NCBI GenBank assembly: GCA_963771275.1 | Contig: CAVYSW010000006.1 | Location: 187,073 to 251,072, forward strand | Origin: an uncultured Gemmatimonadales bacterium | GTDB lineage: Bacteria > Gemmatimonadota > Gemmatimonadetes > Gemmatimonadales > GWC2-71-9 | DNA: 64,000 nt | Direction: 5' to 3' | In this document: in pieces, positions 1 through 64,000 of the stretch | Layout: the number at the start of each line of letters is the position of its first letter | Position numbering within the stretch: the first letter of the stretch is position 1 | Position numbers and translations under genes: made by a program | The notes under the pieces: generated by a model | What the model was told of the DNA's origin: nothing | Seen by the model: only the letters and a program-made list of their open reading frames with translations | Database searches by the model: none

Positions 1-604
1 CCCGGTCGCACAGCCGCTCCGCCTCGTCCATGTAGTGCGTGGTGAGCAGCACTGTGCGCCCTTCGGCCTTGAGCGCCGTGATGAGATCCCACAGCTGCCG
101 GCGGGCCTGGGGATCGAGCCCGGCCGTCGGCTCGTCGAGGAACAGGATCTCGGGCGCGCTCACCAGCGCCACCGCGATCGCGAGGCGCTGGCGCTGCCCG
201 CCGGAGAGGTTCTTGACGTAGGCGCCGCGCTTCTCCCGGAGCCCGACCACGCCGAGCGCGTCCTCCACGCGCATGCCCGCCGGGAAGAAGCTGCGGAACA
301 GCTGCAGCGTCTCCCGCACGGTGAGCTTCTCCGGGAACAGCGTCTCCTGGAGCTGCGTCCCCATGCGGAGCCGCAGGGCGTTCGCGTCCCGCGCCCACGT
401 GCGGCCCAGCACTTCGACCTCACCGGCGTCGGCGGCCAGCAGCCCCTGGAGGATCTCGACCGTCGTCGTCTTCCCCGCTCCGTTTGGGCCCAGCAGCCCG
501 AAGCACTCGCCGGTCGCGACCTCGAGGTCGAGGCCGTCGAGCGCGACGACGTCGCCGTAGCGTTTGACGAGTCCGTGACAGCGAATCGCGAGCGGCTGAG
601 CCAT
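1..604 (-). CDS. ABC transporter ATP-binding protein (drug-efflux/ABC-2 type), 3' end beyond window edge
   Basis: Manual minus-strand translation from ATG 604: MAQPLAIRCHGLVKRYGD..., Walker A GPNGAGKTT, signature LSGGQRQR, Walker B LFLDEPT, TTHYMDEAE. Absent from the ORF track because there is no stop in the window. Confidence 0.92.
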   Translation of the reverse strand, partial: MAQPLAIRCHGLVKRYGDVVALDGLDLEVATGECFGLLGPNGAGKTTTVEILQGLLAADAGEVEVLGRTWARDANALRLRMGTQLQETLFPEKLTVRETLQLFRSFFPAGMRVEDALGVVGLREKRGAYVKNLSGGQRQRLAIAVALVSAPEILFLDEPTAGLDPQARRQLWDLITALKAEGRTVLLTTHYMDEAERLCDR

Positions 605-684
605 GCGGCGCAATCAACGACGGCACCCACCCGAATGCAAGGCGATCCGCCACGGCGCCGCGCCCCGATTACCTTTCTCCGCCC

Positions 685-1515
685 ATGTGGACCTACGTGC
701 TGCGCGCCCTGGTGCTCGCCCTCCTCGTGTACGGGCTGCTCGTCGTGCTCGGCTGGCGCTATCAGGATCGCCTGGCGTTTCCCGCGCCGCGGACGCGACT
801 CCCGGCGCCGTCGGACGCGGGCCTCCCCGACGGCCGTCGCGTGGAGGTCCGCACCGCCGACGGCGTGACGCTGCGCGGCTGGTACCTGCCGCCCGTGAGC
901 GGGACGCCGCGTCCGGCACCCGGGCTGCTCTGGTTCTGCGGCAACATGGAGACCGTGGCCGGCATGGGGCCGCTCGCCGCGGCGTGGCGCCCGCCCGAGG
1001 CGGCCCTGCTGTTCCTCGACTACCGCGGCTACGGCGAGAGCGACGGGCAGCCCACCGAGACCGGCTTGTACCGCGACGGCGAGGCCGCGTGGGCGTTTCT
1101 CACCGCGCAACCGGAAGTCGACCCCGCGCGCGTGGCCGTGTACGGTCGGTCGCTCGGCAGCGCCGTGGCGTTGGAGCTCGCCGCGCGCCATCCGGTCCGC
1201 GCCGTCGTGTTGGACAGCCCGTTCTCGAGCGCCAGCGCGCTCGCCCGCCTGCACTATTGGTTTCTCCCGCCCGGCGTCGTGCGCCTCTCGATGGACAACC
1301 TCGCCCGCGCACGCCTGCTCACCGCCCCGTTGTTCGTCGCGCACGGCACCGAGGACCGCATCGCGCCGATCGCCATGGGACGCGCGGTGGCGGAGGCCGG
1401 CCGCGCCGCCACGTTCCTCGCGATTCCGGACGCGGGCCACAACGACACGTACGACCTGGGCGACGCCCGCTACCGCGACGCGATGACCGCCTTCCTGCGC
1501 GACGCCTTCCGGTGA
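685..1515 (+). CDS. Alpha/beta hydrolase (ABHD13/BEM46-like) with N-terminal membrane anchor
   Basis: DYRGYGES, nucleophile elbow GRSLG, HGTEDRIAP, GHND catalytic His; hydrophobic N-terminus. Confidence 0.88.
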   Translation: MWTYVLRALVLALLVYGLLVVLGWRYQDRLAFPAPRTRLPAPSDAGLPDGRRVEVRTADGVTLRGWYLPPVSGTPRPAPGLLWFCGNMETVAGMGPLAAAWRPPEAALLFLDYRGYGESDGQPTETGLYRDGEAAWAFLTAQPEVDPARVAVYGRSLGSAVALELAARHPVRAVVLDSPFSSASALARLHYWFLPPGVVRLSMDNLARARLLTAPLFVAHGTEDRIAPIAMGRAVAEAGRAATFLAIPDAGHNDTYDLGDARYRDAMTAFLRDAFR

Positions 1516-1640
1516 CCGCTCCCGACCGGCCGAACCACCGCCTGGCGGACCGCGTCCGCCTTGAGCAGCGCAGGACACCGCCGTATCCTCATTCGGGGCG
1601 TTCACCCGCATTCGTTCCATCTCTCGTCCAGGATGCCGTC

Positions 1641-3296
1641 ATGCGATTCTCGCTCGTCGCCGCCGCCTTGCTGCTGAGCCCGCTCGGCGCCGCGGCTCAG
1701 CAGCCCGCCGACCTCATCATCGTCAATGCCCGGATCTACACCGCGGATCAGAACCACCCCGTGGTGGCGGCGCTCGCCGTCCGGGGCGACCGGATCGCGT
1801 TCGTGGGCAGCCGGCGCGAAGCGGAGGCCCTCGCCGGCCCGAACACCACGCGCCTCGACCTGGCGGGCAAGACGGTGATTCCCGGCATGGTCGACGCCCA
1901 CACCCACCTGCTCGGCCTCGGCCAGGCGCTGCGCATCGTGGACCTCGTGGGCACGGAGTCCTCTGACGCGGTGATTGCCCGGGTCGCGGAACGGGTCAAG
2001 ACCGCGCGGCCCGGTGAGTGGATCCGCGGGCGCGGCTGGGATCAGAACGACTGGTCCGACCAGCGGTTCCCGACGCACGAGGCGCTGTCGCGCGCCGTGC
2101 CGGACAATCCGGTGTACCTCACGCGCGTGGACGGCCACGCCGCCCTGGTGAACGCCAAGGCGATGGAGCTGGCGGGCATCACGGCGGCCACCAAGGATCC
2201 GCAGGGCGGCCGCCTGATCCGCGACGCCAAGGGCAACCCCACCGGCGTGCTGGTCGACGCGGCGCAGGGACTGGTCGGGCGCGTCATCCCGGCCGATTCG
2301 AAGGACGAGATCAAGGCCGCGACCCTGGCGGCAATCGCGGAAGCCAACCAGTACGGCCTCACGGGGATCCACGATGCCGGCGTGAGCCCCGACGTGATCG
2401 CCAGCTACGAGGAGCTGGCCCGGGCCGGCCAGTACAACCTGCGGAACTACGTCATGGTCCGGGCCGACGAGCAGACGCTCGCCGGGATCATGCGGCAGGG
2501 CCGCCGCCTCGCCGTGGACGACCGGCTCTGGCTTCGCAGCATCAAGATCGTGGCGGACGGCGCGCTGGGGAGCCGCGGCGCCGCCATGCTGGAGGATTAC
2601 TCCGACGAGCCGGGCAACCGTGGCCTCATCACGACCGACACGGCGGCGTTCCACCGCATCGCCGTCCAGGCGCTGAAGAGCGGGTTCCAGGTCAACGTGC
2701 ACGCCATCGGGGACCGCGCCAACCGCATCGCGCTGGACATCTTCGAGGCCGCGCTCGACGCGGTGCCGACGGCCGATCACCGCTTCCGGGTCGAGCACGC
2801 GCAGATCCTCACGTACCAGGACATCCCGCGGTTCGCCCAGCTCGGCGTGATCCCGTCGATGCAGGGGAGCCACCAGACGAGCGACATGTACTGGGCGATC
2901 AACCGCATCGGCTGGAGCCGTGCCGCGGGCGCCTACGCGTGGCGCTCGCTGCTCAACACCGGCGTGGTGATCCCCAACGGGTCGGACTTCCCGGTGGAAT
3001 CGCCCAACCCGCTGATCTCGTTCCGTGCGTTCTTCACGCGGATGGATGCAAACGATTTCCCGCCGGGCGGCTGGTTCCCCGGGCAGCGCACCACGCGCCA
3101 GGAGGCGCTGCTCAGCATCACCCTCTGGCCGGCCTACGCCGCGTTCATGGAGGACGTGAGCGGGTCGCTGACCCCGGGGAAGTACGCCGACTTCGTCGTG
3201 CTGGACCGGGACATCATGACGGTCGCCGAGACGGAAGTGCTCGGCACGCAGGTGCTGGCGACGTACCTGGGCGGGAAGCCGGTCTACCGCCACTGA
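1641..3296 (+). CDS. Secreted amidohydrolase 3 family (YtcJ-like)
   Basis: Signal peptide MRFSLVAAALLLSPLGAAAQ; PGMVDAHTH, DGALGSRGA, HAIGDRAN, RVEHAQ, GSDFP, GKYADFVVL. Confidence 0.9.
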   Translation: MRFSLVAAALLLSPLGAAAQQPADLIIVNARIYTADQNHPVVAALAVRGDRIAFVGSRREAEALAGPNTTRLDLAGKTVIPGMVDAHTHLLGLGQALRIVDLVGTESSDAVIARVAERVKTARPGEWIRGRGWDQNDWSDQRFPTHEALSRAVPDNPVYLTRVDGHAALVNAKAMELAGITAATKDPQGGRLIRDAKGNPTGVLVDAAQGLVGRVIPADSKDEIKAATLAAIAEANQYGLTGIHDAGVSPDVIASYEELARAGQYNLRNYVMVRADEQTLAGIMRQGRRLAVDDRLWLRSIKIVADGALGSRGAAMLEDYSDEPGNRGLITTDTAAFHRIAVQALKSGFQVNVHAIGDRANRIALDIFEAALDAVPTADHRFRVEHAQILTYQDIPRFAQLGVIPSMQGSHQTSDMYWAINRIGWSRAAGAYAWRSLLNTGVVIPNGSDFPVESPNPLISFRAFFTRMDANDFPPGGWFPGQRTTRQEALLSITLWPAYAAFMEDVSGSLTPGKYADFVVLDRDIMTVAETEVLGTQVLATYLGGKPVYRH

Positions 3297-3372
3297 GCGC
3301 GGTTCAACCCCGCGCGCCACCAGCCGCCGTGCGCCGGCAGCGGCGCGGCAGGAGGTTTTTCCGTCCGGAGCC

Positions 3373-4209
3373 ATGAGCACGATCGAGTTCAGTCTGTGGA
3401 CGGCGGTGGGGTCCTTCATCGCCGGGTTCATCGGCTCCCTCACGGGACTCGGCGGTGGGGTCGTGATCGTGCCCATGCTCACCCTGGTATTCCACGTCGA
3501 CATCCGCTATGCGATCGGCGCGTCCCTGGTGGCGGTGATCGCCACGTCCTCCGGCGCCGCCGCGGCGTTCGTCAGGGAGGGATACACCAATCTGCGGATC
3601 GGCATGTTCCTGGAGATCGCCACCACGTTCGGCGCGCTGGGGGGGGCGGCCCTGGCCGGGTGGATCTCGCCATCCATCGTCGGTCTGATCTTCGGGCTGG
3701 TGCTGGTCTATTCCGCCTTCATGGCGGCCCGACCGCAGCCGCACGACCGCACCGCGGGCGAGGCTGAGCGTCTCGCGACGGTCTTGCAGCTGGACTCGTC
3801 GTTTCCCGCTCCCGAAGGCACCCGGGACTACCACGTGCGCGCGGTCCCGTTCGGGTTCGGGATGATGTTCCTGGCCGGCACGATCTCCGGGCTGCTCGGG
3901 ATCGGCTCGGGCGCCTTCAAGGTCGTCGCGATGGATCAGGTGATGCGCATCCCGTTCAAGGTCTCGACGACCACGAGCAACTTCATGATCGGGGTGACCG
4001 CCGCCGCCAGCGCGGGCGTGTACCTCAACCGGGGCTACATCGACCCCGGCATGGCGGCGCCCATCATGCTGGGCGTCCTCGCCGGGTCGCTCGTGGGCGC
4101 CCGGCTGCTCTCCAAGGCCGCCACCGGCATGCTGCGCGTGCTGTTCGCGATCGTGATCCTGGTGCTGGCCATCGAGATGATCTACAGCGCGGTCGCGGGG
4201 AGGCTGTGA
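3373..4209 (+). CDS. TSUP / TauE-SafE family membrane transporter
   Basis: GSLTGLGGG and SGLLGIGSG repeated motifs, multiple TM segments. Confidence 0.9.
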   Translation: MSTIEFSLWTAVGSFIAGFIGSLTGLGGGVVIVPMLTLVFHVDIRYAIGASLVAVIATSSGAAAAFVREGYTNLRIGMFLEIATTFGALGGAALAGWISPSIVGLIFGLVLVYSAFMAARPQPHDRTAGEAERLATVLQLDSSFPAPEGTRDYHVRAVPFGFGMMFLAGTISGLLGIGSGAFKVVAMDQVMRIPFKVSTTTSNFMIGVTAAASAGVYLNRGYIDPGMAAPIMLGVLAGSLVGARLLSKAATGMLRVLFAIVILVLAIEMIYSAVAGRL

Positions 4210-4213
4210 GCCG

Positions 4214-4603
4214 GTGTTCAGACGCCTGAAGGAATGCGGCGAGCTCCAGATGGAAGTGTATCTGGCGCGCCTCCTCCGGATCGGGGTGATCGTGGCGGGG
4301 GCCGTCGTGGCGGTCGGCCTGGGCCTGTTCCTGTACCGACACGGCTCTGCGGTGCCAGACTACCGGGTCTTCAAGGGTGAACCCGCCGACCTCCGCAGCA
4401 TCACGGCCATCGTGCACGAAGCGCTGGACTTCAGGCGGCGCGGCGTGATGCAGCTGGGCCTGCTGCTGATGATCGCGACACCGGTGGCACGGGTGGCGTT
4501 CTCCGTGCTCGCCTTCGTCTGCCAGCGCGACCGGGTCTATGTGCTGGTCACGCTCATCGTGCTGGGCGCGCTGCTCTACAGCATGGCCGGCGGCCTGCCG
4601 TAG
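4214..4603 (+). CDS. DUF1634-type small membrane protein (usual TSUP partner)
   Basis: LARLLRIGV...QLGLLLMIATPVARVAFS pattern; 4 bp after the TSUP gene; start may be ATG 4250. Confidence 0.8.
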   Translation: MFRRLKECGELQMEVYLARLLRIGVIVAGAVVAVGLGLFLYRHGSAVPDYRVFKGEPADLRSITAIVHEALDFRRRGVMQLGLLLMIATPVARVAFSVLAFVCQRDRVYVLVTLIVLGALLYSMAGGLP

Positions 4604-4756
4604 GGCGCGGCCTGCCGTCGCCTGGGGTCACTCCACACCAGGTGCCTGGCCGCAGGTCCCGGAGGACGCGTCGGTGAGCGGCGAGCGCCCTACCGACCCG
4701 CCTCCCGTGCGCATTGCGGCGATCGAAGTCCCCCGCGGGACGTGTCCGGCGGTTTT

Positions 4757-5965
4757 CTACCGGCGCTCGAACACCCCGTCCCGGCTGCGTTCCACCTGCC
4801 AGGCGAGCACGGCCGCCAGGCCGACGACGCCCGCCGCGACGAAGAACGGCACGCCCGTGCCGAGTGCCTGAAACGCCGCCGTCGCCCCGATCGGCGCGAC
4901 CACGCGGGCGACCCCGCCGAACGTCTGCTGCACGCCGAGCACCTGGCCGCGCTCGGTTTCCGGCGCGTGGTGCGTCAGCAGCGCGGTCGTGGCGGGGAAC
5001 AGCAGCGCGGTCCCCATCGGCACGAGCGCGAGCGCCAGGGCCAGCAGCGGCAGCGCGTGCGGCAGCGGGATCAGCACGAGTCCGAGCGCGAGCAGCGCGC
5101 CCCCGATCCGCATCACGCCGGTCTCGCCGAACCGGTCGATCATCCAGCCGAGGATCACGGCCCGCATCACGACCGACAGTCCGCCCGTGAACACGAACAC
5201 GAGCCCGATCGTCTTCTCGGTGAATCCGAACTCGGCGCGCAGGTAGAGCGCGAGCACCCCCGTCATCGCCGTGAATCCCAGCATGCCGACCGCGTAGATC
5301 CACACGAACCGCGGGATCGGGCTGCGCGGCTTGCGCAGCACCTCCCATACGGCGCCGCGGATCGACCGGGGACGCGCCGGGCCCAGCGGCGCGGCGCCCG
5401 GCTGCCGGGACGGGGACGTCTCGGGGAGCCAGCGCCACGCGAACGCAACGTTCAGGAAGCACAGGGCGCCCGCGATCAGACCCGGTGCGGCATGCCCCAG
5501 GTTGATCGTGAGCGAGCCGATCGCCGGACCGATCATCACCCCGGCCGACGTGGCGGCCGAGAGCCAGCCCAGGGCTTTCGCCCGATTCTTGGACTCGATC
5601 GCGTCGCCGATATAGGCCTGCGCGACCCCCGTTGTGCCGCCGCCGCCGCCCTGGATGATGCGGGAGAGGAACAGCATCCACATCGAGACGGCGAAGCCGA
5701 ACACCACGAATGCGACGCCCGATGCGGCGAGCCCCACCATCAGGGCGGGACGGCGCCCGAACCGGTCGGAGATCCGGCCCCACAGCGGCGCCGAGGCGAG
5801 CTGGGCGATCGAGAAGCTCGCGATCATCCAGCCGATGACCCATTCCGGCGCATGCAGCCGCAGCGCGTAGAACGGCAGCAGCGGGAAGATCATCGCGAAG
5901 CCCAGCATGTCCACGAACCCGATGCCGATGAGGACCGAGACCTTCTTCATCGCGGGGTCCCTCAT
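4757..5965 (-). CDS. MFS transporter (TetA/DHA1-like)
   Basis: Motif A GRISDRFGRRP, GPAIG, ~12 TM segments; ATGA overlap with the upstream permease stop. Confidence 0.9.
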   Translation of the reverse strand: MRDPAMKKVSVLIGIGFVDMLGFAMIFPLLPFYALRLHAPEWVIGWMIASFSIAQLASAPLWGRISDRFGRRPALMVGLAASGVAFVVFGFAVSMWMLFLSRIIQGGGGGTTGVAQAYIGDAIESKNRAKALGWLSAATSAGVMIGPAIGSLTINLGHAAPGLIAGALCFLNVAFAWRWLPETSPSRQPGAAPLGPARPRSIRGAVWEVLRKPRSPIPRFVWIYAVGMLGFTAMTGVLALYLRAEFGFTEKTIGLVFVFTGGLSVVMRAVILGWMIDRFGETGVMRIGGALLALGLVLIPLPHALPLLALALALVPMGTALLFPATTALLTHHAPETERGQVLGVQQTFGGVARVVAPIGATAAFQALGTGVPFFVAAGVVGLAAVLAWQVERSRDGVFERR

Positions 5966-7596
5966 CGTCGCGTTCCCACCGCCATGGCGGCGGCGGAGAT
6001 GCCCATCAGCACCACCCCATAGGCCGCGGCGACCCCGACGTCGAACTGGCGCAGCGCGCCGAGGATCTCGATCGCGATCGGCCGCGTCTCGAACGTGTAG
6101 AGCACGACCGAGGTCACGAAATCCCCCAGCGCCGTGGCGAAGGCGAGCGCGCCGCCGGCGAGCAGCGCCGGCCGGAGCAGGGGGATCGTGACGCGGGCAA
6201 TCCGCCGGAGCCGGCCCGCGCCGAGCGACGCGGCGGCCTCGTCCAGGCTCGGGTCCAGCTGCCGGAACCCGGCGAGCACGGAGCCCGCGGCGATCGGCAG
6301 GTTCCGGATCACATAGGCGAGCGGCAGGATGACTGCCGTGCCAACCAGCACCCAGCGTCCGATCCACGGCTGGCGCGCGCTGAACGCGGTGGCGAGCGCG
6401 ATGGCGAGCACCGTCCCCGGCACCGCCCACGGCAGCGTCGTGAGCGCTTCGACCGCGCGCGCGAGCGAGGCCCGGCGCTGCACGACGACGCGGCCAGCCC
6501 AGAGGGCCAGGCCCAGCGCGCCGGCGGTGGCCGCCGCCGCCATCCACAGCGAGTTGAGCAGCGGCCGCAGCCGCTCCGGCTCCCGCAGCAACGCCGTGTA
6601 GTTCCCCAGCGTGTAGGCGGGCGGCAGCAGCTCCGTCGTCCAGGTCCCCAGCGGTACGAGGGAGACGACCAGCAGGGTGACGTGCGGCAGCAGCAGGACG
6701 ATCGCCAGCGCCCATCCCAGCGCCGTGGCGACGCCCCGGGCCAGCGGCCGGTGCAGCGCCTGCGCGCCGGGGGCCGTGCCCTTGGCGAGCACCGCCACCG
6801 AGCGCGTGCCCTGCGTGCGGCGCATCAGCACGAGCCCGACGAGCGCCACGGCCGCCAGCGCCACCGTCTGGACCATCGCGAGCCCCAGATCACCGTTCAG
6901 CTTGGTGGTGACGATCTGCGTCGTCATCACGCGGAAGCCGCCCCCGAACACGTACGGCGCGCTGAACGAGCCCAGCGACGTCATGAACGTGAGCAGCGCC
7001 GCGCCGGCGATCTGCGGCCGGAGCAGCGGCAGCGTCACGCGCCGGAGGATCGACCACCGTCCCGCACCGAGCGATTCCGCGGCCTCGACCATCGCGCGAT
7101 CCACCCGCGCGAGCCCGGCCCGCGTGAACAAGTAGAAGTACACGTACATCGAGTACGCGTGCACCAGGAGGATCGCCCCCGCGCCCTGGAGGCGCCACGG
7201 CGGCCCTGCGAGCCCGAAAACCCGCGTCACGAGCCGCGGGATAAACCCGCTCTCCCCGTAGAGGAACAGGAACGCGATCACGCCGACGAGCGGTGGCAGC
7301 ACGGCCGGGAGGGCCACGAGCCCGCCGAGCAGCCGCCGGCCCGGGAACGCGATCCGCTCGAACACGAACGCGAGCGGCACGCCGACCGCGCCGGCCAGGA
7401 GCACACTCGCGAGCGAGATCCACACGCTGCCCCACAGCGCCTGCCATTGCGTCGGCTCCCGCGCGAACGCCGCGATGTGCGAGAGCGTCCAGCCGGTCCC
7501 GCCGCGCAGCGCGTCCACCAGCACGAGCGCCAGCGGGTAGGCAACCAGCCAGACGAGCACCAGCGTGAGCAGCACGCCGCGCGGCCGGCGCGTCAT
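5962..7596 (-). CDS. ABC importer permease, duplicated FbpB-type (Fe3+/polyamine/thiamine class)
   Basis: Two EAA motifs (EAAESLGAG, EAAASLGAG); ATGA overlap with the ATPase gene. Confidence 0.9.
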   Translation of the reverse strand: MTRRPRGVLLTLVLVWLVAYPLALVLVDALRGGTGWTLSHIAAFAREPTQWQALWGSVWISLASVLLAGAVGVPLAFVFERIAFPGRRLLGGLVALPAVLPPLVGVIAFLFLYGESGFIPRLVTRVFGLAGPPWRLQGAGAILLVHAYSMYVYFYLFTRAGLARVDRAMVEAAESLGAGRWSILRRVTLPLLRPQIAGAALLTFMTSLGSFSAPYVFGGGFRVMTTQIVTTKLNGDLGLAMVQTVALAAVALVGLVLMRRTQGTRSVAVLAKGTAPGAQALHRPLARGVATALGWALAIVLLLPHVTLLVVSLVPLGTWTTELLPPAYTLGNYTALLREPERLRPLLNSLWMAAAATAGALGLALWAGRVVVQRRASLARAVEALTTLPWAVPGTVLAIALATAFSARQPWIGRWVLVGTAVILPLAYVIRNLPIAAGSVLAGFRQLDPSLDEAAASLGAGRLRRIARVTIPLLRPALLAGGALAFATALGDFVTSVVLYTFETRPIAIEILGALRQFDVGVAAAYGVVLMGISAAAMAVGTRR

Positions 7597-8621
7597 ACGG
7601 GCGCCGCCGGAAACGCGTGCGCGAACACGGCGGTCACCGACACCGCGTCCCCCGGGCGCGCCACGTCCACGGGGGCTTCCACTTCGACCACCCCGGCTGC
7701 GGTCCCGACCTGGAACAGCGCCTTGCCCCCGAGATAGCGCACGTCCTGCACCCGGCCGGCGAGGCCGCCGTCGGTCACGAACCGCAGCGATTCCGGCCGC
7801 ACCACTACCGCGACGGCCTGCCCGGCCGCCGTCCCTCCGGGCGCGCGCACCGGCCACGGGGCGCCATCGACCACACGCGCATGTCCCCCGTCGTGCATCA
7901 CGCCGGGCAGCACGGCGCCGCGCCCCACGAACGTCGCGACGAACAGCGTGGCCGGTCGCTCGTAGAGGTCCGGGCCCGTGCCGACCTGCTCGAGCCGGCC
8001 GTCCCGCAGCACGGCGACGAGATCACCGAGGGCGAATGCCTCCTCCTGCTCGTGCGTCACCAGCACCGTCGTGATGCCGACCTTGGTGAGCGCGGTCCGC
8101 AGCTCGCGCCGCGTGCGCTCGCGCAGCGACGGATCGAGATTCGAGAGCGGCTCGTCGAGCAGCAGCAGCCGCGGCTCGGGCGCCAGCGCGCGGGCCAGCG
8201 CCACGCGCTGCTGCTGCCCGCCCGACAGCGCGTCGATCGTGCGGTGCTCGAACCCGGCGAGGTCCACCAGCCCGAGCAGCGCCCGCACGCGCTCCAGCCG
8301 GTCGGGCCGGGCGTGAATCCCGAAGGCAACGTTCTCGCCGACCGTGAGGTGGGGAAACAGCGCGTAGTGCTGGAACACCATCCCGAAGCGGCGCGCCGCC
8401 GGCGCGAGCCGCGTGATGTCGCGCCCCTCGAGCAGCACCGCGCCGGCGTCGGGCTCCTCGAAGCCCGCGAGGATCCTGAGCGTCGTGGTCTTGCCGCTGC
8501 CGCTCGGACCGAGCAGGGCGAGCACGCTGCCGCGCGGCACCGTGAGCGAGAGGTCCCGCACGGCCGCGTGCCCCGTGAAGTGCTTGGTGACGCCCTCGAG
8601 CTCGAGGAACCGCTCGGCCAT
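7593..8621 (-). CDS. ABC importer ATP-binding protein (FbpC/PotA-like, C-terminal TOBE)
   Basis: GPSGSGKTT, FQHYALFPHL, LSGGQQQRVALARAL, LLLDEPLSNLD. Confidence 0.92.
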   Translation of the reverse strand: MAERFLELEGVTKHFTGHAAVRDLSLTVPRGSVLALLGPSGSGKTTTLRILAGFEEPDAGAVLLEGRDITRLAPAARRFGMVFQHYALFPHLTVGENVAFGIHARPDRLERVRALLGLVDLAGFEHRTIDALSGGQQQRVALARALAPEPRLLLLDEPLSNLDPSLRERTRRELRTALTKVGITTVLVTHEQEEAFALGDLVAVLRDGRLEQVGTGPDLYERPATLFVATFVGRGAVLPGVMHDGGHARVVDGAPWPVRAPGGTAAGQAVAVVVRPESLRFVTDGGLAGRVQDVRYLGGKALFQVGTAAGVVEVEAPVDVARPGDAVSVTAVFAHAFPAAPV

Positions 8622-9817
8622 CAGCGCGCCGTCCCGCGGCCGCGCACGGTCCGGTCCCAGTAGCTCATCCACTGATCCCCGTGCTCGCCCAGCGCGGCCC
8701 AGTCCATCGGCTCGACCACCAGGCGGCTCCGCACGTCCCGCGCCCAGTCGGGCAGCGAGTCCGCGGGAAGGTCGAGCCGCGCGGGCAGCCGGAACGCCTC
8801 CCGCGTGGCGAGGAGCTGGGCCGCCGGCGACCCGACCCAGTCGATGAACAGCCGCGCAGCCACGGCGTGCCGCGCACCCCGGACCAGCGCGATGGCGTCC
8901 TCGATCACGGGCGTGCCGCTCGTCGGCAGCGTGAATCCCAGCGGCTGCCCCTTGGCCCGCGCCACGAGAATGTCCGGCAGGTCCCACAGCGAGATGAGCC
9001 CTTCCCGTCGCACCAGCTTCTGATCCATCAGCACGGGGTTGAGCACGTACTCCCGCGTCTGGGCGTCGAGCCGCCGCAGCCAGCCGAACCCCGCCGCGGT
9101 GTCGCCCGTTTGCGTGAGGCCGCGCAGCACCACCATGCCGAAGATCGCGCGCATCGTGCCCGACGCGATCGGGTCGCGGATCAGCACCTGGCCCCGCCAG
9201 CGCGGGGCCAGCACGTCGTCCCAGTCGCGCGGCGCCTGGTCCGCCGGGATTGCCGCGGAATTGTAGGTGATCACGGCGGGCGTCTCGTACGCCGCGAAGT
9301 ACAGATCGCCCGCCCCGCGACCGCGTGCCGCCACGTCGTCGGCCCAGCTGGGCCGGTACGGCGCGAGCAGCGATTCCGCCGCGGCGCGCTGGAACAGGAT
9401 CGCCGGGCCGCCGAACCACACGTCCGCCTGGGGATTGACCCGCTCCGAGCGGATCCGGTCGAGCGCTTCCTGCGATCCCATGTCCAGCCAGCGGACGTCA
9501 ACGTCGGGATGCAGCGTCTCGAAGGTCCGTTCGGCGAGGCCGAGCAGGTCCGGTCCGTGCGGCGAGTAGATCACCAGCGGCGTCCGCCCCGGGCCGCCGC
9601 ACGCCGCGCCCGCGCCTGCCAGGACGATCCCGGCGATCAGCCGGACCGATCGACCAACGGGGCGTAGACCAGCCGATACCGCAGCGATCGCAGAGCACGC
9701 AGAGCTGTTGTGTGCCCTGTCGTGCTCCAGCGTGTCCTCGGCGCCCTCGCGCGACGCTCCTCTCTGCGTGCTCGGCGGTCTCTGCGGTGCGTACGTCACG
9801 ATCAGGCTACGGGACAA
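8621..9817 (-). CDS. ABC importer substrate-binding lipoprotein (Fe3+/AfuA-like class); start uncertain (GTG 9817 or 9799)
   Basis: Lipobox AGAAC, VIYSPH, NPQADVWFGG, PRDWDDVLAPRWRGQV, AARLFIDWV; TGATG overlap with the ATPase. Confidence 0.85.
   Translation of the reverse strand: MSRSLIVTYAPQRPPSTQRGASREGAEDTLEHDRAHNSSACSAIAAVSAGLRPVGRSVRLIAGIVLAGAGAACGGPGRTPLVIYSPHGPDLLGLAERTFETLHPDVDVRWLDMGSQEALDRIRSERVNPQADVWFGGPAILFQRAAAESLLAPYRPSWADDVAARGRGAGDLYFAAYETPAVITYNSAAIPADQAPRDWDDVLAPRWRGQVLIRDPIASGTMRAIFGMVVLRGLTQTGDTAAGFGWLRRLDAQTREYVLNPVLMDQKLVRREGLISLWDLPDILVARAKGQPLGFTLPTSGTPVIEDAIALVRGARHAVAARLFIDWVGSPAAQLLATREAFRLPARLDLPADSLPDWARDVRSRLVVEPMDWAALGEHGDQWMSYWDRTVRGRGTAR
9678..9788. repeat. 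Palindromic REP/MITE-like element with 9-nt-period nnCGCAGAG arms
   Basis: Left arm accgcagcg-atcgcagag-cacgcagag (9678-9704); right arm ctctgcgtg-ctcggcggt-ctctgcggt (9762-9788); 24/27 complementary. Confidence 0.8.
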
Positions 9818-12308
9818 CGCGTCCCCGCACCTCCAGCAGATTGAAGAACAGGCGGAATGCGCCGGGCACGCCCGCGGGCAGGGCCCGGAAGAAGCTCAGG
9901 CCCGTGTAGCTGTACGTTCCGCTCCCGTACGGAGCGATGAGCAGCGCGCCACGCAAGGGCGGCATCCCGGGATCGTGCATCTCGAGCAGGGGCGTGTAGG
10001 CCGGATCCCACGTGCGGGGAAAGTAGAGGCCGCGCTCCTGCGGCCAGTCGTTCCAGTCGGTACCCGTGATGGCGTTCGGCTCACGGAACACGGGGCTCCC
10101 GGGCTCCAGCACCGTCACTGGTGCCGTTTCGTCGGTCACCCGGTCGTGCGGATTGGCGATCTGCAGCGGGAACGGCGCGTAGCCACCGCGCACGTACGGG
10201 TACTGCTGGTACTGCACGAGGACATGCCCCCCCGCGCGCACGTAGTCGAGCAGCCGGTCGTTGTTCGCCACGAGGGCCGTGTCCGTCTCGTACGCCCGGC
10301 TCCCGATCACGATGGCATCGTACGCGGCGAGATCGCCCCGCGCGAGCGTGTCGGGACCAAGCAGCACCACCGCGAGGCCGGCGCGCGCGAGCGCTTCCGG
10401 CACCTTGTCCGACGCGCCGCGCACGTAGCCGATCCGCCGGGCCGCCGGCAGGGCGATCCGCGCCACGCGAATGCGACTCGCGGCCGGGCGGAGCCAGGCC
10501 GTCGGCCAGATGTGGGGGTAGGCCACCGTCTCCGACCCCGCGTCGAACACCTCCCCCGACGCCGCGCGCGCCACCGCCCGCATGATCACGTCCGCCGAGT
10601 CGAGCCCCGCGGGGCGCCGCACGACGAAGGTGAAGCGGTGCGTCTCCCCGCGACGAACCAGGCGGAACGGCTGCGCCGGCGGGGCGCTCCAGCCGTCCAG
10701 CGCGAGCGACACGTCCCCCGCCGTCGTGTCGGCGCCGTTGTGCCGCAGGGTGATGGTGAACGTCCGCTCGGCCCCGCCACCCGCCGGCCAGACCAGCGTG
10801 TCCGGCTCGAGCTGCACCTCGATCTTCGGCACTAGCCGCTCGGGCTCGCGGAGCTCGCCGAACGCCTGGTCCTGAATCCGCTGGGTGACCTCCCGGCGGA
10901 GCTCGACCGGCGCCCCGGCAATCGTGAGCTGGACCCGGGCGGTGAGCGGCGGCGGCGACATCGGCAGTCCGCGCACCGCCGCCGCCGCGCTGGACCAGTC
11001 GTACAGCCATCCGTGCAACGGCCGCTCGAGGAAGTAGGGGCGGGTGGGTCGCGCGGCCGACGGGGGCACCGCCACTGCACGGCGCGTGACCGCGCTCCCG
11101 GGCGGGACCGCCCCCGGCGCGCCGTCCAGCGACAGCGCTGCGGGCCAGCCCTCGACCGCGGGCTCCACCGCGCCGCCGGTCCACCGCACCGAGTCCGTCC
11201 CCGCGTCATACACCTCCACCTCCACCCCGACGGCCTCCCCCGCCACCAGACCTGACGACGCGGCGCGCGCGTCCACCACGACACCTGCCGCCACCGCCAG
11301 GGCTTCGGCGAGCAGCTGGCGCCGCTCCGGTGAAACCAGCCGGTCGGCTGCCGCGCGGCGCACCGCCGCGGCGAGCGGCGCGACGGCCTGGTCCAGCCCC
11401 TCCGGCGTCACCACCCCCCGGAGGGAATCCGCCAGCGCCCGGAGCCACGACGAATCCGGCGGCACGCCGCTGAAGATGTCCGTGTCGGGGACCCCGGCCG
11501 CCGCGGGCCGCTCCAGCGCGAGCCGCGCGTCGCTCGGCCCGAGACGCTGCAGCATCCCGAAGTCCTGCGAGCGATGCTGGCTGCGCGCCGCCATCGCGAT
11601 CTGGGAAAACGAGCGGCCGGTGCGTGGGTCGAGGCGCCCTTCCGGCAGCGACAGCGTCGCGGCCTCCGGACTGAACCGCGCGGACGTGTAGCGCTTGAGC
11701 GGCTGCCACGGCGCCAGTCCCTCCTCGCTGGCGAGCTCCGGGAAGGCCCGCGGGTCGCCTGCCGCGTCGAACGCGCGACGCGCCATCACGCCCGCCATCT
11801 GGTGCTGGCCGTGTCCGTCCCGCGGCGTCCCCGAGAACACCGACACGATCACGTGAGGCCGGAACCGGCGGATGACGCGCACCACGTCCTTCAGGATCGA
11901 ATCGGGCGGCCAGAACCGCTCGGTTTCGGGGAGGGAGCGGGTGAACCCGAAGTCGTACGCCCGGGTGAAGAACTGCGATGCTCCATCCATCCGCCGGGCG
12001 GCGAGCAGCTCCTCGGTGCGCAGCAGGCCGAGCGACACGCCCAGCTCGGAACCGATGAGATTCTGGCCGCCCTCGCCCCGCGACAGGGACAGGTAGGCGC
12101 TCGCGGCGCCGTAGCCCCGGGAGAGCAGCGCGAGCAGCCCCGTGTCCTCGTCGTCGGGGTGGGCGCCGATCACGAGCACCCGGCGCGACTCGGCGAGCCG
12201 CTGGAGCAGCAGATCGAGGCGCTCCGCGCCGCCCGATGCCGGCGGACCGACCTGCGCCTGCGCCGCGGCCTGGACCACCAGACCGCCGAGCAGCAGGAGC
12301 GGACGCAA
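9807..12308 (-). CDS. Secreted PIG-L/LmbE family deacetylase with Ig/NEW3-like middle and C-terminal class I GATase-like domain
   Basis: AHPDDED, RGEGGQN, DFGF, HGQH; C-terminal LAAYDAIVIGSRAY...GGHVLVQY; signal peptide after TTG 12308. Confidence 0.88.
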   Translation of the reverse strand: MRPLLLLGGLVVQAAAQAQVGPPASGGAERLDLLLQRLAESRRVLVIGAHPDDEDTGLLALLSRGYGAASAYLSLSRGEGGQNLIGSELGVSLGLLRTEELLAARRMDGASQFFTRAYDFGFTRSLPETERFWPPDSILKDVVRVIRRFRPHVIVSVFSGTPRDGHGQHQMAGVMARRAFDAAGDPRAFPELASEEGLAPWQPLKRYTSARFSPEAATLSLPEGRLDPRTGRSFSQIAMAARSQHRSQDFGMLQRLGPSDARLALERPAAAGVPDTDIFSGVPPDSSWLRALADSLRGVVTPEGLDQAVAPLAAAVRRAAADRLVSPERRQLLAEALAVAAGVVVDARAASSGLVAGEAVGVEVEVYDAGTDSVRWTGGAVEPAVEGWPAALSLDGAPGAVPPGSAVTRRAVAVPPSAARPTRPYFLERPLHGWLYDWSSAAAAVRGLPMSPPPLTARVQLTIAGAPVELRREVTQRIQDQAFGELREPERLVPKIEVQLEPDTLVWPAGGGAERTFTITLRHNGADTTAGDVSLALDGWSAPPAQPFRLVRRGETHRFTFVVRRPAGLDSADVIMRAVARAASGEVFDAGSETVAYPHIWPTAWLRPAASRIRVARIALPAARRIGYVRGASDKVPEALARAGLAVVLLGPDTLARGDLAAYDAIVIGSRAYETDTALVANNDRLLDYVRAGGHVLVQYQQYPYVRGGYAPFPLQIANPHDRVTDETAPVTVLEPGSPVFREPNAITGTDWNDWPQERGLYFPRTWDPAYTPLLEMHDPGMPPLRGALLIAPYGSGTYSYTGLSFFRALPAGVPGAFRLFFNLLEVRGRVVP

Positions 12309-12312
12309 CGTT

Positions 12313-12969
12313 CTAGGCAGCAGCCTGGCGGGCAACGACGATGCTGCGGAGCCGCTCCGCACTGGGGTCCTGCGGATCGCCGAACGGTCGGGGATGGCCT
12401 TCCGGATCCAGCACGACGCTGGGACAGACGAACTCGAACTTGTGGGCAAACACCCGCTCCTTCACCGCCTGCGTGGCGACGGCCGCCGCCGCCAGGACCT
12501 GTTTCCCGCCGAGCTGTCGCACGGTGTGCGCGGCCGCCAGCAGCTTCCACGGCGAGGTCACGTGCCCGTCGATCACCACGACCGTCTGGTCTCCCAGCGC
12601 GCGCATCTGACGCTGGCCGCGGAACAGCAGGCGCTCCGCCTTGACCGCGCGACGCGCCCGATCGATCGCTTCGTTGAGCGCGTCGAGCAGCTCGAACCGC
12701 GGCTCGAAGAACTGATCGATCACGGCATCGGCATCTTCCGCCACCGCCCCGATGATCCCATGGCCCTCGACGCGGACATGCGCCCCGACGATCACGTCGA
12801 ACACCGACGCCGTGCCTTTGGCGGCGCTCGCGGCGATTTCGACGCCCGCCGGCGTCACCCCCAACAGCATCACCGGTGGCGTGCAGCGCTGATACACGAG
12901 GCGACCCAGCACGGCGCCCGCGGCGGACCGCGATGGATACAACGGGACGGGTTGTGGGGTGCTGGTCAC
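12313..12969 (-). CDS. Phosphoribosyltransferase-fold protein with degenerate PRPP loop
   Basis: Follows the layout of small type I PRT homologues (YPSRSAAGAVLG; LGVTPAGVEIA; IGAVAED; LGDQTVVVIDG), but the PRPP loop is atypical. Confidence 0.6.
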   Translation of the reverse strand: MTSTPQPVPLYPSRSAAGAVLGRLVYQRCTPPVMLLGVTPAGVEIAASAAKGTASVFDVIVGAHVRVEGHGIIGAVAEDADAVIDQFFEPRFELLDALNEAIDRARRAVKAERLLFRGQRQMRALGDQTVVVIDGHVTSPWKLLAAAHTVRQLGGKQVLAAAAVATQAVKERVFAHKFEFVCPSVVLDPEGHPRPFGDPQDPSAERLRSIVVARQAAA

Positions 12970-13115
12970 GCGCCCAATCTTGCCACGACCACCCCCGCCG
13001 CGCAACGGGCGCGGCGTTCGGGCCATGGGTGAATGTTATATTGCGACGGAGCGTCGATGATGCACGCTGCAATCCTCCCGTGTGCCAAGACTAAAGGATC
13101 GCTACCATGACGGCG

Positions 13116-14981
13116 ATGGCTCCCCAGACGCCGGGCGGGACACCGGCGGACCCCCATGGCGTGAGCGCACAGGAATCCCGTGCGGTCGCCGAGGCGGCGC
13201 GGGAACGCGAATGGGCTCGGCCGAGCTTCGTGCGCGAGCTGTTCAACGGCCGCCTCCTGCTCGACCTGATCCACCCCTACCCACAACCCGATCCCTCCGA
13301 GATGGAGCGCGCCGGCCCCTGGCTGGCCGAGCTCGAGCGGTTCATGAAGGAGAAGGTCGACTCGATCGCCATCGACCGGAACCGGCAGATTCCGCGCGAC
13401 GTCGTCGACGGGCTCAAGGCACTCGGCGCATTCGGCATCAAGATCCCGCGCGAGTACGGCGGCCTCGGCTTCTCACAGCTCGTCTACAACCGGGCCATGT
13501 CGATCGTCGGCAGCGTGGACGGGTCGGTCGCGACGCTGCTGTCGGCCCACCAGTCCATCGGCGTGCCCCAGCCGCTCAAGCTGTTCGGCACCCCGGAGCA
13601 GAAGCAGCGGTATTTCCCGCGGCTCGCCCGGGGCGAGATCAGCGCCTTCGCCCTCACCGAGCCCGAGGTCGGCAGCGACCCGGCGCGCATGCGCGCCACC
13701 GCGGACCTCGCGCCGGACGGCACCCACTACGTGCTGAACGGCGAGAAGCTGTGGTGCACCAACGGCACGATCGCCGCCATCATGGTGGTGATGGCCCGGA
13801 CCCCCGACAACAAGATCACCGCGTTCATCGTCGAGAGCGCCTGGCCGGGCGTCGAGGTCCTGCACCGCTGCCACTTCATGGGACTCAACGGGATCGAGAA
13901 CGCGCTGCTGCGCTTCACCAACGTGCGGGTCCCGACGGAGAACGTGCTGCTCGGCGTGGGGAAGGGCCTCAAGCTGGCGCTCGTGACGCTGAACACGGGC
14001 CGCCTCACCATCCCGTCTATCGCCGCGGCGGCGGGGAAGCGCTCGATGGACATCGTGCGCCGCTGGGGCGCGGAGCGCGTCCAGTGGGGTGCGCCGGTCG
14101 GCAAGCACGACGCGGTGGCGCAGAAGATCGGCCGCATCGCGGCCACCACGTTCGCCATGGATGCCCTGGCCGAGCTCGCCACCCTGATGAACGACCGCGG
14201 TTACGACATCCGCCTCGAAGCCGCGATCGGGAAGATGTGGAATACCGAGCAGGGCTGGCACATCGTGGACGAGACCCTGCAGGTCCGCGGCGGCCGCGGC
14301 TACGAGACGGAGTGGTCCCTGGCCCAGCGGGGCGAGGAGCCGGTGCCCGTCGAGCGGATGATGCGCGACTTCCGCATCAACACGCTGTTCGAGGGATCGA
14401 GCGAGATCATGCGGCTGTTCATCGCCCGGGAGGCGCTCGACTCGCACCTCAAGATCGGCGGGGCGATCGCCGACCCGAGCGCATCGCTCGGGGCCAAGCT
14501 GGCGGCGGGCGTGCGGGCCACCCTGTACTACGGCTGGTGGTACCCCGCCCGGTGGCTCGGCTGGGGACGGTGGCCGCGGTACGCCGAATTCGGCAAGCTG
14601 GCGCGCCATATCCGGTTCCTGAATCGCGCCTCCCGCCGGCTCGCGCGCGCCCTGCTCCACGCGATCGTGCGGTTCGGGCCGCGACTCGAGAAGAAACAGG
14701 CCGTGCTGGGCCGCCTCGTGGACATCGGCGCGGAGCTGTTCGCCATGGCGGCCGCCTGCGTCAAGGCGCAGTCGTTCCGCACCAGCAAGTCGGCCGAAGA
14801 GCGCGCGCACGCGGAAACCGCGTGCGACCTCGCGGACGTCTTCTGCCGGCTGGCGCGGCGGCGCGTCGCCGGACATTTTGCCGCATTGTTCGACAACGAC
14901 GACGCGGTGGTCTACCGCACGGCCCTGCGGGCGCTGGCCGGTGAGTTCCGCTGGCTCGAGACAAAGGGCGTCGCGCACTAG
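13116..14981 (+). CDS. Acyl-CoA dehydrogenase (long, VLCAD/FadE10-like)
   Basis: FALTEPEVGSD, NGEKLWCTNG, LNTGRL, LQVRGGRGYE, FEGSSEI; start 13107 or 13116. Confidence 0.93.
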   Translation: MAPQTPGGTPADPHGVSAQESRAVAEAAREREWARPSFVRELFNGRLLLDLIHPYPQPDPSEMERAGPWLAELERFMKEKVDSIAIDRNRQIPRDVVDGLKALGAFGIKIPREYGGLGFSQLVYNRAMSIVGSVDGSVATLLSAHQSIGVPQPLKLFGTPEQKQRYFPRLARGEISAFALTEPEVGSDPARMRATADLAPDGTHYVLNGEKLWCTNGTIAAIMVVMARTPDNKITAFIVESAWPGVEVLHRCHFMGLNGIENALLRFTNVRVPTENVLLGVGKGLKLALVTLNTGRLTIPSIAAAAGKRSMDIVRRWGAERVQWGAPVGKHDAVAQKIGRIAATTFAMDALAELATLMNDRGYDIRLEAAIGKMWNTEQGWHIVDETLQVRGGRGYETEWSLAQRGEEPVPVERMMRDFRINTLFEGSSEIMRLFIAREALDSHLKIGGAIADPSASLGAKLAAGVRATLYYGWWYPARWLGWGRWPRYAEFGKLARHIRFLNRASRRLARALLHAIVRFGPRLEKKQAVLGRLVDIGAELFAMAAACVKAQSFRTSKSAEERAHAETACDLADVFCRLARRRVAGHFAALFDNDDAVVYRTALRALAGEFRWLETKGVAH

Positions 14982-15203
14982 CCGCCGGCCGCCCGGGACC
15001 GACCGCCGGATGGTGCCCCGGTCCGCCGGCCGGCCCACCACACCGTCGCGCGGGCGCGGCAGTCCCCCGGCCGCAGCGCCGGGCGGCGTGATCGGGACCC
15101 GGCAGGCCCGGTCCTTGCTCTTCGAGGCGCTTGGCGAGACTTTGAGCGTGATGCGTCCAGCTTCCCGCTCCGCCGTCCTCTGGCACACAGGGGCAGTGAC
15201 ACC

Positions 15204-16997
15204 ATGCGACGTCTGATCCTTGCTCTCGCCGGGGCCGCGCTCGCGGCCGCCGCAATTGGCAGCGCCTGCACCGACCGCACGGGCCCTCCGCAACCCGCCG
15301 CGGGCATGCTCGTGGTGCAGCCATCGTTCGCGAGCGCCGCGCTGGCCGGCATCGTCCCGCTGGCGCGGGCACGGATGGTCCTCACCCGTGTCCCGGGTGG
15401 GGAGGTCGCGAAGGACACGGTGGTGACGCTCGCCGCGGGCCAGGACTCCGTGGACCTCCGGCTCAGCGTCTCGGTCCTGGGCTCGGCGAACACGTTCCTT
15501 CTCAGGATCGCGCTGATCACGCCGCAGGGCGACACCGCCTTCCGCGCAGGTCCGGTCGCAGTGCAAGCGGGTACCGGCGGAACGCCTCCCGTCGTGCCCG
15601 TGACGTTCGTGTACACGGGCGTCGGGGCGAACGCGGAGCTGGTGACGATCACCTCGCCGGTGCTCACGCTCGCGATCGGCCAGTCGCTCACGCTGCAGGC
15701 GGACGCGCTCGACAGCGCGGGAGGCATCATCCCGGGCACGCCGATCGGGTGGCGCTCTCTCGACCCGACCGTGGCCACCGTGCCCGCTCCGGAGGCCGGC
15801 ACCGTCGTCGGCGGCGCGGCGGGCACCGCCCGCATCGTGGCGGAGCTGCTCACCGGGCCGGCCGACACGGTGTCGGTCAGGGTCGCGGCCTCCGCGATCG
15901 TCTTCGCCGGCGATTCCGCCGGCGGCCTGTCCACCGGCGTCTTCCGCGTCAACCGCGACGGGTCCGGCCGCGCCCGGATCTACGCCACGAGCCTCGGCGG
16001 GTACCAGTGGGTCAATCCCCGCTGGGCCCCCGATCGCTCGCGCGTCGCGTTCGGACTCGAATCGGCGGCGAGCGGGATCATCGGGCTGGAAGTGGTGAGC
16101 CCCGATGGACTCCAGACGGCGAGCGTCGTGTCTGACGTCAGCGTGCGCTACCCCCGCTGGAGTCCCGACGGTGTGCATCTGGCCTTCGCGTGCGGCAGCA
16201 CGTCGGCGTCGTACTCGCAATGGGACGTCTGCGTGATCAACGACGCGACCGGCGCGATCAGCGCGCTCGCGGGGCGCGGCAACGGCACCGGCAGGGTCGT
16301 GCTCACCGACATCAGCCGGCAGACCCGCCCCTACGGGATGCCGGCGTTCGGGTGGGATCCGACCAATCCCGACCGGATCGCGGTGGTGCGCGATTCCGTG
16401 GGCGCCCTGAACTCGAGCCGCATCTTCGTCACGACGTTCACCGGGACGGGGTGGACCGCCCCGGCACCGCTGTCGCCCGCCGTGATGGACGCGGGCACCG
16501 GGCCGCTCACCGTGGCGGGCGATTGGCTCGATTGGTCACCCGACGGGCAACATCTCGTCTTCGCCGCCTACGACCCGCAGTACAGCTGGCGGATCTATCG
16601 CATCAACCGCGACGGCACCGGCCTGGTGGCCCTCACCGACGGCTCGGGCTACGACGACGCGCCGCTGTACTCCCCCGACGGGAGCGAGATCCTGTTCTGG
16701 CGGGATGTCAGCTGCTCGTTCGACGCGTGGCTGATGAACGCCGACGGCTCGAATCCGCACCAGGTCACCGCGGAGGACGTATGCGACTTCCAGACGTCCA
16801 TCCTCGGCTTCGACTGGTCGCCGGACGGGCAGGAGATCGTGATCACGGGGTTCGACGCCCCCTACAGCAACGTCCTGATCTACCGGCTGCCGCGGACCAC
16901 GACGGCGGCCACGTACTTCACCGATCGCGTCCTGATCGGGCGTGGCGCCGCAGGCCCCAATCTGGTCCAGGACATTCAGCCCAGCTGGCGACCGTAG
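15204..16997 (+). CDS. Lipoprotein: N-terminal Ig-like module plus TolB/PD40 beta-propeller
   Basis: Lipobox IGSAC; repeated WSPDG/WAPD motifs; ends QPSWRP. Confidence 0.8.
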   Translation: MRRLILALAGAALAAAAIGSACTDRTGPPQPAAGMLVVQPSFASAALAGIVPLARARMVLTRVPGGEVAKDTVVTLAAGQDSVDLRLSVSVLGSANTFLLRIALITPQGDTAFRAGPVAVQAGTGGTPPVVPVTFVYTGVGANAELVTITSPVLTLAIGQSLTLQADALDSAGGIIPGTPIGWRSLDPTVATVPAPEAGTVVGGAAGTARIVAELLTGPADTVSVRVAASAIVFAGDSAGGLSTGVFRVNRDGSGRARIYATSLGGYQWVNPRWAPDRSRVAFGLESAASGIIGLEVVSPDGLQTASVVSDVSVRYPRWSPDGVHLAFACGSTSASYSQWDVCVINDATGAISALAGRGNGTGRVVLTDISRQTRPYGMPAFGWDPTNPDRIAVVRDSVGALNSSRIFVTTFTGTGWTAPAPLSPAVMDAGTGPLTVAGDWLDWSPDGQHLVFAAYDPQYSWRIYRINRDGTGLVALTDGSGYDDAPLYSPDGSEILFWRDVSCSFDAWLMNADGSNPHQVTAEDVCDFQTSILGFDWSPDGQEIVITGFDAPYSNVLIYRLPRTTTAATYFTDRVLIGRGAAGPNLVQDIQPSWRP

Positions 16998-17029
16998 CGC
17001 GGAAGCAACACCGCCTCCCATCACCCTCT

Positions 17030-17061
17030 TGCCGCCCCCGTCAGGGGGCGGCACTTTCTTT
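17030..17061 (+). terminator. Intrinsic terminator hairpin
   Basis: TGCCGCCCCC-gtca-GGGGGCGGCA perfect 10-bp stem followed by CTTTCTTT. Confidence 0.75.
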
Positions 17062-17095
17062 GCTCCCGTGGCGCCCGGCCTCAAGGCGAAACCAC

Positions 17096-20000
17096 ATGTC
17101 CCGCAGTCCGGCAACGCCCCTGCTACCGCTGATCCCCACCGTCCTGGCGGGGATCCTGTTGCTGAGCTGCACCGAGCAGGGGCCGCGCCCGCCGGTCCCC
17201 GTGCGGTTCGACCTGGCACCGGGCTTCGCCAGCGACGTGGCCGGGATCGTCCCGCTCTCCAAGGGGCGGTTCATCCTCACCCGCGTGCCCGGCGGCGAGC
17301 TGGCCAGGGACACGGTCATCGACTTCCCGGCCGGGCAGGATTCGATCGATCTCTCGCTCACCGTGATGCTGCTCGATCCGGGGGAAACATTCATGCTCAG
17401 CATCGCCCTGGTGACGCCGACCGGCGACACGGCGTTCCGGGCGGGCCCGATCGAGGTGCACCCGTCGACCGGCGGCGACGCGACGCCCGTCACGGTGACG
17501 TTCGTTTACAGCGGCGTTGGGGCCGACGCCGCGTTCGTCACGATCGGCGCGCCAGGCGGGCCCCTGTTCGCCGGAGACTCCGCCCGGCTGGTCGCCACGG
17601 CCTACGACAGCGCCGAGGGACCGATCCCCGGCACGCCGGTCGCCTGGCGCTCGCTCGATCCCACGATCGCCGCCATGCCCTTCCCGGACTCCGGCCTCGT
17701 CGTGGGGATCACGCGCGGCACGGCGCGGATCGTGGCCGAGCTGCTCACGGGCCCGGCAGACACCGTGCCGCTGAGCGTTCTCCTGCCACCGGCGACCATC
17801 GTCGCGGACTCGGGCTCGGGGCAGACCGGACCGGCCGGCGGGCTGCTGCCCAACCGGATCGTGGCGCGCGTGCGCGCGAGCGACGGCGTTGGCGTCGCGA
17901 ATCTGTGGGTGAGGTTCGTGGTTTCGCTGGGTGGCGGAGCCGTGTCCGCCGACTCGGCGCTCACCGACGTGAACGGGCGCGCCGGCGTGACATGGACCCT
18001 CGGGAACGTCGTCGGCAACCAGACCGTGACGGCCAGCACGCCGGCCCTGCCGACGGATTCGGCCGTGTTCAGCGCGACCTCGACCGCGACGGGACCCGGT
18101 GCGATCGTCATCTCGGCGGGGAACAACCAGAGCGCGTTGGTCGGCACGGCGGTCACCACGGCGCCGCGGGTGCGCGTCACCGATGCCCTGGGCAACCCGG
18201 TCCCCGGCATCGTCGTGACCTTTGCGGTCACCCAGGGGGCCGGCACCGTCACGGGCGCCACGCCGACCACCGATGCGAGCGGATTCGCCGCGGCCGCGAG
18301 CTGGACCCTCGGCCCCGCAGTCGGGCTCAACGCCCTCACGGCCGCGGTGAGCGGCCTCACGCCGGTCCAGTTCCTCGCTCTGGGGACCGGGCCGGGCGGC
18401 GTGACGCAGATGACGCTGAGCGCCGGGGACGGCCAGACGGCGCTCGCGCACACCGCGGTGCCGATCACGCCGGCGGTGCTGCTGCGGGACACGAGCGGCG
18501 CCGTGATCAGCGGCGTCACGGTGGCGTTCGCGGTCACCGCCGGCGGGGGCGCGGTCACGGGGGCCGCGGCCGTCAGCAATACCTCCGGGGTCGCGACCGT
18601 GGGGAGCTGGACCCTTGGCGCCCCGGGCGTCAACACGCTGACCGCGTCCCTCTCGGGGCTTCCGGACGTCGTGTTCCAGGCGACCGGCACCGTCGGCGCG
18701 CCGGACACCGTCGTGGTCGTGTCGGGGAACAACCAGTCGGCGGACGCCGGCACGGCGCTCCCGCAGCCGCTCGTCGTCGAGGTGCGGGACTCCGCCGGCA
18801 ATCCGGTGCCATCCGTTGCCGTGACGTGGGCCAGCATCAACGGCACGGTTTCGCCCACGACGGGCTCCACCGACGCGTCGGGGCGGGCGCAGACCGGCTG
18901 GGTGCTGGGTACGAACGCCATCACGCAGACCGCGACCGCCACGGCGACGGGCATCACCCCGGCGGTGTTCACGGCGACCGCGGTGTTCCCGAGTCCCACC
19001 GTGCTGCTGGCGCTTGCCGGCACCGACCGCATTCGGCTGAGCGACAGTGCTCAACTCAACGTGACCCTCACGGCGCCAGCCGGCGCCAGCGGCGTGGTCG
19101 TCAACTTCTCCGTGGACAACCCGGCGGTGGTGGGGCTCGACACCACCGACCTGTTCATCGCGCAGAACGGCACCACGACCCAGACCAGGCTCTACGGGCT
19201 CGCGTCGGGAACGACGACCGTCCGGGCCACGGCGACCGGCTACGCGGCGGGCGCGGCTCCCCGTCCTCGTGACCGTCCAGGTTCTCAGCATGCCGACGGT
19301 GCTCAACGTGCCGTATGGCGGCACGGCCTCGCTCCCGCTCCAGATCTCGACGCCCGCACCCTCGGGAGGGGTGGTCGTGACACTCGTGAGCGACAACCCG
19401 GCCGCGGTGGGGGTCCAGACGCCGACGGTCACGATCCCCCAGGGCCAACAGACGGCCAACGCCATGCTCACGGGCGTGGCACCCGGCACCGCGACCCTCA
19501 CAGGCTCCACGGCGGACTTCGGCATTGACCAGACGACCGCAGCGACGCGCGCCAATCTGAACATCGTCGAGGGGAGCATCACGATCTTCGCCACGCTGCT
19601 CGACACGCTGACCGTGCGGCTGGAAAGCAGCGGCCTGCCGGTGGCGGCACCGGGGGCGGGCGTGCAAGTGACGCTGACGCCCCGCAATGCGGAGTGCGTC
19701 GCCGCAACGTCGCCCATCTCCATCCCGACCGGGCTCGTCAGCCAGGCGTTCGTCGTCTCGTACGGCGGAACCGCCACCACGCCGTGCAACACATACGTGG
19801 TGGCCCAGGCGACGGGCATCGACCCCGACTCGGTGTACGTCGTCGTCAACCCGCCGCCCGGGATCACGCTCTACGCGAACACGCTGGGCGCGGGGCTGCA
19901 GTTCCCGTCAAACACGTACGGCTATCTCGCCGCGGCGAATCACGGCGGCGTGCGGGTCTGGATCAAGAGCGCCGACCCGAGCATGCTGCTCGTGGCGCCG

Positions 20001-22613
20001 GACCAGAGCACCGTGGGCGGCGACTCGATGTTCGTGGACGTACCGAACGGGACGCAGTACTTCTACTTCAACCTCCAGGCGCTGGAGGGGGTGGCGGACA
20101 CGGGGGTGGCCGGCGTCCAAGTGACGGCGCGCGCGCCGGGGTTCACGTCGGGGGCGGCGACCACCACCATCCGCCGGCCGGCGTTCGATCTCTATCCGCT
20201 TCCGTCCACCACCACGACGCTGTCCGACAGCACGCCGTTCTTCGCGTACGTGGGCTACGGCTCCGGCGGCTACGTCAACGCCCAGCCCGTCCGGGCCGGC
20301 GGCCAACCGCTCACGGTCACGCTGGTCAACGACTCGGCCAGCGTGGGCGACCTGGTGAAGAGCGGGGGGCAGCGCGGGGACACGCTGACCGTGCAGATCC
20401 CGGTGGGGTCGTCCCAGTCCCCGGGCACGGTCGCCACCGGCGGGGTGGCCTACGATCCGGACAACGGCGGCGTCACGAGCATCGGCGGCAGCATCCCGGG
20501 CTTCGACCTGACGTCCTACTACAACCGCTCCGTGACCGTGACGGCTCCCAACATCACGCTCTACGCGAACACGCTGGGCGCGGGGCTGCAGTTCCCGTCG
20601 AACACGTATGGCTATCTCGCCGCGGCGAATCACGGCGGCGTGCGGGTCTGGATCAAGAGCGCCGACCCGAGCATGCTGCTCGTGGCGCCGGACCAGAGCA
20701 CCGTGGGCGGCGACTCGATGTTCGTGGACGTGCCGAACGGGACGCAGTACTTCTACTTCAACCTCCAGGCGCTGGAGGGGGTGGCGGACACGGGGGTGGC
20801 CGGCGTCCAAGTGACGGCGCGCGCCCCGGGGTTCACGTCGGGGGCGGCGACCACCACCATCCGCCGGCCGGCGTTCGATCTCTATCCGCTTCCGTCCACC
20901 ACCACGACGCTGTCCGACAGCACGCCGTTCTTCGCGTACGTGGGCTACGGCTCCGGCGGCTACGTCAACGCCCAGCCCGTCCGGGCCGGCGGCCAACCGC
21001 TCACGGTCACGCTGGTCAACGACTCGGCCAGCGTGGGCGACCTGGTGAAGAGCGGGGGGCAGCGCGGGGACACGCTGACCGTGCAGATCCCGGTGGGGTC
21101 GTCCCAGTCCCCGGGCACGGTCGCCACCGGCGGGGTGGCCTACGATCCGGACAACGGCGGCGTCACGAGCATCGGCGGCAGCATCCCGGGCTTCGACCTG
21201 ACGTCCTACTACAACCGCTCCGTGACCGTGACGGCTCCCAACATCACGCTCTACGCGAACACGCTGGGCGCGGGGCTGCAGTTCCCGTCGAACACGTATG
21301 GCTATCTCGCCGCGGCGAATCACGGCGGCGTGCGGGTCTGGATCAAGAGCGCCGACCCGAGCATGCTGCTCGTGGCGCCGGACCAGAGCACCGTGGGCGG
21401 CGACTCGATGTTCGTGGACGTGCCGAACGGGACGCAGTACTTCTACTTCAACCTCCAGGCGCTGGAGGGGGTGGCGGACACGGGGGTGGCCGGCGTCCCG
21501 GTGACGGCGCGCGCGCCGGGGTTCACGTCGGGGGCGGCGACCACCACCATCCGCCGGCCGGCGTTCGATCTCTATCCGATTCCGTCCACCACCACGACGC
21601 TGTCCGACAGCACGCCGTTCTTCGCGTACGTGGGCTACGGCTCCGGCGGCTACGTCAACGCCCAGCCCGTCCGGGCCGGCGGCCAACCGCTCACGGTCAC
21701 GCTGACGCACAGCACCCGTGGCGTCGGCCGGCTGATCACCACCGCGGGTACGGGTGACACGGTAACCGTCCAGATCCCGACCGGCAGCTCTCAGTCACCG
21801 TACGGAGTGACGGCCGGCGGCGTGGCGTTCGATCCACTGACCGCAGGGACGACCACCATTGCCGGGAGCATTCCGGGCTTCGACCTGACGTCCTACTACA
21901 ACCGCTCGGTGACCGTGACAGCCCCCGGCATCAGCGTCTATGAATGGACGGTGGGCAGCGGGCTCCAACGGAGCGCGTACGGCTATCTCGGAGCGGCGAA
22001 TCACGGCGGCGTCAACGTCATCGTGAAGAGCAGCGCGCCGTCGGTCGCGCGCGTGGCACCGAACGACACCACGCCGGGGACCGACTCGATCGTGATCTTC
22101 GTCCCCAATGGCCAGACCTCGATTGACTACTACGTGCAGGGCGTGGAGGGCCAGACCGGGACGGTGACGACCACGGCCCGGGCTTCCGGCTTCACGGATG
22201 GCACCGCACCGCTCAACGTGGTCCAGCCCGCGGTCGGCTTCTACGGCCTGCCCGGGTCCGTGAGCCTCGGCCAGCCACCCGACAGCGTGGCGTTCTACAC
22301 CGAGCTTGGCATTCCGTACGCCAGCAACCAGTACCTCCTGGAGGGGCAGGCGGTGCGGGCGGGCGGGACGGCCGTCACGGTGGCGCTCAGCAGCGGCGCC
22401 GCGGCGGTCGGCGAGCTCGTCACGGCCACGCAGCGGGGTGCCGGCGTCACGGTCCAGATCCAGCCCGGCCAGTACTACTCACCCACGACGGTGGCGGCGG
22501 GCGGGGTCGCGTTCAAGAAGTTGAGCCAGGGCTCGACCGTCGTCACGGCCGCCATTCCGGGCTTCATTACGCTGACGCTCGAAGGGATTCGTACCGTCAT
22601 TGTGAATCCCTGA
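17096..22613 (+). CDS. Giant Ig-repeat (invasin/Big_1-like) surface lipoprotein, ~1838 aa if a +1 frameshift near 19256 is corrected
   Basis: Lipobox LLLSC; repeated SGNNQSA...VTFAVT...WTLG Ig units; the reading frame continues in ORF 19269..22613 after one extra base. Confidence 0.8.
19863..21704 (+). repeat. Intragenic tandem repeat, 690-bp (230-aa) unit, ~2.7 near-identical copies plus a diverged remainder
   Basis: atcacgctctacgcgaacacgctggg at 19863, 20553 and 21243; only a handful of substitutions between copies. Confidence 0.97.
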
Positions 22614-22669
22614 GATTCCGGATTCCTCTTGACTCGGGCGCCGGAAACCGCCAGATTCGCGGGCGATAG

Positions 22670-22700
22670 GGCCCCGGCCGCGAGGCGGGGCCGCTTTCGT
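22670..22700 (+). terminator. Probable terminator hairpin after the giant Ig gene
   Basis: GGCCCC-g-GCC-GCGA-GGC-GGGGCC (GNRA loop) followed by gctttcgt. Confidence 0.5.
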
Positions 22701-22808
22701 ACCCCCCGTCACCCGAGACGGCTACATCCAGAGTCTGGTTACCACGGCGCGGATCTCCCAGTCGACCCGCGCCATGTCAGTCTCATTATTCCACAGCGGG
22801 AGGAGTAC

Positions 22809-23588
22809 ATGCAGATGCTTCGGAAACTGAGTACGGTTGTACTGGTCGCCGCGGTCGCGGCGTGCGGCGACAGCACCGGCCCCAACGGGACCACACTGAC
22901 CGCACAGGAGAAGCAGACGCTCGTCACCGCCCTCAGCTCGACGGAGTTCGGCGGGCTGGCGGCGATCGTGGTCCAGCAGGTGGGTGAGGTCGGCTCGCTC
23001 AGCGCCGTCGCGGCCAATGCCGCCCGGAGCGAGGCGTTTGACAAGGCCATCCGCATGGCCGTGTCGCGGTCCGCGGCCACGGCGTACGAAGGCGCGGTGG
23101 GAATCGCCATCGAGTTCACGGAGACGGTCACGGGCCAGAGCCCCACGAGCGGCTGGTTCTACGGCGTGGTGGGCTGGAACGGGATCAACACGTCCACCAA
23201 CACGATCGACGAGCTGGTGCTCGTGGGCGGCTTCGGCGACGTGGCAGGCCTTCCCACGTCGGTGTCGGGCACGGTCGAGAGCGGCGACGTCTTCGCGCTG
23301 TACGACGCCGCCGGGACGACCTACACCGGCACGACCGGTACGGCGGCGGTCACCGGGTCGAGCTTCACCGGCTCGGGCACGGACTGCTCGGCGAGCGGGT
23401 CGGGCTTCACGTACGACTGCAACGTCATCGTGGGCTCGTTGAACGCGAACTTCGCGTTCGACGCGATCAACACCAGCGAGCAGACCTACGCGCAGGCGGC
23501 GGTGGAGGGCACGAGCCTCCCGGCGATCAAGATGACCCTGGATATCACGTACACCGCGCCGGCAGCCGCGCGCATGCACGTGCGATAA
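22809..23588 (+). CDS. Hypothetical lipoprotein (Thr/Gly/Ser-rich, beta-rich C-terminus)
   Basis: Strong RBS GGAGGAG; lipobox VAAC followed by GDSTGP. Confidence 0.78.
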   Translation: MQMLRKLSTVVLVAAVAACGDSTGPNGTTLTAQEKQTLVTALSSTEFGGLAAIVVQQVGEVGSLSAVAANAARSEAFDKAIRMAVSRSAATAYEGAVGIAIEFTETVTGQSPTSGWFYGVVGWNGINTSTNTIDELVLVGGFGDVAGLPTSVSGTVESGDVFALYDAAGTTYTGTTGTAAVTGSSFTGSGTDCSASGSGFTYDCNVIVGSLNANFAFDAINTSEQTYAQAAVEGTSLPAIKMTLDITYTAPAAARMHVR

Positions 23589-23608
23589 CGCTTTCCGCCG
23601 GATGCACG

Positions 23609-23646
23609 AGCGCCGCGGGCTCACACCCGCGGCGCTTTGCTTTGCT
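23609..23646 (+). terminator. Intrinsic terminator hairpin
   Basis: AGCGCCGCGGG-ctcaca-CCCGCGGCGCT perfect 11-bp stem followed by TTGCTTTGCT. Confidence 0.75.
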
Positions 23647-23702
23647 CCCCCCTGCCCCTCTCCCCGCCGCCCCCCTCGCCCCAGCGGTCTGGACCGGCGG
23701 TC

Positions 23703-24983
23703 TCACACCGCTTCCAGTGCCTGCTCGAGATCCGCGATAGTGTCCTCGAAGTGCTCGATGCCGACCGAAATGCGCACCAGACCCGGCGTGATTCCCATCC
23801 GCGCCTGGTCCTCGGGCGGGATGTCCGAATGCGTCATGCTCGCCGGGTGCTCGGCCAGGGACTCCGTCCCGCCGAGGCTCACGGCCAGCCGCACCAGCTT
23901 GAGCGCGTTCAGGAAGCGGAACGCCGCGGCTTCGCCCCCGTCTACCTCGAAGGCGATGAGCGAGCCGGGGCCGGCGCACTGCTTGCGGTATACTCCGTAC
24001 TCCGGATGGTCCTCGCGCAGCAGCCCGAGGTAGTGTACCGCCCGCACCTTGGAATGCTCGGTCAGGAAGTCCGCCACGTAGCGGGCGTTCTTCATCTGGG
24101 CGGTCATGCGCATCTTGAGTGTCTCGAGGCTCCGCATCAGGAGCCAGCCGGTCCACGGCCCGGCCATCGTCCCGATGAACGTCCGCAGCGCCCGGATCGG
24201 TCCCATCGCGTCCGCGGTGCCCAGCGCCGCCCCGGCGATCACGTCGCTGTGCCCCCCGATGAACTTGGTCGCCGAGTAGAGCACGATGTCCGCGCCGTGC
24301 TTGAGGGGATGCTGCCACAGCGGCCCGAGGAACGTATTGTCCACCATGACCACGGGCTTCAGGCCCTCCCGCCCGAACGTGCGCGCGAACGCGACCGCGT
24401 CCTGGATGTCCACCATCGCGTTGGTCGGATTGGCCGGCGTCTCCATGTACAGCACGGGCATGCGTCGTCCGCCGACTCGCTCGCGCACGCCCGCCGCGAT
24501 CGCCGCGATCGGTTGCCCGGCCGGGAACCCGACCGGCGTGATGGCAAACTGCGGGAGGATCGTGGTGAGGAAGTGCTCGGTGCCGCCGTACAGCGGCTCG
24601 CTGTGGACGACCACGTCGCCCGGGCGCAGGTACGCGAGCAGGCTCGTGGCGATGGCCGCCATCCCGCTCTCGAACACGGCGCAGGCCTCGGCACCGTCCC
24701 ACAGGCCGAGCCGGTCTTCCAGGATCTCGAGGTCCGGGTTGTTGAGACGGGAGTAGATCAGTCCCGTCTCCTCGCCGGGTCCCTGCTCGCGCAGCCCGTA
24801 GGCCAGCTCGAAGAAGTGCTTGCCGGCCTCGGCGGTCGGGAAGACGAACGTGGATGTCTGGAAGATCGGGCACTTGAGCGCGCCTTCGGAGAGCATCGGA
24901 TCGTACCCATACCCCATCATCAGGCTCTCGGGCCGCAGCGCGTGCTCGCCGATCGCATGTTCCTTGTACTTGGCCTTCGGCAT
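23703..24983 (-). CDS. Cys/Met metabolism PLP enzyme (methionine gamma-lyase / cystathionine gamma-synthase family)
   Basis: YSRLNNP, SGMAAI, ETPANPT, VDNTF, SATKFIGGHSD, AVSLGGTESL; RBS GGAGG. Confidence 0.92.
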   Translation of the reverse strand: MPKAKYKEHAIGEHALRPESLMMGYGYDPMLSEGALKCPIFQTSTFVFPTAEAGKHFFELAYGLREQGPGEETGLIYSRLNNPDLEILEDRLGLWDGAEACAVFESGMAAIATSLLAYLRPGDVVVHSEPLYGGTEHFLTTILPQFAITPVGFPAGQPIAAIAAGVRERVGGRRMPVLYMETPANPTNAMVDIQDAVAFARTFGREGLKPVVMVDNTFLGPLWQHPLKHGADIVLYSATKFIGGHSDVIAGAALGTADAMGPIRALRTFIGTMAGPWTGWLLMRSLETLKMRMTAQMKNARYVADFLTEHSKVRAVHYLGLLREDHPEYGVYRKQCAGPGSLIAFEVDGGEAAAFRFLNALKLVRLAVSLGGTESLAEHPASMTHSDIPPEDQARMGITPGLVRISVGIEHFEDTIADLEQALEAV

Positions 24984-25140
24984 GGAGTCCTCCGGTCGGT
25001 GTGGCAGCGTGAGTCTGCGCCCGCGGGCGAGGAGAATCAAGGCACGCCCGCGAAGCTGAAGAAGCCTTCACGGTGCAGCAACGCCATCGTATCTTCCCCT
25101 TGCCCCCTTGCGCTGTCACCCGCGCTTTCCCGGAGTCCGC

Positions 25141-25563
25141 ATGCCCGCCGTCACCGTCCCCTGTCAGTTCTGCGGCACCCTCAACAAGGTCATTGCCGAG
25201 AAGATCGATCAGGGCCCGAAATGCGCGGAATGCGGCAGGCCGTTTCTGCTGGACCGGCCGATCAAGGTCGACGAGGCCCAATTCGACGCAACGGTGCTGA
25301 AAGCGGAGATCCCCGTGCTGGTGGACTTCTATGCCGACTGGTGCGGCCCCTGCCGCACGATGGCGCCGGCCCTCGACGAGATCGCCCAGGAAAAGGCGGG
25401 GAAGCTGCTGGTCGTCAAGATCGACACGGATCGCAGCCCGGGCGTGAGCGCCCGCTACGGCATTCGCTCGATCCCGTTCTTCGGTCGGTTCGAGCACGGC
25501 GCGCTGGTGAAGACCGTGGTGGGCGCCGTCGGGAAGGCGGGACTGGCGGACCTGGCGGCCTGA
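25141..25563 (+). CDS. trxC: Thioredoxin 2-like protein with N-terminal zinc finger
   Basis: CQFC...CAEC zinc motif and WCGPC active site. Confidence 0.85.
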   Translation: MPAVTVPCQFCGTLNKVIAEKIDQGPKCAECGRPFLLDRPIKVDEAQFDATVLKAEIPVLVDFYADWCGPCRTMAPALDEIAQEKAGKLLVVKIDTDRSPGVSARYGIRSIPFFGRFEHGALVKTVVGAVGKAGLADLAA

Positions 25564-25580
25564 GGATCAGATAGGAGGGG

Positions 25581-25624
25581 GAGAGGGGCAGAGATGAGCT
25601 TCCCTCTGCCCCTCTGCCCCTCTC
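25581..25624. repeat. Short palindromic element, 8-nt-period GAGGGGCA family
   Basis: gagaggggcagag ... ctctgcccctctgcccctctc between convergent genes; the 16-mer agaggggcagagatga recurs at 35469. Confidence 0.7.
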
Positions 25625-25636
25625 ATCTTCCTGGCC

Positions 25637-26935
25637 CTAGGCAGGCAGTCCCTGGTTGACCACTTCCGCCATCGCCGCCGTGAACTGATCGACCTCCCCC
25701 ACCATCGTGTACACGTTCGGGGTGACCCGGATGCCGGTGCACGCCGGATGGCCGATCGGGGTGACGATGATCCGCCTGGTGTTCCAGAGATGTGCGGTGA
25801 GCTTGCCCGGATCGACGCCCTCGATGCCGACGTTGGCGACCCCGGACTGCGTGACGTCGAAGCTCGAGTGCAGCTGCACCCGGGACAGCTTCGCCAGCGG
25901 GCGCATCCACCGCTCGCGGAGATAGCGCAGCCGCGCGGCCTTCCGCTCGACGCCGATCGCCCGGTGAAACGCCAGGGCCTCGGCAATCGCGTTGTGCGTC
26001 GCGGCCGGGTGCGTCCCGATTTCCTCGAACTTCCGGATGTTCTCGTCCATGGAGGGCGGCGCCGCCATCAGGGGCCACACCTCCTTGATCAGCTCGCGAC
26101 GCGCGAACAGGAACCCCGTGCCGATCGGCGCGAGCAGCCACTTGTGGAGCGACGTGCCGTAGTAATCGCACTCGAGGTCGGCATGCGTGAACGGGAACTG
26201 GGCGAAGGCATGCGCGCCGTCGACGATGGTGCGGATGCCGCGGGCGCGCGCCATGCGGCAGATGTCGCGCACCGGGAAGATCTGCCCCGTGATGTTCACC
26301 ACGTGGCAGAAGTGGATCACCCGGGTGCGCGGCCCCACGGCGTTGGCGAACAGATCCACCAGCGCCCGCGGGCTCGGCGGCGGCGTCTGGAACGGCAGCT
26401 GGCGGACCACGATGCCCTCCCGGCGCGCCCGCTGCTCCCACGTCGTGAGCATCCGGCCGTAGTCCTGGTCCGTCGTGAGGACCTCATCACCGCGCTCCAG
26501 CGGGAGACCGAGCTGGACGTTCTCGAGCGACTCGCTGGCGTTGCGCGTGATGGCGAGCTCCTCCGGATCGCAGCCGAACTCGGTCGCGAGCTGCCGGCGC
26601 ACGCTCTCGACCTCCGGCTCGAGCAGCCGCCACATGTGGTACACCGGCGCCTGGTTCGACAGCTCGAGGTAGCGCCGCATCGCATCGAGCACCACGCGCG
26701 GGCTGGGGCTTACTCCACCGTTGTTCAGGTTGATCAGGGTGCGGTCCAGCGTGAACGCCTGCTGGATCTGGATCCAGAAGTCCTCGTCGGCCGCCACGTC
26801 CTGGGCGGAGCGGTGCGCGACGGGGGCGACGGCCGCGAGCACCCGCTCGACGCCGTCGTTCCGGAGGGAAGGAACCAGTGCCGCACTGCCACCCGCGGCC
26901 ATGAGCGATCGAACGAAATCACGTCGGCTGGTCAT
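25637..26935 (-). CDS. Class V PLP aminotransferase (isopenicillin-N-epimerase-like) with Tat signal
   Basis: SRRDFV twin-arginine motif; NLNNGGVSPSP, VDGAHA, TSLHKWL. Confidence 0.88.
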   Translation of the reverse strand: MTSRRDFVRSLMAAGGSAALVPSLRNDGVERVLAAVAPVAHRSAQDVAADEDFWIQIQQAFTLDRTLINLNNGGVSPSPRVVLDAMRRYLELSNQAPVYHMWRLLEPEVESVRRQLATEFGCDPEELAITRNASESLENVQLGLPLERGDEVLTTDQDYGRMLTTWEQRARREGIVVRQLPFQTPPPSPRALVDLFANAVGPRTRVIHFCHVVNITGQIFPVRDICRMARARGIRTIVDGAHAFAQFPFTHADLECDYYGTSLHKWLLAPIGTGFLFARRELIKEVWPLMAAPPSMDENIRKFEEIGTHPAATHNAIAEALAFHRAIGVERKAARLRYLRERWMRPLAKLSRVQLHSSFDVTQSGVANVGIEGVDPGKLTAHLWNTRRIIVTPIGHPACTGIRVTPNVYTMVGEVDQFTAAMAEVVNQGLPA

Positions 26936-26967
26936 GCGCAGCACGCCCTGGGGAAGAGGACGAGGCG

Positions 26968-26996
26968 AGATTGGAGTGGCGGCGGGGGGTTGTCAA
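26968..26996 (-). promoter_or_regulatory. Putative sigma70 promoter for the class V aminotransferase
   Basis: Minus strand TTGACA (26996-26991), 17-nt spacer, CAATCT (26973-26968). Confidence 0.55.
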
Positions 26997-27080
26997 TAAG
27001 GCGCGGCGTGTTCCGGCGTGGAGTGGGGCTCCCGCGTTCTCAGGGGTCAGTCTCCCCGGCAAGTGCCCGAACGCGTTTCG

Positions 27081-27205
27081 ACCGCTGAGTACGCAGAGAC
27101 CGCAGAGACTATGGTGCATACAGCGTCTGTCACCCGGTAGGCAACAACGAGTACCAGAGACGCGTCCGCGGTCGGTGCGGCGGGCATCTCTGCGATCTCT
27201 GCGGT
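27081..27205. repeat. Second nnCGCAGAG palindromic element
   Basis: accgctgag-tacgcagag-accgcagaga (27081-27108) and tctctgcgat-ctctgcggt (27187-27205). Confidence 0.72.
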
Positions 27206-27220
27206 GCTTCACCCTCGCAG

Positions 27221-27892
27221 CTACGCGCGCGAGGACGGACCCGACTTGCCGCGGCGCCACCCGAGAATCGCACCGCCCACGAGCGCGATCACGGCGAACG
27301 AAAACCACTGGACGGCGTACGACAGGTGCGGTCCCTCGTCGAGCGCCGGGAGCTCCGGGATGGCCAGGCCGGCCGGCAGAGAGTCGGGTGCGGCCGTGCG
27401 GCGCAGCACCAGCGAGAAGAGCCGATATCCCAGCCGCAGCGTGTCCGGCCGGATGGCGCGCCGTCCGGCGGGGACCACGAGGACGCCCTCGACGACCGTG
27501 CTCTCGGCCTCCGCCAGCGCCGCCTGATCGACGGACCGGGCATCCGCCGCGAACGCCCAGCCACGATCGACCAGGATCGCGCTTCCGTCGGCGCGGCGGA
27601 GTGGGGTGAGCAGGTGGACGCCGGGAGCGCCGCGATACGATTTCTCCCCGTCGATGAGCTCCCGGCTGAAATCGAACGCGCCGCCGGCGCGGACCCGCCG
27701 GTACTGCAGCGAGTCGAGCCGCACGCCGGCCGTCATCGCCTCGCTCGTGAGATCGAGCGGGGGCTCCGCCATGCGCTGCGCCAGCAGCGCGTTGTGGGCC
27801 CGGCGCTGGTGCAGTCGGTCGAGCTGCCACACCCCAAGCCGCGCGAACAGGATCGCCAGCAGCACGCCGAGGATCGGGCCGATGGCGCGCAC
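27221..27892 (-). CDS. SURF1 family protein
   Basis: LGVWQLDRL, LLTPL, ILVDRGW, HLSYAVQWFSFA. Confidence 0.9.
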   Translation of the reverse strand: MRAIGPILGVLLAILFARLGVWQLDRLHQRRAHNALLAQRMAEPPLDLTSEAMTAGVRLDSLQYRRVRAGGAFDFSRELIDGEKSYRGAPGVHLLTPLRRADGSAILVDRGWAFAADARSVDQAALAEAESTVVEGVLVVPAGRRAIRPDTLRLGYRLFSLVLRRTAAPDSLPAGLAIPELPALDEGPHLSYAVQWFSFAVIALVGGAILGWRRGKSGPSSRA

Positions 27893-27914
27893 TAGCCAGG
27901 GAGCTCGCGCGTGC

Positions 27915-28592
27915 TCACCCGTCGGTCTTCCCCACGATCACCGTGGGGTGCATCCCCAGGAACAGACCCGTCTCCACGACCCCAGGGCGCGCCCGCAGGA
28001 CCCGCGCGACCGTCGCGGGACTCGAGATCCCGTCGACGAAGCGGCACTCGATGAGCAGGTGACCCTCGTCCGTCCGGTACGGCAGCCCATCGGGACCCCG
28101 GCGGATGATGGGGTCGGCGCCGAGCGCCCGCAGGGCGCCGAGCTGGCTGCCGGCACCGAAGGCCACGACCTCGACCGGGAGCGGCGACCGCGTACCGAGG
28201 CGGGGCACGAGCTTGGTCTCATCCACAACAATGACGAGCCGGCGCGACGCACTCGCCACGATCTTCTCCCGCAACAGGGCACCGCCCATCCCCTTGATGA
28301 GCTCGCCGTCGGGATCGACCTCGTCCGCGCCGTCGATCGTGAGGTCCACGACCGGGTGGTCCTCCAGCGTCCCGAGCGGGACGCCGAGCAGCACCGCCTG
28401 CTGGTGGGTGGCGTTGGAGGTGGGGATCCCCACGATGTCGCGCAGCTCACCGGCGCCGAGCCGCCGGGCCAGCTCCTCGAGCGCCAGCGCCGCCGTCGAG
28501 CCCGACCCGAGCCCGACGACCATGCCGGATTCGATGAGCGAGACCGCCTCGTTGGCCGCCTGGCGTTTCGCCGCCCGCGCCGGATCGCTCAC
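27915..28592 (-). CDS. rpiA: Ribose-5-phosphate isomerase A
   Basis: GLGSGST, DGADEVD, KGMGGALLREKIV; GTGA overlap with the pgi stop. Confidence 0.95.
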   Translation of the reverse strand: MSDPARAAKRQAANEAVSLIESGMVVGLGSGSTAALALEELARRLGAGELRDIVGIPTSNATHQQAVLLGVPLGTLEDHPVVDLTIDGADEVDPDGELIKGMGGALLREKIVASASRRLVIVVDETKLVPRLGTRSPLPVEVVAFGAGSQLGALRALGADPIIRRGPDGLPYRTDEGHLLIECRFVDGISSPATVARVLRARPGVVETGLFLGMHPTVIVGKTDG

Positions 28593-30154
28593 GCCCCCAC
28601 CTCCTGCCGCAGTCTGTCCCACTCATCCACGCGAAGCGTCGGTCGCCCGCGGGCCCGCAACGCCTCCCGGTCACCGTCCGCCTGCGCGGCGATCAGTCGC
28701 CCGAAGTCGTACGACGCGCCCGGGATCGCGGTTTCCACTTCGGGGCGATCCACCACCTGCAGGAAGTGACCCCGTGGCGGCCCACCCTTGTGGTACTGGC
28801 CGGTGGAATGGAGAAACCGCGGCCCATACCCCGCCGTGACCGCGACGTGCAACCGCCGTTCCAGGGCCCGGCGCAGCTCGGCGAGCTGCGCGTCCGCGGC
28901 GGGCGAGGGTGGAAGATAGGCCATGATCGCCACATAGTCGCCCGCCCGCACGCCGCGAAGCCACCGGCCGATCGCCGCCGTGTCGTCGGGGGCGGCGGCT
29001 GGCGTGCCCGCACCGAGCACCCGGTTCGTGTTGGCCTTACTCTCCGCCACGTTGGGCTGATCGAACGGGTTCACCTGCAACACGGCCCCCGCGACGGCCG
29101 TCGCGAATTCCCACCGCAGGAATTCCCCGCCGATGCCGTACGCCGACGGCAGGACGGCGGCATCGACCGGCGCACCCGCGGCCGTCGCCCGCCCGCGCAG
29201 GGCCGCCAGCGCGGGATCGGGTTCGCCTCCAAGCGTGCGGGTCACGAACACCCGGTCGGGCTCCGCTCCGGAGAGATCCGGCGCGCGCTCACCAACCACG
29301 GGCAGCACGCCGCGGCCCGCCTTGCCGGTGCTCTCGGCCACCAGCTGCTCGACCCAGAGACCGAGCGCGGCCAGCGACCTGTCCGTCAGGAGCGTGCACT
29401 TGTCACGGCCCGCCAGCGCCCCTTCCGCCATCAGGACACCAAGGGCGATTCCCGGGTTCTCCGCGCCGGGAGCGTGCAGGGCCGCCTCCGCCTCCCGCGC
29501 GCCCGCCAGCACGCGCTCGATGTCGAGCCCGATCAGCGCCGCCGGAACGAGCCCAAACAGCGAGAGCGCGGAGAACCGGCCACCGAGGTCCGGCGGGTTC
29601 AGGAAGACGTGGCGAAACCCCCGCGCGACCGCACCCTTGGCGAGCACGGTCTCGGGATCGGTGATCGCCACGAACTGCTCGCCCCGCCCGCCGGCCAACT
29701 CCCAGAAGTAGCGGTCGAAGCTCGCCGTCTCGAGGGTCGTGCCCGACTTCGAAGCGATGAGGAACAGCGTCGTGTCCAGCGTTCCAGGGGGGACCGCCCC
29801 GCGCACCGCTGCGGGGTGCGTGCTGTCGAGCAGGTGGAGCTCCGGGTAGCCCTCCCGTCGTCCGAACGTCCGCCCCAGCACCTCGGGAGCGAGGCTCGAG
29901 CCGCCCATGCCGCACAACACCACCCGCGCAAAGCGTCGCCGCGCCGTCTCCGCGAACTCCGTCACGACCGTCACGTGCCGCTGCATCGTGCGCGGCAGCT
30001 CGAGCCACCCCAGCCGATCGGCCAGCTCCGGCGTGGCCGGATCGGGCGACCACACGGATACGTCGCGGCGCCAGATGCGCGGCGCGACGTTCTCGCCCGC
30101 CAGCCGTGCGATGCGGCGCTGCACGCGCTCGCCGGGCTGTCCCGCGCCCATCAT
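28589..30154 (-). CDS. pgi: Glucose-6-phosphate isomerase (type resembling the PGI half of Tal-Pgi fusions)
   Basis: [60 protein letters not shown]. Confidence 0.9.
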
Positions 30155-32163
30155 CCCAGCAACGCGCGCACGCGCTCGGCCACGACGGCACCGGTCAGGC
30201 CGAACTCCTCGTACAGTCGCTTGTAGGGGGCCGAGGCACCGAAGTGATCGAGGCCGACGACGTCGCCCTCCCCCACCCAGCGGTACCAGGGCTGCGGATG
30301 GGCCGCCTCGACGGCGACCCGTGCCGTAAGGGCGGGGGGCAGCACCCGATCGCGGTACGCCTGTGGCTGTGCCGCGAACAGCTCGAGGGACGGCATGCTC
30401 ACCACCCGCGCGGCCACCCCGTCGGCCGCGAGCCGGCGCTGCGCGTCGAGCGCGATCTCCACCTCCGAGCCGCTCGCCATGATGATGGCCTTGGGACGCG
30501 TCGCGTCGGCCAGGACGTAGCCCCCCTGCAGCACACCCTCCGCCGACCCGAGCGCCGCGCGGTCCAGCACGGGAAGCCCCTGCCGCGTCAGCACGAGCGC
30601 CACCGGGCCGTCCCGGCGCTCGAGCGCGGCACGCCAGGCATACACCGTTTCGTTCGCGTCGGCCGGCCGGACCACGACCAGGCCGGGAACCGCGCGCAGC
30701 GCCGCGAGCATTTCGACCGGCTGGTGGGTCGGGCCATCTTCCCCCAGGCCGATCGAGTCGTGGGTGAACACGTAGATCACATGCCGGCCCATCATGGCGG
30801 CCAGCCGGATGCTCGGGCGCATGTAGTCCGAGAAGATCAGGAACGTGGCGCCGAACGGGATCAGGCCACCATGCAGCGACATGCCGTTGAGGATGCCGCC
30901 CATCGCGTGCTCCCGGATCCCGAACCGGAGATTGCGCGCCGTGCGGTTGGCCGCGGTGAAGTCTCCCGAGCCCTTGAGCAGGGTGTTCGTGGACGGCGCC
31001 AGGTCCGCCGAGCCGCCGATCAGTTCCGCGATGAGGGGCGCCACCGCCTGGAGCACGCGACCGGACGCGACCCGCGTCGCCAGCGCGCCGCCGTCGGGAG
31101 CAAAGGTAGGGAGCGCAGCCGCCCAGCCTTCCGGCAGGCGACCGGCGAGGCGTCGCTCCAGCTCGGCCGCCAGCTCCGGGTAGGCCTGGCGGTACGTCGC
31201 GTACCGCTGCTCCCAGACCAGCTGCAGGGCCTGGCCCCGCTCCGCCGCCTTGCGCCACTCCGTGAGGGCCTCCACCGGCACGAAGAACGGCTCCGCCGAC
31301 GGCCAGCCGAGAGCTTCTTTCGTCAGGCGCACCTCCTCCGCACCCAGCGGCGAGCCGTGCGCCTCGGCCGTATCCTGCTTGTTCGGGCTGCCGAACGCGA
31401 TGTGGGTCGTGACGATGACGAGAGACGGCCGCTCGGCTTCCGCCCTGGCCGCCACGATGGCCTGGTCGAGCGCCGCCAGGTCGTTCCCATCCGGCACGCG
31501 CAGCACGTGCCAGCCGTACGCCTCGAACCGGGACGCGGCGTCGTCCGAGCATGCCAGGCTCGTGCCGCCCTCGATCGTGATGTGGTTGTCGTCGTAGAAG
31601 CCAACCAGCTTGCCCAGCTTCAGGTGGCCGGCGAGCGAGGCGGCCTCGTGCGAGATCCCTTCCATCAGATCGCCGTCGCTGGCGACGAAATAGGTCCGGT
31701 GGTTGATCACGTCTTCGCCGGGCCGGTTGAACAGCGCGCCGAGATGCGCTTCCGCGATCGCCATCCCCACGGCATTCGCCAGGCCCTGGCCGAGCGGGCC
31801 GGTCGTGGTCTCCACCCCGGGCGTATGCCCGAACTCGGGGTGCCCCGGGGTCAGGCTCTTCCATTGGCGGAACGCCCGCAGGTCGTCCAGGGTCACCGCG
31901 TAGCCCGTGAGGTAGAGCAGGCTGTAGAGCAGCATCGACGCGTGGCCCGCCGACAGCACGAAGCGGTCACGCCCCAGCCACCGCGGGTCGGCGGGATTGT
32001 GGCGCAGGTGCCGGGTCCAGAGCACGTAGGCCAGCGGCGCCAGACCCATCGGCGTACCGGGATGCCCCGAGTTCGCGGCCTGCACCGCGTCCATCGCCAG
32101 GACGCGAATGGCGTTGACGCAGAGGTCGTCGAGCGAGACGGCGCGATTAGCGGCTTCGGGCAT
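30151..32163 (-). CDS. tkt: Transketolase
   Basis: [53 protein letters not shown]. Confidence 0.97.
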
Positions 32164-32255
32164 TGGGGACGCGATCCGGTTCTGGGCGTCGGAAAAATAG
32201 ATCATGTGGCGGACCGGCGAAACGGCGACCCGGACCCCTGGTTATTTTTCCCGGC

Positions 32256-34976
<2,721 letters not shown>

Positions 34977-34988
34977 GGAAACGTGAGA

Positions 34989-35031
34989 AGTGAAACGTGA
35001 AACGGCGCTCCACCCCGTTTCACGTTTCACT
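34989..35031. repeat. Perfect 17-bp inverted repeat built from GTGAAAC heptamers
   Basis: agtgaaacgtgaaacgg (34989-35005), 9-nt loop, ccgtttcacgtttcact (35015-35031). Confidence 0.85.
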
Positions 35032-35042
35032 CCCGACCACCT

Positions 35043-35447
35043 GTGACGTTCGCCATCCCCGAGCACGAGCTCGAAATCCGCGCCACCCGGGCCGGTGGAC
35101 CCGGCGGGCAGCACGTCAACAAGGCCTCCACCCGGGTCGAGGTCGTGTGGGACGTGGCAGCGAGCCCGAATCTCACGGAGGAACAGCGCGCGTTCCTGCT
35201 CGAGCGCCTGGCGTCGAGGCTCGACCGCCGCGGCCGTCTCCGCGTCGTGGCGGACGAGCACAGGAGCCAGCTCCGGAACCGCGAGGCGGCGCGTGAGCGG
35301 CTCGAGGCCCTCGTGGCCGGGGCGCTGCGACCGCGGAAGCGCCGCATTCCCACCAAGCCGACGGCGGCCTCGATGCAGCGCCGGCTCGACGAAAAGCGGC
35401 GGCGGACCACCCGCAAGCGCAGCCGAAAGCCCCCGGCGGAGGAGTAA
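35043..35447 (+). CDS. arfB: Alternative ribosome rescue peptidyl-tRNA hydrolase
   Basis: GGPGGQHVNK, RSQLRNRE, basic C-terminal tail PRKRRIPTKPT...EKRRR. Confidence 0.93.
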   Translation: MTFAIPEHELEIRATRAGGPGGQHVNKASTRVEVVWDVAASPNLTEEQRAFLLERLASRLDRRGRLRVVADEHRSQLRNREAARERLEALVAGALRPRKRRIPTKPTAASMQRRLDEKRRRTTRKRSRKPPAEE

Positions 35448-35466
35448 GGCACCAAGGCTGAGAAAC

Positions 35467-35509
35467 GCAGAGGGGCAGAGATGATCCTCCATCCCTGCCC
35501 CTCTCCCCT
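35467..35509. repeat. GAGGGGCA-family palindromic element between convergent arfB and pntB
   Basis: gcagaggggcagagatga ... ccctgcccctctcccc. Confidence 0.65.
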
Positions 35510-35527
35510 TCTATCCCTCTCCTCAGC

Positions 35528-36934
35528 TCAGTGCATCCCGCCAGGCGAGAGGTGCTTCACCAGCTCTCCGATCACGTGTTTCGCGTCGCCGAAGAGCATC
35601 CAGGTCTTCTCCGAAAAATAGAGCTCGTTGTCGATCCCGGCGAAGCCCGGGTTCTTGGACCGCTTGATCGCGAACACGGTGCGGGCCTTGTCCGCGGCGA
35701 TGATCGGCATGCCGTAGATCGGGCATCCCTTGTCGTAGCGCGCGGCGGGGTTCACCACGTCGTTCGCCCCCACCACCAGGGCCACGTCGCACTGCGGCAT
35801 GTCCGGGTTGATCTCGTCCATCTCGATGAGATCGGTGTACGGGATGTCCGCCTCCGCCAGCAGCACGTTCATGTGCCCCGGCATGCGGCCGGCCACCGGG
35901 TGAATCGCGAACTTCACCGTGATGCCGCGCTTCTTCAGTTGCTCGTACAGCTCCCGGACCTTGTGCTGCGCCTGCGCGACGGCCATCCCGTAGCCGGGGA
36001 TGATGACCACCAGGCTCGCCTGCTCCATGATCTGCGCGGCGCCTTCCACCGTTTCGGGCTTGTAGACCTTCTCCTCGCCGCTCGCCTTGGCCGGCTGCAC
36101 CTGCCCGAAGGCGCCGAACAGCACGTTGGTGAAGGAGCGGTTCATCGCCTTGCACATGATGATGGACAGGATCAGGCCGCTCGAGCCGTCCAGCGCGCCC
36201 GCCGTGATCAGCAGCTTGTTGTCCAGCACGAAGCCCATGGCCACGGCGGAGAGGCCGGCGTACGCGTTCAGGATCGCGATCACCGTCGGCATGTCCGCGC
36301 CGCCGATCGGGATGATCAGCATCACGCCGAACAAGAGCGCGATCCCGATGATCACCGGAAAGATCTTCGGCGCCATGGAGTCGCCGGGGTTGAGCACGAG
36401 CCAGACCCCGATGGCGACCGCGGCGAGCAGCGCCCCGATGTTCACCAGGTTCTGGCCGCGATACGTCACCGGGCGCTGCGGAATCCACTTGATTTCCTGG
36501 AGCTTGCCCGCCGCCATCAGGCTGCCCGTAAAGGTCAGGTAGCCCAGAATGATCTCGGCGATGATCGCGATCATCCGGAACTGCGTCAGGTTCTCCGGGC
36601 CCTCGCCGTACCACAGGTAGTACTTGGCGGTCCCCACCAGGCCGGCGGCGAGGCCGCCGAACGCGTGCGACAGCGCCGTTCGCTGCGGCACTGCCGTGAG
36701 CGGCACCAGCGCGAGCGGCCAGCCGACCGCGATGCCGACCAGAATGGGAATCACGACCCAGAGATGATGCACGACCACCGGCTCGGCCCACGTCGACAGC
36801 ACGGCGATGAGCATCGCCGTGACGCCCGCGAACACGCCCCGCCGCGCGGTCTTCGGGTCGTTCATCCAGTGCAGCGAGAAGACGAACAGCACAGTCGCGA
36901 TCAGGTAGGAGGCCTGCACGAAGGAGGAGGTCAT
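35528..36934 (-). CDS. pntB: NAD(P) transhydrogenase subunit beta
   Basis: TFTGSLMAAGKL, PIGGADMP, CKAMNRS, PGYGMAVAQAQH, HPVAGRMPGHMNVLLAEA, GANDVVNPAA. Confidence 0.96.
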   Translation of the reverse strand: MTSSFVQASYLIATVLFVFSLHWMNDPKTARRGVFAGVTAMLIAVLSTWAEPVVVHHLWVVIPILVGIAVGWPLALVPLTAVPQRTALSHAFGGLAAGLVGTAKYYLWYGEGPENLTQFRMIAIIAEIILGYLTFTGSLMAAGKLQEIKWIPQRPVTYRGQNLVNIGALLAAVAIGVWLVLNPGDSMAPKIFPVIIGIALLFGVMLIIPIGGADMPTVIAILNAYAGLSAVAMGFVLDNKLLITAGALDGSSGLILSIIMCKAMNRSFTNVLFGAFGQVQPAKASGEEKVYKPETVEGAAQIMEQASLVVIIPGYGMAVAQAQHKVRELYEQLKKRGITVKFAIHPVAGRMPGHMNVLLAEADIPYTDLIEMDEINPDMPQCDVALVVGANDVVNPAARYDKGCPIYGMPIIAADKARTVFAIKRSKNPGFAGIDNELYFSEKTWMLFGDAKHVIGELVKHLSPGGMH

Positions 36935-37464
36935 GGCTTGCCCCCTTCACCCTTGCGCGGCTCCGTCTTGAACATCTTGAGCATCCGGTCGGTGATCAGG
37001 AACCCGCTCACGATATTCGTCATCGACGCGAACAGGGCGATCGCGCCGAGGATCCGGATCTTGGTCGGGTATTCCGACCCGGCCACGATGATCGATCCGA
37101 CCACCGCGATGGCCGAGATCGCGTTGGTGATGGACATGAGCGGCGTGTGCAGCAGCCGCGATACCCGGCGGATGATGCCCAGCCCGATGAACGAGGCCAG
37201 CACGAACACGAACAACAGGGGCCAGAGATCCGTCTGCGGGACTTCGTGCGCTCCAGCCGGCGACGCCGCCTCCTGGAGCCGCCCCGCCTCACCCTGACCG
37301 GCCAGGTTCCTGTCGGCCGTCGGGACGGCGATGCTCTCCGCCGCGGCGGGCGATCGGCTCGCCTCCTGGGGCGGTACTTGCGCCGCCGCCCGGACGGCCA
37401 CCCCCAGGCCGAGCGCGGCCACGAGCAGCGGCGCGCCCAACCGTTGGATCAGTCTACGCGACAT
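36931..37464 (-). CDS. pntAB: NAD(P) transhydrogenase subunit alpha part 2 with N-terminal extension
   Basis: LHTPLMSITNAISAI, NIVSGFLITDRMLKMF; start ATG 37464 or GTG 37470. Confidence 0.92.
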   Translation of the reverse strand: MSRRLIQRLGAPLLVAALGLGVAVRAAAQVPPQEASRSPAAAESIAVPTADRNLAGQGEAGRLQEAASPAGAHEVPQTDLWPLLFVFVLASFIGLGIIRRVSRLLHTPLMSITNAISAIAVVGSIIVAGSEYPTKIRILGAIALFASMTNIVSGFLITDRMLKMFKTEPRKGEGGKP

Positions 37465-37466
37465 CC

Positions 37467-38627
37467 TCACGCCTCTCCTTTCGCCTGCAGGGCCTGCTTG
37501 GTGCGCGCGTGCACCACCTGGCCGTCGTGGGTGATGAGCGAGCCCTGCTGGATATCGTCATTGAGATCGAACTGGAACACCTTGTCCTTGGTGAACGCCT
37601 GGAAGAACGCCAGGAGGTTGCGCGAGAACAGCAGGCTCGCGTGGGTCGGCATCGTGGCCGGGATGTTGAGCGGCGCCACGATCTTGACCCCCTGCACCTC
37701 GATGGTCTCGCCCGGCTTGGACAGCTCGCAGTTCCCGCCGCCGTCGGCCGCGAGATCCACGATCACCGAGCCCGGCTTCATCTTCCGCACCATGGCGGCG
37801 GTGATGAGCCGCGGCGCGAACACGCCGCCGATCAGCGCGGTCGTGAGCACGACGTCCGACGCGGCACACTGCTCGGCCAAGAGCTCGCGCTGCCGCGCCT
37901 TGTCCTCCTCGGACAACTCCTTGGCGTAGCCGCCGCCCGCCGACGCGCTCTCCTTGAGCTCGATGCCGACATACTTGGCGCCGACGCTCTCGATCTGCTC
38001 CTTCACCTCGGGTCGCACGTCCGTGGCCATCACGTTCGCGCCCAGTCGCTTGGCGGTCGCGATAGCCTGCAGGCCGGCGACCGCGGCGCCCACCACGAAC
38101 ACCTTGGCCGGGAACACCATGCCCGCGGCCGTCATCAGCATCGGGAAGTACTTGTTCAGCTCCGCCGCCGCGATCAGCACGCCCTTGTAGCCGATGATGT
38201 TGTTCATCGCCGAGAGCGTGTCCATCGATTGTGCCCGGGTCGTGCGGGGGATCGCGTCCGTCGAGAACGCGCTCACCTTGCGCGCCGCGAGGGCGCGCAC
38301 CACGTCGAGGTGCCGCAACGGCATGAGCGAGCCCAGCAGATACGCGCCGGGCTTCATCCACTCGACCTCGTTGCGGCCGCCGGCCCCGCCGATGGTCGGC
38401 GGGTTGACCTTGACGACGAAGTCCGCCGAGGCCACCATCGCGGCCGGATCGGTCGCGATCGTGACGCCCACCTCGCGGTACGCCTCATCGGAGTAGAACG
38501 CGGATGCGCCCGCCCCCGCCTCGACGGCGATCGTGTAGCCCGCCTGGATCAGCTTCTTGCACGACTCCGGGACCAGCGCCACGCGGCGCTCGCCCGGCCG
38601 TGTCTCCTTGAGAACGGCAATGTTCAT
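37467..38627 (-). CDS. pntAA: NAD(P) transhydrogenase subunit alpha part 1 (dI)
   Basis: KETRPGERRVAL, PRTTRAQSMD, FPMLMTAAG, GGGYAKELS, IVDLAADGGGNC. Confidence 0.95.
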   Translation of the reverse strand: MNIAVLKETRPGERRVALVPESCKKLIQAGYTIAVEAGAGASAFYSDEAYREVGVTIATDPAAMVASADFVVKVNPPTIGGAGGRNEVEWMKPGAYLLGSLMPLRHLDVVRALAARKVSAFSTDAIPRTTRAQSMDTLSAMNNIIGYKGVLIAAAELNKYFPMLMTAAGMVFPAKVFVVGAAVAGLQAIATAKRLGANVMATDVRPEVKEQIESVGAKYVGIELKESASAGGGYAKELSEEDKARQRELLAEQCAASDVVLTTALIGGVFAPRLITAAMVRKMKPGSVIVDLAADGGGNCELSKPGETIEVQGVKIVAPLNIPATMPTHASLLFSRNLLAFFQAFTKDKVFQFDLNDDIQQGSLITHDGQVVHARTKQALQAKGEA

Positions 38628-38670
38628 GGTTGTGCGCTCCGTGTCGCGCCTGTCGTCGAGACCGCTCCGT

Positions 38671-39771
38671 TCACCGGTCGTCTCCTTGATGGTATGTCAG
38701 TAGAGCATCCAACTCGGGCCGCACCCGGCTGCCGAATACGCTCGCCGCCGGGACCGTGATGACCTGTGGGCGCTGACCCCGCTCGCCCCGCGGCCCCTCG
38801 GGACCGGGACGCCCATCAGGCCCGTTGGCGCCACGCGGTCCCGCGCCGCACCGCCGCGGGTCTCCCTGCGCCGCGCCACCGTCACCACCCACGCCCCCCT
38901 TCCCCGCCCGACCCCCGTCTCCACCCGACCCGCCCTCGCTCCGCGCGTCCACCAGCCCCGCGAGAAACGGATCGGTGTCGGCGACGATCACCGTCACGTG
39001 ACCGCCCGGTCCACCCGCACCACCGCCGCCGCCGCTCCCACCCGCGCCGCCCGCTCCCCCGGGCGCGCCCGGGCACCCCGGCTGGCCCACGAGGCCCTTC
39101 GTCCCCGTCGATCCGTCCGTCCCTCTCCCGCCGCGACCGCCGCGCGCCGCCACCACCAGCCAGTCGGCGGGCGGCACGACGTCGGCGTCCGCCAACAGGT
39201 GGAATGGCGGCGCCGCCGCCACCGTGATCTCGGCCACGACGAGACGCCGCACGAACGGCGACTCGGCGAGCGCCAGGCGCACCGTGACATCCGGCCCCGC
39301 GCCCCCCGACCCACCCCGCCCTCCCGCCTCGCCCTCAAAGCCGAATGCGTGGGGGAGACACCCGTACTCCGGGGCGACCGCGACTTCCGCGATGGCGCTC
39401 GGCTTCGCGCGCAGGATCGCCCGCAGGCGGAACCCGTCGAGCGCGCTGAGCAGCGGGTCGTCCGCCGTGTCCCAGTTGCCGTTCTCCAAGGCGCGCGCGC
39501 TGGGGCTGTAGCGGGTGAGGAACGTGACGTGCAGCGGCGGGGGGTGCTTCTCGTCGAAGCGCGTGGCGAACGGGACCTCGGCGCCGTCGTCCAGCACCGC
39601 GACGTAGGAGACCTCGATCACCTGACCCGGACAGGCCGTGGCCGGCGCTTCGATCCGGATCGCCTCGATCCGCGCCACCAGACCGGGGTCGGGCGCGAAG
39701 TCCGGCGGCGGCTTGTGGGCGCAGGCGGCAAGGAGCCCCGCCCCCACCACCAGTCCCGCGCTCCTCCTCAT
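38671..39771 (-). CDS. Hypothetical lipoprotein with Gly-X-X (PGRS/collagen-like) tracts
   Basis: Lipobox LAAC; GGxGGxG runs and GPRGANGPDGRPGPEGPRGERG; ATGA overlap with the moaA stop. Confidence 0.75.
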   Translation of the reverse strand: MRRSAGLVVGAGLLAACAHKPPPDFAPDPGLVARIEAIRIEAPATACPGQVIEVSYVAVLDDGAEVPFATRFDEKHPPPLHVTFLTRYSPSARALENGNWDTADDPLLSALDGFRLRAILRAKPSAIAEVAVAPEYGCLPHAFGFEGEAGGRGGSGGAGPDVTVRLALAESPFVRRLVVAEITVAAAPPFHLLADADVVPPADWLVVAARGGRGGRGTDGSTGTKGLVGQPGCPGAPGGAGGAGGSGGGGGAGGPGGHVTVIVADTDPFLAGLVDARSEGGSGGDGGRAGKGGVGGDGGAAQGDPRRCGAGPRGANGPDGRPGPEGPRGERGQRPQVITVPAASVFGSRVRPELDALLTYHQGDDR

Positions 39772-40787
39772 CCGCCCCTCGTGTGCATTTCCTTGTGTGG
39801 ATCGGCACGCAACGGCTCGATACGGTACAGCGCCTGGCGATCGGCCGCCCCGGCGCGCTCCTCGGCCCCGCGGTCGGCCCGATCGATCCAGGCGCGCCGG
39901 ATCACCTCGGCGATCGCGTCATCGCTCGCGCCCTGGCGCACCAGGTCCTTGAGGCTCACGCCGCCGCCCGCGTACAGGCAGAGGAGCCACATGCCGTCGG
40001 CCGTGATCCGGCTCCGGTCGCACGTGCGACAGAACGGCTCGGTGGTCGACGCGATGATCCCGAACGCCGTGCCATCGGGCAGGACGAACCGCTCGGCCGG
40101 CGCCCGCGGGTCGCGCTCCGGCGCGGGCTGCGCGGCGCCGTGGCGCGCGCCGATCCGTTCCAGCATCTCGCGGCGCGACACGACCCGCTCGGGCGACCAC
40201 CGCGTGGCGCCCCCCACGTCCATGTACTCAATGAACCGCACTTCCGCCTGCCGCGCGCGCCCGAACTCGAGCAGATCGAGCAGCTCGTCGTCGTTCACGC
40301 CCCGCACGATCACGGCGTTGATCTTGAGGGCGGTGAACCCCGCCCGCTCGGCGGCCGCGATCCCGGCGAGTGCGTCGCCCAGCCGGTCGGCGCGCATCAT
40401 CTCCCGGTAGCGGTCCGGCCGGAGCGTGTCGAGGCTCACCGTGAGGCGCCGGAGGCCGGCCTGGCGCAGCGCACCCGCGAGCTGGGCCAGCAGCACGGCG
40501 TTGGTCGTGAGCGCGAGGTCGCCGACGCCCTCGATCCGGGCCAGGCGCGCCACGAGGTCGGGTAGATCGCGTCGCAGCAGCGGCTCGCCCCCGGTGAGCC
40601 GCAGCTTGCCGACGCCGAGGCGCACGAACACCGCCGCCAGCCGCTCGATCTCCTCGAAACTCAGGATGGACTCGCGGGGTAACCAGACATAGGAGTCCTC
40701 CGGCATGCAGTACGCGCACCGGAGATTGCACCGATCAGTGACCGAAATGCGCAGGCTGCCCAGCGGGCGGCCGAACCTGTCTCGCAT
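39768..40787 (-). CDS. moaA: GTP 3',8-cyclase (molybdenum cofactor biosynthesis radical SAM enzyme)
   Basis: LRISVTDRCNLRCAYCMP, LTGGEPL, RFIEYM, FCRTCDRSRITADG...CL, C-terminal GG. Confidence 0.96.
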   Translation of the reverse strand: MRDRFGRPLGSLRISVTDRCNLRCAYCMPEDSYVWLPRESILSFEEIERLAAVFVRLGVGKLRLTGGEPLLRRDLPDLVARLARIEGVGDLALTTNAVLLAQLAGALRQAGLRRLTVSLDTLRPDRYREMMRADRLGDALAGIAAAERAGFTALKINAVIVRGVNDDELLDLLEFGRARQAEVRFIEYMDVGGATRWSPERVVSRREMLERIGARHGAAQPAPERDPRAPAERFVLPDGTAFGIIASTTEPFCRTCDRSRITADGMWLLCLYAGGGVSLKDLVRQGASDDAIAEVIRRAWIDRADRGAEERAGAADRQALYRIEPLRADPHKEMHTRGG

Positions 40788-40989
40788 GGATGATCGTAGG
40801 TGGTTGTATTCGACCGTCTGGTAGTCGGTTGCGCCGGTCGGAAGGTACGGCGATGGCAGTCGAGGCGGTAGCCCGCGCCCGTAGTTTCTGAAGGGGCCTT
40901 ACCAGTTCCCTTACGGCCGGGATGCGGCCATGGGGTACGCGGCAAGCATGGTCGGGTGCAGGCCGCTTATACTTCAGCTGGGAACGACC

Positions 40990-41460
40990 ATGACACGGTG
41001 CACGACGGACAACCGGCCAGACCTGATCCGGCGGCTCGACGAGACGCTGGACCGGCTCGTGACGCCGGTGACCGACCTGCTGCGGCAGCTGGGTCCGACC
41101 GAACCGTCCTTCACCCTGGACGGTGAGGTGCGCACCCTGTCGGTCCCGATCCGGTTCCCCGACGGCATCGGGCACGGCGATGTGGTGGCCCGCGTGTTCC
41201 GCTATCGCACGGCCGTGCGCGTGGACGTAGAGATCCGGCACGACCGGATGCTGGCGACTTCGAGCGGGAGCCCCACCTCGCGCCAGTGCTTCCTCAACGA
41301 CTTCGTGGCCTCCGTGATGCTGCCGCCCGGCACCCCTGCCCTCCCCGACGAATTCGCCAGGAGCGTGCTGGCGGGCGTGCGCGCCGCCGTGACCGCCGTG
41401 GAGGCGCACAACCGGCACCACCAGGAGCCGTGGAGCCAGGTCAGAGTGGTCGCGCCGTAG
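40990..41460 (+). CDS. Hypothetical protein
   Basis: Open frame with GC3-rich codons filling the gap between moaA and the DUF971 gene; no family recognised. Confidence 0.65.
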   Translation: MTRCTTDNRPDLIRRLDETLDRLVTPVTDLLRQLGPTEPSFTLDGEVRTLSVPIRFPDGIGHGDVVARVFRYRTAVRVDVEIRHDRMLATSSGSPTSRQCFLNDFVASVMLPPGTPALPDEFARSVLAGVRAAVTAVEAHNRHHQEPWSQVRVVAP

Positions 41461-41785
41461 CGTCCCCGGCCTGTCCCCTGCAGCGCTCGCACGGGCACAG
41501 ACGCAGCAGATGATCGTAGGTGTACAGGCCCGTGTTGTGTCCGTCACTCCAGTCGATCCGGATGGCGTAACCGCCGACCAGCGACACGGCGAGCGGCCGG
41601 ATGTCCGGTGGCACGCCGTCGGGGAGCAGCAGCGGGCGTCCGGTCAGCTCTTCGACACACACGGCGCATGGGCACGCCAGGCGGAGGTCTCGCGCCGGGT
41701 AGCGCCCGACGTGGCCCTCCGTCCAGGTGATCGTCACCGCATCATCCGCGCGATGGATGCGGAGCGGAATCGGGTACTCCGTCAC
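41441..41785 (-). CDS. DUF971 / GBBH-like N-terminal domain protein
   Basis: LRLACPCAVC, VGGYAIRIDWSDGHNTGLYTY, CPCERC; GTGA overlap with osmC. Confidence 0.88.
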   Translation of the reverse strand: MTEYPIPLRIHRADDAVTITWTEGHVGRYPARDLRLACPCAVCVEELTGRPLLLPDGVPPDIRPLAVSLVGGYAIRIDWSDGHNTGLYTYDHLLRLCPCERCRGQAGDATARPL

Positions 41786-42216
41786 CGCTCCAGCGTCGCC
41801 ACGAGCTCCACGGTGGGAATCCCCTTGAGCGCCCGCGAGACCGGGCAGTTCAGCTTGGCGTCCTCCGCAGCCTTGGTGAACTGCGCCTGATCGAGGCCGG
41901 CAACGGCGCCCCGCACCTCGAGCCGCATCTTCGTCACCGTCGCCACGCCGCCCACCATGTCCATCGTGCACTGCGCGACGGTCGCGATGCGCGTCGCGGG
42001 GGTCCCGGCCTTCTCGAGTCCGCCCGACAACGCCATGCTGAAACACGCCGCGTGGGCCGCGGCAAGCAGCTCCTCCGGGTTGGTGCCCGGTTTCCCTTCG
42101 AACCGCGTGGCAAAGGTGAATGCGCCCTTGAAGGCCCCCGAGCCCGCGGTGAACTCCCCGCGACCATCCTTGAGCTTGCCGTGCCACACGGCATTCACTT
42201 TCGACGTCACCGCCAT
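41782..42216 (-). CDS. osmC: OsmC family peroxiredoxin
   Basis: WHGKLKDGRG, TRFEGKPGTNPEELLAAAHAACFSMAL, NCPVSRAL. Confidence 0.93.
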   Translation of the reverse strand: MAVTSKVNAVWHGKLKDGRGEFTAGSGAFKGAFTFATRFEGKPGTNPEELLAAAHAACFSMALSGGLEKAGTPATRIATVAQCTMDMVGGVATVTKMRLEVRGAVAGLDQAQFTKAAEDAKLNCPVSRALKGIPTVELVATLER

Positions 42217-42241
42217 GAGAAAGCTCCGAAGTGAGAGTGCG

Positions 42242-43264
42242 CTACAATGTAACCGCCCCGCCATCCCGCGGGCCGCCCGCCACCCCGGCCACGTGCTCGG
42301 CCGCCATACGCTCCGCCCAGTAGACCCGACGCCAAGGTGGCCCGGAGACAAAACCGACGTGACCACCCCGCTCGGTGAACTGTGGATCGAGCGCAGCGTT
42401 CCGCGCCGCCACCTCGCGGGGGACCGCCGTGCCGGGAAGGAACGGGTCGTCGACGGCGTGGATCAGCCGCGTGGGGACGCGGATGGCACCGAGGAACCCG
42501 GCGGAGCTCGAGCGGCGGTAATAGTCGTCCGCGCCCGCGAACCCGTGGAGCGGCGCCGTGGCGGCATCGTCGAACTCCCGGAATGTCCGGGCCGCGAGCG
42601 CGCGGCCAAGGTCCATGCGGTTGCCAAGCGTGTCCGCCCGCGCCCGCAGCTTCCGCCGCAGCGAGCGCAGCAGCCGCCACACGTATGCTCGGGCGACCCC
42701 ACGCTCGGTGCAGGCGGCCCCGGCCGCAAGGTCGTACGGCACGGACACCGCCGCCGCGGCCACGAGCGCCCCGCGCCCCTGCTGCGCCTGCCCGCTCTGC
42801 CCCTCTTCTCCGAGGTACTTCAGCAGCACGTTACCGCCCAGGGAAAACCCCACGGCCGCCAAGGGGCGACCGGGAAACCGCCGTGCCAGCACGCCAATGA
42901 CGAACCGCAGGTCTCCGGTTTCCCCCGAGTGATACAGGCGCGGCGCGCGGTTGAGCTCGCCGCTGCAGGACCGGAAGTTGAGGCCGACAGCCGCGACCCC
43001 TAGCCTGGCAAGCTGGCGGTACGTTTCGAGCGCATAGCCGGACTGGGCGGACCCTTCCAGGCCGTGGAGCACCACCGCGAGCGGTGCGTCGCCGAGCGGG
43101 CCCGCCGCGGTCTCCGCCCAGTCGAGATCGAGGAAGTCGCTGTCGGGCGTGGTGAGGCGCTCCCGGGTCAGCCGCACGCCCCCGCGGGGTCGGGTCGCGC
43201 GGGCGCCCACCGTCTGGGCGTGCCGACCGGGCAGCCACCACGCGGGAACGAACGCGTCGCTCAC
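42242..43264 (-). CDS. YheT-like alpha/beta hydrolase
   Basis: HAQT, DFLDLDW, HGLEGS, YHSGETGD, GFSLGGN, DDPF, GGHVGF. Confidence 0.9.
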   Translation of the reverse strand: MSDAFVPAWWLPGRHAQTVGARATRPRGGVRLTRERLTTPDSDFLDLDWAETAAGPLGDAPLAVVLHGLEGSAQSGYALETYRQLARLGVAAVGLNFRSCSGELNRAPRLYHSGETGDLRFVIGVLARRFPGRPLAAVGFSLGGNVLLKYLGEEGQSGQAQQGRGALVAAAAVSVPYDLAAGAACTERGVARAYVWRLLRSLRRKLRARADTLGNRMDLGRALAARTFREFDDAATAPLHGFAGADDYYRRSSSAGFLGAIRVPTRLIHAVDDPFLPGTAVPREVAARNAALDPQFTERGGHVGFVSGPPWRRVYWAERMAAEHVAGVAGGPRDGGAVTL

Positions 43265-44022
43265 CAGGTCTCCCGCAACAGGGCCCGTCGCCGGTCCGGC
43301 GGAAACCGCTCAATGGCGTAGCGGAGCGCGGTACGCGGGACCCGGGGCCCCCGCGCCCGCAGGAACCGCTCCAGACGCCGGGCGTCCGTCTTGCCGGCCT
43401 CCCGCAGCAGCCAGCCGGTGGCCTTGTGGATCAGGTCATGCTCGTCAGCGAGCAGCCGGTCGGCCACGTCGTAGGCCAGCCCGAGGTGGCGTCCGTGGCG
43501 GGCGAACCGGACGAACGTCACGGCCGCGGCGCGCCGGACCCACAGGCTCCGGGCCGACGTCCACGTGGCGATCGTCGCCGCCAAGTCGGGGAATTGCTCG
43601 ACCAGGGGCTGCAGCACCTCCGGCGCCAGCAGGTCCACAGCCGCCCAGGTGGCACAACGCTCCGCCGCGAGCCACGCCCGCGCCGTACGGACCAGACCGC
43701 GCGGGTAGCTCCGCCGCCAGCGGCCGAGCACCAGCAGCCCCACGCTCTTCGCCTCGAGCTCCGGGTGGCGGAGCATGGCGTCGCAGAAGGTGACGGCGGC
43801 CCGCGCGTCCCACGCGCCGCGGTGCGCCTGCGCGACGGCGGCGGCGATCCGGCGCAGCGCCGGCGTCGCCACGCCAAAGAACGCCACCGCCTCGTCACGC
43901 TTGAAGTAGCGCCGCATGCCTGCCGCCCGGCGCGCGCTCCCCACCCGTTGAAGCGAGGCGACCGCCTGGCGCGCCGTCGCGATCACTTCGCCTCGCCGGA
44001 CTCCGCTTCCCGCCATTCCCAT
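43261..44022 (-). CDS. DNA alkylation repair protein (AlkD-like HEAT-repeat glycosylase); start uncertain
   Basis: FFGVATPALR, WAAVD, LWVRRAA, DLIHKATGWLLREAGK, RTALRYAIERF. Confidence 0.88.
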   Translation of the reverse strand: MGMAGSGVRRGEVIATARQAVASLQRVGSARRAAGMRRYFKRDEAVAFFGVATPALRRIAAAVAQAHRGAWDARAAVTFCDAMLRHPELEAKSVGLLVLGRWRRSYPRGLVRTARAWLAAERCATWAAVDLLAPEVLQPLVEQFPDLAATIATWTSARSLWVRRAAAVTFVRFARHGRHLGLAYDVADRLLADEHDLIHKATGWLLREAGKTDARRLERFLRARGPRVPRTALRYAIERFPPDRRRALLRETW

Positions 44023-44181
44023 CGCGCCCGCTCCTCGATCCGAGGTTGCAGCCGGTGAGACGAAACGTGCCACCGCTCCCGCCCGTCACTCCGGAGTCTT
44101 ACCTTCCCCGCACCCCAGCCCCACCGGTTCGCCTCCGGGAACTCCCGGTCGCCGCGCGCGGTAGGAACTGGAGGCAAACCA

Positions 44182-47100
44182 ATGTCGATCGCCCTTCACG
44201 TACAGAGACTGGTCTTTCGCATGCGACACCACGCCTCGCGCTCGACCCTGTTGCCGGGTTTCGGGCTCGCGCTGCTCGCCCTTGCCCTGAGCGGGCCTCC
44301 CGCCGCCGCCCAGTATTTCGGGCGCAACAAGGTGCAGTACGAGTCGTTCAAGTTCCAGGTCCTGCAGACCGAGCATTTCGACGTGTACTACTACCCCGAG
44401 GAGCGGGAAGCCGCGCTGCTCGCGGGCCGGATGGCTGAGCGCTGGTACTCACGGCTGTCGCGGATCCTGGGTCACGAGCTGGGAAGCCGGCAGCCGCTCA
44501 TCATGTACGCCGACCACCCCGCGTTCGAGCAGACCAACGCGCTCTCCGGCGAGCTGGGCGAGGCAACCGGGGGCGTGACCGAAGTCCTCAAGCGGCGCAT
44601 CGTGCTGCCGTTCGCGGGCGGGCTCAAGGACACCGACCACGTGATCGGTCACGAGCTGGTGCACGCCTTCCAGTACGATATCACCGGCCAGGGACGCTCG
44701 GTGCAGACGGGGGGCCTCCCGGGGGCCCTGCGCCTGCCGTTGTGGTTCATCGAAGGCATGGCCGAGTACCTCTCGATCGGTCCGGTCGACCCCAATACGG
44801 CGATGTGGATGCGGGACCAGACCCGGCAGAAGCTGCCCACGATCGCCCAGCTGGGCGACTCCTACCGGTGGTTCCCCTACCGCTACGGGCAGGCGTTGTG
44901 GGCCTACCTCGCGGGCCGGTACGGGGACGAGGTCGTCGGCCGGCTGCTGAAGGTCGCCGGGCGGGCCAGCGACCCGGAGCTCGCGATTTCCCGCATGCTC
45001 GGGGCCGACCTCAAGGAACTGAGCGAGCAGTGGCACGCCGCGCTGCACGCCGCGTACGACTCACTGATCCCGGTCACGCGCCCGGCGACGGAGTACGGTC
45101 AGCCGATCTTCGCCCAGCGCGACGTGATGAACGTGGCCCCGGTGCTCAGTCCCGACGGGCGGCAGGTCGCGTTCATCTCCACGCGCGACCTGTTCTCGGT
45201 GGACGTCTACGTGGGCGACGTCGAGACCGGCCGGATCGTGCGGAAGCTCACGCACACCGCGGTCGACCCCCATTTCGAGAGCCTGCAGTTCATCAACTCC
45301 GCCGGCACCTGGAGCCCTGACGGCACGCGGTTCGCGCTCGCGGGCGTGAGTGAGGGTCACCCCATCCTCACGCTGATCGACGTCGCGACCGGCCGGCGCG
45401 AGCCGGACATCGCGTTCCCGCAGCTCGGCGAGATCTACAGCCCCGCCTGGTCGCCGGACGGTCGCTACCTCGCGTTCTCCGCCCTCGCGGGCGGGCTGTC
45501 CGATCTGTTTCTCTACGACCTCGAGACGCATCAGATGCGGCGGCTCACGAACGACCCGTTCGGCGACCTCCAGCCGGCCTGGTCTCCTGACGGGACGCGC
45601 CTGGCGTTCGCGTCCGACCGCTTCACGACGCAGCTCGACGATCTGCAGTACGGCAACTACCAGATCGTGGTGATGGACGTGGCGAGCGGAGCGATGCAGC
45701 CGGTTTCCGGCTTCGCCACGGGCAAGCAGATCAATCCGCAATGGTCGCCGGACGGCCAGAGTGTGTATTTCATTTCCGACCACAGCGGCATTCCCGATCT
45801 GTACCGCGAGCGCCTGTCGGACAGCACCATCTATCAGGTCACGAATCTCTACACGGGCGTCTCGGGCATCACCCCGACGAGTCCGGCGTTCAGCATGGCT
45901 CCGCGCGCGGACCGGGCGGTGATCAGCGTGTACCAGCACGACAGCTACGGGATGTACCGCGTGGAAGACGCCCAGGTGCTCGCGGGCCGGGAGGTCGCCC
46001 CGGCCTTCGCGCTGCAGGCCGATCGCCTCCCGCCGCTCGAGCCCATCGGGAACCAGCTCGGGGACGTGCTGGCGGACATGCGGACCGGCCTGCCCGACAC
46101 CGCGGAGTTCGCGTCCAAGCGGTACAGGGCGGGGCTGGGCCTGGACTACATCTCTCAGCCGCAGCTGCTGGTCGCCTCCAGCCAGTTCGGGACGTACGTC
46201 GGCGCGGGCGCCGCGCTCTACTGGAGCGATATGCTGGGGAATCGCAACCTGACGACGGCGCTGCAAGTCAACGGCGGCTACAAGGACATCACGGCGCTGC
46301 TCGGCTACGCCAACCTGCAGCGACGCCTCAACTGGGGCGTGTTCGCCCAGCAGGTGCCATACCTGTACGGCCAGACGTACCAGGGTATCGGCACCTACAA
46401 CGGCCAGCCCGCGTACGTCGATCAGATCCTCAAGTTCCGGCAGACCAACCGGGAGCTCTCGGGCATCGTATCCTACCCCTTCAACCGGGCGATGCGGCTC
46501 GAGTTGTCGGCCGGCGGGCGCGACATCCGGTTCGACCAGGAGAATCGGATCGTCGTGACCGATCCCGCGGGCAACAAGCTCTTCGACTCCACCGAAACGA
46601 CGCACCCGTACCCCGCGATCACGCTCGGGACCGCGAGCGCGGCGTTCGTGTACGACCAGTCCCTGTTCGGCGCCACGTCGCCGATCCTCGGCCAGCGGTT
46701 CCGGTTCGAGGTGTCGCCCTCCCTGGGCTCGCTCAACTTCTACACGTTGCTCGCTGACTACCGGCGCTACGTGATCCCCGTGCGCCCGTTCACGATCGCC
46801 GCTCGGGTGCTGCACTACGGCCGCTACGGAGGGGCCGCCGTGGACACGGTGCTGCAGTCGCTGTTCATCGGCTACCCGGGCATGGTGCGCGGCTACAGCG
46901 ACGGCTCGTTCCAGGCCAGCGACTGCGTCCCGCAGGGCACCGATCCGTGCCCGGCCTTCAGCCAGCTCCTGGGCAGCCGGATCGCGATGGCGAACCTCGA
47001 GCTGCGGTTCCCCCTGCTCGGGGCGCTCGGAGTCGGATCGGGCTACTATGGGTTCTTCCCGATCGAGATGGCCCTGTTCGCCGATGCCGGCCTGGCCTGG

Positions 47101-47304
47101 TGGGGCGATCACCGGCCGGGATCTACCGGGAATGACAAGGCGTTCTTCCTGGGCGGCGACCGCAAGCCCGTGTACAGCGTCGGCGCGGCGGCGCGGATCA
47201 ACGTGTTGGGCTTCATGATCGTCGAGATCGACCTGGCCCGGCCGTTCCAGCACGGACCGAACGGCCGGTGGATCTGGCAGGTCGGCTTCGTCCCCGGATT
47301 CTAG
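44182..47304 (+). CDS. Outer-membrane protein: zincin peptidase-like domain + PD40 propeller + Omp85/BamA-type barrel
   Basis: Signal peptide; HELVH...WFIEGMAEY; multiple WSPDG; VRGY lid motif; C-terminal QVGFVPGF; RBS GGAGG. Confidence 0.85.
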   Translation: MSIALHVQRLVFRMRHHASRSTLLPGFGLALLALALSGPPAAAQYFGRNKVQYESFKFQVLQTEHFDVYYYPEEREAALLAGRMAERWYSRLSRILGHELGSRQPLIMYADHPAFEQTNALSGELGEATGGVTEVLKRRIVLPFAGGLKDTDHVIGHELVHAFQYDITGQGRSVQTGGLPGALRLPLWFIEGMAEYLSIGPVDPNTAMWMRDQTRQKLPTIAQLGDSYRWFPYRYGQALWAYLAGRYGDEVVGRLLKVAGRASDPELAISRMLGADLKELSEQWHAALHAAYDSLIPVTRPATEYGQPIFAQRDVMNVAPVLSPDGRQVAFISTRDLFSVDVYVGDVETGRIVRKLTHTAVDPHFESLQFINSAGTWSPDGTRFALAGVSEGHPILTLIDVATGRREPDIAFPQLGEIYSPAWSPDGRYLAFSALAGGLSDLFLYDLETHQMRRLTNDPFGDLQPAWSPDGTRLAFASDRFTTQLDDLQYGNYQIVVMDVASGAMQPVSGFATGKQINPQWSPDGQSVYFISDHSGIPDLYRERLSDSTIYQVTNLYTGVSGITPTSPAFSMAPRADRAVISVYQHDSYGMYRVEDAQVLAGREVAPAFALQADRLPPLEPIGNQLGDVLADMRTGLPDTAEFASKRYRAGLGLDYISQPQLLVASSQFGTYVGAGAALYWSDMLGNRNLTTALQVNGGYKDITALLGYANLQRRLNWGVFAQQVPYLYGQTYQGIGTYNGQPAYVDQILKFRQTNRELSGIVSYPFNRAMRLELSAGGRDIRFDQENRIVVTDPAGNKLFDSTETTHPYPAITLGTASAAFVYDQSLFGATSPILGQRFRFEVSPSLGSLNFYTLLADYRRYVIPVRPFTIAARVLHYGRYGGAAVDTVLQSLFIGYPGMVRGYSDGSFQASDCVPQGTDPCPAFSQLLGSRIAMANLELRFPLLGALGVGSGYYGFFPIEMALFADAGLAWWGDHRPGSTGNDKAFFLGGDRKPVYSVGAAARINVLGFMIVEIDLARPFQHGPNGRWIWQVGFVPGF

Positions 47305-47356
47305 AGGACGTGGCGGCCTTCGCGCCGGCGCGCCCGGTTGGGCGCGCCGGGCCGCG

Positions 47357-48892
47357 TCACGGAGTTCGTCTTGCCATGCCGCACCGCACCCAGTCGCGCG
47401 GCGCCCCGGTCCGGGGATCGGGCGGGAGGACGGCGCGATCGCGCGGAACGCGCTCCGGGTCTTCCGAGGCCGCGTACGCCAGCATCGCCGCCAGGGTCGC
47501 GTTGTTCCGCAGGTCGTCGAACACGATCTTGTCGTACGTGTCACGGTTGGTGTGCCACGTGTACTGCCGGTACTCGTCGTAGGCGGATTGCAGGCGGAAC
47601 GCGGGCACACCCCGGCAGAGGAACGAGGCGTGGTCGCTCCCCATGTTCTCCTGCGTCCCGGGGAAAACCAGCCGGATGTTCGCGGCGATCGCCCGCGGCA
47701 CGAGGCCGACCCAGCGCGCGATGTTGCCCCCCGCGCGCGCGAATCCGGACGCCTCGATCAGCTCGACCCGCCAGGTGCCGTTGTCCTGGTTGAACAGCGC
47801 CTGCAGCCCCTCGAGCACCTCGGGGTGATCCTCCGCGAAGGCGCGCGACCCGACGAGCCCCACCTCCTCGCCCCCCCAGTGCCCCACCAGAATGGTGCGG
47901 CGGGGCGCGGGGTACGCCGTATGCAGCAGTCGCATCGCCTCGAGCATCATGATCGTGCCCGTCCCGTTGTCCGTGGCACCGGTCGCCGCGTGCCAGGAAT
48001 CGTAGTGCGCCGACAGCATCACGTACTCGTTGGGCAGCTCCCGTCCCTTGAGCTCCGCGATCACGTTGAATTGCGGGGCCGTCCCGAGGTCTTCCGACTC
48101 GACCGCCACGCGCAGCCGCGGCCCCTGCCCGTGGGTGGCCAGCCGGAACAGGAGGCCGTAGTCCTCGCACCCCACGTCGACGGCGGGCAGCGCGCGTGAC
48201 GGCGCGCCGAACACCTTGTTCACGCCCCACCCGCCCGACCACGACGACGTGATCACGCCGGCCGCCCCGGCCTGCTCGAGGCGGTCGGCGTAGCCGCGCC
48301 CGCCGAGCGCGCCGAGTCGCGCGCTCCACGCCACCGCGACACTGTCGCGCTGCGCGCGCAGCCGCTCGACGGTTTCCGGGCGGGCGTTCTGTTCGAGCTC
48401 CTGGTGCGCCCGACAGGTCGGTTCGGGTGCGGAAACGAGCACGAACGCGCCGCGCACGCGGCCGAGCCACGCGGCAAGATCGGCACCCGGCTCCGGCGGG
48501 ACGGTCACGGCGCCGTCCACCGGCCGCGCGGTTGCCGCGCTCCAGGCACGGACCTTCGCTTCCAGGGACTCCACGCGCGGCGCGATGAGATCGACGTGAA
48601 CGGCCCCGTGCCGCCACGCGCGGTACGTGCCGTACTGCTCCCTGCGGACCGTGACACCCCAGCCCTGGTACGTGCGCACGAGCCAGTCGGCCGCCGCCGC
48701 CATGCCGGGTGATCCGGGGAGCCGCGCGCCGATCGAATCCGTCAGGACCTGCGCGAGTCGCTCCGCCTGGGACCGCTCCATCCCTTCCTGCCAGATGCGG
48801 CGGATCACGGAGTCCGTGGTGGTGAGCGACTGGGCCCCGGCGGGTCCTGGGACGAGCAGCAGCAGGCACACGGCGATTGGGCGAGCGAGCAT
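47357..48892 (-). CDS. Secreted M28 family peptidase (carboxypeptidase Q-like)
   Basis: LTDSIGARL, SAHYDSW, GATDNGTG, GEEVGLVGS, SDHASF, WHTNRDTYDK. Confidence 0.9.
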   Translation of the reverse strand: MLARPIAVCLLLLVPGPAGAQSLTTTDSVIRRIWQEGMERSQAERLAQVLTDSIGARLPGSPGMAAAADWLVRTYQGWGVTVRREQYGTYRAWRHGAVHVDLIAPRVESLEAKVRAWSAATARPVDGAVTVPPEPGADLAAWLGRVRGAFVLVSAPEPTCRAHQELEQNARPETVERLRAQRDSVAVAWSARLGALGGRGYADRLEQAGAAGVITSSWSGGWGVNKVFGAPSRALPAVDVGCEDYGLLFRLATHGQGPRLRVAVESEDLGTAPQFNVIAELKGRELPNEYVMLSAHYDSWHAATGATDNGTGTIMMLEAMRLLHTAYPAPRRTILVGHWGGEEVGLVGSRAFAEDHPEVLEGLQALFNQDNGTWRVELIEASGFARAGGNIARWVGLVPRAIAANIRLVFPGTQENMGSDHASFLCRGVPAFRLQSAYDEYRQYTWHTNRDTYDKIVFDDLRNNATLAAMLAYAASEDPERVPRDRAVLPPDPRTGAPRDWVRCGMARRTP

Positions 48893-48979
48893 CACATCTC
48901 CAGATCGTTGCGGTTGCTGAAGCGAACGGTCGGGTTCCGTCCGTCAGGGCACGGCCGGAACGGCGACCCGGCAGCTGGG

Positions 48980-49375
48980 TCAGTCGAGCACGTCGGCCAG
49001 CGTCGTATCCCGGAAGAAGGTCGCGATCTGCTCCGAGGTCGCGCGCCAGCGATGGTGCACCGGGCACGGCGCGCGATCGTTGCACTCGGGCCGGCCGAGC
49101 AGACAGCGGCGGCGTGGCTGGATGTCGTCGAACGGGGACACGATGCGGAGGAGCGGCAGCTCCGCCGGCGGCACCGCAAGCTGGAACCCGCCGCGCTTGC
49201 CCCGTGTCGAGCGGAGCACCCCGGCCCGCACCAGCTCGTGCAGGATCTTGCCGAGGTAGTTCCGTGGGACGTCGACCGCCTCGGCGAGGTCTTCGGCACG
49301 CACCGGCGTCTTCGCGCCCTCGCGGGCCAAGTGCACCGCCGCGCGGAGCGCGTACTCAGCCGTTCCCGACAGCAC
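48980..49375 (-). CDS. Rrf2 family transcriptional regulator with three Cys (probable Fe-S)
   Basis: AEYALRA, YLGKILHEL, STRGKRGGFQL, CLLGRPECNDRAPCPVH. Confidence 0.9.
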   Translation of the reverse strand: MLSGTAEYALRAAVHLAREGAKTPVRAEDLAEAVDVPRNYLGKILHELVRAGVLRSTRGKRGGFQLAVPPAELPLLRIVSPFDDIQPRRRCLLGRPECNDRAPCPVHHRWRATSEQIATFFRDTTLADVLD

Positions 49376-49527
49376 CCGGGTCCTCCCAACAGAGGGTCTC
49401 GCCCGCCAATGATACCACAGCGTCATGGCGATAAGATCATGATAAAAACATCTTTCTGACGGCGCCATCCCTGCCTCCCCCCGCCCCCCTCCTGCCCTCC
49501 CCGACGGTGCCGCATCATCTTAGGTGC

Positions 49528-50451
49528 ATGTCGCTCGCTCGATCGTTGCTGCTCTGGGGCTCGCGGAGCTCCTGGCTCGCGGCGCAACTGCGTCGCCGCA
49601 CATTTGCCCGTCGGGCCGTCCGTCGCTTCATGCCGGGGGAGGACCTCGAGGCGGCGCTCGCGGCCTCGGCGGACCTCGTCAGGCACGGCACCGCGGGCAC
49701 GGTGCTCACGCAGCTCGGGGAGAACCTGTCCCAGGCCTCCGACGCGGAGGCGGTGCGGCGCCACTACCTTGGCGTGCTCGACGATATCGCGGCCCGCGCG
49801 CTGCCGACCCAGATATCGGTCAAGCTGACGCAGCTCGGTCTCGACTTCGACGTGGACCAGTGCGTGTCCGCGCTGGAGTCCCTCGCCGAACGGGCCGCGC
49901 CCGGGCTGATCTGGGTCGACATGGAGGACACGCGCTACACGGACGTCACGCTCGACGTGTTCCGCCGGGCCCGGGCGCACCACACCAACGTCGGGCTGTG
50001 CCTGCAGGCGTACCTGCGCCGCACGCCGGACGATCTCGCGTCCCTGCTGCCGCTCAATCCGGCGATCCGGATCGTGAAGGGCGCCTATGCCGAGCCGCCG
50101 GCGCAGGCGTTCCCGCGCAAGCGTGATACCGATGACGCGTATCTCACGATCGCGTCCCGGCTGATCGCGCATGCCGCCGCCACCCGCGCTCCCGCGCCGG
50201 TGCTGGGCACGCACGACGGCCGGCTGATTGCCGAGCTGCAGCGGCGCGCCGCGGCTGCGGGCCTGCCGCGATCGGCGTGCGAAGTGCACATGCTGTACGG
50301 CATCCGGGTGGCCGACCAGGAGAGGCTGACGCGGGCCGGCTGTGCGGTACGCGTGCTGATCAGCTACGGGACGGCCTGGTTCCGCTGGTACATGCGGCGG
50401 CTGGCGGAGCGGCCGGCCAACGTCTGGTTCGTGTTGCGTAGCGCCTTCTGA
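49528..50451 (+). CDS. Monofunctional proline dehydrogenase
   Basis: RFMPGE, LGEN, SVKLTQLGL, VDMED, LQAYLRRT, VKGAYAEP, THD, MLYGI, YMRRLAERPAN. Confidence 0.92.
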   Translation: MSLARSLLLWGSRSSWLAAQLRRRTFARRAVRRFMPGEDLEAALAASADLVRHGTAGTVLTQLGENLSQASDAEAVRRHYLGVLDDIAARALPTQISVKLTQLGLDFDVDQCVSALESLAERAAPGLIWVDMEDTRYTDVTLDVFRRARAHHTNVGLCLQAYLRRTPDDLASLLPLNPAIRIVKGAYAEPPAQAFPRKRDTDDAYLTIASRLIAHAAATRAPAPVLGTHDGRLIAELQRRAAAAGLPRSACEVHMLYGIRVADQERLTRAGCAVRVLISYGTAWFRWYMRRLAERPANVWFVLRSAF

Positions 50452-50460
50452 CCTGCGGGT

Positions 50461-50925
50461 TCAGGGCCGGCGACGGCCCGTGGCGATGCTCAGCGGACCC
50501 CCGCGCGTCTGGAACTCCCACGTCGTGTCGGCGATGAGCTGATTCCCCGCGGAATCGCGCACCGCGCGGGTGATGGTCGCGAGGTAGACGGTGAGGGAGT
50601 CGAGCGGCTGGTCGGGCGTCGCCGTCGCGGTCCGGCCCGCGTAGCTGAAGGCCAGCGGAATCAACGCGGGTGCGAAGTTCTGGCGCAGGGAAAACGAGGC
50701 CGTCGCGATGGTCGCAGGGTTGACGGCCTCGGTGAACGTCACATGGATCACGGCCCGGAGGTCCACACCGGTGTCGTGCGGGGCCGGGCTGAGGGATTCG
50801 ATCATCGGCGGGATGGTGTCGCCCGGTCCCGGGGGCGGCTCCAAGCCATCGCCGCTGCCGCAGGCCAGCGACGCCGGCACCGCCAGCAGCCCTGGCAGGA
50901 GCCGAACGGTCCGTCTATTGTGCAT
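50461..50925 (-). CDS. Small lipoprotein with Big_5-like Ig domain
   Basis: Lipobox SLAC; DTIPP...VTFTEAVNPAT...VRDSAGN...WEFQT. Confidence 0.82.
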   Translation of the reverse strand: MHNRRTVRLLPGLLAVPASLACGSGDGLEPPPGPGDTIPPMIESLSPAPHDTGVDLRAVIHVTFTEAVNPATIATASFSLRQNFAPALIPLAFSYAGRTATATPDQPLDSLTVYLATITRAVRDSAGNQLIADTTWEFQTRGGPLSIATGRRRP

Positions 50926-51046
50926 GGGTTCAAGCTACTTGACCGCCCGCCGGGCCGGGTGAAGTGTCCCGGATCACGGGACGGGGCCCCGCCGACCGTG
51001 CATATTGGGGCCCAACCCAGGCCGCCCCGGAAGGAGCCAGACCGGA

Positions 51047-51487
51047 ATGCCGATGTTCGATGACCGCGCGTCGCCGGACCGCACGAGCCGCCGGCAGCAA
51101 CCCGAGACGCTGCGCCTGCGCGCCGTGATGCCGGTGATCACCGTATCCGACCTCGAGCGCAGCCTGGTGTGGTATCGCGATATCCTCGGCTTCGTGGTGG
51201 CGGAGGAGGCTCGCAAGGACAAGCGCCTGACCGTCGTGCAGCTCAAGGCCGGCAAGGTCCGGTTCCTGCTGCGGCAGGATCCCGAGGTACGCAGCCACCG
51301 GCGCCAGCCGCAGACTGTGCAGCTGTACTGCGCCACCCGGCAGGACGTGGACAAGCTGGCCGCAGGGATCCAGGTCCGCGGGGGGGTCGTGGAGGAAGCG
51401 CCTGGTGAGGCCCATGCCGGTCGGGACTTCACGGTGGTGGACCCCGACGGCGTGCGGATCTCCATCTTCTGGCGCCCCGAAGCCTAG
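51047..51487 (+). CDS. VOC/glyoxalase family protein
   Basis: VSDLERSLVWYRDILGF; RDFTVVDPDG; start 51047 or 51053. Confidence 0.85.
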   Translation: MPMFDDRASPDRTSRRQQPETLRLRAVMPVITVSDLERSLVWYRDILGFVVAEEARKDKRLTVVQLKAGKVRFLLRQDPEVRSHRRQPQTVQLYCATRQDVDKLAAGIQVRGGVVEEAPGEAHAGRDFTVVDPDGVRISIFWRPEA

Positions 51488-51492
51488 GCGAC

Positions 51493-52200
51493 GTGCGCCT
51501 GCTCGCCGGCACGAGCGGCTTTGCCTACAAGGAGTGGAAGGGACCGTTCTACCCGGAGGACCTCCGGGACGACGCCATGCTCGGCTATTACGCCGGGCGC
51601 CTGCCGACCGTCGAGATCAACAACACGTTCTATCGCATGCCGCGCGAATCGGTCGTCGCGTCCTGGGCGAGCCAGACGCCTGACGGGTTCCGGTTCGTCC
51701 TCAAGGCGTCGCGTAAGATCACCCACTTCGGCAGACTGAAGAACGTCGAGGGCGAGCTGGAGTATTTCCTGCGCGTGTCGACGGTGCTCGGCCCAAAGCG
51801 CGGCCCGTCGCTGTTCCAGCTGCCGCCCACCATGCAGAAGGACGCCGCGCGGCTGCGCGATTTCGTCGCGCTGCTGCCCCGCGCCTGGCCGGCAGCATTC
51901 GAGTTCCGCCACGCGTCCTGGTTCGATGACGAGACGTACGGCATCCTGCACGCCCGGAACGCGGCGCTCTGCGTGGCAGACAAGGGAACCGACGAGGACG
52001 CCACTCCGCTGGTGGCGACCGCCGACTGGGGCTACGTGCGGCTCCGCGCCGAGACGTACGGCGAGGCAGACCTCGCGCGCTGGAGTGCGGCCCTGCGGGG
52101 CCAGCCCTGGCAGGAGGCGTACGTGTTTTTCAAGCATGAGGACGCGGGAGTCGGCGCGCAGCTGGCGCTGCGCCTGATGGAGACGGGACTCACCGGATAG
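51493..52200 (+). CDS. DUF72 (YecE-like) TIM-barrel protein
   Basis: GTSGFAYKEWKGPFYP, VEINNTFYRMP, KASRKITH, LFQLPP, EFRHASW, YVRLR. Confidence 0.92.
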   Translation: MRLLAGTSGFAYKEWKGPFYPEDLRDDAMLGYYAGRLPTVEINNTFYRMPRESVVASWASQTPDGFRFVLKASRKITHFGRLKNVEGELEYFLRVSTVLGPKRGPSLFQLPPTMQKDAARLRDFVALLPRAWPAAFEFRHASWFDDETYGILHARNAALCVADKGTDEDATPLVATADWGYVRLRAETYGEADLARWSAALRGQPWQEAYVFFKHEDAGVGAQLALRLMETGLTG

Positions 52201-52867
52201 CCCCCCCGGGTCCTCCCCACCGCGCCACCGCGGCCGCGATCTCGCCCAGCACGTCGGCCTCGGACCGTCCGGAGCGCTTCGGAACCCTGAAGGAGTGATC
52301 GGCGTCCTGCACCACGTGCAGCGTGGCGCGGGCGCCGAGCCGGTCGCACACCCGTTGCATCAGGTCGAGCCGCGCGAGCGCGTCGCGCGTGCCCTGCACG
52401 AACAGCTGCGGCAGGGTGACGCGGTCCAGGTGCGCCGCGCGGCTGTCCCCCGACCGCCCCGCGGCGTGCAAGGGAAAGCCGATGAACGCAAGCCCACGGA
52501 CCCCTTCGAGCCCGCCGTGCGCCGCCGCCTCCGAGGTCATCCGACCACCGTAGGACTTGCCGCCCGCAACGATGGGGAGGTCGGGTGCGGCCGCCTGCGC
52601 GGCCCCGAGTGCCGCCCGCACGGTGGCCTGCGCCACCGCCGGCGCATCGGGGCGGCGGGCGCCGCGCTCCATGTAGGGGAACTGGTAGCGCAGCGTGGCC
52701 AAGCCCCGTTCGGCGAGGGCGCGCGCCAAGCCTTCGAGAAACGGGTGCCGCATCCCCGCGCCGGCGCCGTGCGCCAGCACGAGCAGCAGCATCGCGTCGG
52801 GCGGCCGCAGCAGCAGGCCGCCAACGGCCCCCGCCGCGGATTCGATCGTGACTGGACGGGCCGTCAT
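52190..52867 (-). CDS. Alpha/beta hydrolase (Tex30/KANL3-like), coupled to ligD
   Basis: [36 protein letters not shown] overlap with the ligD stop. Confidence 0.87.
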
Positions 52868-55383
52868 CCCCGTGCGATCCGGGCCTGGAGCCTGCTCAAC
52901 GCCTGGGCCAGATCCGACTTCTCCTGCAGCACACCCGCGAGCGGGTCGGCCTTCCACCGGGCCACGCGGCGTGGCACGGTTTTGATCGTGAACTTCCGGA
53001 TGTCGAGCTTGGGCGTCACTTCCTGCCACGTGAGCGGGGTCGACACGGGAGCCCCCGGCAGGGGGCGGACGCAGTATGGCGCCACGAGGAGCTTGCCGCG
53101 ACCATTCTGCAGATAGTCGAGATAGACCTTCCCCTCCCGCTGCGCCGGCAGTCGGCGCACGGTCGCGATGGCGGGCAGCTGCGCCACGAGCACCCAGGCC
53201 AGCAGCTCGGCCAGCTGTCGGGCCTGCTCGTGTGTGCACGCGCGCCCCAGGGGGATCATCAGATGCAGGCCCGATGATCCGCTGGTCTTCACGAACACCG
53301 GGAGCGCGATCTCGTCGCACAGCCGGCGCGCCGCCCGGGCGATCTCGACGACGTGCGCGAACGGCGCGTCGCCGGGGTCCAAGTCGATGATGGTCCAGTC
53401 GGGGTGCTCGAGCGTGGCGATCCGGCTGGCCCACACGTGGATCGGGATGGTCCCCAGATTCGCCACGTACACCAGCGCGTCGGCCTCGTCGGCCACGAAG
53501 TAACGCACCTCGCGTTCCGCGTCGTCGCTGTAGACGGTCTCCGTGCGAATCCAGTCCGGGGCGAACACGGGCGCGTCCTTCTGGAAGAACGACTTCCCGT
53601 CGATCCCGTCGGGGAAGCGCGTCATCACGAGCGGCCGATCCTGGAGGTACGGCAGCATCCACGGGGCGATCGTCCGGTAGTACGCGATCAGATCGCCCTT
53701 GGTGTATCCCTCCGCCGGCCAGAACACCTTGGCGAGGTTGCTGAGCGCGAGGTCGGCGCGCGGCGCGCGTCCAGCCGGCGCGGCCGCGGGCGCGGGCTCG
53801 CCACCCGCGCGCTCGGGCATGACGCAGTCCTCGGGGGGCTTGTCGTCGCGGAACCGCAGGAACACCGGCTGGCGCAGCAGCCGTTCCTCGGTCAGCTCCT
53901 TGTAGCGCACCGCGCACACCAGCTGCGGCGCCACCCACGTGTGCTCTGGGCCCGCCGGGGCGTCCCGACAGGGCGGTTCGTCGCGGCGCATCTCCTCGAG
54001 CGCGCGTCGTACCGTATCCAGCTCCTCCGCCCGGAATCCCGACCCCACGCGTCCCACGTACACGAGCCCGCTCGCGTCGAACGCCGCGACGTGCAGCGCC
54101 CCGAACCCGTCGCGCGAGCCCTTGGGGGCGGTGAACCCCACCACCACGAAGTCGTCCACCAGGTCGGCGCGGACCTTGAGCCACTGGCCGGAGCGTCCGG
54201 CCCGGTACGGGGCGTCGGCCTGCTTGGCCACCATGCCCTCGAGACCGAGCCCCACAACCTGCTGGTAGAACTGCTCGCCCTTCTCGTCCACGTGATCCGC
54301 GTACTTGAGGGGCCCCGCTTCGGGGAGCAGCTCGCGGGCGAGCAGCTTGCGCTCGACGAGGGGCAGCTCGCGGAGATCGTGATCATCGAACGCCAGCAGG
54401 TCGAAGACGTACAGCGTGGCGGGCAGCTCGACGGCCGCGCGCTTCACGTCCGGCGCCCGGGTCAGGCGCGCGCGCTGTTGCAGGCGTTGGAAGCTCGGGA
54501 GGCCGGAGCGGTCGTGTACGACCACCTCGCCATCGAACAGGACGTGGCGGTACGGCAGGGCGCGCAGCGCGCGGGCCAGCTCGGGGAAGCTCGGCGTGAG
54601 GTCGTTGCCGTTCCGGGTGAGGAGCCGCCCCTCCCCCTGCCCGGCCGCCGCGAGCATGCGATAGCCGTCGTACTTGATCTCGAACAGCCAGCCCGCCCGC
54701 GAAAATGGCCGCTCCCGCGTCTCGGCGAGCATCAGCGTCACCTGCTCGGGCATGATCTGCCGCTGCGGCGCTCCCAGCTCCGCGATCCGTGCCCGCACCC
54801 GCTCGGCCCGGTCGCGGCCAGCCTTGAGATCCTCGACCACGAGACCCGACAGGACCGATCCCTCGGGGAACACGTCGCCGGGATCCCTCACGAGCGCATC
54901 GCGCTCCTTGATCAACAGCCACTCGCGCTCGGCCTTCTTGATCTTCACCAGGGTCCAGCGCCCGCGCAGCTTGTACCCCCGGAGGTCGAACAGCAGCTTG
55001 CCCTTCGCCCACCCGGCCACCGGATCCTCGAGCGGCACCCACTCGCCGCGGTCCCACACGATCACCGCGCCGGCGCCGTAGTTGCCCTCGGGGATGATGC
55101 CCTCGAAGTCGCCGTACTCGAGCGGGTGGTCCTCGACATGGACCGCGAGCCGCTTGTCCGCCGGGTTCGCCGACGGCCCCTTGGGCACGGCCCAGGAACG
55201 GAGCACACCCTCCATCTGCAGCCGGAGATCGAAGTGCAGGTGGCTCGCCAAGTGCTTGTGAACCACGAACAACCGACCTTCCCCACCGCCGACGACACCC
55301 GCCGGCTCCGGGGTCTCACCGAGCGAACGCTTTGCCCGGTAAGCACTTAGCCGCTCTCGAGGAGACTCACCCGTTGCGCTCAT
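52864..55383 (-). CDS. ligD: NHEJ DNA ligase D (phosphoesterase-ligase-polymerase)
   Basis: PE domain: HKHLASHLHFDLRL, SWAVPKGP; ligase: EIKYDGYR, EGMVAK; polymerase: LSNLAKVFWP, IDLDP, KTSGSSGLH, DYLQN. Confidence 0.96.
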   Translation of the reverse strand: MSATGESPRERLSAYRAKRSLGETPEPAGVVGGGEGRLFVVHKHLASHLHFDLRLQMEGVLRSWAVPKGPSANPADKRLAVHVEDHPLEYGDFEGIIPEGNYGAGAVIVWDRGEWVPLEDPVAGWAKGKLLFDLRGYKLRGRWTLVKIKKAEREWLLIKERDALVRDPGDVFPEGSVLSGLVVEDLKAGRDRAERVRARIAELGAPQRQIMPEQVTLMLAETRERPFSRAGWLFEIKYDGYRMLAAAGQGEGRLLTRNGNDLTPSFPELARALRALPYRHVLFDGEVVVHDRSGLPSFQRLQQRARLTRAPDVKRAAVELPATLYVFDLLAFDDHDLRELPLVERKLLARELLPEAGPLKYADHVDEKGEQFYQQVVGLGLEGMVAKQADAPYRAGRSGQWLKVRADLVDDFVVVGFTAPKGSRDGFGALHVAAFDASGLVYVGRVGSGFRAEELDTVRRALEEMRRDEPPCRDAPAGPEHTWVAPQLVCAVRYKELTEERLLRQPVFLRFRDDKPPEDCVMPERAGGEPAPAAAPAGRAPRADLALSNLAKVFWPAEGYTKGDLIAYYRTIAPWMLPYLQDRPLVMTRFPDGIDGKSFFQKDAPVFAPDWIRTETVYSDDAEREVRYFVADEADALVYVANLGTIPIHVWASRIATLEHPDWTIIDLDPGDAPFAHVVEIARAARRLCDEIALPVFVKTSGSSGLHLMIPLGRACTHEQARQLAELLAWVLVAQLPAIATVRRLPAQREGKVYLDYLQNGRGKLLVAPYCVRPLPGAPVSTPLTWQEVTPKLDIRKFTIKTVPRRVARWKADPLAGVLQEKSDLAQALSRLQARIARG

Positions 55384-55411
55384 GACCTGGAAATTTTATA
55401 GTAGCGCCCCT
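55384..55411. promoter_or_regulatory. Putative bidirectional promoter between ligD and ku
   Basis: 28-bp spacer with an AT-rich core; TATAGT (+, 55397-55402) and TAAAAT (-, 55398-55393), each 9 nt from its ATG. Confidence 0.6.
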
Positions 55412-56263
55412 ATGAGCGCACGCCCCATCGGTTCCGCCACCCTGTCCTTCGGGCTCGTCTCCGTGCCCATCCAGATGTACTCGTCCTCCGAGTCCAAGAC
55501 CGGGATCTCGTTCAACTGGATTCACAAGGACTGCGGCTCGCGCCTCAAGCAGCAGTACGTCTGCAAGCAGGACGGCAAGGTCGTCGAGCGCGAGGACATG
55601 GTCAAAGGGTACGAGTTCGCCAAGAACCAGTTCGTCCTGTTCACACCCGACGAGCTGAAAGCCCTCGAGGAACAGCGCACCGAGACGGTCGAGATCACCG
55701 AGTTCGTGCCGGCCGACCAAGTGGCCCGGATCTGGATCAGCAAGATCTACTACCTCGGACCAGACAAGGGAGGCGCCCGCGCCTATCGGCTGCTGAGCCG
55801 GGCGATGCGCGAGACCGGGCGCGCGGCCCTGGGCCGCTACTCGGCGCGCGGCAAGCAGTACCTCGTCCTGATCCGCCCCGAGGGCGACGGGCTTGCGATG
55901 GAGCAGCTGTACTACGCGGACGAGATTCGCGCGTTCTCGGAGGTGGCACTCGACGAGGGCGACGTCAAGCCCGAGGAGCTGAAGCTCGCGGTGCAGCTGA
56001 TCGAGCAGGCCGCCGCGACGCAGTTCGACCCCACGAAGTACGCGGACGACGTGCGCAAACGGATCCTCGCGCAGATCGAGCGCAAGGTGCAGGGACAGGA
56101 GATCACCGCGGCCCCGGAGGAGGAGCCCCAGGCGCAGATCCTCGACCTGATGGAGGCCCTCAAGAAGAGCCTCGCGCAGGCGGACGCGGCCGGCGCGAAG
56201 CCCGGCGAGACCGCGGCGCCGGGCGGCGCGCGGAAGCGCAAGGCAACGGGAGGGCGCTCCTAG
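55412..56263 (+). CDS. ku: NHEJ Ku protein
   Basis: SFGLVSVPI, MVKGYE, IYYLGPD, AYRLLSRAM, FDPTKYAD, ILDLMEALKKSL, basic tail. Confidence 0.95.
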   Translation: MSARPIGSATLSFGLVSVPIQMYSSSESKTGISFNWIHKDCGSRLKQQYVCKQDGKVVEREDMVKGYEFAKNQFVLFTPDELKALEEQRTETVEITEFVPADQVARIWISKIYYLGPDKGGARAYRLLSRAMRETGRAALGRYSARGKQYLVLIRPEGDGLAMEQLYYADEIRAFSEVALDEGDVKPEELKLAVQLIEQAAATQFDPTKYADDVRKRILAQIERKVQGQEITAAPEEEPQAQILDLMEALKKSLAQADAAGAKPGETAAPGGARKRKATGGRS

Positions 56264-56270
56264 GCCACCA

Positions 56271-57110
56271 ATGCAGGGCTTCGGAACCGCCGACGTCTCC
56301 AAGCTGCTTGGCCTGACGCCCGGCCAGATCCGGACGTTCGCGCGTGCCGGGTTCCTGCGGGCGGCGCGGGGGTCCCGCGGCGAATATCGCTTCTCGTTTC
56401 AGGACCTCGTGCTGCTGCGCGCCGCCAAGGAGCTGCACGCGGCGCGCGTCTCGTTGGCCCGCATCAACCGCGCGCTCCGCTGGCTGCACCGCCAGCTCCC
56501 CGCCGACCGCCCGCTGAGTGAGCTGCGCATTACGGCCGAGGGGGACCGCATCGTGGTGCGCGACGGGCGGACCGCCTGGTATCCCGAGTCCGGACAGCTC
56601 ACGCTGGACTTTCCCGTCTCCGAGCTCGCGACGCAGATCGCCCCGCTGCTGCTGGTGCGGGCGCGGAAGTCGCGCGGCGCGACCGAGCCGTTCAGCGCCG
56701 AGGACTGGTTCGACTTCGCCCTCGAGCTCGAGGTATCAGCCCCCGCCGAGGCGCGGGATGCGTACGGTCGCTGCCTCGAGCTCAATCCCGACTATGCCGA
56801 AGCGCTGGTGAACCTCGGCCGCCTGATGCAGGCGGAAGGGCGGGTGCACGAGGCGGAGGATCTGTACCGACGGGCACGGACGGCCAGACCCGATCTCGCG
56901 GTCGCGGCGTTCAATCTCGGCACCGTGCTCGACGAGCAGAAGCGCCCCATCGAGGCGATCGACGCCTACCACGCGGCGCTCGAGGCCGATCCCGACCTCG
57001 CGGACGCGCACTTCAACCTCGCGGCGCTGTACGAGCAGGTGGGCAACACCGTGGCGGTGTACCGCCATCGGCGGCGGCATCGGGAGCTGACGGGAAAGAA
57101 GGGGCGCTAA
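56271..57110 (+). CDS. MerR-like HTH + tetratricopeptide repeat protein
   Basis: N-terminal DVSKLLGLTPGQIRTFARAGFL...YRFSFQDLVLLR; ~3-4 TPRs (EALVNLG, AAFNLG, DAHFNLA); 7 bp after the ku stop. Confidence 0.85.
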   Translation: MQGFGTADVSKLLGLTPGQIRTFARAGFLRAARGSRGEYRFSFQDLVLLRAAKELHAARVSLARINRALRWLHRQLPADRPLSELRITAEGDRIVVRDGRTAWYPESGQLTLDFPVSELATQIAPLLLVRARKSRGATEPFSAEDWFDFALELEVSAPAEARDAYGRCLELNPDYAEALVNLGRLMQAEGRVHEAEDLYRRARTARPDLAVAAFNLGTVLDEQKRPIEAIDAYHAALEADPDLADAHFNLAALYEQVGNTVAVYRHRRRHRELTGKKGR

Positions 57111-57183
57111 GTGGCGGCGGGTCGCGAGGTTGCGCATCCCAGCCAGGCATCAGCGTGCATGAGGAGGTCGCTGACACCGGAAT

Positions 57184-58470
57184 TCACGGCCTCAACCCGC
57201 CGGGCAGTCGCGGCGAGCCGAGCAGGGCGCCGAACACCTCCCAGCGTCTCGCGACATCGTCCCCCGCGGTCCGCTCGACGTACGCGGCGACCAGGTCCTT
57301 CCCCAGGGTGTAGTTGATCACGTAGCTCCGGTAGCGGTCCATGAACCGTACGCGCTGCGCCGCGCGCTCCGGGCTCGTCATGGCATACGTCACGAGCCAG
57401 TCGCCCGCCTGGTCGGCGGTGATCTCGCCGTCCAGATAGCGCCGGGCCGCCTCGTTCCCCGTGTAGTCGAGCTGCGCCACGAGACCCTGGACGCGGTAGT
57501 ACCATTCCGCGCCCGCGGGATCGAGACCCGCCAGGGGGAACAGCACGTCGCGCTCGAACGCGACCCGCTGCGTATCGGGAAACGCCAGGTCGATGCCGTA
57601 GTTGGCACTGCCTTCGGCGATGAGTGACTGCGGGCTGAACAGCGGGTAGACCGTGTACTCCATCCAGCCGCGCTGCCGCACGAGCTTGTCCTCGAGCAGC
57701 GTGTTGTACACGTGATGCCCGGGGTAGCCCTCGTGGCAGGCGAGATCGATGGCGCGGTCGATGAAGATCGGCAGGTCCGTGTTCACCTGGATCCGGCTCA
57801 CCGCCTTCCCCTGGTACCAGTTGTAGCCGCTCCACGGCTGGTCCGTCACGTACTCGACCGTGAACCGCTCGCCGGAGGGCAGCTCGAGATGCCGCAGGGT
57901 GCGCGCCCGGCATTCGGCGATCGCCCGCCGGAAGACCGTATCGATCCGGTCCGCCGGGATGACGAACGCCTGCCGGAAATGCTCGTAGCGCTCCTGGACC
58001 GGGCCCTCGCCCGGCAGGGCGGCATCGATCTGCCGCAGCACCGCCTCGAACCGGCTGTCCGGGCTGATCGGGGCGACCGCGTCGTACAGCGCCCGCGACT
58101 CCTCATCGAACGAGAGCTGTTTCCCTTGGAGCAGCTCCACCATGGCGCGGACCGCGCGGAGCTGCGTGCGGAGATAGGCCTGCCGCAGGCGGCGCATCTC
58201 GTCCTTCGGCGCGCGGATCTCATCGAGCCGTGCGAGCAGCACGTCGGTACGTCCGTGCAGGGTGATCAGCGAGGCGCTGTCGGCCCGCGCCGAGTCACGC
58301 CAGTCCGCGGGACCGTAGTAGGCGTCGATGTAGTCGGGCTGGTGCTCGCCCACGGCGAGCACGAGCTTGACGTAGGCTTCGGCGATCTCGTTCACGGGCT
58401 TGTTGGATGCGCAGGCACTCGCCAGCGTCGCGAGGATCAGGAGGGCGGGAACGGCGACCTGGCGTCTCAT
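57184..58470 (-). CDS. Lipoprotein with DUF885-like zincin motif
   Basis: Lipobox ASAC; CHEGYPGHH, AEGSANYG, YVINYTLG. Confidence 0.75.
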   Translation of the reverse strand: MRRQVAVPALLILATLASACASNKPVNEIAEAYVKLVLAVGEHQPDYIDAYYGPADWRDSARADSASLITLHGRTDVLLARLDEIRAPKDEMRRLRQAYLRTQLRAVRAMVELLQGKQLSFDEESRALYDAVAPISPDSRFEAVLRQIDAALPGEGPVQERYEHFRQAFVIPADRIDTVFRRAIAECRARTLRHLELPSGERFTVEYVTDQPWSGYNWYQGKAVSRIQVNTDLPIFIDRAIDLACHEGYPGHHVYNTLLEDKLVRQRGWMEYTVYPLFSPQSLIAEGSANYGIDLAFPDTQRVAFERDVLFPLAGLDPAGAEWYYRVQGLVAQLDYTGNEAARRYLDGEITADQAGDWLVTYAMTSPERAAQRVRFMDRYRSYVINYTLGKDLVAAYVERTAGDDVARRWEVFGALLGSPRLPGGLRP

Positions 58471-58584
58471 GCCGAGAATGTACGTCGCGGCGCGCACCGC
58501 GACCATACGGGTTTCAGGGTAATTTCAGCACCTCTTTACCTGGCCGGCCTTATGGAGGACGTGGGAACGTCCCCGGAGGTCCCA

Positions 58585-59046
58585 ATGCTGAGCCGTGCGC
58601 TCAAGCAGTTCCTCGACGACAGCCACGTCCGCTACATCACGGTCCACCATTCGCCGGCCTTCACGGCGCAGGAGATCGCCGCGAGCGCCCACATCTCCGG
58701 CTACGAGCTCGCCAAGACCGTCATTCTGAAGGTGGACGGGAAGATGGCCATGGCGGTCGTGCCGGCCCCGCAGCACGTCGACCTGATGCACCTCGAGGAC
58801 CTGATCGGCGCGGGGGAAGTGGCGCTCGCGACCGAGTCGGAATTCAAGCAGCGGTTCCCGGAGTGCGAGCTGGGCGCCATGCCGCCGTTCGGGACGCTGT
58901 ACGGGATGGACGTCTATGTGTCGGAGCGTCTGGCCGACGACGAGTACATCGCGTTCAACGCGGGGACGCATACGGAGCTGATCCGCATGCGGTACCGGGA
59001 CTTCGACCGGCTGGTCAATCCCAAGGTCCTGGCGTTTGCGCGCTAG
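58585..59046 (+). CDS. YbaK/ProX family aminoacyl-tRNA deacylase
   Basis: AFTAQEIA, AKTVIL, FPECELGAMPPFG, FNAGTH; RBS GGAGG. Confidence 0.9.
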   Translation: MLSRALKQFLDDSHVRYITVHHSPAFTAQEIAASAHISGYELAKTVILKVDGKMAMAVVPAPQHVDLMHLEDLIGAGEVALATESEFKQRFPECELGAMPPFGTLYGMDVYVSERLADDEYIAFNAGTHTELIRMRYRDFDRLVNPKVLAFAR

Positions 59047-59049
59047 GCG

Positions 59050-60657
59050 CTAGCGCAGGTCGCCGGCCTCGAACTTGAGTCCCACGATCCCGCTTCGGCG
59101 GTCGACCTCCGGGACGAGCGCCTCGGAGAACGTGGCCGACCGGCCGCCGGGGGCCACGACCTTCACCGTCGAGTTCCGGAACAGCGGGTAGTAGCCGATC
59201 ATCTGGCGCACCGCCCCGGGCGGCACCGTGCAATTGCACGGTATCGCCGCCTGGAGCCCGGCGTTCACCACCGCCGTGAGCGGCTGCCCGGTGTTGTTGG
59301 TGATCAGCGGCGCGAAGAACGCGCCATCGCCGGCAGCGGCGTGCGCTTCGACCAGGAGTCGCCCGCGGGGCTGGGCGAGGTTGATGCTGCCGGAGACTTC
59401 GACCCCCTCCGGCGCGCCGTTCGGACCCGTGGGGCGCACGAGCGTCCAGGCCGCGACGAACGGGCGGCCACGCCGGAGCGGCGCCCTGATCCGCCCGCCG
59501 GGCTCGACCACCTGTTCGCGGCCCGCCGCGGTGATCCGGACCGGCGCCACGAGGCGATTCTCGAACACCAGCGTCGGGCGCGCCAGCCAGAACCACCCGG
59601 CGGCGGCCAGGACCACGACGGGAACGCCGATCACCAGCCAACGTCTCGCGGGATTCCGCTCGTTCCGTCGTTCCGCCGTGGCGCCCGGGGGCTGGGGCTT
59701 GGCCGCTTTCCGCTCGCCGCTCGGCACGAGCTCGGTCTTGGCCTCCGTGCTGACGCCCGCCACCACCCGCCGGGCCGATACCTGCTCTTGTGACCCCGAG
59801 GCGCGCTCCCGGCTCAGCGCGTCCAGCACCATGGCGGCCGACTGATAGCGCTCGTCGGGCCGCTTCTGGAGGCAGCGCGTGATCACGTTCGACAGCCAGA
59901 GCGGAATGCGCGCGTCCACGTCCTTCGGGACCGGCGGCGGCTCAGCCAGGTGCTTACCCACAATCTCCTGGGAGGTCTGGCCGTCGAACGGCGGACCACC
60001 GGTCACCATCTGGAACAGCACCGCGCCGAAGGCATACAGGTCCGAGCGCGCGTCGAGGTTGCCCTGCCCCAACGCCTGCTCCGGGCTCATGTAGTGCGGG
60101 GTGCCAACCACGAAGCCGGTTTGGGTGAGGCCCGCTCCGCCGTCGAGCTGCTTCGCGATGCCGAAATCCACGAGCAGCGGACGGCCGCTCGTGGTCTCGA
60201 TCATGATGTTGTCGGGCTTGATGTCGCGGTGCACCAGCCCCTGCTCGTGCGCGTGGCGCAGCGCGTCGAGGATGGGAGCGGCGATGTCCACGGCCCGTTC
60301 CGGCGCCAGGTGGCCGGTGCGGCGCAGCAGGTCGCCGAGCGACTCCCCCTCGACGTACGGCATCGCGTAGTAGACGATGCCCTCGCCGTCACCCACGAAG
60401 TGGATCGGCAGGATGTTGGGGTGCTGGAGGCGGGCGATGGCCTTGGTTTCCTGTTTGAACCGCTGCAGCATGCCCGACGTCCAGGCGATGTCGGGGCGCA
60501 GGACTTTGACCGCGAGGCGGCGCTCCAGCTCCTTGTCGAGCACCTCGTAGACTTCCGCGAACCCGCCGCGACCCACCAGTCGCCGGACTTCGTACTTGGG
60601 GCCGAGCGCCTTGGCGAGGCGATCGATCGTATCGGAGGGAGTGGTGGGATCGGTCAC
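59050..60657 (-). CDS. Hanks-type Ser/Thr protein kinase with TM helix and extracellular C-terminal domain
   Basis: GRGGFAEV, AVK, HRDIKPDN, DFG, GTPHYMSPEQ; TM WLVIGVPVVVLAAAGWFWLA. Confidence 0.93.
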   Translation of the reverse strand: MTDPTTPSDTIDRLAKALGPKYEVRRLVGRGGFAEVYEVLDKELERRLAVKVLRPDIAWTSGMLQRFKQETKAIARLQHPNILPIHFVGDGEGIVYYAMPYVEGESLGDLLRRTGHLAPERAVDIAAPILDALRHAHEQGLVHRDIKPDNIMIETTSGRPLLVDFGIAKQLDGGAGLTQTGFVVGTPHYMSPEQALGQGNLDARSDLYAFGAVLFQMVTGGPPFDGQTSQEIVGKHLAEPPPVPKDVDARIPLWLSNVITRCLQKRPDERYQSAAMVLDALSRERASGSQEQVSARRVVAGVSTEAKTELVPSGERKAAKPQPPGATAERRNERNPARRWLVIGVPVVVLAAAGWFWLARPTLVFENRLVAPVRITAAGREQVVEPGGRIRAPLRRGRPFVAAWTLVRPTGPNGAPEGVEVSGSINLAQPRGRLLVEAHAAAGDGAFFAPLITNNTGQPLTAVVNAGLQAAIPCNCTVPPGAVRQMIGYYPLFRNSTVKVVAPGGRSATFSEALVPEVDRRSGIVGLKFEAGDLR

Positions 60658-60974
60658 GCGACAAATCTACAGCGCGCACGCAATGAGCGCGCGACCCACC
60701 GGGTCGCGCGCTCGAGCCCTCCATGCGGAGGACTTGTCAGTCGGGAATCGGCGGCGCGTGGTGAATCGCGACCACCGCCCGGCTTTGCACCCGGCATACC
60801 AGCCCACCTTGCGGTTGGGCCCGCGATGCGCGTTTGTGCTCTGCGGGGTGCCGGTGTCCTTCGCGTCCGGGCACACAGCTCGCCGCGTCGCCCAAGGTGC
60901 ATTCTCATGTTACGCACCATGGGGTGAAGCCGGGATGAAACCCGCGTGAGACACGGGGCCCCGGCGCTGGCTCG

Positions 60975-63900
60975 TCAGCGGATGATCACGAGTTTCCCCC
61001 GCGCCCGGCCCGGCGTGCTGTGCGGGTTAGTGGGATCGCTCGGCGCCGTCAGCACCCAGAGGTACAACCCGCTGGTGACCACCACGCCGTCCAGCGATTC
61101 GAGATTCCAGAACAGATCCCCATCGCCCAGCAGGTCACCTGGCCCCCAGGTGATCTGCTGCACCAGCTGCCCCGCCACCGTGTAGATCCGGAGCGTCCCC
61201 GTGGGCGGCACGTGCGTGAACAGCACCCGCAGGTGGTCCAACGACGTCTGATACGCCGAGTACACCACGAACGGGTTCGGCACCACCCGGATCTGGGCCA
61301 GCGCCGAGTCCGTCACCGCCCTGATCTGATCGCCGGTCACCGCCCCGGTCACGGTGAACCCGTACTCCGTGGTGGGGGTGAACCCCACGTAATAGCCAAA
61401 CCGCGTCTGATCGCCGTGGCGCATCGGGTCGTAGCCCGTCGCCCCCGGCGTCGCCAGCGGCACCGGGTTACACGACTCCCGCACCTGGTCGCACCCCAGC
61501 ACCGCCCGCGAGAACGTCACCGCCCGCCGCGTCCGGCGGAGCGGCTCCGTCGGGCTGCTCATCACCAGCCGGCCGTCGACTGTCGAATCCTCCACGATGT
61601 TCTCGAGGAGGTATAGCCGGTCGCTGGGCACCCACACGTCTGCCGGCACCGCCACCGAGATGGTGTCCTGGCCGGTCCCCAGCACCACTCGGTCCAGCAG
61701 CCGCTTCACCATCGCGATCTCGACCGGCCGGTCGAACGTCGTATTCCGGATGGTGAACGGCAGCTTCACCGCCACCAACTCCAGCTGGATCACCCCCAGC
61801 AGGTTGGCCGTCGCCTGATCCGTGAGCCCCGTCGCGGCCACCGGGCGCGCCACCAGCGCCTCCCGCACCTCGGCTTCCGTCGCCCCCGCATTCGCCAGGT
61901 CCAGCACGAAGCCCCGCGTGGTCCCGAACGGATCGTCGGCCCAGGCCACCGCGTAGCGCCCCCCACCATCCGGCGTCCGCACCGACGACACCTCCCGCCA
62001 CTGCACCATGTAAGGGTTCACGATGTCCCGCGGCACGATCGTGTCCGCCGGCAGCAACTTGAGCTCGGTGATGGACTGCTGGCCCCGCCGCTGTGCTTCC
62101 GCCCCACTCTCGAACGCCCCCCGCAGCGTGTTGTTTGCCTCCACCGTGAACCCCGGATAGTCCGCACGCCCCAGCAACGCCGCCGGCGTCACCTGCCCCA
62201 GCCGCCAGCGTCGTGCTGCCGAACACCGGACGCCCTCCCGCCTCCGCCAGGACGAACCCCAAGCCGGCGTTCTGCGCCAGCCGCCCATACACCGTCGACG
62301 TCCGCGCCGTATCGCCCTCCACCACCGTTCCGAGATCCGTCACCGTGGTCGCCGTCACCAGGAACACCGCCGGTGAATCGTCAATGAACGTCTCCCGCCG
62401 GATGACCGAGTCCACCCCCACCCCCGCCACATCCACCAACGCCCGCCGCTGCACCGTCACGACCGACCGAAACGCCTCTCCCGTCACCGTGTTGGAATCC
62501 CGCTCCACCAGCATCTCCGTCCCGAACACCGCCCGGTACGACGCCGAGGCCACGTTGTCGCTCAGGCTCACCGCGAACGGCACCGTCGCCGTCGTCTGCG
62601 CCGTCAGGGCCAGCGCCGCCGCCCGGTAGCCGGCCGGCTTGCTCGCGGCCACGTAGACCGCCGCCACGTTCGGGTCCGCCGTCGCCCGCGACAGGGGGTT
62701 CCACAAGCTCGGCACAAACGTGTACGTGATCGGGATCCCCGCGCTGTCGAGCGTGAACGTCGCTCCCCGCGAGCGCCCCACGATGGTGTACAGGTAGGTC
62801 CGGCCCGCCAGCACCTGCTCGTCGGTGAACGCGTTGGGCACCGCCCCCGTCCCCGGATCCGCGTCGTACACCGCATACGCCTGCCACCCCAGGCCCAGCG
62901 CGCTCTGATCCACGTCCACCGCCCGGTCCCCCAGGCAGTCCGCATCCGCCGTCCACGTCTCGCCGCCATCACACGACTTGTAGATCTCGAGCCGCGCCAG
63001 ATTGTGCCGTGCCCGCGCCCGCAGCGAGTCCGGCAGCCAGGGATTCTCCGCCCGGAACATCGCGTACGGCCCCGTGGGGATCGTCGCCACATCCTCCGCC
63101 AGCTTCAGCAGGTACGGGTCCACCCACGTCTCGGGCGCATCCGAGAAGAACAGCCGCACGGCCGGCGCCGTCGTGCCGCGGTTGTCCGTCCCCGGCGTCA
63201 CCGCCGTCGACAGTACCCGCGCCGGCGGCGGCGGCTCCGGCCCGGCAAAGAGGTTGAGGTAGAGATCGATCACCGCGTCGATCTGGGCCCACAACGCCGT
63301 CGAGTCCCCGTCGCCCACCATGGCGTAGACCAGCGAGGTCGTATCGCCCGCCGCGAGGCGGAACGGCCCGAACGACTGGAGCGCACCCATGATCCCGCGA
63401 ACGTTCAGCCAGCCCCCCGGCATCGTGTCCGAGTCCACCGCCGCGCAGCCGTGTCGACCGCACGTGTCCAGGGCCAGTGTGTCCGGCGTGCCATCATGGT
63501 TGTAATCCCACGGCGGGCTCGCCGGCGGCACGTACTTGTTGTAGTGCGCCTTATTGGTCGTCCAGGCCTCGCTCCGAAACACCGTCCACAACGTGTTGTC
63601 GGGCTGCGTTCCAGGATCCCGGCCGGCATTCGTGAGGCGCTCGCTGGCCGCCAGGTAGCCGAACGTCGGCTCGGCGCCGGAGAAGTACGTGTAGTTGTGT
63701 ACCCACGGGTACTCTCCGAAGGCCTGGCGATTGAACGTGATGGTGTCGCCCGCCAACGGGTGGGCCGGCCGGCAGAACGGGTCCGTCCCCACCGTGCATG
63801 CGGTCCCCGCCCGCGTGTGCGTGAACAGCTTGTTGCGCAGGTCGCCCAGCGGACTCTTCAAGAAGATATTGGCGACCGCCCCCGAGCCGTAGCCGCGGGC

Positions 63901-64000
63901 CGGCGAGGTCGCCCCGGTGCAACCCTGTGGATCCGGACGGCGGTACGCGTCGTCGCAGGGGCCGCCGGCTCCCTGCACGTTCGAGTTGTGATACAGCACC
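60975..64000 (-). CDS. Large secreted protein with T9SS-CTD/FlgD-like C-terminus; 5' end beyond window; +1 frameshift near 62196-62199
   Basis: Frame of ORF 61468..63999 (FGPFRLAAGD, GPEPPPP, YLYTIV) joins ORF 60975..62288 (IRVVPNPF...LRIYTVAGQLV...WNL...SGLYLW...KLVIIR) if one base of the G4 run is removed. Confidence 0.78.

Follow-up and report, generated by a model that had tools for sequence, protein, structure and literature searches.

The window, a 64,000-nucleotide stretch of DNA, carries directly after ku a gene, here called X, whose 279-residue product joins a MerR-type winged helix-turn-helix (wHTH) to a small beta subdomain and a TPR domain. With a probability of roughly 45%, X is considered a dedicated accessory protein of the Ku/LigD module that works in end joining as a DNA-binding adaptor coupled to Ku. 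Teaching and research alike treat bacterial NHEJ as a system of Ku and LigD. This "two-protein" form of end joining probably has a third player, for which X is the candidate. The gene retains its position behind ku in hundreds of bacteria and in at least five phyla, which makes it a concrete candidate for a missing helper or control layer of bacterial NHEJ.

The ku locus and gene X

The features of the locus are collected in Table 1. The window ligD consists of three domains, namely phosphoesterase, ligase, and primase-polymerase, and their presence beside a Ku-family gene (PF02735) identifies a bacterial NHEJ locus. The start of ku was placed at M11 as the likely initiation codon because its relatives align from residue 10–11. 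On the other side of ligD, the start of the Abhydrolase_11 gene overlaps the ligD stop, as obtained from frame arithmetic. This hydrolase gene was found in 38 of 80 related loci, while the DUF72 gene was found in 56 of 80 and lay directly after X in 8 of these.

Table 1. Features of the ku–ligD–X region; coordinates are positions in the window and residues are those of the X protein unless stated otherwise.
Feature	Coordinates	Strand	Basis and remarks
DUF72 gene, convergent on the hydrolase gene	51493..52200	+	PF01904, E 4.1e-59
Alpha/beta hydrolase gene (Abhydrolase_11), directly after ligD	52190..52867	-	PF20408, E 4.2e-49
ligD, divergent from ku	52864..55383	-	LigD_N 3.6e-42; DNA_ligase_A_M 1.3e-30; LigD_Prim-Pol 3e-87
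Inferred ku promoter: TTGCGC (55374-55379), 17 bp, TATAGT (55397-55402)	55374..55402	+	Read from the sequence
ku	55412..56263	+	Pfam Ku, E 1.9e-50; likely start at the second ATG (M11 of the ORF opening at 55382)
Gene X, 279-aa MerR-wHTH / beta subdomain / TPR protein	56271..57110 (including stop)	+	ATG start; ORF and Pfam domains
MerR-type wHTH, residues 7-70	56289..56480	+	Pfam MerR_1, E 1.4e-10
Small beta subdomain, residues ~84-115 (strands 86-90, 93-98, 101-103, 110-111)	56520..56615	+	AlphaFold2, 80 sequences
Conserved block W103-x-P-E-S-G-Q109-x-x-[LF]-D-F114, including QLTLDF (56595-56612)	56577..56612	+	Column counts, 80 diverse sequences
Linker helix, residues 116-135	56616..56675	+	DSSP on both models
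TPR domain, eight helices (about four repeats), residues 143-274	56697..57092	+	Pfam TPR models; model pLDDT 93-98

The sequence-only reading had placed the start of X 7 bp past the ku stop, and the coordinates agree, with 7 bases between the TAG of ku (56261–56263) and the ATG of X. X is a real gene. Its N-terminus can be aligned with relatives from residue 1, and full-length relatives have 274–289 residues. X and Ku are probably translated from one mRNA.

Linkage to ku and distribution

The linkage between X and ku, which is the main finding, was counted in the best 80 of 565 related loci, which come from Gemmatimonadota, Acidobacteriota, Myxococcota, Pseudomonadota (Acidiferrobacterales), and Krumholzibacteriota. 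In 72 of these 80 loci, ku lies directly upstream of X on the same strand. Among the remaining eight, three have one gene in between, one has ku nearby on the opposite strand, two (from one MAG) have no ku, and two have too short a flank. The estimated gap from the ku stop to the X start has a median of 14 bp and is at most 131 bp in 72 of 76 loci, with some of the genes overlapping. Of the 75 related loci with ku and X on one strand, 67 show the divergent ligD/ku layout of the window. In the species-level genome set, the X family as a whole numbers more than 500 loci, and 327 clusters at 50% identity matched at E values up to 1e-30.

Moreover, the ku–X pair is retained in cultured Betaproteobacteria, where X is 36–42% identical, and 41 plasmid or chromid records carry X. 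On pBB2 of Cupriavidus necator N-1, ligD, ku, and X are co-directional and ku overlaps X by 4 bp. The same 4-bp overlap was found in Variovorax WDL1, in which ligD is not adjacent. With ligD co-directional in the one and not adjacent in the other, X therefore tracks ku rather than any promoter layout. The linkage of X to ku is upheld by the 72 of 80 loci and by the cultured Betaproteobacteria, and is stronger than could be seen from the sequence alone. The sequence-only reading was to be given up if orthologues proved to be unlinked to ku and the QLTLDF motif unconserved; since the linkage is kept and the motif is conserved, it is not overturned on these two counts.

Among 301 Gemmatimonadota genomes, X was found in 56 and Ku in 208, and a comparison of the two tables placed Ku in 54 of the 56 genomes with X. 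Approximately three quarters of the sampled Ku-bearing Gemmatimonadota genomes have no X. In the window's own genome, X and Ku are each single-copy. When the Ku proteins were arranged in a tree, X-linked and unlinked Ku interleaved, with 9 changes, at least 5 of which were forced. Consequently, Ku does not have to be specially adapted to X, and X can be dispensed with. X is an optional part of the module, and many Ku/LigD systems are without it.

Domain architecture of the X protein

A MerR-like HTH, a short beta region, and TPRs had been read from the translated sequence in this order, and both the Pfam matches and the AlphaFold models confirmed the arrangement. The MerR_1 score of X was 41.5 bits against a cut-off of 21.6, so the N-terminal domain is a MerR-type HTH. 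In VIA-align, the wHTH was closest to TnrA (4r22_B, Z 9.4, rmsd 2.5, 78 residues aligned), followed by RacA (5i41_B) and GlnR (7tec_A), both with Z 9.2. Across these three matches, which were the best for residues 1–78, the rmsd was 1.7–2.5. The same proteins were also the top PDB sequence matches (GlnR, E 4.2e-6; TnrA, E 4.2e-5; RacA, E 3.4e-4), and the top Foldseek match of the N-domain model was GlnR (4r4e_A, E 1.5e-3). CueR, NmlR, and TipAL gave Z 8.1–8.7, with the matches to CueR and NmlR spanning 74 to 84 aligned residues.

In TnrA, GlnR, and RacA, the chain either stops shortly after the wHTH or runs on into a coiled coil. In X, by contrast, the wHTH leads into the beta subdomain and the TPRs. 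Classical MerR activators such as MerR, CueR, and SoxR have a long antiparallel coiled-coil helix for dimerization immediately behind the wHTH. In X, after the helix at residues 62–75, the models show the beta subdomain (86–111) and then only the 20-residue linker helix. The C-terminal half is a TPR domain, and X has no small-molecule or metal effector domain of the kind found in classical MerR activators. The sequence-only reading had likened the N-terminal ~115 residues to Rv1830-type MerR-like regulators; the one related observation is that the Rv1828 C-terminal domain was matched modestly in structure (5ydc, Z 6.7, 84 residues), with a Z in the range that is commonly seen.

In the case of the C-terminal half, several Pfam TPR models matched residues ~157–260, the best being TPR_2 (E 9.4e-16). 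TPR_2 (57 bits), TPR_1 (56.1), and TPR_17 (56.0) all scored above their cut-offs, which places X among the TPR proteins. The rmsd to consensus TPR structures was 1.5–2.3, and the Foldseek and profile matches were to consensus TPR and to the TPR of OGT. For full-length X, the fold search with the model and the PDB profile search both returned TPR proteins only, and a search of the ESM Atlas matched only unnamed or "TPR/MerR" clusters. The basic tail that had been pointed out (RHRRRHRELTGKKGR) is present in the window, but the K/R-rich end is limited to a close clade. The family consensus at this position, RHLxxYRxLT, belongs to the final helix of the TPR domain.

In the Betaproteobacterial relatives of X, the recognition helix does not retain its two near-invariant arginines, R21 and R25, and the MerR_1 score is slightly below the cut-off. 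Because of both features, DNA binding may not be common to the whole X family.

Possible role of X in end joining

From the observed domain make-up, conservation, and gene linkage of X, we infer DNA binding, a partner protein, and an effect on repair. Duplex DNA would be held by the wHTH, and the four TPRs would grip an extended peptide of a partner, for which the candidates are the C-terminal arm of Ku, LigD, and the DUF72 and hydrolase proteins encoded at the locus. The invariant beta subdomain (W..SGQ..DF) could mediate self-association or a second contact. X would in this manner act as an adaptor that tethers repair proteins to DNA beside the break. Of the two roles put forward in the sequence-only reading, a scaffold between DNA and Ku/LigD is thus the favored one.

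Several observations argue for such a Ku-coupled adaptor. The gene stays directly behind ku across most of the related loci and at low sequence identity in the Betaproteobacteria, nearly all X-bearing Gemmatimonadota genomes also have Ku, and the region upstream of ku is similar with and without X and shows no sign of a dedicated operator, as described below. The wHTH is nearest to the minimal MerR forms, and one of them, RacA, is a chromosome-anchoring protein and not a regulator according to its PDB title. A tie to DUF72 is suggested by the frequency of this gene in the loci and by a 516-aa relative (P0271), in which X is fused to DUF72. Longer forms of X (490–2000 aa, matched by query residues 1–140) gave two matches, one of which is this fusion. 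The fusion rests on one sequence, for which an assembly or frameshift artefact is possible.

On the other side, the great majority of MerR-type HTH proteins are transcription factors, and an HTH followed by TPRs is a known layout of regulators. The RRNPP regulators (PlcR, Rap, and NprR) resemble X in having an N-terminal HTH and a C-terminal TPR domain able to bind peptide. They have an XRE-type HTH and a larger TPR domain, and they are tied to signalling-peptide genes rather than to ku. The adaptor reading is also weakened by the absence of X from about three quarters of Ku-bearing Gemmatimonadota with the interleaving of the two kinds of Ku, by the single and possibly artefactual DUF72 fusion, and by the changes in the Betaproteobacterial wHTH. 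When X was modeled together with a Ku dimer, without controls and from alignments of 29 rows each (the window sequence plus those of 28 among the 80 loci), the score was 0.00, which is evidence neither way.

Compared with two-component bacterial NHEJ (a Ku homodimer and a multidomain LigD, as in Mycobacterium, Bacillus subtilis, and Pseudomonas), the window likewise has one ku and one three-domain ligD; unlike it, the window adds a third gene after ku, with the hydrolase and DUF72 genes nearby. Tentatively, and with less assurance than for X itself, end joining in many lineages might be the work of a three-to-five-protein module of LigD, Ku, and X, often with the Abhydrolase_11 hydrolase and the DUF72 TIM-barrel. 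Within it, X would be a Ku-coupled DNA-binding scaffold with an organizing role like that of XRCC4, XLF, and PAXX. The analogy to these non-catalytic companions of Ku and ligase concerns the role only, as no likeness in sequence or fold was seen and X is made of a wHTH and TPRs. The portions of the bacterial NHEJ literature that were covered gave no link to MerR or TPR proteins, X, the hydrolase, or DUF72; in the main text of PMC7719229, the terms MerR, tetratricopeptide, and TPR each had 0 occurrences. A literature search on DUF72/YecE function gave nothing useful.

The role of X is testable, since cultured and non-pathogenic hosts such as Cupriavidus necator N-1 and Variovorax carry the ku–X pair. 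If X alters how efficiently or how faithfully ends are joined, it would be relevant to mutagenic repair in soil bacteria and to genome-editing tools based on NHEJ.

Promoter region of ku and the possibility of autoregulation

The foremost alternative, modeled on HspR, is that X, encoded last in its operon, is a transcription factor that controls the ku (and ligD) promoter and with it its own expression. The MerR-type HTH would sit near the promoter and the TPRs would respond to a protein signal, such as free Ku acting as a co-repressor, with breaks that titrate Ku raising ku/ligD expression. We regard this explanation as doubtful, though it has a number of points in its favor. The MerR_1 score of X is above the cut-off, X is the last gene of the ku operon in most loci, and its dispensability and repeated loss are as expected of an optional control layer. 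Moreover, the best NCBIfam match on the HTH was HspR (NF047375, E 1.5e-5, residues 8–71). However, this equivalog model gave 24.9 bits on X, far below its cut-off of 105, and X has a beta subdomain and TPRs that are absent from HspR. The likeness lies in a MerR-type HTH protein being encoded last in the operon that holds its presumed partner. According to PMC2687793, HspR is encoded in the dnaK operon, binds its promoter, and is autoregulatory with DnaK as corepressor.

The TATAGT of the inferred ku promoter, lying 9 nt ahead of the ku ATG, would imply a transcript with almost no leader. A TAnnnT hexamer ending 5–13 nt before the ku ATG was found in 35 of 70 loci with X and in 14 of 20 without X, compared with 7 of 70 and 0 of 20, respectively, in a control shifted by 30 nt. 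The promoter scan of 55250–57350 returned 0 promoter-like sites, and the inferred -35 element matches at 3 of 6 positions only. In the terminator scan of the same interval, one terminator-like site was obtained, inside the X coding region and at chance level.

Promoters activated by MerR proteins have an over-long spacer of 19–20 bp that holds a dyad operator. The spacer of the inferred ku promoter is 17 bp, and no dyad is shared among the 70 loci. In a crude operator search for inverted repeats (arms of at least 6, at most 1 mismatch, loop up to 14), no X-specific repeat was found at a shared position upstream of ku in the 70 loci with X, the places of the repeats being variable. The recurring repeats fell inside the 5' coding region of ligD, where the sequence is similar in loci without X, and the same scan found no HAIR-like repeat upstream of ku.

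These results lend no support to the earlier proposal that X regulates the divergent ligD/ku promoter. In 20 ku loci without X, the promoter region looks the same, and the -10-like hexamer occurs with and without X. The inferred spacer is of 17 bp, no X-specific inverted repeat was seen, and in Cupriavidus ligD is co-directional. X keeps its place behind ku even where ligD points the same way or is not a neighbor, and a fusion to DUF72 would be unusual in a repressor.

A further explanation is that X acts outside end joining, for example, by regulating genes far from its locus, and merely shares with ku a module that is mobile or often transferred. One Acidobacteriota MAG has two X copies (L074 and L075) that lie next to dehydrogenase genes and have no ku within 6 kb, and many relatives of X are on plasmids or chromids. 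Nevertheless, the adjacency to ku in 72 of 80 loci, over five phyla and a large divergence, would be hard to keep without a shared function, which makes this explanation unlikely.

Conserved block and the QLTLDF motif

QLTLDF corresponds to residues 109–114 of X, in agreement with the coordinates first assigned to it. The conservation of the surrounding block is well above chance expectation. In 80 diverse X sequences, Q109 is present in 80, G108 in 76, W103 in 75, and F114 in 70, with Leu in the other 10. W103, G108, Q109, and F114 are also retained in the X proteins of Cupriavidus and Variovorax. The residues most often found at position 110 are V (17), A (16), L (15), F (10), T (8), I (4), G (3), and R (3), and the Cupriavidus equivalent of the motif is QRLIEF, with Arg at this position.

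AlphaFold2 with 80 sequences gave pLDDT values of 90, 91, and 88 for the blocks within residues 81–110, the last of these for 101–110, and 67 for residues 111–120. With 30 sequences, residues 101–108 were at a pLDDT under 50. The deeper-alignment model is consistent with the caveat raised at the outset that the motif may be a structural strand.

The sequence-only reading had proposed, as one of its options, that QLTLDF is a peptide that binds the replication sliding clamp and would couple Ku/LigD to it. In the window, the motif fits the Q-L-x-L-x-[LF] hexapeptide of clamp-binding peptides (Pol IV, Hda, and others), Q109 never varies, hydrophobic residues fill positions 112 and 114 in almost every one of the 80 relatives, and residues 101–108 are of low confidence in the shallow-alignment model. 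Several features argue against a clamp peptide. The second position is Leu in just 15 of 80 relatives and A, T, G, or R in 30, and the conserved block starts six residues earlier, with W-x-P-E-S-G, outside any clamp motif. Residues 101–110 are modeled as strands of a small sheet, and the motif is internal, between two folded parts rather than in a terminal tail. By a rough estimate, a loose pattern of Q-hydrophobic-x-hydrophobic-x-hydrophobic occurs by chance in about one in seven proteins of the size of X. Since position 110 is variable and most of the block is modeled inside a folded domain, the coupling to the clamp is the least likely of the explanations and very improbable.

For the beta subdomain itself, no convincing solved counterpart was obtained, as the fold searches with the N-domain convincingly matched the wHTH only. 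In one relative (P0063), the beta subdomain is duplicated jointly with the preceding helix.

Conserved linkage of gene X to ku

Gene X, located directly after ku, was compared with its relatives in other genomes (loci numbered L). In the window, its start codon lies seven bases beyond the ku stop (TAG), as the sequence-only reading had stated. The ku frame was counted from its second ATG, the point where Ku relatives begin aligning. A pattern scan with one genome per species yielded 599 candidate stretches, 565 of which encoded an X relative, and the best 80 of these 565 loci were retained and searched by tblastn with the Ku, LigD, and X of the window. The proposed linkage to ku was borne out: ku immediately preceded X in the same orientation in 72 of the best 80 loci. 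One additional gene was between them in three Myxococcota loci (L045, L068, and L078), ku was approximately 1.5 kb off on the opposite strand in one (L031), two from one Acidobacteriota MAG (L074 and L075) had no ku within the locus and dehydrogenases as neighbours, and two had upstream flanks of <900 bp. The intervening gene was about 1.8–2.2 kb long (L045, 4195–6000; L068, 4206–6000; L078, 3563–5797). The gap from the ku stop to the X start had an estimated median of 14 bp and was ≤131 bp in 72 of 76 values, which are approximate because the X start was taken from alignment and a few placed starts were not start codons; the value of 891 for L043 was a script artefact. Of the 75 loci with ku and X on the same strand, 67 had ligD and ku in divergent orientation.

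Features of the window (positions of the whole stretch)
Feature	Position	Strand	Remark
DUF72 (PF01904) gene	51493–52200	+	convergent on hydrolase gene; E 4.1e-59
Abhydrolase_11 (PF20408) gene	~52190–52867	-	directly after ligD; E 4.2e-49
ligD	52864–55383	-	LigD_N, ligase, and primase-polymerase domains; divergent from ku
Putative -35 of ku, TTGCGC	55374–55379		
9-bp inverted repeat	55375–55383 / 55412–55420		perfect
Putative -10 of ku, TATAGT	55397–55402		
ku	ATG 55412; stop 56261–56263	+	Pfam Ku, E 1.9e-50
Gene X	56271–57110	+	open frame of 279 codons, ATG start
QLTLDF codons of X	56595–56612	+	residues 109–114
440-aa frame after X	57184–58506	-	convergent with X; without Pfam match

The X loci belonged to Gemmatimonadota, Acidobacteriota, Myxococcota, Acidiferrobacterales (Pseudomonadota), and Krumholzibacteriota. 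Moreover, 41 plasmid records of Burkholderia, Cupriavidus, Paraburkholderia, Caballeronia, and Variovorax carried X by tblastn (36–42% identity, full length), showing that the family is present in cultured bacteria too. The annotation of Cupriavidus necator N-1 pBB2 gives ligD, 'Ku protein', and 'tetratricopeptide repeat protein' in this order and in one orientation; the latter two genes, ku and X, share 4 bp. Variovorax WDL1 likewise has a 4-bp overlap of ku and X, but ligD is not next to them, and a gene for an EEP-family nuclease is oriented convergently. Across distant phyla, X follows ku immediately, closely spaced or overlapping. The pBB2 cluster (L103, 1–6804) is neighboured by genes for an SOS-response-associated peptidase, a zinc-finger protein, and an error-prone DNA polymerase, with which it forms a damage-tolerance island.

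Distribution of X

X and ku are each present as a single copy in the genome of the window (3.86 Mb, 96.7% complete). Among 301 Gemmatimonadota genomes, X was counted in 56 (profile of residues 1–140, E up to 1e-10) and Ku (PF02735) in 208, tallies that take in genomes flagged as unpublished (G181 of the 56; G156, G057, G181, and G096 of the 208). On comparing the tables by eye, Ku was also found in 54 of the 56 X genomes, the others being G166 and G296, the latter with a partial X match; X and ku were neighbours wherever both coordinates were given (e.g., G039, G190, G262, and G288). Twenty ku loci were taken from genomes without X, chosen from the upper part of the listing and hence not at random among the ~154 such genomes; they likewise had ligD divergent or adjacent, and none contained X. 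A quick maximum-likelihood tree was prepared from 95 Ku proteins: that of the window, those of the 20 loci without X, and 74 from the best 80 loci. Left out of the 80 were four without ku (L017, L069, L074, and L075), L031 with ku on the opposite strand, and L028, where ku was truncated. The presence of X changed nine times on this tree, with at least five changes forced by well-supported branches. Because of these counts and the Ku tree, it was concluded that X is an optional partner, repeatedly lost or gained, and that the Ku accompanying it is not a separate subfamily.

Domains and conserved block of X

X is a conserved protein that combines a MerR-type winged helix-turn-helix (wHTH) with a small, invariant beta module and a TPR domain. 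The MerR-like HTH and TPRs read earlier from the sequence were confirmed by Pfam, with MerR_1 on residues 7–70 (E 1.4e-10) and TPR models covering residues ~157–260. No NCBIfam model matched X at its cut-off; on the HTH, HspR scored highest, with 24.9 bits against a required 105. The fold was modelled twice with AlphaFold2. Whole X, modelled with 30 sequences (the window and 29 of 120 listed homologues), had a mean pLDDT of 83, with a very confident TPR half and values <50 at residues 101–108. Residues 1–140, modelled with 80 sequences (the window and 79 of 150 listed representatives, picked for ≥255 aa and a match beginning close to the N-terminus), reached 88.2, with 88 at residues 101–110 and 67 at 111–120; strands were placed at 86–90, 93–98, 101–103, and 110–111 and a helix at 116–135. 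In structure searches with this N-domain model, the wHTH was the sole convincing match (TnrA, Z 9.4; RacA, 9.2; GlnR, 9.2; CueR, NmlR, and TipAL, 8.1–8.7). GlnR was also best in Foldseek (E 1.5e-3), which gave no match at 1e-3. Matches reaching the beta part scored in the range that the search tool rates as common (Rv2018, 5af3, Z 7.4; C-terminal domain of Rv1828, 5ydc, Z 6.7).

QLTLDF, whose position in the earlier reading was correct, is the C-terminal end of a longer conserved block, for which columns were counted in 80 diverse X sequences.

Residues of the conserved block in 80 X sequences
X position	Residues (sequences)
103	W 75, F 4
105	P 68
106	E 52, D 12
107	S 68, T 10
108	G 76
109	Q 80
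110	V 17, A 16, L 15, F 10, T 8, I 4, G 3, R 3
112	L 39, F 34, I 7
113	D 55, E 9, N 9
114	F 70, L 10

The block reads W-L-V-E-S-G-Q-R-L-I-E-F in Cupriavidus necator and W-E-A-A-S-G-Q-L-L-M-D-F in Variovorax. "QL" defines the consensus of peptides that bind the sliding clamp (DnaN). The block is strongly conserved, whereas the clamp-type "QL" within it is not; of the QLxLDF conservation to be checked, Gln109 was invariant, but Leu occurred at position 110 in 15 of 80 sequences only. Since "QL" is not kept and conservation extends six residues N-terminal of QLTLDF, a structural strand of the domain, previously a caveat, is the better reading, and a link of X to the clamp through QLTLDF is very unlikely.

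In the relative P0063 (342 aa), a unit of 65 residues comprising MerR helix 4 and the beta subdomain is duplicated in tandem (alignment columns ~131–195), including a second W-x-P-E-S-G-Q copy, which shows that helix 4 and the beta part are a separable module. In the Betaproteobacterial relatives, the near-invariant recognition-helix arginines R21 and R25 are replaced (Cupriavidus and Variovorax aligned with the window) and MerR_1 falls just below cut-off, yet the W..SGQ..F block is retained. The beta module may be more essential to X than the HTH.

The ligD–ku promoter region

The ligD and ku start codons are 28 bases apart. Between the putative -35 and -10 of ku lies a 17-bp spacer, the ATG follows nine bases after the -10, and the ku mRNA looks nearly leaderless. 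The promoter is called putative because the promoter scan reported none at ku; the -35 matches at 3 of 6 positions only. Among loci with X, 35 of 70 had a TAnnnT hexamer ending 5–13 nt before the ku ATG, as did 14 of 20 without X; when the position was shifted by 30 nt as a control, the counts were 7 of 70 and 0 of 20. This conservation supports the putative promoter.

The sequence-only reading had offered X as either a regulator of the divergent ligD/ku promoter or a scaffold, and the first of these proposals gained no support from the promoter region. A crude scan found no shared inverted repeat upstream of ku specific to X loci. The like architecture with and without X, the normal 17-bp spacer, and the lack of a shared X-specific repeat speak against a classical MerR-type activator here, and they lend no support to a dedicated operator for X. 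A repressor site lying across the core promoter may have escaped so crude a scan.

A TG-extended -10 lies immediately against the start codon of ligD in loci of Thermoanaerobaculia (e.g., L060, L066, and L070). In the window, ligD and ku both open with ATGAGCGCA (Met-Ser-Ala) on opposite strands, and these shared starts form the inverted repeat, whose arms enclose an AT-rich core containing the -10-like TATAGT. Elsewhere the repeat is kept only partly (~7 of 9 bp in L001, L002, and L009 by eye).

Hydrolase and DUF72 companions

The hydrolase ATG overlaps the ligD stop by frame arithmetic. Among the best 80 X loci, hydrolase relatives followed ligD in 38 and DUF72 relatives occurred in 56; in eight of the latter, the DUF72 gene came next after X in the same orientation (L032, L045, L046, L053, L067, L068, L073, and L078). 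In the 20 ku loci without X, which had shorter flanks, DUF72 was beside ku in nine and the hydrolase in six. An X–DUF72 fusion of 516 aa, P0271, was represented by one sequence only, from a contig of 550 kb. No paper on DUF72 function was found in the literature.

Probable role of X

X is assembled from parts of known kinds, and its proteins are named only 'tetratricopeptide repeat protein' in databases. In the text available to a full-text search, no paper tied such a MerR/TPR protein to bacterial end joining (NHEJ), and the main text of a comparative NHEJ study, as available, contains none of MerR, TPR, and tetratricopeptide (PMC7719229). The conserved ku–X module appears undescribed.

X is tentatively considered an accessory adaptor of the Ku/LigD machinery (probability about 0.45), in which the wHTH would bind DNA and the TPR would bind a partner's peptide. 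This reading was placed first because X tracks ku and not a promoter layout, because X is fused to or beside another protein of the locus, and because X loci show no regulatory site of their own. A serious, if less probable, rival is an HspR-like autoregulator, for which HspR sets the established precedent: the gene of this MerR-type protein belongs to the operon that HspR represses, and the main operon product serves as corepressor (PMC2687793). The adaptor and autoregulator readings overlap, as both predict contact with Ku. A function unrelated to end joining is improbable.

The 440-aa frame convergent with X was present only in the nearest relatives, L002 and L024.
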